From the NCBI RefSeq assembly GCF_000172995.2, contig NC_014729.1:1260001-1292000 (forward strand): 32,000 nt of DNA. Direction: 5' to 3'. This document shows positions 1 through 32,000 of the stretch, in pieces (within the stretch, counting starts at the first letter, position 1; every line of letters begins with the position of its first letter). The position numbers and the translations under genes are program-made. The stretch comes from Halogeometricum borinquense DSM 11551 (GTDB taxonomy: Archaea; Halobacteriota; Halobacteria; Halobacteriales; Haloferacaceae). Under the pieces are notes generated by a model. The model saw only the letters and a list, made by a program, of their open reading frames with translations. It ran no database searches and had not been told where the DNA came from.

Positions 1-530
1 TCGTGAGTGTTGTACTGCTTGAAGTGCCAGTCTAATTCTTCTTTGACACCGGTTGCGAGTGCGTATCCGTTGGTCGGTCGTCGATCACGCTCATCGGTGC
101 CTCCCGTCTCACTGTCGATTCCAAGGACCTCAGGAAGACGCCAAGCAATGATGTTCGCGTCCAATCCGACGACAACAGGGTCCTGGCCGGATTCGAGATC
201 GGCGTACCCATAGCGTTGAGTGAATTCCTCGACGGAGTCGTGATTGTTGAGTGGGACGTGGCCACTGGCGACCATCGTCCGGGTGTACGTCTCGGCGTCT
301 GGAAGGTCGTTGTAGGCAGCTTCACCGTGTTTTGCAGGAATCGTTTCACGGTTGTCTTGGTACGTCATCGTGCCCTGTGTGAACTGAACTGTCGCTTGCC
401 CATCGTCTTCCAGGTTTATCTGGACGAGTTCGCCGATGTCCTCGCAGGGGTGTTTGACGGAGATTGATTCGACACCCTGGTCGTAGAGGGCGTTGAGGAG
501 GACCATCAGCCGTTGGCGTTCAATCTGCAT
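1..530 (-). CDS. PIN-like nuclease domain protein with a ~110-aa N-terminal domain (partial, C-terminus lies beyond the left window edge)
   Basis: Absent from the ORF track because it has no stop inside the window. The reverse complement of 3..530 is open: MQIERQRLMVLLNALYDQGVESISVKHPCEDIGELVQINLEDDGQATVQFTQGTMTYQDNRETIPAKHGEAAYNDLPDAETYTRTMVASGHVPLNNHDSVEEFTQRYGYADLESGQDPVVVGLDANIIAWRLPEVLGIDSETGGTDERDRRPTNGYALATGVKEELDWHFKQYNTH. The ATG at 530-528 shares one base with the TAA of the upstream gene (TAATG). VVVGLDANII resembles the first acidic PIN motif and GVKEEL a second. The assignment is at motif level only. Confidence 0.45.
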   Translation of the reverse strand, partial: MQIERQRLMVLLNALYDQGVESISVKHPCEDIGELVQINLEDDGQATVQFTQGTMTYQDNRETIPAKHGEAAYNDLPDAETYTRTMVASGHVPLNNHDSVEEFTQRYGYADLESGQDPVVVGLDANIIAWRLPEVLGIDSETGGTDERDRRPTNGYALATGVKEELDWHFKQYNTH

Positions 531-1000
531 TACAGCACCTCCTTGAAATCGATTAGGTCAGTGGCAGTGCGCGGGATTTCGGCGTAAAACTGCCCGTAGT
601 AGCCCCCTGCTTTCCGGTGGAAATAGAAGACGTGGTCAGCGTCGAATTTGAATCCTGCCTGGAACGCGATGGCAGACATGAATTTCCGACCAGGAGTAAC
701 ATCAACAGCAATCGTGTCCCCGGTCTCCCGAGCGGCTTCGATAGTAGATCGGTAGAACTCGATGATGTCGGGGAAATCAGTCTCGTCGTCTAAGTCGTGA
801 ACAGAGACATCAGCGTCGCCACCATAGGCATCAACGATTACTTCGAACCGGTCGGTGGCTTTAGCGACGTACTCAGCGACACCGGGATTCGACAGCACCC
901 AGATCTCATCCGGGACGTACCCTTGGTCACAAGCCGCGGTCACCGGATTCAGAATACCGGGCATAGTAGGAGTACCGTTGGTCACCCAGATCCGAGCCAT
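530..1000 (-). CDS. small stand-alone CARF-like (Cas_NE0113/Csx14-type Rossmann-like) domain protein
   Basis: 156-aa ORF. The pattern IWVTNGTPTMPGILNPV (strand plus G-x-[ST]-P-like loop), EIWVLSN, an acidic helix, then DVTPGRKFMSAIAFQAG and HVFYFH resembles the CARF/NE0113 layout (..TGLSPQV.., ..GGRKTM.., ..HVLV). Its stop overlaps the start of the next gene. Confidence 0.45.
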   Translation of the reverse strand: MARIWVTNGTPTMPGILNPVTAACDQGYVPDEIWVLSNPGVAEYVAKATDRFEVIVDAYGGDADVSVHDLDDETDFPDIIEFYRSTIEAARETGDTIAVDVTPGRKFMSAIAFQAGFKFDADHVFYFHRKAGGYYGQFYAEIPRTATDLIDFKEVL

Positions 1001-1116
1001 TAGTTCACAAGAATTACTCCACTATCAATAGTGTTCGCGTGACTGAATCTCGACCGCCACATACGGATTTCAGAAGATTCGCCCGCAGGCTCCTTTGAGT
1101 CCCTCATGGTTCGTTC

Positions 1117-2304
1117 ATGACGAAGAACGCTGACGAGCAAATCGAAACGCTTCGTGAGAAGATCCGAAACGGCAAACGTGAGCTGGATAAAGCCAATCAG
1201 GAGGCTCTCTTGGAGTTCAGTAACGAACTCTTCCTCATACCCAGTCAAGTCGGGGACCAGCGGCATCTCAAACTCCTGCGACACAATGTGAGAATGGCCG
1301 AGCACGGTGGTAGTCCGGTAGAAGCGCTTGAGAGTGAGGATGCTGCAAAGAAGATCGTCCGTTGGATTCATCGTACGTACGACAACGCTGAGACCAATCG
1401 TGATTATCGAGTCGCGTTGAAGCAATTCGGGCGACGAGCCACGGACGAAAACGGAGACGGTCCACCGGGATCAATGGAGTGGATCCCGTCGAACACTCCG
1501 AGTACGTACGACCCGGCTCCGGAACCCAGCAATATGCTTCAGTGGAAAGAGGACGTCCTTCCACTAATCCAAGCGACCCGCAACCCTCGTGATGCGGCTC
1601 TCATCGCGGTTGGATGGGACGCTGGTGCGCGCTCCGGTGAGCTACGCGCTCTTACTGTCGGAGACATCACCGACTACGAACACGGCTACCAAATCACCGT
1701 TCAGGGGAAGATGGGGCAGCGAACAGTTCCACTCATTCCAAGCGTCCCGTTTCTCCAACGATGGCTTGCCGCCCATCCGAGCACCGACGCTGAGGCACCG
1801 CTCTGGAGTAAACTGACCGAACCGGAGGCTCCCAGTTATAACGCGCTTCGGACAGCTGTGAAAGACGCTGCCGACCGAGCTGGAGTGAACAAACCAGTGA
1901 CGTTCACGAACCTCCGCAAATCCAGCGCGTCTCATTTAGCCTCACGCGGACTGAATCAGGCACACATCGAAGATCACCACGGGTGGACTCGCGGAAGCGA
2001 CGTCGCCTCCCGATACGTCTCAGTGTTCGCAGACGATACCGGCCGGGAAGTCGCTCGTGTCCACGGCTTAGAGATCGACGAGGACGAAGAACCCGACGCT
2101 ACTGCGCCGGTCGAATGTCCTCGATGTCACCAACAGACACCCCGAGAGATGGACCGCTGCATCCACTGCCGACAGGCGATAGACAAGGAAACAGCAATCC
2201 AGCGAGAACAGACCTGCGAATGGTGTGGCTCATCGATATCGGACTACTCCGACCATATCCCGAACTGCACTCGTATCAATGTCGATGAGGGGAAGATGCA
2301 GTGA
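1117..2304 (+). CDS. tyrosine recombinase / phage-type integrase with C-terminal zinc-ribbon motifs
   Basis: 395 aa. Has RNPRDAALIAVGWDAGARSGELRALTVGDI (box I Arg) and LRKSSASHLASRG...HHGWTRGSDVASRYV (K, H-x-x-R, catalytic Tyr region). The C-terminus carries CPRCHQ..CIHC and CEWCG..IPNC Cys pairs. It is divergent from the CARF-like gene. Confidence 0.9.
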   Translation: MTKNADEQIETLREKIRNGKRELDKANQEALLEFSNELFLIPSQVGDQRHLKLLRHNVRMAEHGGSPVEALESEDAAKKIVRWIHRTYDNAETNRDYRVALKQFGRRATDENGDGPPGSMEWIPSNTPSTYDPAPEPSNMLQWKEDVLPLIQATRNPRDAALIAVGWDAGARSGELRALTVGDITDYEHGYQITVQGKMGQRTVPLIPSVPFLQRWLAAHPSTDAEAPLWSKLTEPEAPSYNALRTAVKDAADRAGVNKPVTFTNLRKSSASHLASRGLNQAHIEDHHGWTRGSDVASRYVSVFADDTGREVARVHGLEIDEDEEPDATAPVECPRCHQQTPREMDRCIHCRQAIDKETAIQREQTCEWCGSSISDYSDHIPNCTRINVDEGKMQ

Positions 2305-2424
2305 CACATAATTACTCGCTTCAATTATCCTGAGTTGTTCTGAGAGCGAGATCCATTTTTGAGATACTGGCACCAGTTGGTAGCGGACGGATTTTTGTGA
2401 ACCGGTTGTGATGGCTACCAGCAT

Positions 2425-3501
2425 ATGGTTGAGTACAAGAACCAACATTATGTGCCCCGCTTCTACCTGAGGAATTTCTCTGATGATGGTCAGAAGATCT
2501 GGCTGTACAATATGCAGGCGAACAGAGAATTTACAGAGCCGATATCGAGGGTTTGTGCCCGCGACTATTTTTATAGTGACGAGACAGACGTTGAGAAGGA
2601 AATCGGATCGATTGAAAGTGCACTGTCAAAGGGGCTGGGAGAACTGCTCGCAATTCAGTCAGTGTCCAAATTCCAGACAGAGAAGGAATTGAAACCCGAT
2701 TGGCTCCGAGTGCTTCAATTTCTGACGTTTCAGGAGGCACGTACTGCTCTCTCGAAAGAGGAGATCGAACAGGATGGTGAGGTAATGTTTGAGACGTTTG
2801 TCAGAGCGGGTATTGAAGCTGGAGAGCTAGATCCGGAACTTCTGGAAGAGGTTAGAGAGGGGAACGTATGGTTAGAGCATGAACAGAGTCCGCAACTGCT
2901 CCCGATGCTCTACCAGCTACATTGCGCACCACTTCTAGCAGATCTTTGGGGGACACTGCTTGTGAATAAAACTGGCACCGAGCTGGTGACAAGTGACCAC
3001 CCTGTTGTTCGCCATAATCCCTATTTCCTCGGGGAAGGCCATCCACAGGAAATCGGATTACAGAGCAGAGGACTCCAGATTTACTGTCCCCTCACCAGCC
3101 ACCATTATCTCCTACTTCATGATCCGGAATGTTATGAAATCGAATGTAGTTCGGAAGGGGTGCGGGAGATTCATGATACAGCGGTGATTAATGAGTTGAA
3201 TAAGCTACAGATTGTCAACTGTGACAATAATGTCTTCTATGGCACAGAAGGACGACAAGAGGAGATGGATTGTCTGTGGGAGCAGCTGGGAGAGCTCGCA
3301 GACACAAACCGAGACGACCGAGGAACGGTTCGGACGGAGGGAGGTATCGGTGTGTACACTAAGATATCGGCTCCCCGGTTTTGTCCTGAATTACCATTTG
3401 TCGAAAAAGAATCAAATATCGAATACCAGCGAGAAAGAGTCGAGGGTGCTCTTGAGGAACAAGAAGAATTCTGGGAGGAGCAATTTGGAGACTTTGTCTA
3501 A
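2425..3501 (+). CDS. DUF4238 domain protein
   Basis: 358 aa. The N-terminal QHYVPRFYLRNFS motif is characteristic of DUF4238. Codon usage is visibly AT-richer and the protein less acidic than its neighbours, suggesting horizontal acquisition. Confidence 0.75.
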   Translation: MVEYKNQHYVPRFYLRNFSDDGQKIWLYNMQANREFTEPISRVCARDYFYSDETDVEKEIGSIESALSKGLGELLAIQSVSKFQTEKELKPDWLRVLQFLTFQEARTALSKEEIEQDGEVMFETFVRAGIEAGELDPELLEEVREGNVWLEHEQSPQLLPMLYQLHCAPLLADLWGTLLVNKTGTELVTSDHPVVRHNPYFLGEGHPQEIGLQSRGLQIYCPLTSHHYLLLHDPECYEIECSSEGVREIHDTAVINELNKLQIVNCDNNVFYGTEGRQEEMDCLWEQLGELADTNRDDRGTVRTEGGIGVYTKISAPRFCPELPFVEKESNIEYQRERVEGALEEQEEFWEEQFGDFV

Positions 3502-3715
3502 TTGCTAACAACTGATCGACCGGCAGTCTATAATAGATCTAGCGAATACGAGCAAAAACTGAGGTAAACGGATTCAGATTCCGCACCAATGTGGAGTACC
3601 GTTCGTTACCCAAATTCGGTCCATTGTCTGAAGAGGATCACGCCGCCATCGAGGTACAGAGGCTCTCACACGTGAATGTGTGGGCCGAATATATTTTGGA
3701 ATTGGTGAAATTTAG

Positions 3716-4060
3716 TTGGGTATGGATTCGAGCATAGGAATCGAGTGGACGGTGGAGTGGGCAACGCCTCTCCCGAATGGTGATGGCTGCTACGACAACT
3801 TGGTGTTGAGTCAGGAACAGGCTTATGAGTACGGTGATGAGCTTGTGATGTCGTTACGAGTAGACGACGAGGTCTTGCGGGGAGAGGGACTGGACCCGGA
3901 AGAGCCGTTTGTGTGGAAAATTGAAGGCGGAGAGTTAGTGATGAAGCAGATCTCTCGGCAGGTGTTTGAACTGATCGCGGAAGATGACCGACACGATTCC
4001 CATTACGCCCGTCAAGTCTTGGAGAATCGAGCGAGACGGAGGCTCCGCGGTTCACTGTAA
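3716..4060 (+). CDS. hypothetical acidic protein
   Basis: 114-aa ORF with acidic, haloarchaeal-like composition. The track start is TTG, and an ATG two codons downstream (3722) is an alternative start. No recognisable motif. Confidence 0.4.
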   Translation: MGMDSSIGIEWTVEWATPLPNGDGCYDNLVLSQEQAYEYGDELVMSLRVDDEVLRGEGLDPEEPFVWKIEGGELVMKQISRQVFELIAEDDRHDSHYARQVLENRARRRLRGSL

Positions 4061-4328
4061 TGGCTGAGATAGTGACACTTGAAGTAGTGCGGAATCGTAT
4101 GACATAGCCTATCGTCTCCCTCTACCGGTGCGGACTACGTGTCGCTTGTTCCGTGACCCTCCTATCGAAACATTCCTTGAATTCTGCTGTAGTGAACCAC
4201 CAGATGGCATCGAGCGACGAGTAGTGTGCGACAACCTGGTCAAATGTGCCGGAGACTGCTGCCCCGTTCATCCGCTGAGGTAGTATCTCGGCAGCTGGAA
4301 TATTTGAGGAATCCGACGAGTGCGTCGG

Positions 4329-5786
4329 TTACGAACTCAATGCATCCACGACGTCTTCGACCGTGACCAGTCGAAGATCGTCCCTTTCTGCAGCCGCTTT
4401 CTCGACTGAGGCTTTGAATCCGCTCCGCGAAAAGAGGGCGTACTCCTCAACGCGGTCGCTGCCGTCGGTCGGCGTCCATCGGAGTTCCTCGGTGTGACTC
4501 TGAAGTTTCGAGAACGCGTCGTAGCCGAGCGGTGACTGCTGGAACTTGCACTCGCCGACGATCAGCGTCTCGTTGGTCGTGAGGCCGACGACGTCGATCT
4601 CGTGTTCGCCGTACCACCACTGGCCAGTTTCGGTGATCGTGTGCTTGGGGTACAGCGAGCGGAGCGCCGAACAGCACAGATCCTCGAACGACCGGCTCAC
4701 GAAGTCGGCTAACTCCGGTTCGACGAGCGCGTCGTAGGCGTTCTCACCGAGTTGGTCGTACTGCTCGCCGGTGCCGTAGACGAAGTGGAACCAGAAGCGG
4801 AAGAACGGGTCTCGGATGCGGTACCGACTGCGCTTGCTCCGCTCTTTCCGCTCGGTGATCGGGACGTGCTGATCGACGAGCCGGAGTCGAGACAAGCGGT
4901 TGAGATACTTCGAGAGCTGGTTGTAGTCGATCCCAGTCGTCCCGGCGATCTCGTTTCGACTGGTGCTCCCCCCGGCGATGGCCTCTAAGATGGAGAAGTA
5001 CCGCGTCGGTTCGGTGAGTTCCATCCGGAGGACGTAGTCCGGTTCGTCGTGGAGGGTGCCGTGCCGGGAGAGGATCGTCCGCTGAACGTTCTCCGCCAGC
5101 GTGGCGTCGGTCGAAACCTCTTCAAGGTAGTACGGGACGCCGCCGAACACGCCCCAGGTAAGGACTTGCTCGTCAGCGGTGTAGGCGTCGTCGAAGAAGT
5201 CCATCGCGGCGTCGAAGGGGAGCTGTCGAACGTCGAGCTTGAGCGACGAGCGACCGTACAGTGGGCTGTTCCCGAGCAGCGCGGCCTCCTCCATCATGCT
5301 GATCGACGACCCGACGAGGACGAACGTCGCAGCCGAATCGTCGAGTTCGTGGTCGAACATGGCCTGCAGCACGGACGGGAGACTCGGGTCCTGTTCGACG
5401 AGATACGGGAATTCGTCGAGAACGACGATAGCATCCTGTTCGGCGAGGTACCCGAGAACGTTCTCCCAGTCCTCTCGGATTCTCGTCACGCCGGGGTAGG
5501 ACTCAGCAGCCGCGTCGATGAACTGCCGGAGCTGGAGGGCGGTTGTCTTCTGCTTCGCCTGGTAGACGACGGCGTCCTCGTACTGTTTGATTGATTGTTT
5601 GACGAGCGCGGTCTTCCCGAGTCGTCGCCGACCGAATATCACCGCGAGCTCGGCATCGCTCGACTCATAGAGTGCGTGGAGGCGGGAGAGTTCCTCCGTT
5701 CGGTTCACGAACTCGACCATACTGACCGCACTCCCTCGACGATAATAATACTTCGCAGTATCGTACTCTGAAGTTTGATACTCCAA
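4329..5786 (-). CDS. archaeal-type AAA ATPase (Arch_ATPase-like) with C-terminal DUF234 / PD-(D/E)xK-like nuclease fold
   Basis: FVNRTEELSRL...AVIFGRRRLGKTALV (Walker A), IVVLDEFPYL (Walker B), a central wHTH-like segment (STSRNEIAGTTGIDYNQLSKYLNRLSRLRLV), and a C-terminal EIDVVG...LIVGECKF (D...E-x-K). The likely true start is the ATG at 5720 (MVEFVNR...). Confidence 0.85.
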   Translation of the reverse strand: MEYQTSEYDTAKYYYRRGSAVSMVEFVNRTEELSRLHALYESSDAELAVIFGRRRLGKTALVKQSIKQYEDAVVYQAKQKTTALQLRQFIDAAAESYPGVTRIREDWENVLGYLAEQDAIVVLDEFPYLVEQDPSLPSVLQAMFDHELDDSAATFVLVGSSISMMEEAALLGNSPLYGRSSLKLDVRQLPFDAAMDFFDDAYTADEQVLTWGVFGGVPYYLEEVSTDATLAENVQRTILSRHGTLHDEPDYVLRMELTEPTRYFSILEAIAGGSTSRNEIAGTTGIDYNQLSKYLNRLSRLRLVDQHVPITERKERSKRSRYRIRDPFFRFWFHFVYGTGEQYDQLGENAYDALVEPELADFVSRSFEDLCCSALRSLYPKHTITETGQWWYGEHEIDVVGLTTNETLIVGECKFQQSPLGYDAFSKLQSHTEELRWTPTDGSDRVEEYALFSRSGFKASVEKAAAERDDLRLVTVEDVVDALSS

Positions 5787-5997
5787 AGTATCATATTCTG
5801 GCTTTGGTAATCTGAGCGCTGCCCCACGTGACAGACGTGATCCGAATCGAATATTCCTCCGAATCGGACTTGGCGAGTGGCCAATCCGCTGGGTGTTTTA
5901 AGTACCTGTCCTGCATATTAGCTGTTAGTAGCGGCCAAAAACGCAGATAAGCGGGTTTGGATGCCCTCGGAGGTGCCCTGCCGTTCGCTGATAAATG

Positions 5998-6043
5998 GCG
6001 GCCTTTCGAGCCGAGGACAGGGGTTCAAATCCCCTACCGAGCA
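5998..6043 (+). pseudogene. tRNA-Glu(UUC) 3' portion (anticodon arm to discriminator) lacking a matching 5' acceptor strand and D-arm
   Basis: Anticodon stem cggc/gccg with loop CUUUCGA (anticodon UUC), a perfect T-arm AGGGG-TTCAAAT-CCCCT, and 3' acceptor ACCGAGC plus A. The required 5' strand GCTCGGT is not present upstream; only the degenerate 'gccctcgga' at 5963-5971. Confidence 0.6.
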
Positions 6044-6057
6044 TTTCTCTGCGGAAC
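6022..6057 (+). repeat. direct repeat copy 1 (tRNA-Glu T-loop/acceptor 3' end plus downstream flank), att-like
   Basis: The 25-nt core aatcccctaccgagcatttctctgc at 6028-6052 is identical to 6151-6175. Flanking similarity covers ggttca..aat upstream and gaac downstream. Confidence 0.8.
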
Positions 6058-6143
6058 AACGTGACGAAGAGCAAGCGGAGCGTATGGATTTGAACCCAAC
6101 CAGTCGCGCACAGCGAACGGAGTGAGCGAGCACATCTGGTATT

Positions 6144-6180
6144 GGTTCATAATCCCCTACCGAGCATTTCTCTGCTGAAC
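6144..6180 (+). repeat. direct repeat copy 2 (att-like remnant)
   Basis: ggttcaTaatcccctaccgagcatttctctgcTgaac matches copy 1 with one inserted T and one substitution. It also forms an inverted repeat with ggatttgaacc at 6086-6096. Confidence 0.8.
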
Positions 6181-6389
6181 GACCGTCCGAGCAACGGCGC
6201 TGCGTGTCAGTTGAATTCGTGATTCCACCACGAATCAGCCTTCTCAACAGAGCTGGGTATTGTCTACAGGCAGCCAGCGAATCGCTCAGTTCGGTGAGCG
6301 AGTCGATGACGACGGTGAGATTATGTAAAATATCGGATAGAACATCTGTTCTGCATAGCTATTTGTATTTCTCACAACACTACCCGACA

Positions 6390-8339
6390 ATGTCTCCCTC
6401 CCTCTCTCGTCGGCAAGTTCTTGCCGGCGTCGGTGCAGCCTCCACGGCGGCAATAGCCGGTCCTGCTTCGTCCGCGACAGCCCGTGCGACGACCACACAG
6501 GAGGCACCTTCTACAGAGGACGTCGAGTCACTCGTCGATGATCTCGTCGAGACGAGTCTGGAAGCGCACGACGTTCCCGGAGCAACAGTCGCTGTGGTCG
6601 TCGATGGGGATATCGCTCTCACGAAGGGATACGGAGTCGCTGACCGCAACACAGACACCGCTGTTGACGCCGAGCAAACGCTGTTCAGAGCCGGCTCGGT
6701 GTCGAAAGCTGTCCTCTGGACGGCCATCATGCAACGTGTCACGAGTGGCGATATTAACCCGAACGCGCCGGTATCGACCTATCTCGACGACATCCAACTG
6801 TCAACACCGTACGACGAGCCGATCACCATGGCTCATCTCGCAACCCACAGAGCAGGATTCGAGGCGTCGAACCGCGGGCTGTGGATTCGTGACCCCACAA
6901 ACCTTCGTCCACTCTCGACACACCTCAAGACGGCACAGCCCGCGTGCGTTCGACCGCCGGGTGAGGTTGGATCGTACTCTAACTACGGTGCGGCGCTTGC
7001 CGGTGGCGTGCTCGCCTCTGTGACGAACACCACGTTCACCGAGGCGATTGACTCGCAACTTCTCACGCCCGCGGGAATGTCATCAAGCAGTTTCGAGCAA
7101 CCGCTCCCGGACTCACTTGCATCGAGACACGCCACCGGTTACCCGCCGGGTGACGTGTTTGCGGACGGCGAGTTCCCGTACGTTGGGCTCCGACCGGCAG
7201 GCTCGATGTCGACGACGGCAGCGGACATGGCTCGGTTCATGCAGATCCACCTCAACGACGGTGTGGTTGACGGTGAGCGAGTGCTCGCGTCCGAAACGGT
7301 CGATTCACTTCACGAGCAGTGGGCAACGCACCACGACCAGCTACCGGGGATGGCGTTCGGCTTGCTTGAGAAGTACTACGGCGACGTTCGGACGCTGTGG
7401 CACAACGGATCAACGATTGCGTTTCACAGCGACCTACTGCTCGTCCCCGAGCGTGGACTCGGTCTCTTCGTCTCCTACAACGGGAGCGGTGGTGCGGCTG
7501 CGCGAAGCGACGTTACCGCTGGCTTTCTCGACGCGTTGCTCCCCGACCCGGAGACACGGTCGCTCACGCCGGACGGAAGACCGACGAAGGCCGACGCGCT
7601 CGAAGGAACATATCGGTCACTGCGAACCTCGAAGACTGGACACGACCGACTCACGACGACGCTTCAGGCACAAACGATCTCTGTCAGCATCGACGACGAC
7701 GGCGCGCTCGTCACGGAATCCGGCGGTCGGACGAATCGATGGGTCGAGACTGCACCGCTCGTATTCGAGCACGTCTCCGAGCAACGAACGCTCGCCTTCG
7801 GCGAGAGTGACGACGGCATCGAACACCTGTTCGTGGGATCGAATCCGGCGACTGCATACGGACGAATCGGAGTCCAAGACAAACTCACGACGCACATGAC
7901 AGCGACTGCAGCGTCGGTTCTCGTCCTTCTGTCCGGCGTTGTCGGGTGGCCGATACTGGCCGCAATACGTCGGTTCAGAGGTTCCGGCAACGGCTCCGTT
8001 CTCGGAAGACTCCGTCAGTGGCGTACGCATCCAGCGTTAGCAAGCCGGGTCGCCGTTGGTGGTGCTGCGGGGACTCTGTTCGGGTTCCTCGTACTCGCCG
8101 TTGGCCACTTCGCCAGCCAACCGTTTAGCGTCCTCTCAACGCCACCGCTCACGTTCAGAGTGCTGTTCGCACTGCCCATAGTCGCTGCAATCGGGACTGC
8201 GGCGGCGGGCCTTCTGAATGTAACTGCGTGGCGAACACGTGGCCTAGGTGCGGGTCGAATACACGAGACTGCCGTCGTGCTGTCGCTGGTCGTGCTGTGT
8301 GCAGTCCTCGAGTACTGGAATCTCATGACACCACCCTAA
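6390..8339 (+). CDS. Tat-exported serine hydrolase (beta-lactamase / DD-peptidase family) with C-terminal transmembrane segments
   Basis: The ATG at 6390 gives MSPSLSRRQVLAGVGAASTAAIAG (twin-arginine signal). Has FRAGSVSKAVLW (S-x-x-K) and SYSNYG (Y-x-N), plus several hydrophobic helices in the last ~170 aa. The upstream extension to 6204 in the track is non-acidic and was rejected. Confidence 0.8.
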   Translation: MSPSLSRRQVLAGVGAASTAAIAGPASSATARATTTQEAPSTEDVESLVDDLVETSLEAHDVPGATVAVVVDGDIALTKGYGVADRNTDTAVDAEQTLFRAGSVSKAVLWTAIMQRVTSGDINPNAPVSTYLDDIQLSTPYDEPITMAHLATHRAGFEASNRGLWIRDPTNLRPLSTHLKTAQPACVRPPGEVGSYSNYGAALAGGVLASVTNTTFTEAIDSQLLTPAGMSSSSFEQPLPDSLASRHATGYPPGDVFADGEFPYVGLRPAGSMSTTAADMARFMQIHLNDGVVDGERVLASETVDSLHEQWATHHDQLPGMAFGLLEKYYGDVRTLWHNGSTIAFHSDLLLVPERGLGLFVSYNGSGGAAARSDVTAGFLDALLPDPETRSLTPDGRPTKADALEGTYRSLRTSKTGHDRLTTTLQAQTISVSIDDDGALVTESGGRTNRWVETAPLVFEHVSEQRTLAFGESDDGIEHLFVGSNPATAYGRIGVQDKLTTHMTATAASVLVLLSGVVGWPILAAIRRFRGSGNGSVLGRLRQWRTHPALASRVAVGGAAGTLFGFLVLAVGHFASQPFSVLSTPPLTFRVLFALPIVAAIGTAAAGLLNVTAWRTRGLGAGRIHETAVVLSLVVLCAVLEYWNLMTPP

Positions 8340-8599
8340 TACGAGCAGAACAGGTGGATCAGGTGTGTGGCCCAGTGGCACTGGGTGTGAAACCCTTCAG
8401 CAACGCCGTTGTGACGGGGGTTAAACGGGCGAACCACACAGCGACCGTCGGAGCATCCATTTCGGTGCCAGTAGTGCTTTACTCATTCAAACACATCTTA
8501 AAATATGGGTCGCCCGCGATGGGTTCCTGCCCCTCTGATCAGGTTGTCCGAATCGAGGGGATTGTTTATACCACCTGGCAGAATATGTGGACGTAGTCG

Positions 8600-9211
8600 G
8601 TGGGGAGGGTCAATGAGGTGAGCGCACAACGCGTGTTTGCAGACAAAGAAGCAGAGAGCCTGTCGAAAGACGACATCTACTCGATGTTGAGCAACCGACG
8701 GCGGCGGTTGGTACTCAACTACCTGCGGGAGACCGCAGAGGAAGTGTCCGTTCGAGAGTTATCCAGAGAAGTCGCTGCAATGGAGAACGGAATCGAGCGG
8801 GAGGAGCTAACGTACAAGCAACGGAAACGCGTCTACACGTCGCTACATCAGACACATCTGCCGAAACTCGACGATGTGGGTGTTATCGTCTACGACCGAG
8901 ATAGAGGAAATATCTCGTTAACGCCGCTGGCGACCGAACTCGGCTCATTTCTCGATAGTACGACTGAACGTCACGTCAGTTCGTGGTCTGTGTACTACCT
9001 CGGTCTGTCGGGCCTGTCGATGCTCGTCGTCGCGCTGGCGTGGACTGGACTATTTCCATTTTCGCTCGTTCCCGATCTCGGCTATGCCGGCCTCATCGCC
9101 ATCGGATTCGCCGTCTCCGCAGCGCTCCACGTCTACACTGAGTACGTTGCCGTCGAAGGGGACGAATCCAGCCTCTCGACACTCTTAGCGGCCGTCGGTT
9201 GGTGGAACTGA
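8600..9211 (+). CDS. membrane-anchored winged-helix (HTH) protein, paralog A
   Basis: DIYSMLSNRRRRLVLNYL...VYTSLHQTHLPKLDDVGVIVYD followed by two hydrophobic helices. It is a clear paralog of 9729..10331. The start is a GTG and is uncertain (8600-8633). Confidence 0.6.
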   Translation: MGRVNEVSAQRVFADKEAESLSKDDIYSMLSNRRRRLVLNYLRETAEEVSVRELSREVAAMENGIEREELTYKQRKRVYTSLHQTHLPKLDDVGVIVYDRDRGNISLTPLATELGSFLDSTTERHVSSWSVYYLGLSGLSMLVVALAWTGLFPFSLVPDLGYAGLIAIGFAVSAALHVYTEYVAVEGDESSLSTLLAAVGWWN

Positions 9212-9283
9212 CAGGACTGAGAAGACTGACGGGGTTCTGAGCCGCGCCGACACGTTCAAGCCGTCGGCACACGGCGTGCGAAC

Positions 9284-9709
9284 ATGGTGTCTTCGACACG
9301 CGGAGTTCTCGCAGTTTCGACGCTCGTCGCCGTCGTCGCCACTGTCGGAAGTCTGTTCTTCAGTCTTAGCCTTGGTCTCGTTCCGTGCGAACTCTGCTGG
9401 TACCAACGCATCCTCATGTATCCGCTCGTCGTCGTCCTCGCTGTCGCCACGATTGAGGACCGGCCGGGAGTCTACCGGACGGCACTCCCGCTCTCTGTCG
9501 TCGGTATGGCCGTCTCAGCGTACCACGTCTACGTCCAAATCGCACCGTCCGCCGGAACGTGTACGCTCGGCGGCGGGTGTTCGGCTATCCAGTACCCGAT
9601 GCTCGGCGGCTTGTTGACGATTCCTCGACTGGCTCTTATCGCGTTCTTCCTCGTGACCGTCCTCGTCGCAGGCGTCTGCCTCGTCTCGCAGGACGATCCG
9701 TGGGACTAG
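9284..9709 (+). CDS. DsbB/BdbC-family disulfide bond formation (thiol-disulfide oxidoreductase) membrane protein
   Basis: 141 aa with four hydrophobic helices, PCELCWYQRILMYP (C-x-x-C plus WYQR signature) and a second Cys pair GTCTLGGGCS. Confidence 0.75.
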   Translation: MVSSTRGVLAVSTLVAVVATVGSLFFSLSLGLVPCELCWYQRILMYPLVVVLAVATIEDRPGVYRTALPLSVVGMAVSAYHVYVQIAPSAGTCTLGGGCSAIQYPMLGGLLTIPRLALIAFFLVTVLVAGVCLVSQDDPWD

Positions 9710-9728
9710 TCAGTTCCCCTCGACGCAG

Positions 9729-10331
9729 TCAGTCGCCATCGTCCGTGGCCGTCATCTCAGTCCCAGAGGCGTCGCTGCGGAGTCGGTGAAAGAGAGAACT
9801 CCGCTGATCAACCAGTTGATAGATCGCGGAGACAACGACGAGAAGCGAGAACGCACCGCCGACGAGCGCTCCGTCTAGTCGTGCTAACACCGGGACGCCG
9901 ATACCGGATCCGACGAGAGACAGCAGTCCGAGCAGTCCGAGACCGAGGTAGTACTCGGCCCACGAGAGCCCGTACTTCGGTACGACTTCCATGTAGACGG
10001 CAACTTCGTCGGCGGCGTCCGCAAGTGCGACAGTCTTGTCGTCGCTGTCGTACGTTACGATACCGAGTTCGTCGAGTTTCGGCAGATGCGTCTGGTGTAA
10101 CGAGACGTAGACGCTCTGACGAACGTTCCGCGGCGGCGGCGACTCGCCGGACTCGACGCTTCCGATGTGCTCGGCCAAGTCGGCGACCGCCTCTGCCCCC
10201 TCCGAAGAACGCAATCGTTCGAGAACGAGACGGCGTCTGTCGTTTCGAAGGACGTCGTGAATGTCCGATTGGTCAAGTCCACTCGCCCCGTCCCGGGTCG
10301 TTCCCACCGACCCGGCCCCTCCCCTAGACAT
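9729..10331 (-). CDS. membrane-anchored winged-helix (HTH) protein, paralog B
   Basis: DIHDVLRNDRRRLVLERL...VYVSLHQTHLPKLDELGIVTYD plus C-terminal hydrophobic helices. Convergent with the DsbB-like gene (19-nt gap). Confidence 0.6.
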   Translation of the reverse strand: MSRGGAGSVGTTRDGASGLDQSDIHDVLRNDRRRLVLERLRSSEGAEAVADLAEHIGSVESGESPPPRNVRQSVYVSLHQTHLPKLDELGIVTYDSDDKTVALADAADEVAVYMEVVPKYGLSWAEYYLGLGLLGLLSLVGSGIGVPVLARLDGALVGGAFSLLVVVSAIYQLVDQRSSLFHRLRSDASGTEMTATDDGD

Positions 10332-10388
10332 ACAGTCACAGTTTCGCGCGAAGCTACATCAATGTGTCTGTATTCAGAACTGTAATTG

Positions 10389-10394
10389 AAAAAA
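10389..10394 (-). terminator. oligo-T tract (T6 on the minus strand) just downstream of the spoVR stop
   Basis: The A6 run on the plus strand, 28 nt past the stop at 10422, equals TTTTTT on the transcribed strand. Archaeal terminators are typically oligo-T. Confidence 0.35.
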
Positions 10395-10421
10395 GAATTT
10401 AACGAGAAACAGGAGGTTGAG

Positions 10422-12428
10422 CTACGAGAGCCACTCCTCAGGCTTGGTATCGTAGTCCACGTCGGTCGCTCGGATGCGCTCCGTTATCTCCTCGTCTAAC
10501 TCGTACGTCTCGAACTCCTCGCCGTCGTACCGGATGCGCTTGCCTTGCTCGACCGGCGTCGGTTCGCGGTCACGGCGACGGGCAACCTCGACATCGTGTT
10601 CGTCGTACTCTTTGACGATGGTGGCGAGATTCACCGGGCGACCCCAGAGGTCGTACAGGCGTTCGAGAACGCCTCGCGCCTGCGCGATATCGAGCATGAT
10701 GCCGTTGTACTGGTGGCCGAGGAGCAACTCGCCGCGGTTATCGTAGTTGCCGTCGAAGACGACAATCGTGGGTTTCCCGAAGTTCGTAAACTGCAAGAGC
10801 AGTTTCTTTTTCACGTCCTCGTAGTCCACGGAGGCAACGCGGAACTCGCCCGTCGCTTGGGTGAACTCGTACGTGAAGTAGTGGTTGTTCTCGACGAACT
10901 CCTGCGTGAGGAACGCATCAAGGAACGTCACGTCGTTGTGGCTCTCTCGAATCTCCTGCATCCGGTCCCACCCGGACGCTCGGTCCACGTCAGCGATGGC
11001 TTCCTCGACGGTTTCGTACGCCTCGTTGTCGAACATGTACCGGGAGAGGCGTTCGAGTTCCGACCGACGGATGTGTCTGAGGAAGCCGCGGTTCTGCGGT
11101 TTCACAAGCGAGAAATGCCGTTCAGCCAGCCCCTCGTAGGTGAGTACCTTCCACGGATAGGCGTCTACGTCCACCTCGCCGTCATCCGATAACGCTCGGT
11201 CGAGCATCTCCCAATCGACACGTGGGTCGTCTCCCGGCAACGCCGCAAGTTCATCCAGCGTGTCGGACCGAACCCGGTCTATCGCCGGATGCGGTTCGAG
11301 GAGTTGCTGCACCTCGTCGAAGTCGATCACGTCGTGGAAGTTGCGCCAAGTCACACCGCGGACGCGGAGGAGTTTGTCCGCGACTTCGCGGCGGTTCGTC
11401 GTGTTCTCGATATACTCCCACAGTTCCTTGCCGAGTTTGTACGGGTTCAGTCCGGGCGACCCGAGGACGCGCGACTGATGGTCGGCGTAGGTGAGGAACT
11501 CATCGGTGCCAGCGAACCGCTCTTCGCCCATCATGAGCGATTCCCAGTAGGCGGCCCACCCCTCGTTCATCACCTTCGTCATCTTCTGGGGGGCGAAGTA
11601 GTACGACTCCGTTCGGAGGATGTCGAGTACGTCCTTCTGCCAGGACTCCATCTCGACGGCTTTGCCCTCCTCCTCGTCGTAGTACATGCCGTGTTCGCGG
11701 ACGAACGCCAACACGTCGCGGCGGGGGTCGTCCAGTTTCGCCGCCTCGGCTTCGGCCTCCGCGAGTTCGTCGAGCCACTCCTCGTCGAACACCTGCTTGC
11801 GAACGTCTTGGGAGATGTCCATCTCGTCCAGACGCTTGCGGAGATCTTCGGGTTGGACGCGTTCGCGTCCGGTCGCCGCATCGGTGATCGTGCGGTGTTG
11901 GTCGATATTGTCCTCTAAGCAGAGGACGGCGTCGATGAACCGCTCGACATCCTCGCGGTCGATGTCCGGGTCATCCATGTACTTCTGGATGGTTTCCCCG
12001 TGCTGTTCGAGCATCGCCGCGGCGTCTAAGTCCGAGTCGCCGGCGAACATGCCGAACCACTCGTTGTTACTGAAGAAGTCCGCGTGCGCCTCGACGTGAG
12101 TGATGACCGCTTTCTGGTCGGCCAGCGAGTTCGACTCCTGCAAGAACGCGTGTGAAGGATTGTCGTTGTTGACAATCTCGAACGCCTTACCCATGCCGAA
12201 CTGGTCTTTTTTCTGCTGGCGGTCGTACGTCATTCCCCATCGCCAGTGCGGGTAGCGTCGCTGGAACCCACCGTAAGCGATGAGTTGGTTCATCTCGTCG
12301 TAGTTGACCACCCAGTAGTTCACCGGGTACGGTTTGAGGCCGAGTTTACGGGCGAGGTTGCCCGCCTCACGGACCGATTCCTCCAACTCCCCGGCGACTT
12401 TCTGTGCGGTGTGTCTGAATCGTCTCAT
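10422..12428 (-). CDS. spoVR: SpoVR/YcgB family protein
   Basis: 668 aa from the ATG at 12428 ([17 protein letters not shown]...). That ATG overlaps the stop of the upstream gene (ATGA). It is the last gene of the prkA-yeaH-spoVR-type module. The 92-aa Arg-rich extension in the track was rejected. Confidence 0.85.
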
Positions 12429-13750
12429 TCTCCATCCTCCGTGCTGAGTATGTCGTAGATGGCGTCTACCACGTCTTCCGGCGAGGAGACGTACGCGACG
12501 ACGACGTTCCCTTGTTCTTCGAGGGAGCGCTCGACTTCCTCTGCGTGTGTTGCGTTGATTGCGGTGCCGCCCGGTTGGGTCTCCACGTAGGCGTGGAGGT
12601 TCGCCGGAATCTCTTTCATCAGGGGGACGACGTTCTCTGTCGTGTCGTTCGATGAGTTCTCCGAGTCGCCCGCGGCGAACACGTAGCGGTTCCACTCGGA
12701 CCACGGGTACTCCTCTTCAAGAATCTCCTTGGCCAGTTCGTACGCCGAGGAGATACGGGTCCCGCCACCTGAACGAATGCCGAAGAACTCGTCGCGTTCG
12801 ACCTGCCACGCCTCGGCGTCGTGCGCGATGTAGACGAACTCGGCGTTGTCGTATTTACCAGTCAAATACCAATCCAGTGGCGTAAACGTCCGCTCGACCA
12901 GCTCGCGCTTCTTCTCGCGCATCGACCCCGACACGTCGCGGATGTTCACCACGACGACGTTCTTCTCTTTCTCCTCGATGATCTCGGGATGGCGGTAGCG
13001 TTCGTCTTCACGCCGGAACGGGATGTCACGCAGGCCTTCGCGGCGAATGCGCTGGAGCGTCGTCGTCCGCTCGACGTTTTCCTCCATCTCCTCGTATGAG
13101 GACCACGTATCTCGTTCGTCGTCGGGAATTCGCTTCCACTCGTCTTCGATCCACGCCAACGAGACGAGGATGTGCTGGTCGCGGCACCACTGGTAGACCG
13201 ACTGCGGATCTTCGCCCTCGACTTTCATCGCCTCGCGGACGAAGTCGTCGTCGAAGTCCATCGCCAGTTTTCGCTTGAGTCCCTCTTTGAACAGGCGTTC
13301 GAAGTCGAGAGTGCTGTGCGGCCCGGTCCGCGTTACGTCGGTGAAGTCACCCTCGATCTCCTCGATTACTTCCTTGCCTTTCGGTTCGAGGTCCAGACCG
13401 AGTTCCTCGTCGAGTTCCTGTGCGAACTCTTCGGGGTCCATCTCGTAGTACTCGTGGTCTGCGCCCTCCTCACCGGGTTCGCCGTCTTCATCGCCATCGC
13501 CGTCGCCATCTCCGGGTTGCGGTTGGCCGACGGGTTGCCCCACGTCCGGCGTTCCGTCCTTTCCCTGTCCGACACCGCCCTGATCGAGTTGGTCGTACTG
13601 GAACTCCGGCAAGTCCACGACCTTGATTGGGATCTTGATGCTGTCGGGACCGGAGCCGCCGAGATTACCGTAGCTGATGAACTCTTTGAGGTCCTCGCGC
13701 CGCTCTTCGCCGATTTCGCGGAACCGCTCGACGTCCTCTCTCAGTCCCAT
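12425..13750 (-). CDS. YeaH/DUF444 family protein with vWA-like domain
   Basis: 441 aa from the ATG at 13750 ([18 protein letters not shown]...). Has an acidic [17 protein letters not shown] linker and [13 protein letters not shown] (MIDAS-like D-x-S-G-S). It overlaps the upstream stop by 10 nt. Confidence 0.85.
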
Positions 13751-16020
13751 TCGTGACGCACCTCGTTCATCACCGCGCGACTCGTGAGTTCGGCCGATGC
13801 GGGGGTGTATCCGTTCTTCACCATGTGGTCGATCGTTCGTTCTTTCACTCGCTCTGTCTCCGTGTTCGCCGGTGGGTCGTCCCACTGGTCTGGGTCGAAG
13901 TCCTCGAATAAGCGGCTGACATCGTCCCACTCGTGCGTCTCTAACACCGTTCTGATGACGGGTATCTCCGAGAGTTCCACGTCTTCGACGGTGAACCCCT
14001 CGTCACGGTTCTCCCACGCGTAGCGGTTCAGCGCGGTGATGACCTTCTCGCGGCGGAACTCTTTGACGTCTGCAGAGGGTTCGTTACCCGTGTAATCGCT
14101 CTCTGCGAACCGACCGAGGTGTTCCGTCTCGAACAGTTTCATCAGGAGTGCGTCTGGTTCGACCGGACCGTGTTCAGTCTCTATCTGTCCGTCTGATTCC
14201 CACGCGTACACGTGTTCGACGTACTCCGCGACCGTCTCCTGTTCGACGTGTTTGTCTGCAAGGACGGCCGCGAGGACATCCGCTTCCTGCTGGTCGAAGA
14301 TGTATTCTTTCACGACAGTAACCCGGCTCTCGTACTCGGAGCGTTCGGCGCGCGAGAACACCGGGGCGTCGTGAAGCCCCTCAGCCATCGAATCCAGCAA
14401 GTCGTCGGGCATGACGACGGTACCGACCTCCAGCGAGGGGTGGTGTCTATCGCGGTCTTCATGCAGCAGGTCCGCGATGATATCCCGAGTGAACGTGACC
14501 GGAACTCCGTGTGTTCCCTCGTTGTCGCTGTCGAAGCCGAACTCGTCTATCTCCTCGCGCGTGTCGCCGACTTGGAGGTAGCCACGGTCGAACAGCAGCG
14601 CCTTGTCCACCAGACTGTAGCCGTCGGGCACGTCGTCGCCGTCGAGCCGGGAGACGACGGAGTACATCGCCGCCGCTTCGATAGCGTGCGGGGCGAGTTC
14701 GCGTCGCTTGACCGCACCCGGGCCGCTCCGAACGTCCACGAACAGGCTCTCGTTAATTCTCTCTTCGAGTTCCTCTCTGTCCTCGACATCCCACACGTCG
14801 GTCTCGTTCGTCAGTTCGCGCCGGATGAGTTCGGTCTCCAACGAGACGTTCGTCAGGTAGCGGAACTCGTGTTTGTCGAGACGGCGTTTCAACGCCTTCA
14901 GCGGGTCGCGCCCGTTGCGGTCGGAGTACTTGTCGAGTTCGGCGTCCAAGTCGGGATTCGAGATGATGAGCAGTTGCGTGTCGATGTCCATCCCGATCCC
15001 TTTGTCCAGTTTGACGTGTCCCTCATCGGGAACGTTCAGGAGTCGCTGCAACAGGTCGGCGTGTTGCGTCGCATCCTCGACAATCGTCAAGAGACCGTTC
15101 CCCTGCGAGAGAACGCCGTCGTAACTGAACGCCTGCGGATTTTTCCGCCCGCGAGAATCGAGTTCGCGGAGCATACTCGGCATCCACGACCCGACCAGTC
15201 GTTCTTTCGGTGACCCGTCGTCCTCGGAGTGGAGAACGCCGATCCCCTGTCCCACGTCCACGACGTAGTTTTTCACCCGTAGATGCTTGGGGTCGGACAC
15301 GGCGGTAAACAGGTTGCGCTTACCCGTACGACGGTATTTCTCTTCGAGGTAGTCGTACGCCTCTCGGCAGAACGGGTCCAGTTCTTCGTCAAGTGAGACG
15401 GGAATGTGACCGTCCTCGTTCTCGTTTAACTCCGCAAGGAGGCTCCGTCTGACCTCCGCTGGGAACACAGAAAGCGGATGCGACTGAACGGGACTTTCGT
15501 ACCAGTCGGACTCGTGTTCGGCACCGCTCACTTCGCCGCCGTACGACAGACCGCGGCTGTCGTCAACGTTGGTGACGTTCCACTCGACGGTGTACCGTCG
15601 CCCCTCAAGCGTCTTCGAGTATTCGCGGAGGCCGTTGATAAGACACCGTTTCAGTTCGGACTTCCCCGTCGCCGTGGGTCCATCGAACCAGATTATCTTC
15701 TCACCTTTCCCGCGTTTGGCGGCGATGGTCCGTAGGTCATCGACGAACCGATTCAAGACCTCAGTGTTACCGAGGACGGCGTGTTCGCCGTCGTTGGCCG
15801 GGTCGTCGAAGAAGCGATACCGCTCTTTCTCCTCGCCTTCCTCGATGACCGTTCGCGTACCCGCCGCCTCGATCGCTTGCAGGAGGTACTTCGAGGCGTG
15901 GGAGGCAATCGAGGGCGACTCGAATGCGGCATCGACGTACTCTGCGAGGCTCATCGGCTCCTCGTAGGTGCCTCGGAGTTGTTCGTCAGCCTCGCGGATG
16001 TAATCTCTCGTTGGCGTCAT
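13741..16020 (-). CDS. PrkA-family AAA ATPase/protein kinase-like protein, second paralog
   Basis: 759 aa from the ATG at 16020 ([15 protein letters not shown]...). Walker A is [17 protein letters not shown]. The ATG lies 1 nt after the stop of prkA (TAG at 16022-16024). Confidence 0.8.
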
Positions 16021-16021
16021 A

Positions 16022-18094
16022 CTAGCCTTCCAGTTCGCTCTTTGCCACCTCCGCACCGGCGAACTCTAACACCTCTCTGGCACCTTCGCGCGAGTAGCCC
16101 TGTTCGACGAGAGCGTCTACCCACGCGTTTCGCTCGTCATCGTCCAGTTCGTTGGCGCTGACGAGTGCCGAGAAGTTGATATTGTGTTTTTTGTCCTCCC
16201 AGAGTTTGCGCTCCAGTGCGCGGCGGAGTCTGTCGTTGTCCTGCGGGTCGAACGCCTGTCCTTCGCGGGCGCGCCGTGAGACCCAGTTGGAAACCTCCTG
16301 TCGGAAGTCGTCCTTGCGGTCCTCGGGGATGTCGAGTTTCTCCTCGACCGACCGCAGGAACTTCTCGTCGGGATCCTGTTCGCGGCCCGTGAGTTCGTCC
16401 TGCACGGTGGCGTCGTCGATGTACGCCATCACGTGGTCCATGTACTTTTCACCCTGTCGCTGAATCTCGTCTAAGTCGTACGCGAGGGCGTGGCGAACGT
16501 CCTCGATGGCGCGTTCTTTGTACTCCTCACGGACCATTTCGAGATAGCGGTGGTAGCGTTCGAGGTTGTCCTCGGGGATGGAGCCGTGGTTCTCCAAGTT
16601 CTCCTCGAAGTGCGTGAACACCGACAGCGGCGAAAGGTAGTTGCGGTCGCGGTGCGTCGAATCCATGATGGCCTCGGCGATTTCGTCGCCGATGAAGCGC
16701 GCGGAGACGCCCTCCATCCCTTCGCCGATGTTCATCTTCGATTCGGCCTCTTCGCGGAGTTTCTTCACGTCGGTGTCGTCGCCCTCGTCAATCTCGCCGT
16801 TGTACGCCTTCGCCTTCTGCGTCAGCGTGATGTTCCCGCCGTCGGGTTCGACGATGCGGGTGAGGACACCGAACAACCCGGCCATCTCCAAGGTGTGCGG
16901 TTCGATGTGCATGTCCGGCACGTCGGCGTTCCGGAGCATCTTCCGGTAGATTTCGGACTCCTCAGAGTACTCAAGGACGTACGGGAAGTCGATCCGTTTC
17001 GTCCGGTCGTTGAACGCCTCCATCTTCTCGTCGCCCTTTTTGTCCCGGTACTCGGGCATGTTCGTCCGGCCGACGATGACCTGGTCGATGTCGATTCGCG
17101 GGTTGTTCTTCGGTTTGATCGTCTGTTCCTGACTCGCGTGTAGGAAGTCGTACAGGAACTCCCGCTGGAGTTTCAGCAACTCCTCGCCGGAGAACAGCCC
17201 CCGGTTGGCGTTACAGAACGCACCGGAATAATCGAACGCACGCGGGTCTGACTCCCCGTAGACGGCCAGTTTCGAGTAGTTGACGTCGCCCGTCAACTCG
17301 GTCTCGTCTTGGTTCTTCTTGTCTTTCGGCTCGAACGTCTCGATGCACTGGCGCTTGTTTTCGGAGGCGACGAGTCGGACGATCTCGATGTGGTTCGAGA
17401 CGACCTCTTGTAAGTCGTCGTCGTAGTACGCCAGCAGTTGGTCCATGTAGAACTCCGAGGCGGGATCTAACGCCTGGTCGTTCCGGATGGTGTACGGTGC
17501 GTCCAGCGCCTCGTTCAGGCGCTCGATGACCATATCCCGTTGTTCCTGCGGGAGGAGGACAATAGGGTCTTGATGCATCGGCGACGGAACCACGTCGTCT
17601 GCGGGGTCTTGGTCCCGGATCACGTCCGTGAGGTTGGTCCACCGGAACGTGTACATTCGACCCTCATCACGCAGCGTGTAGTCCTCGAAGTAGCGTCGGA
17701 CCATCCAGTCGAAGTGTGACTTCCCTGACCCGACGGGGCCGAGAAGCAGTTTGATGCGCTTTTCGGGACCGAGACCGCGAGCTCCCGACTTCACCTTGTT
17801 GACGAATTCGTGGATTGACTCGTGGACTTCGCGGCCATAGAAGGTGTTTTCCCCGTCGTGGATGGGGTCCTCAGAGGCCATGAGGTACTCGACAATTCCG
17901 GCTTCCTCGTCGTACTCGGTGCCGTAGTAGTCGAACATGTCAGCAACGCGCTGATGGGCGTTGCGAGCGATTCTCGGGTCGTTGTAGACCTCGTCTAGGT
18001 ACCACTCGAAACTCTTTGCCTCACGGAGGTCCGCGGGTACGGAATCCTTGTAGTGCTTGCTCAGATCTTCGAGGGTGTCGATGTCACCATTCAT
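16022..18094 (-). CDS. prkA: PrkA family serine protein kinase (YeaG-like)
   Basis: 690 aa from the ATG at 18094 (MNGDIDTLEDLSKHYKD...). Walker A is LLLGPVGSGKSHF, and length and layout are typical of PrkA/YeaG. The upstream TTG extension to 18223 was rejected. Confidence 0.9.
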   Translation of the reverse strand: MNGDIDTLEDLSKHYKDSVPADLREAKSFEWYLDEVYNDPRIARNAHQRVADMFDYYGTEYDEEAGIVEYLMASEDPIHDGENTFYGREVHESIHEFVNKVKSGARGLGPEKRIKLLLGPVGSGKSHFDWMVRRYFEDYTLRDEGRMYTFRWTNLTDVIRDQDPADDVVPSPMHQDPIVLLPQEQRDMVIERLNEALDAPYTIRNDQALDPASEFYMDQLLAYYDDDLQEVVSNHIEIVRLVASENKRQCIETFEPKDKKNQDETELTGDVNYSKLAVYGESDPRAFDYSGAFCNANRGLFSGEELLKLQREFLYDFLHASQEQTIKPKNNPRIDIDQVIVGRTNMPEYRDKKGDEKMEAFNDRTKRIDFPYVLEYSEESEIYRKMLRNADVPDMHIEPHTLEMAGLFGVLTRIVEPDGGNITLTQKAKAYNGEIDEGDDTDVKKLREEAESKMNIGEGMEGVSARFIGDEIAEAIMDSTHRDRNYLSPLSVFTHFEENLENHGSIPEDNLERYHRYLEMVREEYKERAIEDVRHALAYDLDEIQRQGEKYMDHVMAYIDDATVQDELTGREQDPDEKFLRSVEEKLDIPEDRKDDFRQEVSNWVSRRAREGQAFDPQDNDRLRRALERKLWEDKKHNINFSALVSANELDDDERNAWVDALVEQGYSREGAREVLEFAGAEVAKSELEG

Positions 18095-18613
18095 TGTTCG
18101 TTGACGGATGTCGATAGAGCGGCCACATGCCTCCCGAAGTGCCTCGAAATACTGGGAGGCAGAGGCGGTCTTGGTCCGTGTGGACGGTGGGTGGCCGCTC
18201 GTATCGGGCCGCCCGGTGCGCAACAGGTCCAGACGACCGACGGCGGCAGGTCAACGGTGAGCGACGAATCATCAGTGTTCGGCGGACGATGCGCGGAAGG
18301 CGGGTGCTCGGTCCGGTCAACCGAGGCTATTAATGTGTGAGAGACACACGCATATAAGTCTTCCTCGAAATTTGATGTGAGATCGACGTACGGAGGCGAC
18401 ATCAGAAAATCTGCCGTTAAATAGGTAATACAGTGCTTGTTGATAGGTTTTTGCATTGGTATTTGTTGCCAATAAACATATCTCTGTTTTGAATGGTATT
18501 CGATATAATATGACAGTTTCGTACCCAGTACGACGGCCTTACGACGCGTTCGATAGCTTCCGGCAACACAGGAGACCGAAGGAGATTCGACTGTCGCCGC
18601 ACAACCGACTCCT

Positions 18614-19024
18614 ATGACGGATGAGACGGCGGACTCGCCAACGACGGCGGAACCGCCCGGCGGGTGGACACTGTGGAATGACGAACCGAGCGGGCGACGC
18701 ATCCTCGCGTACCGCCCGGATGTGTTCAACGAGAGCGACTTTCCGGCCGAGTGCATGCCGACAATCTTCGTCTGGAATGGCTCGCGTGCGAACCGCCCCG
18801 GCGCGTCGCGGATTCGGACAGAGACGTGGCGTGCTATTCTCCGGCTGGAACCGGACGTAGAGTGCGTCATCGAAGAGTACGACTCGCGCGAGGCGGCCGT
18901 CGATGGTGCGAACGAACTCGCACGACGGTTCGCTGATGGCGAAATCGCCTACCGGGAGTGCTATCAGGTGCCGCCGGAGGCGTATCTGGACCGACTGGAC
19001 GAACTGACCGGCCGTGACGAGTAA
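18614..19024 (+). CDS. conserved-looking acidic hypothetical protein
   Basis: 136-aa ORF with an ATG start and strongly acidic composition, 33 nt upstream of the UPF0179 gene on the same strand. Confidence 0.55.
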   Translation: MTDETADSPTTAEPPGGWTLWNDEPSGRRILAYRPDVFNESDFPAECMPTIFVWNGSRANRPGASRIRTETWRAILRLEPDVECVIEEYDSREAAVDGANELARRFADGEIAYRECYQVPPEAYLDRLDELTGRDE

Positions 19025-19057
19025 CGTTATCCGACCGGAACGATTACGATTCAAACT

Positions 19058-19507
19058 ATGACGAAGGTCACGCTCATCGGCGACCGTCTCGCGGAACCCG
19101 GGACGCAATTCGTCTATCGTGGCCCCTCATCCGCCTGCGAGGGGTGCCCGTATCGGAAGCAGTGTCTCAACCTCGAGGTGGGCGTCCGCTACGAGGTGAC
19201 CGGTATCCGCGAGAACGCACAGTTACTCGACTGCGCCGTCCACGACACCGGGGTTCGCGCGGTCGAAGTCGAACCTGCACCCGTCGTCGCCAACGTCCCC
19301 TCCAAAGGCGCATACGCGGGTAGCAAAGCGAGCCTCGCCGGCCCGTGTCCGCACACGCAGTGTCCAAGTCACGAGTACTGCGTCCCAGAGGGTGCTGATT
19401 TCGATGAAGAGTACCGCATCGCCGAAGTGCGCGGCGACCCGCCGCACGACTTCTGTTATCTGGATCGAGATCTAACGCTCGTCGAGTTTGCGGCCGAAAG
19501 CGACTGA
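19058..19507 (+). CDS. UPF0179-family Cys-rich archaeal protein
   Basis: 149 aa. MTKVTLIGDRLAEPGTQFVYRGPSSACEGCPYRKQCLNLEVGVRYEV plus a second Cys cluster (CPHTQCPSHEYC) match my recollection of the UPF0179 layout. Confidence 0.6.
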   Translation: MTKVTLIGDRLAEPGTQFVYRGPSSACEGCPYRKQCLNLEVGVRYEVTGIRENAQLLDCAVHDTGVRAVEVEPAPVVANVPSKGAYAGSKASLAGPCPHTQCPSHEYCVPEGADFDEEYRIAEVRGDPPHDFCYLDRDLTLVEFAAESD

Positions 19508-19538
19508 TTTTCCCGTGTCGATTCGCCTCGTTTCACAG

Positions 19539-20354
19539 TCATCCAAGCGTTCCGATGTGATCTGCGGCGTAGCCGAACACGTCCTCGTAGCCGTACGCGG
19601 AGAGTAAGACGGGATAGAACGCTCTGTCAGCGGTGAACACCTCGCCGTCAGCGGCGGCGAACCGGTCACCCTCCTCGACGCGTTCGAAGTTGTTCACGAA
19701 CACGTCGTACTCGTCGGCGGGTTCTTTCGGAATGCATTCGAGCATCCGGTAGACGTTCACGTCGTCCTCATCACGGCGGTCCAACGAGAGCGGCGATTCG
19801 CCGGCTTCGATAGGTGCCGAGACGACGCCCGTGGCCGCCAAGAACGCGCGAATCAGCCAATAGGCGTTCTCCTCTGCGTCGGGAGTGCCTTGGAGGCCAC
19901 ACTCGACTTCGATGGTGTGTGCGTGGTCGATGAGGCGGCCACCGGCGAACTCCGATGTCTCGACGAGTTCATCGACAGGGAGGTGCGGGCAGATAGAGCG
20001 CGCGACGGCACCGACGCTATCGACGAGGGCGAACGGCTTGGCGTACGACTGGGTGGAGTGAAGCGAGAACGTCGTACACCCGCGGATTTCGCGGACGACC
20101 TCCGCGGCGAGTCGTCGTTCGTGCGTTTCAGCGTTCGGGTCGCCGGGAAAGGCGCGGTTCAGGTCTTCGTCGATGTAGCGGACATCCTCCGCGAGTGCTT
20201 CCTCGTTGGCGATAATGAGTTTCACCGGACGGTCAACAGTCGGTTCTTCGGCGACGAAACGGTCGATAGCGCTGGCACCACACGGTTCATCACCGTGTAT
20301 GGACCCGACGACGGCGACCTCGGGCGTCCCCTCACCGAGTTCGTAAATCCGCAT
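19539..20354 (-). CDS. succinylglutamate desuccinylase/aspartoacylase (AstE/AspA) family zinc hydrolase
   Basis: The ATG at 20354 gives MRIYELGEGTPEVAVVGSIHGDEPCG (H-x-x-E zinc motif). About 271 aa. Confidence 0.8.
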   Translation of the reverse strand: MRIYELGEGTPEVAVVGSIHGDEPCGASAIDRFVAEEPTVDRPVKLIIANEEALAEDVRYIDEDLNRAFPGDPNAETHERRLAAEVVREIRGCTTFSLHSTQSYAKPFALVDSVGAVARSICPHLPVDELVETSEFAGGRLIDHAHTIEVECGLQGTPDAEENAYWLIRAFLAATGVVSAPIEAGESPLSLDRRDEDDVNVYRMLECIPKEPADEYDVFVNNFERVEEGDRFAAADGEVFTADRAFYPVLLSAYGYEDVFGYAADHIGTLG

Positions 20355-20407
20355 GGCAGTCCTCACAGCGCAGGAAAGAAAACCGGTTCGGTACGATATG
20401 CCACCAG

Positions 20408-20893
20408 TTAGTGATCTAATCCCTCAGCATACTCGTAATCGGCGGGGTACGCTGTGGGCCGCGCATCGTCAAGTTCGATCTGCCATCCGTGGAGGACCGT
20501 CGGATCGTCCAAGGCGGCACGTAGCGTCTGTCGAATTTCCTCGACGCCGACGCCGTAGAAATCCGCAGGCGTCCCTCTGAGATACTCAAGTGCGGTCGTA
20601 AACAGCGAGCGCATCCCGTCGTCGTTCTCGAAGTCGAAGTGCTTGTACGCGCCTGCGGCCACCTGCACCATCCCGTGGAGGAACGCCGACTCGATGGTTC
20701 CGCGGCCGTAGTTGTACCACTCGACCTCGAAGCAGTCGTGCGATTCGTGGAATTCACCAGCGTTGTAGAGTCGAATTCCGTGTTCCGTCGCACGTCGGAG
20801 CGTCGCGTGTTCCCACTCGCGCCGGTCCGCCAGCCATCCGGTCGGCTCGCCCAGCGGCGGCGCAACGCCCGGGTCGCGGGTGTGGTCGTCCAT
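20408..20893 (-). CDS. DUF309 domain protein
   Basis: [19 protein letters not shown] matches the DUF309 core (LFN.GE[YF].E.H...E..W). The start is either the ATG at 20893 (MDDHTRD) or the ATG at 20929. Confidence 0.7.
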
Positions 20894-20949
20894 ACCGAAC
20901 TCTATCACGACGAAGCGACCTAACGGCATCGCCGCGAGGAGATACGCCT

Positions 20950-21219
20950 TTGACGGTCGCCTTCGTCACGGCGGACATGGACAACGGACTCAGAGAACTT
21001 CCGGACGCCATCGCCGCCTACGCCCGCGGTATCGAGGGTGCTATCGGCCGCGGGGCGTTCTACACGCTCGTCTTTCTCCTCGTCGTCGCCGGTATCGGCT
21101 TCGCACCAATCGGACTCGGTATCCTTCTCGTCCTCATGGCCGTCGTTCTTCCCGCAATCGGTGTGGCCGTTGCGCTTGAACTACCGAGCGTCGTGCGGGA
21201 CCGATTTGGTTCGGAGTAA
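20950..21219 (+). CDS. small membrane protein (hypothetical)
   Basis: 89-aa ORF (TTG start, alternative ATG at 20977) with two clear hydrophobic helices ([40 protein letters not shown]). Confidence 0.4.
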
Positions 21220-21289
21220 GAGATCTATTCGCACGGTTTCGGCACAGTTCGGAACGTTTTAGCGGCGTGGTATCTGAACGTCTAACTGC

Positions 21290-21373
21290 GCGAGGGTGGC
21301 CGAGTCTGGAAAAGGCGGCGGACTCAAGATCCGCTCTCGTAGGAGTCCGTGGGTTCAAATCCCTCCCCTCGCA
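21290..21373 (+). tRNA. tRNA-Leu (anticodon CAA), class II with long variable arm, CCA not encoded
   Basis: Acceptor GCGAGGG/CCCTCGC is perfect. D-arm GCC-GAGTCTGGAAAA-GGC, anticodon arm GCGGA-CTCAAGA-TCCGC, variable arm TCTCGTAGGAGTC, T-arm GTGGG-TTCAAAT-CCCTC (one U-U mismatch), discriminator A. Confidence 0.9.
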
Positions 21374-21416
21374 CTTGTGCCGACGAACTATGTGAGGAGT
21401 GCCAAGTGCGGACGGT

Positions 21417-21466
21417 GGATTTGAACCGGAGAACAGATCTTTGATCTGCGACTGAGGTTCAAATCT
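21417..21466. repeat. compound hairpin: 10-bp inverted repeat of a T-loop-like motif enclosing a 6-bp inner hairpin
   Basis: gatttgaacc (21418-21427) pairs perfectly with ggttcaaatc (21456-21465). The inner stem is cagatc-ttt-gatctg (21434-21448). A homologous arrangement occurs at 6086-6155. Confidence 0.7.
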
Positions 21467-21804
21467 CCCCTCCCATTGTTCTATCTCTAAACAAAACGCA
21501 GCGTATAGTGTGGTCAACAGGCGCGACTCGAGACGTAAGCGTGACATCAAGATCGTAGAAAGCGGGGAAAGGGCGGGGATTCGTGGGACGCGCGACGCGA
21601 CAGGTGCCATCCGACGACGCACGTCAATACTCCCGTGGTAAACTGAAACCGACCACCTACGGAAGCATTTGCATAAACGTCCCGTCCGATTAATAGAGTT
21701 TTCGGATAGACGGAGTAGTTACCACTACCCAAACACAGGACTCAAGAGAAGAAAGCGAATCGCCGCTGTCGGCGGCACCGACTGTATCGGATCAGACGTC
21801 GGAA

Positions 21805-22092
21805 CTACTCGTCAGTCCGCTCGCCGCCGTCGGTGAGTGGGCGGCCGTTCGACTTGAGAACGTCATCTGCGACGCTTCGGGCGCGGGCGGGAGACGGACG
21901 CGACTCCTCGGTGAACTCGTTGCCGAGCGTCTCGACGACGGCCATCACGTCGGAGAGTTCGCCCTGTTCGATGACATCCGCAAAGACGTCCTCGTAGGCG
22001 TGCGCCTCCCAGTGGCTCACCTCGTAGTCGTACGTGTTCGTCTCCGAAGCGACCGCATACTGAAGCTGTCGTGCCGCGTCGGCGGGGTGCAT
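21805..22092 (-). CDS. small acidic hypothetical protein
   Basis: 95-aa ORF with an ATG start and acidic haloarchaeal composition. No recognisable motif. Confidence 0.45.
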   Translation of the reverse strand: MHPADAARQLQYAVASETNTYDYEVSHWEAHAYEDVFADVIEQGELSDVMAVVETLGNEFTEESRPSPARARSVADDVLKSNGRPLTDGGERTDE

Positions 22093-22265
22093 ATCAACGG
22101 AAACAACGTGAATACCTAAAAGTGTACTCGGACTCGGAATTGAGTTAATTGGTCGCTATTTGGGACGCTTTTGTGCTAAGACATGATGGAGTACATCCTC
22201 GCAGAGTTCTGGCCGACGATAGACTTATGTCTATTGCTACCGTACCACATACTTGCTGGTGTACG

Positions 22266-22524
22266 AGGACACACCGGACGACCGAACCAAGCCTTAGAAA
22301 GGTGAGGAACGGAATCGGCGTAAACACCGAACGGGCCGTAAGAGGAACGCGAGGTCAACGCGTCGAAGGAAGACCGCACCGACCCAGTGCTGTTCAATAC
22401 GGAACAGGGGAAGTCCAAGTACCGGACTGCGTGCAAACGGAGTTCGGGAACTTGGAACGCCCAGTGTAATGGGTACTCCAAAATGGACGTGTGGGTCGGG
22501 GAAAACGCATCCCGTCCGGGTCCT
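22266..22524 (+). ncRNA. candidate structured non-coding RNA (identity unresolved)
   Basis: About 480 nt lack a credible ORF. The closing helix is aggac(aca)ccggacg 22266-22280 with cgtccgg-gtcct 22513-22524. Internal hairpins lie at 22347-22363, 22390-22407, 22414-22456 (two stacked stems, 6 and 7 bp) and 22459-22474. Purine-rich unpaired segments on the plus strand (GAAA, GGAA, GUAA) suggest plus-strand polarity. Confidence 0.3.
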
Positions 22525-22571
22525 AATCGTGCCCCAGTTTCTTCAGTTATTACCCGTCAGCGACGACGCCG

Positions 22572-22838
22572 TCACTCGTCAGCTATGAGACGAGCCATCG
22601 CTTCCAGATACTCTGCCGTCACGAGTGGCTCTGCGATCATCGTCTCGTTCGCGCGCCGACATCCGTGGAGCAACATCATCCGTATTTCGTCGTCAGAGAC
22701 TTCGTGGTGCGCGAGGGTTTCGACCGAATCGACGACGCCTTCGACAGTTCGTTCGTCGCGCTCTCGCGCTGCGTCCGCACCCCTATCGAGTAACGCCAAT
22801 AGGCTCGTCCGAACGTCGGCGGGCAGTTCACCCGGCAC
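22572..22838 (-). CDS. small acidic hypothetical protein (88 aa from a GTG start)
   Basis: Only the C-terminal part of the long track ORF 22572..23645 looks protein-like (PGELPADVRTSLLALLDRGADAARERDERTVEGVVDSVETLAHHEVSDDEIRMMLLHGCRRANETMIAEPLVTAEYLEAMARLIADE). The GTG at 22838 sits ~27 nt below a TTTTAT box on that strand, which fits a leaderless layout. Confidence 0.45.
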   Translation of the reverse strand: MPGELPADVRTSLLALLDRGADAARERDERTVEGVVDSVETLAHHEVSDDEIRMMLLHGCRRANETMIAEPLVTAEYLEAMARLIADE

Positions 22839-22884
22839 GTCACGGACCGAAGGGATGAGAAGATAAAACGTATCGGACGATGCC

Positions 22885-22964
22885 GACGAGTGACGACTAC
22901 GGCAAGCGACGACTCCAGCAGGCGACAACCGCGGCAAGCAACGACGGCGGCAAGCGACGACCGC
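22885..22964. repeat. tandem 16-bp repeat, about 5 units (core GGCAAGCGACGAC)
   Basis: Cores lie at 22901-22913 and 22949-22961 (identical), 22933-22945 (1 mismatch), and 22885-22897 and 22917-22929 (10/13 each). The array sits in the divergent intergenic region between the starts at 22838 (-) and 23029 (+). Confidence 0.65.
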
Positions 22965-23028
22965 AAGACTGCGGAAGTGCTGTGCGCGACACGGGAGGTT
23001 TACGGCGACGGGGGCCGCCGACCGTGGT

Positions 23029-23829
23029 ATGGAAAACGAGGCGAAAGTCGGCGTCGCCCGTCGGGCCGCCCGTGCTGGCGGTGCCGTCGCGGCCGACCGC
23101 TTTCGAACCGGTATCGATGTCGAACGAAAAGACGGGAAGACAGACGTAGTAACGCAAGCCGACCGGGACGCACAAAGCCGCGTCATCGACGTGATTCGAG
23201 AGGAGTACGCGGCCGACGCCATCGTCGGCGAGGAAGAAGACGAACTCAAGCAAGTCCCCTCAGAGGGCGCGGCGTGGGTCATCGATCCCATCGACGGCAC
23301 GAACAACTTCGTCCGCGAGCTCCGGGTGTGGGGAACCGCCGTCGCGGCCGTCGAAGACGGCACTCCCGTCGCCGCCGCGACCCGTTTCCCCGCACTTGAA
23401 GACACGTACTGGACCGACGGTGAGGCGACGTACCGAAACAGCGAGGAAGTGACGGTTAGCGACCGAGACGACCCGGAGATGTGTGTCGTCTGCCCGACCA
23501 TCTGGTGGGGATTCGACGAGCGCGACCAGTACGCACGGGCGACGAACGCCATCGTGGACCGATTCGGCGACATGCGTCGCTTCGGATGCGCACAAGCCGT
23601 ATTGGCGATGGTCGCCGACGGGCAACTCGACGGCGTGCTGACCAACGTTCGGGCGAACCCGTGGGATTCCGTCGCCGGCGTTCACATGATTCGCGCCGCG
23701 GGCGGGACGGTTACCGACTTATCGGGCGACCGCTGGCAGCACGATTCACGAGGCCTCGTCGCCTCCAACGGCAAGATTCACGACTCAGTGTTGGAAGCGG
23801 CGCGAGAAATCGACGGACTGGACGGCTGA
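23029..23829 (+). CDS. inositol monophosphatase family protein (IMPase/FBPase-type, SuhB-like)
   Basis: 266 aa with IVGEEED (metal-binding acidic motif) and WVIDPIDGTNNF (IMPase signature). Confidence 0.85.
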   Translation: MENEAKVGVARRAARAGGAVAADRFRTGIDVERKDGKTDVVTQADRDAQSRVIDVIREEYAADAIVGEEEDELKQVPSEGAAWVIDPIDGTNNFVRELRVWGTAVAAVEDGTPVAAATRFPALEDTYWTDGEATYRNSEEVTVSDRDDPEMCVVCPTIWWGFDERDQYARATNAIVDRFGDMRRFGCAQAVLAMVADGQLDGVLTNVRANPWDSVAGVHMIRAAGGTVTDLSGDRWQHDSRGLVASNGKIHDSVLEAAREIDGLDG

Positions 23830-23886
23830 GTCGCAGTTTTGACCTGCTTCCGCAAGGGAAAAGACAGTACTCGACTACCCTACCAC

Positions 23887-24336
23887 ATGGAACTCGACGA
23901 GACGGATCGTGCCATCCTCCGTATCCTCCAGTCCGATGCGCGGACGCCGTTCAGCGAAATTGCAAGGCAAATAGACATGTCCAGCGCGACTGTCCACGAC
24001 CGCGTCGGGCGAATGGAAGATGCAGGTGTCATCGAAGGCTATCACGCGAAGGTTGACCCACGAGAAGTCGGCTACGGAACGTCTGCACTCGTCGGCCTTC
24101 GCGTCGAACAGGGCAGAGAAGAGGACGCGCTCGAACAACTACGAGAGATAGATGGTGTCAAAGAGGTTCACCTCACGACGGGCGAGTGGGACGTGATGCT
24201 CCGCGTATACGCCGAAGATACAGATGCCCTCCGGGACCTCATGTTCGAGAACATCGCCGAAATGGAAGGCTTCTCGCGGTCGCAGACGATGGTCATCCTC
24301 GGTACTGACTTCGAAGACCCCGCCCTCTCAGTGTAG
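23887..24336 (+). CDS. Lrp/AsnC family transcriptional regulator
   Basis: The ATG at 23887 gives MELDETDRAILRILQSDARTPFSEIARQIDMSSATVHDRVGRMEDAGVIEGY (HTH_AsnC type) plus a C-terminal RAM-like domain. The TTG extension at 23839 was rejected. Confidence 0.85.
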   Translation: MELDETDRAILRILQSDARTPFSEIARQIDMSSATVHDRVGRMEDAGVIEGYHAKVDPREVGYGTSALVGLRVEQGREEDALEQLREIDGVKEVHLTTGEWDVMLRVYAEDTDALRDLMFENIAEMEGFSRSQTMVILGTDFEDPALSV

Positions 24337-25605
<1,269 letters not shown>

Positions 25606-25628
25606 CGGTCCGACGCTAACGATCCGTC

Positions 25629-25636
25629 TCTTTTTA
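25629..25636 (+). terminator. oligo-T tract after the membrane protein gene
   Basis: ctcTTTTTa at 25631-25635 lies ~25 nt after the stop at 25605. A 7-bp hairpin cgtagcg...cgctacg follows at about 25725-25746, between the convergent genes. Confidence 0.35.
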
Positions 25637-25765
25637 TCGGAAGACGCGGCCACACGCGCTATCCGTCGAACGAAACCGTACGACGAGACGCGGGAGTCCG
25701 ACACGGCGTCGTGCGGGCGGTATCGTAGCGACCGCAGACGCTACGTGAGTGTCGGCTGTTCGCCC

Positions 25766-27475
25766 CTACGGGTACGGATGGTACGGCTTCTGCAACTCCG
25801 CCTCGAATCCCAGTTCTTCGGGGACACTCGTTGCCCGAGCGCCGAAGAACGGGTCTCCTTGAAATAGCGGTTGGGCTTCGGGAATCAGCACGCGGACGGC
25901 CTCGAATCCGAGCGAAGCCACGTCTGTCGTCGTCGTCCGGACGGCGTACGGATCCAATCCAGCGTCCGCGACGCGTTCGACCACAGCGTCTAACTCCGCT
26001 TTACCCGACGGCACGTCGTCGGGACCGACGCTCGCCGCTGGCACTGCCGGTCCAGCGTTCACGAACCGCCGCGCTGCGTCCGGGAAGTCGGCGTACTCCC
26101 CGATTGCTCCCTTCTCGGCGTTGGCTCGTTCCGGTCCCATCGAGCGGAGTTCCATCCAGTTCTGTAACGCCTCAGCGAGTGCCGACCGTGCTGCGTCGGC
26201 CACATCGAGCGATGCACCCGACCCCATCGCAAACTGCGGCCACTCGCCGTCGCGGTGGACAGCAACGGCGATGACGGGCACGTCCACGTCCTGCGTGACC
26301 AACAGCGGTGTCGCGGTGAGATTCTCGGACCGGGCACGCTTCACCAACGCTCGGTACCCCTCGTCTGCGACGTCGAGTTTGAGCGGATCGAACGAGGAGT
26401 ACCACGCGAGTATCGTCGCATCGCGCTCTATCACCTCGTACAGACCCGAAAGCAACGCTTCGGTGCCGGAGTTTCCGAGACCGAGTCCGGTCGTGATTGG
26501 CGGTTTGTGCCGAGTGTCCGGCGGCGGATAGTGGACGAACTCCGCCGGAACGGAGACAGTGTCTCCGGTAGCGAGGTTCTCGCCGTCAACCCACGGAATC
26601 GGTTCCTCGGCGTCGGGTGCACGGTACGAATCAGGTCGAACGAAACGTGCGGGCGACACGGGTCGAGCGCGCGTCCGTTCGGGCGCGACGGTGAACTCAG
26701 AAGCGCGATAGACGCCTGCACAGTAGCGTTCGAGGGCTTCTCCGAGCGCCTTCATGAACGCCGCGTCCCAGTCGGGATCAACTCCGGCGGCGAATTCGGC
26801 GGCGCGAGCGTCGCTGAACCCGCGCGTATCGGCGGTCTGCGCGAGGTAGTACGGGACGGGGAACGACTCGCGTTCGCCCACCTGCGCGACGAGGCCCGTC
26901 CGGTCGTCCAACGCACGTTCGGCGCGGGCGAGCGAGTCGTCGACAGCGGCGTCGCGGTAGTCGCGGCGAACGGTCCGATCACGGTCCACCGGATCAGGAA
27001 CGGGTAACACTGTCCGTTCGGCCGTGACGCCTGTCCCGGAGATTTCAGCGACGGTGCCGACGACTGAGTCGTCACCGGTCAGGAGCGCGACGGCCCGACG
27101 ACCCGCGACGGCCCCCGCGAGACGGACCGCGCTCCGTCCGCCCGACGGTGAGTCGCCGCCATCAGTCGTCGCGGCGACGCGCGTACAGAGGTCCGCGTAG
27201 CGACTCGTCCCGGCAAAGACCGAAACTGCGGCGTCCAACTCGGCGAGCGGGACGCCACCAACACCGCCGATTTCGACGACCACCAGCCGGTCAGCGGCCA
27301 TACCGACGGTCTGCGGCACTGTTGCCCCCGCCGGTGCGACGACGACGGCGAGCGCCGCCTCGGCGGCATCCTCGGGTGTGGTGTCGTTCACGGCGGCGTC
27401 ACAGTCCGCGAGGGCGGCGCGGACGGCCTCGGCGGCTGGACCGCTCCCGACGAGTGCGATGTCGTGCGTTGTCAC
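25766..27475 (-). CDS. YcaO domain protein with N-terminal Rossmann-like (GxGxxA) extension
   Basis: The FMKALGEALERYCAGVY and LGLGNSGTEALLSGLYEVIERDA blocks are typical YcaO motifs. The N-terminus has IALVGSGPAAEAV. The start is uncertain: GTG at 27475 (MTTHDIALVGSG) is preferred over the TTG at 27538. Confidence 0.8.
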   Translation of the reverse strand: MTTHDIALVGSGPAAEAVRAALADCDAAVNDTTPEDAAEAALAVVVAPAGATVPQTVGMAADRLVVVEIGGVGGVPLAELDAAVSVFAGTSRYADLCTRVAATTDGGDSPSGGRSAVRLAGAVAGRRAVALLTGDDSVVGTVAEISGTGVTAERTVLPVPDPVDRDRTVRRDYRDAAVDDSLARAERALDDRTGLVAQVGERESFPVPYYLAQTADTRGFSDARAAEFAAGVDPDWDAAFMKALGEALERYCAGVYRASEFTVAPERTRARPVSPARFVRPDSYRAPDAEEPIPWVDGENLATGDTVSVPAEFVHYPPPDTRHKPPITTGLGLGNSGTEALLSGLYEVIERDATILAWYSSFDPLKLDVADEGYRALVKRARSENLTATPLLVTQDVDVPVIAVAVHRDGEWPQFAMGSGASLDVADAARSALAEALQNWMELRSMGPERANAEKGAIGEYADFPDAARRFVNAGPAVPAASVGPDDVPSGKAELDAVVERVADAGLDPYAVRTTTTDVASLGFEAVRVLIPEAQPLFQGDPFFGARATSVPEELGFEAELQKPYHPYP

Positions 27476-27558
27476 GGCCAAACCGACGGCAGAGTGAGAG
27501 AAAAATCGCGGGGGTCTCGATGCCCGTTGCCGATGCAAGACAGCGGGCCGATCAGAAC

Positions 27559-28383
27559 TCAGGCGAGGAGGCTCTGTGCGACGCCCGCGAGTTGGTCGGG
27601 GTCAGCGTTGACGAGACGGTCGTCGCCGAGTTTGAGGCGGAGGCGCGGACGACCAACGTCGATTGGTACTTTCTCGGTGTCGATGAGCCCCATCTCTTCG
27701 AGTTTCGTTTTGGTGCGGGAGAACGTCGCCTTGCTGGCGATACCGACATCCTCGCCCCACTTTGAGATGTCGTAGAGGAGGACTTCGTTCTTCGCAGCGA
27801 CAAGGAGGCTGATGGTCACTTCATCGAGCCCGTCGCCGTCACCACGTGCGGTCTGAAGCGAGGAGAGTACCGAGTCGAAGTCGTCGCGTGCGTCGGCGCT
27901 GATCTCCTCTTCGAGCGTCGCTCGAACCCGTTCGATGGGTGGCGTGCGGAGTTTATACTGGGGTGCTTCCTCCCACTGCATCGTGTACGTGTCGTAGGCG
28001 GCGGCGACGAACTCGTCGTCAGTCGTCACCAGACCGGCGACCTGATCGCCCGCAGTGACCAGCGAGACGACGGCGTCTTTGGTGATGAGAAGCGCGTTCG
28101 CTGTCCCGTTATCCGTCGTCCGCATCGAGAGCGACTCGGACTCGACGAGGTCGGCCGCGTTGCTCGCAACGATAAAGTCGTCCATAACATCCTTCAGAAC
28201 GGACTCGTCTGCGATCATCCGTATCTCCGGCAACCCGTCCTCCGTCTCCGAAGCGACGGCGACGAGCGTGTCGATTACGTCCGCCGTGGGATCAACCACG
28301 AGTACGTCCTCCGCCCCCGAGTCGAGGACCGAGCGAAGAATGCGTTCGGCATCCTCCGTAAGCATGTTCGAGTCGATAGTCAT
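27559..28383 (-). CDS. haloarchaeal HTH transcription regulator (TbsP-like, name tentative)
   Basis: 274 aa and very acidic. The C-terminal wHTH-like segment is LYDISKWGEDVGIASKATFSRTKTKLEEMGLIDTEKVPIDVGRPRLRL. The ATG sits directly below an AT-rich box. Confidence 0.55.
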   Translation of the reverse strand: MTIDSNMLTEDAERILRSVLDSGAEDVLVVDPTADVIDTLVAVASETEDGLPEIRMIADESVLKDVMDDFIVASNAADLVESESLSMRTTDNGTANALLITKDAVVSLVTAGDQVAGLVTTDDEFVAAAYDTYTMQWEEAPQYKLRTPPIERVRATLEEEISADARDDFDSVLSSLQTARGDGDGLDEVTISLLVAAKNEVLLYDISKWGEDVGIASKATFSRTKTKLEEMGLIDTEKVPIDVGRPRLRLKLGDDRLVNADPDQLAGVAQSLLA

Positions 28384-28401
28384 GGAGTTAGATAGGCCAC
28401 G

Positions 28402-28419
28402 ATAAATATTTAATATTAA
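28402..28419 (-). promoter_or_regulatory. TATA-like AT-rich box for the regulator gene (leaderless layout)
   Basis: ataaatatttaatattaa is centred ~25-30 nt upstream of the ATG at 28383 on the minus strand, inside an otherwise GC-rich region. Confidence 0.4.
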
Positions 28420-28597
28420 CGCAAAGGAATTGTCAGAATCAAGGAACGAACCCCGTGTATGAAGCTATCCGGAGAACGGTACCGACCGCGTTTTCGGAAG
28501 GGACACCGAGATAACACCTCCGAATAAAACCAGACAGAACGGCCAGTTTGGTATGTATCTAGTAAGTAACGAATAACCGTCGTTTCAGTCTAGCTCT

Positions 28598-29141
28598 CGG
28601 TGCAGGTCACCGGACCAGTGGATGTCACCATCGTAGTTGACATCCTCCTCCGCCTAAAGGCGGAGGAATCCCGAGCGGTGGGAGTTTCAGGTTTGCAGTC
28701 CAATCACTGGACTACCAGTCCTTTTGGGCACGGGTAGTCCCACAGCATCGGACTGGTGGACTGATGGCGGTGCCAAACCGCTGTTACCCCTATCCTTGAC
28801 CGTGTATGGCGTCCCGGTGTTGTTTTGGCCACGGGGACGCCAGCAGGCATCAGCAGAGTCGGGGGTATCGTCTGGTTCGCTTCAAGCAGTCAACACAGAC
28901 ACACGCTTCGAGCATGTGCGTTCACCGATTGCCCTTTCGGATATTGCCTCGTTAGATAGGCGGACAGGCCGCCTCCGTAGGACGGTTCAGAATCCGCTCC
29001 GTTCCGACCGATTCCTACCCTTCGGTACGGCGGCCTGTCAATTAAAGTTCTCGTAGGAAACTCAGAGCGTCCGTTTGAGCGGTAGACTGGTGCCCAGAGT
29101 GACGGCGCGTATCCACGGCCTGAAGGCCGTGGTATTGCGCC
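28598..29141. ncRNA. ~540-nt helix-dense non-coding segment, candidate large structured RNA (polarity possibly minus, identity unknown)
   Basis: Hairpins: 28598-28612 (5 bp), 28620-28645 (8 bp), 28646-28667 (9 bp), 28697-28713 (6 bp), 28767-28781, 28807-28842 (9 bp), 28958-28974 (6 bp) and 29104-29141 (8+5 bp). An 8-bp helix 28714-28721/28750-28757 and an 11-bp long-range helix 28963-28973/29029-29039 enclose a 6-bp helix 28977-28982/29013-29018. GAAA- and GAAG-type loops appear on the minus strand. There is no acidic ORF. Confidence 0.35.
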
Positions 29142-30860
29142 TGTTCCACGTATAAGGAGTCGGACGAACGTCGTTCCGACCCGAGCGGCGTGCCTGTCTA
29201 ACACCTTATCGAACGTCACCGCGCCTGCGACGCTGCCTTTCTCGACGAGTTCCAGACCCTCGTAGTATGAACCACATGCGTTGAGAACGAACGTTTGGGC
29301 GTTCGAGACTTCGAGATCAGTAATAGCGAGGCCACCATCGGGACAGCGAAGACCGGACTCATCGCAGTGGCCGATGTAGTGAACCAAGTCGTGGTGGGAC
29401 TCGAACACCGCGGCCAGTTCCGCGCGAGTGATTCGTTTTTTCACCGTCACATCAAGATCCAGTTCCGACGGGGCGGATTCGTAGATGCGCGCCGCGTCGG
29501 TGGACTCGTCTATCATCCGCCTGTCGTTGAGGACGGCGACGACGGAGAGTGACTGTGAGTTTGCGGGGTAGCGAGCACGGTGTTCGTACGCGCTGGAGAT
29601 TGATTTGAACACGTCGATGGGGACGCCGTCGGCCAACCAACCGTGGACGCGACCTGGCCCGAGAACGGGCTTGACCGGGGTCACGCCGGGAACAGTTTTA
29701 GTGGCCCTTGTGTTTCCGGCCGTCTCTTCGTCGGCTGCTGTGTTGTCAGCGCGGTAAAAATCGTCCAACGACCGAGAGAGGCGTTCGTCGGTTCCGAGCG
29801 GTTTCGCCTCGGGAAGAAAGATATTCGGCACGTTCTGTAGGAGGTACGGGAGCGTTCGGACCCGATCATACGACGGGGAGACATACATCGACAGATGCCA
29901 GTCCGGTAGTCGGTCCGATATCTCCGCGAACGGGGCGTCGAGATACGCCTCTAGCCGTTCATCGATGTCGGAGCGGGAGAGCGAGTCCGCATCGAGTCCC
30001 ACCTCGTCGAGTAACTCCATCTCCGCAACGTCGCGTCCGTTCGAGTCAGCGCCGCGAACGAGACAGTCGAGAAGAAACACGCGACGGAGCAAACTCGCAA
30101 CCGCCGACTGGTAGCGAGGGTTCGGCTCGAACTCGTGTTCGAGAGTCGCCGTCCGCAAGGTCGGAGACACGTCCGCGCCGTCGGCGACCCGAATCTCCGC
30201 ACCGAGGTAGTGAGCCAGCGAGGATGCCGGAACGAGATAGTCGAGACTCGGCGGGAGTTCGAAAACGACGGCTGAGTCGGGGTTCCGGGCGGCGACGCTA
30301 TCGGGAATCGTCGTTACGGAGCCGAACTCGATACGCGGTGGCGAAGCGCGCATCTCTGGGCGCGACCGGTCGGGCGTGGCGGTGAGGTGACCAGCGGACA
30401 TCACAGACAGCGCCGTAGCAACGCCCTCAGGTGTCTGTGAGACCGTGACTGTCTCCGGACGTTCCGAGCGGTCACCGACACCGACGGTAACGCGCCGGCA
30501 GTCGGAAAACGAGAGCAGGGGGTCGCCGCCAGCGCCAGTCATCGTCGCCTCGCCGTCGAAACGGATGAAGATAGTGACCGCGCCCTCGACGCAGAGCAGA
30601 TACGGAGCCGCCGGGAGTTGCACTGTTCCCTCCACGGGTGCGGCCAGCTTGCGCTCCGTTTCCGAGTCGAGTCGGCGGAGGCGAATCACCCCCGGGAGGA
30701 GCTTCAGTCCAGTCGTTACACCGCCGACTGAATCGACCGCCGCACGTGGAAGTTCGTGAGACGGGTCGTCCGCCGACCACCCGTCGGCGGTGACGACCGC
30801 GGTGGCTGTATCGGGTCCAACGGCTTGGACCCCTGTGTCTGTCACCGTCAGCGTAACCAT
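28890..30860 (-). CDS. large protein with C-terminal CHAT (caspase-like Cys protease) domain; the 3' end is questionable
   Basis: The ATG at 30860 gives MVTLTVTDTGV.... The C-terminal region HDLVHYIGHCDESGLRCPDGGLAITDL...AQTFVLNACGSYYEG carries a CHAT/caspase-type His...Cys dyad in its usual context. The last ~90 aa (TGAIPRPSGRGYAPSLWAPVYRSNGR...) are basic and overlap the structured non-coding segment, so the real C-terminus may lie near 29140. Confidence 0.65.
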   Translation of the reverse strand: MVTLTVTDTGVQAVGPDTATAVVTADGWSADDPSHELPRAAVDSVGGVTTGLKLLPGVIRLRRLDSETERKLAAPVEGTVQLPAAPYLLCVEGAVTIFIRFDGEATMTGAGGDPLLSFSDCRRVTVGVGDRSERPETVTVSQTPEGVATALSVMSAGHLTATPDRSRPEMRASPPRIEFGSVTTIPDSVAARNPDSAVVFELPPSLDYLVPASSLAHYLGAEIRVADGADVSPTLRTATLEHEFEPNPRYQSAVASLLRRVFLLDCLVRGADSNGRDVAEMELLDEVGLDADSLSRSDIDERLEAYLDAPFAEISDRLPDWHLSMYVSPSYDRVRTLPYLLQNVPNIFLPEAKPLGTDERLSRSLDDFYRADNTAADEETAGNTRATKTVPGVTPVKPVLGPGRVHGWLADGVPIDVFKSISSAYEHRARYPANSQSLSVVAVLNDRRMIDESTDAARIYESAPSELDLDVTVKKRITRAELAAVFESHHDLVHYIGHCDESGLRCPDGGLAITDLEVSNAQTFVLNACGSYYEGLELVEKGSVAGAVTFDKVLDRHAARVGTTFVRLLIRGTGAIPRPSGRGYAPSLWAPVYRSNGRSEFPTRTLIDRPPYRRVGIGRNGADSEPSYGGGLSAYLTRQYPKGQSVNAHARSVCLC

Positions 30861-31057
30861 CAGATACACCGGAAAACCGGGTTTGCCAGGCTTATGTCTG
30901 TTGCCGACGGGCAGGCGAGGAAGTCCTAAAATATTGTGCTACCCGTGCTGAATGTTATACCCTATTCACTCAAATTTGGGCACGTACTTGAATAATATTA
31001 CCTGCATCGACTGCCAAAGTGAACACACTTATTGGTAAGACGCACGCCGTGTGAGAT

Positions 31058-32000
31058 ATGGACTACAGCCACGTCCGCGGCGTCGACCCTGAAATCGCCG
31101 ACGCACTCGAAGGCGAGGAGGACCGACAGCGGAACACGCTGGCCATGATCGCCAGCGAGAACCATGTGAGTGAGGCGGTCTTGCAGGCGCAAGGGAGCGC
31201 TCTCACCAACAAATACGCCGAAGGGTACCCCGGTTCGCGCTACTATGCGGGCTGTGAGTACGCCGACGAGGTTGAGGAGCTCGCCATCGAGCGTGCGAAA
31301 GAACTCTGGGGCGCAGAACACGTCAACGTCCAACCGCACTCGGGCACGCAGGCGAACATGGGTGTCTACCTTGCCGTCCTCGACCCGGGCGATAAGATTC
31401 TCTCCTTGGAACTCAGCCACGGCGGCCACCTGAGTCACGGCCACCCGGCGAACTTCACGGGGCAGACGTACGAGGTCGAACAGTACCACGTGGACCCCGA
31501 CACGGGGTACATCGACTACGACGCACTCGCCGAACAGGCCGAGGAATTCGATCCCGATATCATCGTTTCAGGGTACTCTGCGTACCCGCGCGTCGTCGAA
31601 TGGGAACGCATCCAAGACGTTGCCGAGAGCGTGGACGCCTACCACCTCGCGGACATCGCACACATCACCGGTCTCGTCGCGGCGGGTGTCCACCCCTCCC
31701 CCGTCGGCATCGCCGACTTCGTCACCGGTTCGACGCACAAGACCATCCGCGCGGGCCGCGGCGGCATCATCATGACGACCGAAGAACACGCCGACGACGT
31801 GGACAAAGCAATCTTCCCCGGTGCGCAGGGCGGGCCTCTTATGCACAACGTCGCCGGGAAGGCAGTCGGCTTCAAGGAAGCGCTCGAACCCGAGTTCGAA
31901 GAGTACGCCGAGCGAACCGTCGCTAACGCGAAGACGCTGGCCGAGACGTTCGAAGAAGCGGGAATCGAAGTCGTCTCCGGCGGTACCGACAACCACCTCG
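31058..32000 (+). CDS. glyA: serine hydroxymethyltransferase (partial, 3' end beyond the window)
   Basis: Absent from the track (no stop in the window). The ATG at 31058 gives [68 protein letters not shown]...[14 protein letters not shown]...HLSHG...[17 protein letters not shown] (PLP-Lys motif). Confidence 0.95.

Follow-up and report, generated by a model that had tools for sequence, protein, structure and literature searches.

Results

Organisation of the locus

The stretch of DNA analysed here (the window) comprises 32,000 nucleotides of Halogeometricum borinquense, with two genes on the minus strand, ORF1 and ORF2, at its left end. ORF1 (window 530..1000; 156 aa, ATG start, TAA stop at 532-530) encodes a predicted ligand sensor of the CARF_m1 clade. 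ORF2 starts with an ATG at 530-528 and its frame is open to window base 3, such that the window (1..530) holds the first 176 of its 345 codons, i.e. the N-terminal adaptor (aa 1-115) and the first half of a predicted PIN domain (including D124 and E165), the remainder lying past the left window end. On the source contig (AOHT01000010.1, locus L001) ORF2 is intact and encodes 345 aa (L001 10471-11508). The ORF1 stop and the ORF2 start share one base in a TAATG overlap (528..532, minus strand), which couples translation of the two genes; both this overlap and a second reading frame running off the window had been recognised in the initial annotation. Upstream of ORF1, the conserved promoter-like element GAACACTATTG (1026..1036, minus strand; 26-36 nt from the ATG) is present at the same distance from the start in 13 loci of the closest clade, the sequence farther upstream being divergent, and it would fit an archaeal BRE/TATA box serving a leaderless transcript.

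Divergent from ORF1 lies a gene for a tyrosine recombinase/integrase with a C-terminal zinc ribbon (1117..2304, plus strand; Pfam Phage_integrase 3.7e-14, weak DZR matches and an NCBIfam XerA-like match below cut-off). It is followed in the same direction by a gene for a DUF4238 protein (2425..3501, plus strand; Pfam DUF4238 2.8e-52), which forms the lowest-GC stretch (0.49-0.51 versus 0.58-0.62 in the flanking housekeeping DNA); across 7-17 kb of L001 the GC content falls to 0.49-0.57. At 3552..3650 on the minus strand there is a decayed copy of the ORF1 start, ~33 codons long (MDRIWVTNGTP...) and interrupted by a frameshift and a stop, which constitutes an imperfect direct repeat of window 927-1026 (repeat families D1 and D3, spacing 2624-2625 nt; 99-nt local alignment). 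The two copies of the ORF1 5' end bracket the integrase and DUF4238 genes alone, and no other direct repeats were found. The next gene encodes a small conserved protein of 114 aa (cluster c8; 3716..4060, plus strand). In L004 and L006-L008 the c8 gene directly adjoins the CARF gene in divergent orientation, and blastn of L008, L007 and L004 against L001 showed that in L001 the 2.6-kb integrase segment intervenes. This segment has the appearance of an insertion at the CARF gene's 5' end, and the integrase may therefore have the pair as its target and not as its cargo. The divergent integrase that the initial annotation had described is thus present, but it is not a general feature of the pair, since it adjoins the two genes in L001 and L002 only (both from Halogeometricum). 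There is no adjacent tRNA gene; the sole tRNA gene in the window, tRNA-Leu at 21290-21374, is far from the island.

In L001 a third reading frame, ORF3 (244 aa with hydrophobic stretches), begins 2 nt past the end of ORF2. It was considered as a further component and rejected, being conserved only in Halogeometricum limi.

ORF1 encodes a CARF domain protein

The ORF1 translation carries IWVTNGTPTMPGILNPV, DVTPGRKFMSAIAFQAG and HVFYFH exactly. It matches the PADLOC profile PDLC01972 (CARF_m1--CARF) over its full length (6.1e-66, profile positions 2-145 of 145) and Pfam PF09623 (Cas_NE0113) at 25.1 bits, above the gathering cut-off of 23. In the AF2 model (pLDDT 87.9) strands and helices alternate as in a Rossmann-like alpha/beta fold, and when this model was compared with the PDB using Foldseek the top matches were all CARF domains (probability 1.0, TM ~0.6), among them those of SiRe_0806, Cam1, Cad1, TtCsm6, Sis0455/Sso2081 and Csa3; EiCsm6 was, together with TtCsm6, also among the structural matches. 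ORF1 is hence a CARF domain protein of the CARF_m1 clade, in keeping with the CARF-like character first assigned to it. By analogy with the cA4-bound structural relatives, a cyclic oligoadenylate or a related nucleotide is its putative ligand.

The putative ligand pocket is formed by a Ser/Thr-rich loop after strand 1 (TNGTPT) and a D-x-T-x-G-[RK] loop after strand 4 (DVTPGRK). The motifs GTPT and D[VIF]TPGRK are invariant, the DVTPGRK loop being so in both the 31-sequence and the 40-sequence sets, and in the broader form GT(P/S)T and D[VIF]TPGRK[FY]MSA the two are conserved in 40/40 haloarchaeal pairs and identical in the type III-linked relative described below. This argues for retention of ligand binding in the haloarchaeal CARF proteins. 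ORF1 has 346 homologues, for which names such as 'CRISPR-associated ring nuclease' and 'PDDEXK family nuclease' are in use in the databases.

ORF2 encodes a PIN-like protein

ORF2 contains VVVGLDANIIAW and GVKEEL and is built of an adaptor (aa 1-115), a PIN domain and a C-terminal domain, in this order, which agrees with the domain of ~110 aa followed by PIN-like motifs that had been suggested from the partial sequence. It matches the PADLOC profile PDLC01973 (CARF_m1--CARF_PIN; 3.6e-24, profile positions 171-455 of 465). The fold was studied in an AF2 model of a 90%-identical homologue (pLDDT 93.1), for which Foldseek gave SiRe_0806 as the best match followed by the PIN domains of 3ix7 (E 2.4e-3, probability 1.0), SMG6 (0.96) and Nmd4 (0.97), and also the Marf1 NYN domain. 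Four acidic residues, D124, E165, D225 and D249, are invariant in 34 sequences; in the model D124 follows strand 119-123, E165 is positioned in helix 160-166, D225 opens helix 225-238 after strand 216-219, and D249 follows strand 242-247, all of them positions canonical for the PIN fold. Because Pfam PIN_4 scored below threshold (E = 0.038), the PIN assignment rests on the fold and the family profile and not on Pfam. Together these data identify ORF2 as a PIN-like protein and a predicted metal-dependent nuclease. It has 287 homologues, with 'hypothetical' and 'FCF1' as names in use in the databases.

Fused and CRISPR-linked relatives

In P0388, a fused protein, residues 2-157 align with ORF1 and residues 178-469 with ORF2, and the protein matches PADLOC CARF_m1--CARF_PIN at 1.9e-197; conversely, ORF1 and ORF2 span positions 2-149 and 171-455 of this 465-position fused profile. 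The P0388 gene (locus L043) adjoins genes for Csx3, Cmr-type RAMP proteins, Cmr5 and Cas2. In the metagenomic locus L046 the pair is split (163 aa and 349 aa) and lies between Cas10 and RAMP genes, which directly precede it, and a Csx1 gene on its downstream side; its CARF protein retains DITPGRKYMSAIA, HVYYLH and YYG motifs, and the pair has the same profile matches. Both L043 and L046 thus place members of this family next to type III CRISPR genes. PDB sequence searches with the ORF2 profile and with P0388 gave nothing meaningful, and for this reason the link of the haloarchaeal pair to SiRe_0806, which is the best PDB match of both the ORF1 and ORF2 models with or without cA4 (9jxx with cA4, 9jxw), rests on Foldseek.

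Since PADLOC holds both CARF-only and fused CARF_m1 CARF-PIN profiles, the two-gene layout, which the initial annotation did not recognise as a described system, is on profile and alignment evidence a split form of a catalogued family and not a new system; the same split pair is already present in L046.

Conservation and coupling of the pair

The pair is present in ~40 haloarchaeal loci, with roughly 35 carrier genomes, and the pairwise identities of ORF1 and ORF2 correlate (r = 0.92). A stop codon divides the two genes in the window and in all 39 haloarchaeal two-gene loci. Stop and start overlap in 38/39 of these, by one base (TAATG or TGATG) in 33 and by four bases (ATGA) in five, and the remaining locus has a one-base gap. 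With 346 and 287 homologues, respectively, and the overlap kept in 38/39 loci, the pair is not a chance arrangement.

A small upstream gene overlapping the start of a PIN gene is also the layout of a toxin-antitoxin system. The pair might then be an addiction module acting independently of any ligand, with a VapC-like PIN toxin and a proteinaceous CARF antitoxin that no longer has a signalling role, stabilising islands and megaplasmids. In line with this, the pair is found on megaplasmids and islands, there is no cyclase close by, and a distant branch (P0249, L048) has a degenerate CARF loop motif (SSGSR or TGQPA) together with a downstream PIN-protein region that continues to match CARF-PIN profiles, suggesting that loss of ligand binding is possible. 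The likeness to VapBC is nevertheless confined to gene order and overlap: ORF1 lacks the DNA-binding domain of VapB-type antitoxins, ORF2 has 345 aa and three domains compared to ~130 aa for VapC, and the pocket motifs are invariant across the 40 haloarchaeal pairs. We therefore regard an addiction module as improbable.

The names of the ORF1 homologues raise another alternative, viz. that ORF1 is a stand-alone ring nuclease, either a host off-switch or, as the initial annotation had proposed, an anti-defence gene of a mobile element, and ORF2 a functionally separate neighbour. Several sources, NCBI included, use the ring nuclease name; the ring nucleases SSO1393 and Sis0455 are the only matches of the CARF profile among PDB sequences (E = 0.004-0.013), and ring nucleases are also among the Foldseek matches. 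In addition, the Thr-rich loop and K106 are conserved in ORF1, apparently as in CARF domains that cleave cA4. Against this, ORF1 scores far under the cut-offs of NCBIfam Crn1 (NF040581; 15.4 bits, cut-off 125) and Csx14 (21.7 bits, cut-off 90), it always comes with ORF2, the start of which it overlaps in nearly all loci and with which it co-varies, and the pair is colinear with single-chain CARF-PIN proteins. A viral origin is likewise not in evidence, and we set the viral anti-defence reading aside: no ORF2 relative was found in IMG/VR and no ORF1 relative in the INPHARED phages, and BFVD gave weak, generic Rossmann-like matches only and no homologue. Moreover, a ring nuclease would have no obvious substrate in a class reported to be without type III CRISPR. 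This alternative consequently appears very unlikely to us. Cleavage of the ligand by ORF1 as a self-limiting step would be compatible also with a split effector comprising both proteins.

Genomic context across haloarchaea

The absence of cas and cyclase genes from view, as first remarked, extends to the whole region: no recognisable cas gene or nucleotide cyclase was detected in the 32 kb of the window or the adjoining 10 kb on its left side, and no Cas10 or other cyclase is present within 10 kb in any haloarchaeal locus. When the Cas10, RAMP and Cmr proteins of L046 and L043 were used in phmmer searches against six-frame ORFs of all loci there was no haloarchaeal match, which is a weak test, and a tblastn search of the PLSDB plasmids with the L046 Cas10, a query too divergent to be informative, likewise gave no match. 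CRISPR-like repeats near the haloarchaeal pairs amount to a single short one, in L017.

The pair was found on 13 plasmids, and megaplasmids and islands are among its contexts. Its defence neighbours include AbiE, HNH restriction, pAgo, Dnd, Dpd- and BREX-like genes, restriction-modification genes and AddAB-like helicase-nucleases. An ADP-ribosylglycohydrolase (ARH) gene is located within 10 kb (<=10 kb) in 8/26 lineages and a gene for a HEAT-repeat protein in 7/26, in several orders and orientations, including a co-directional vWA, HEAT, ARH, CARF, PIN operon. As candidates for an obligatory partner the HEAT, ARH, vWA, AAA_14 and AddAB-like genes were rejected; they are enriched, but each is missing in most lineages and 12/26 have none.

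These neighbours bear on the nature of the signal. The module could sense a signal that does not come from Cas10, i.e. a nucleotide made by a putative haloarchaeal or viral enzyme, or an ADP-ribose-related metabolite handled by the linked ARH and HAD-like/HEAT-repeat genes. The recurrent linkage to ARH and HEAT-repeat genes in varied orders speaks for this, as does the reported absence of type III CRISPR from the class, and for other orphan CARF proteins of haloarchaea (Csa3-like) the literature acknowledges that the ligand is unknown (PMC8699464; PMC11434293). However, none of the neighbours is obligatory given the lineages without any of them, the ARH and HAD domains are hydrolases and not signal synthases, type III-linked relatives share the motifs of the CARF pocket, and the co-location could merely reflect clustering in defence islands. 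In our judgement the module is unlikely to sense such a signal.

Discussion

A probable split CARF-PIN effector

We consider it probable that the two genes constitute one split, ligand-gated CARF-PIN effector, which belongs to the CARF_m1 family and has become separated from its CRISPR locus; this makes the ligand-gated toxin or abortive-infection module, one of the options given in the initial annotation, the best-supported reading. According to this model ORF1 would dimerise and thereby form a pocket for a ligand of the cyclic oligoadenylate type, most likely cA4, and the adaptor domain of ORF2 would be the counterpart of the linker in the single-chain proteins. Translational coupling would provide matched amounts of the two chains and so give a complex equivalent to the fused homodimer; colinearity and coupling are the grounds on which we infer an ORF1-ORF2 heteromer. 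Binding of the ligand to the CARF domain would then switch on the PIN nuclease, which is expected to cut cellular and invader RNA, resulting in growth arrest and defence of the abortive-infection type, and the CARF domain may also degrade its own ligand and reset the switch. The identity of the ligand, the RNA substrate and the defence phenotype are here predictions from the relatives and the model. In haloarchaea the module would accordingly have moved out of the type III CRISPR locus and travel in defence islands and on megaplasmids as a self-contained unit of two genes.

CARF-PIN proteins are counted among the type III accessory 'toxins' (PMC6546367; PMC4012209). In the literature that we read, ST0035 is the one CARF-PIN protein reported to have been tested; it bound cA4 weakly and no RNase activity was induced (PMC6546367), and in the literature that we found no ligand-activated CARF-PIN effector has been demonstrated. 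The ST0035 result, the lack of a nearby cyclase and the sub-threshold PIN_4 score are points against a split effector.

Only type I-B and I-D CRISPR systems have been reported in Halobacteriales, and cA4 was undetected in Haloferax volcanii (PMC6546412; PMC8646023), which also counts against this model. Because the class is reported to be without type III CRISPR and without detectable cA4, the signal might not come from Cas10, and we put forward, as a possibility that we hold to be doubtful, that haloarchaea have a widespread and strongly conserved orphan CARF-PIN switch responding to a signal from a source other than Cas10. This source could be an archaeal or viral oligonucleotide synthase, or the signal could be a nucleotide or an ADP-ribose-derived metabolite tied to the recurrently linked ARH, HAD-like/HEAT-repeat, vWA and AddAB-like genes. 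If true, archaea would have a CARF signalling pathway for defence that is independent of CRISPR.

So far, CARF-effector switches have been understood nearly exclusively as type III CRISPR accessories; here we describe a two-chain PIN form, with the pocket intact, that has spread via haloarchaeal defence islands and megaplasmids. The pair therefore offers a handle on what activates orphan CARF proteins without Cas10, a question raised for Csa3 (PMC8699464; PMC11434293). It should be genetically tractable, with Haloferax species such as H. gibbonsii and H. alexandrinus among the natural carriers and a predicted toxic PIN nuclease as a selectable readout. As the split form allows sensor and nuclease to be purified apart from each other, it could be convenient for the biochemistry of CARF-PIN proteins. 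The CARF and PIN assignments also correct the database names of the ORF1 and ORF2 homologues.

Comparison with known systems

The closest known systems are the CARF_m1 CARF-PIN proteins (PDLC01973, PDLC01972). ORF1 matches their CARF profile from end to end, and the pair shares its loop motifs and PIN tetrad with the fused P0388; the difference is that the haloarchaeal sensor and effector reside on separate, coupled chains and have no CRISPR-Cas genes adjacent to them. The PADLOC CARF_m1 profile names apparently follow the CARF classification of Makarova et al. 2020; our literature search for 'CARF_m1' yielded mentions of CARF_m13 only, and that for SiRe_0806 nothing. The split pair of L046 has the two-gene layout, CARF motifs and profile matches of the haloarchaeal pair, but its genes are separated by a 14-nt gap and do not overlap, its host is not a halophile and its proteins are ~25-32% identical to the haloarchaeal ones.

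Domain content and order are also shared with the CARF+PIN accessory proteins of type III systems in Sulfolobales (Msed_1167 cluster 104 and ST0035, Shah et al. 2019, PMC6546367; PADLOC PDLC01068 'CARF_PIN'; SiRe_0806), where SiRe_0806 is a putative member on the strength of its fold matches only. PDLC01068 matches ORF1 at 1.8e-16 and ORF2 at 4.6e-13, and against PDB sequences the likeness of the pair to this family was too low to detect with HMMER. The Sulfolobales proteins differ in being single chains of ~370-410 aa with a shorter linker and in being encoded with type III cas cassettes. The Crn1 ring nucleases (Sso2081, Sis0455, Sso1393) resemble ORF1 as small CARF proteins and are its closest PDB relatives by sequence; unlike ORF1, which invariably comes with the PIN protein, they function on their own. 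Finally, Csm6 and Csx1 (CARF-HEPN) follow the same logic, a cOA-sensing CARF dimer turning on a non-specific RNase, but their effector is a HEPN domain, whereas the haloarchaeal pair has a PIN domain and has it on a separate chain.

A CARF gene and a PIN gene overlap at the left end of the window

The CARF gene (ORF1; 530-1000, minus strand) encodes 156 amino acids and contains the strings quoted in the initial annotation, and its TAA stop codon (532-530) has one base in common with the ATG (530-528) of the second gene, ORF2. The latter runs past the window, as had been proposed: its frame is open from the ATG to the left end (176 codons, including VVVGLDANIIAW and GVKEEL), and it is intact, at 345 amino acids, on the Halogeometricum borinquense contig AOHT01000010.1 (locus L001). 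The leftward extension that completed ORF2 also upheld the statement that cas genes and cyclases are lacking, since neither was seen in the window or in the 10 kb to its left.

The CARF identity of ORF1 was confirmed by Pfam Cas_NE0113 (25.1 bits, gathering score 23) and by the PADLOC profile CARF_m1--CARF, which covers the protein end to end (6.1e-66); it also matches positions 1-149 of CARF_m1--CARF_PIN. The best PDB matches of the AlphaFold2 model (pLDDT 87.9) are all CARF domains, i.e. SiRe_0806, Cam1, Cad1, Thermus Csm6, the ring nucleases Sis0455 and Sso2081, Csa3 and Can1. Neither pocket loop, TNGTPT or DVTPGRKFMSA, varies within the family. Database names of ORF1 relatives differ ('CRISPR-associated ring nuclease', 'PDDEXK family nuclease', 'hypothetical'), and the profile scores support neither the PDDEXK nor the ring nuclease name. 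That ORF1 acts as a stand-alone ring nuclease is very unlikely: the Crn1 model scores it at 15.4 against a cut-off of 125, it is always paired with ORF2, and viral copies of the pair were not found (IMG/VR and INPHARED held no relatives of either protein, and BFVD gave generic matches only).

ORF2 had been read as an N-terminal domain of no known family followed by a PIN domain, and this reading holds. Full-length ORF2 matches positions 171-455 of 465 in CARF_m1--CARF_PIN (3.6e-24), and the PIN half matches the PADLOC profile CARF_PIN (4.6e-13), while Pfam PIN_4 stays below threshold. The structure was read from a model of a homologue 90% identical to ORF2 (pLDDT 93.1), which has an N-terminal domain (residues 1-115), a PIN-type alpha/beta core (approximately 119-270) and a C-terminal domain (275-345); D124, E165, D225 and D249 are invariant and occupy the positions of the PIN catalytic tetrad. 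Using Foldseek, the top match was SiRe_0806 (E 4e-6), followed by the isolated PIN/NYN domains of 3ix7, SMG6, Nmd4 and Marf1. Relatives of ORF2 are named 'rRNA-processing protein FCF1', 'PIN domain-containing' or 'hypothetical'.

Conservation among Halobacteria

Scanning one genome per species gave 38 loci, every one in Halobacteria, and further look-ups added more chromosomal loci and 13 megaplasmids. A complete ORF2 has the CARF gene directly upstream in all loci but L005, where none was detected; the remaining loci lacking it are truncated or at contig ends. In L005 ORF2 bears an unrelated N-terminal extension of approximately 90 residues, and the truncated or CARF-less copies, with matches beginning at residue 9 (L005), 110 (L027) or 81 (L028), suggest module decay in some genomes. 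Stop and start codons overlap by one base (33 loci) or four bases (five loci), or are separated by one base (one locus), and the pairwise identities of ORF1 and ORF2 correlate (r = 0.92). The pair is probably transcribed from a promoter of its own as a leaderless mRNA, because the promoter-like GAACACTATTG is kept 26-36 nt 5' of the CARF start in 13 loci of the closest clade while sequence farther upstream diverges.

The layout of the pair is TA-like and, together with the degenerate CARF pocket of a distant branch, would fit a ligand-independent toxin-antitoxin, but we regard this as unlikely since the pocket does not vary in haloarchaea. Pocket and catalytic motifs alike are invariant in all 26 haloarchaeal lineages (delimited at 90% identity). 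In the distant branch (L044/L045, L048, L053) the pocket loop reads SSGSR or TGQPA, and downstream of the module, whether its chains are fused or split, comes a ~335-residue SMC/AAA_23-type ATPase within Dnd (DNA phosphorothioation) islands, Dnd genes adjoining the relatives at L044, L048 and L053.

The integrase segment

The tyrosine integrase gene (1117-2304, plus strand) is divergent from the pair, as annotated initially, and so is the DUF4238 gene (2425-3501, plus strand); an integrase adjoins the pair in H. borinquense and H. limi only. The window contains two copies of the CARF gene's first ~33 codons, one intact (927-1026) and one decayed (3552-3650; MDRIWVTNGTP..., with frameshift and stop). 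They lie 2,624 nt apart, and what they enclose is precisely the integrase and DUF4238 genes. Beyond them lies the gene for a conserved protein of 114 residues and undefined function (3716-4060, plus strand), which this segment sets apart from the CARF gene; L004 and L006-L008 have the two genes next to each other and divergently oriented. The simplest reading would be insertion of a small integrase element at the CARF 5' end, the two copies looking like the attL and attR left by such an element. On this reading the pair would be the target of the integrase and not its cargo.

Gene neighbourhood

The SpoVR, DUF444 and two-PrkA operon (10422-18223, minus strand), the YcaO gene (25766-27538, minus strand), the TbsP-type regulator gene (27559-28383, minus strand) and tRNA-Leu(CAA) (21290-21374, plus strand) are housekeeping genes unconnected with the pair. 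The 10 kb to the left of the window carry a DDE transposase-like gene, a nucleotidyltransferase with DUF8154, an HNH restriction-like gene and a HEAT-repeat gene, and GC content is 0.49-0.57 over 7-17 kb of L001 vs 0.58-0.62 outside. A 244-residue ORF with putative transmembrane segments (hydrophobic stretches, by eye) begins 2 nt past the ORF2 stop (L001 11511-12245); it was rejected as part of a general module, being conserved only in H. limi (L002).

What surrounds the pair differs between loci, with defence-related genes in the majority: AbiEi/AbiEii, HNH restriction enzymes, pAgo with a PLD protein, restriction-modification genes, and Dpd- and BREX-like ATPases, as well as AddAB-like helicase-nuclease pairs. 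Within 10 kb, ADP-ribosylglycohydrolase (ARH) genes were found in eight of 26 lineages, HEAT-repeat genes in seven, AddA-like genes in at least seven and integrases in three. There is a small possibility that the pair senses a non-Cas10 signal, possibly tied to ARH and HEAT, which are enriched among its neighbours. AddA, HEAT and ARH are all absent in 12 of the 26 lineages, which reduces the conserved core to the pair alone.

A recurrent co-directional block (Zn-ribbon/vWA protein, HEAT, ARH, CARF, PIN) was seen at L018, L020-L026 and L030-L032 (~6 kb upstream of the pair), accompanied by a divergent AAA_14/DUF4143 ATPase; the HEAT protein N-terminus appears HAD-like by eye (DxDxT-like motif). 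Block genes were also noted at L002-L005, L009, L016/L049, L034, L039 and L040, and elsewhere the pair has ARH, HEAT or both nearby, their order and orientation differing between lineages. AddAB-like sets, in which a fusion of UvrD helicase and PD-(D/E)XK nuclease is joined by another large PD-(D/E)XK protein, often abut the pair (L011, L015, L018, L022, L025, L028, L030, L035-L037, L039-L042, L050), whether convergent, divergent or co-directional; only 52 nt separate the end of the L042 set from the start of the CARF gene. Moreover, L014 (8816-9463; same position in L023) has a Csa3-like regulator with CARF3 and wHTH domains directly upstream of the pair (PADLOC CARF3--CARF, 3.8e-83), so that two orphan CARF proteins share the locus.

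Proposed mechanism and source of the signal

The best-supported reading is that the pair is a two-chain copy of a fused CARF-PIN effector. The analysis establishes the domain identities, the colinearity with fused proteins, the linkage of relatives to CRISPR and the genomic contexts. We infer that the chains form a complex, the ORF2 N-terminal domain standing in for the covalent linker, in which a CARF dimer would bind a cyclic oligoadenylate-type ligand; ligand-bound CARF may then switch on the PIN nuclease against its presumed substrate and produce a growth-arresting defence response. The favoured ligand would be cA4, because the pocket motifs recur in relatives linked to type III systems and the closest structure was solved with cA4 bound. 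Our confidence in this model is tempered by ST0035, the sole CARF-PIN protein reported as tested in the literature consulted, whose binding of cA4 was weak and brought no activation (PMC6546367).

Halobacteriales are reviewed as having type I-B and I-D systems only (PMC6546412) and no type III, with cA4 undetected in Haloferax volcanii (PMC8646023), and the literature concedes that it has yet to be established what other orphan CARF proteins of haloarchaea bind (PMC8699464; PMC11434293). Cas10 or RAMP relatives were not found in any haloarchaeal locus, a weak test that covers the loci only. One short CRISPR-like repeat was detected among the loci, at the contig end of L017 and 4 kb downstream of the pair (14986-15257; 4.4 copies, period 63); its conserved ~25-nt unit (CCCACACCGTGTGAAGAATGGAT) is unlike typical haloarchaeal repeats. 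The interest of the pair lies in the origin of its ligand in haloarchaea and in its suitability for experiments.

Comparison with known CARF-PIN effectors

SiRe_0806, the best PDB match of both models, is a Sulfolobus protein crystallised with cA4. An exhaustive HMMER search gave 217 clusters of ORF2 relatives, mostly of 330-375 residues; the few of 452-573 residues begin with a CARF domain in which the loop D[IVM]TPGRK[FY]MSA is again present. One fused relative, P0388 (locus L043), is colinear with the pair (residues 2-157 align with ORF1 and 178-469 with ORF2), is matched full-length by CARF_m1--CARF_PIN (1.9e-197), and neighbours Csx3, Cmr-type RAMP genes, Cmr5 and Cas2. In the metagenomic type III locus L046, Cas10 and four RAMP genes are directly followed by a 163-residue CARF_m1 protein, a 349-residue ORF2 homologue and then Csx1; this CARF protein aligns with the haloarchaeal alignment (hhalign probability 99.5, 32% identity) and has the motifs in common. 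A small gene (~160-170 residues where complete) also overlaps the start of four other distant ORF2 homologues.

The module is real and was correctly read at the outset, but it is no new kind of system: the suggestion that this two-gene layout is undescribed does not stand, as the family is catalogued and the split layout also occurs within L046. CARF plus PIN proteins have been on lists of type III accessory genes since 2014-2019 (PMC4012209; PMC6546367). Whereas fused members carry sensor and effector on one chain, ORF1 and ORF2 place them on two, and whereas P0388 and the L046 pair lie beside type III genes, the haloarchaeal pair is detached from CRISPR. ORF1 and ORF2 belong to the catalogued CARF_m1 CARF-PIN family and represent its haloarchaeal form, split in two and detached from CRISPR.
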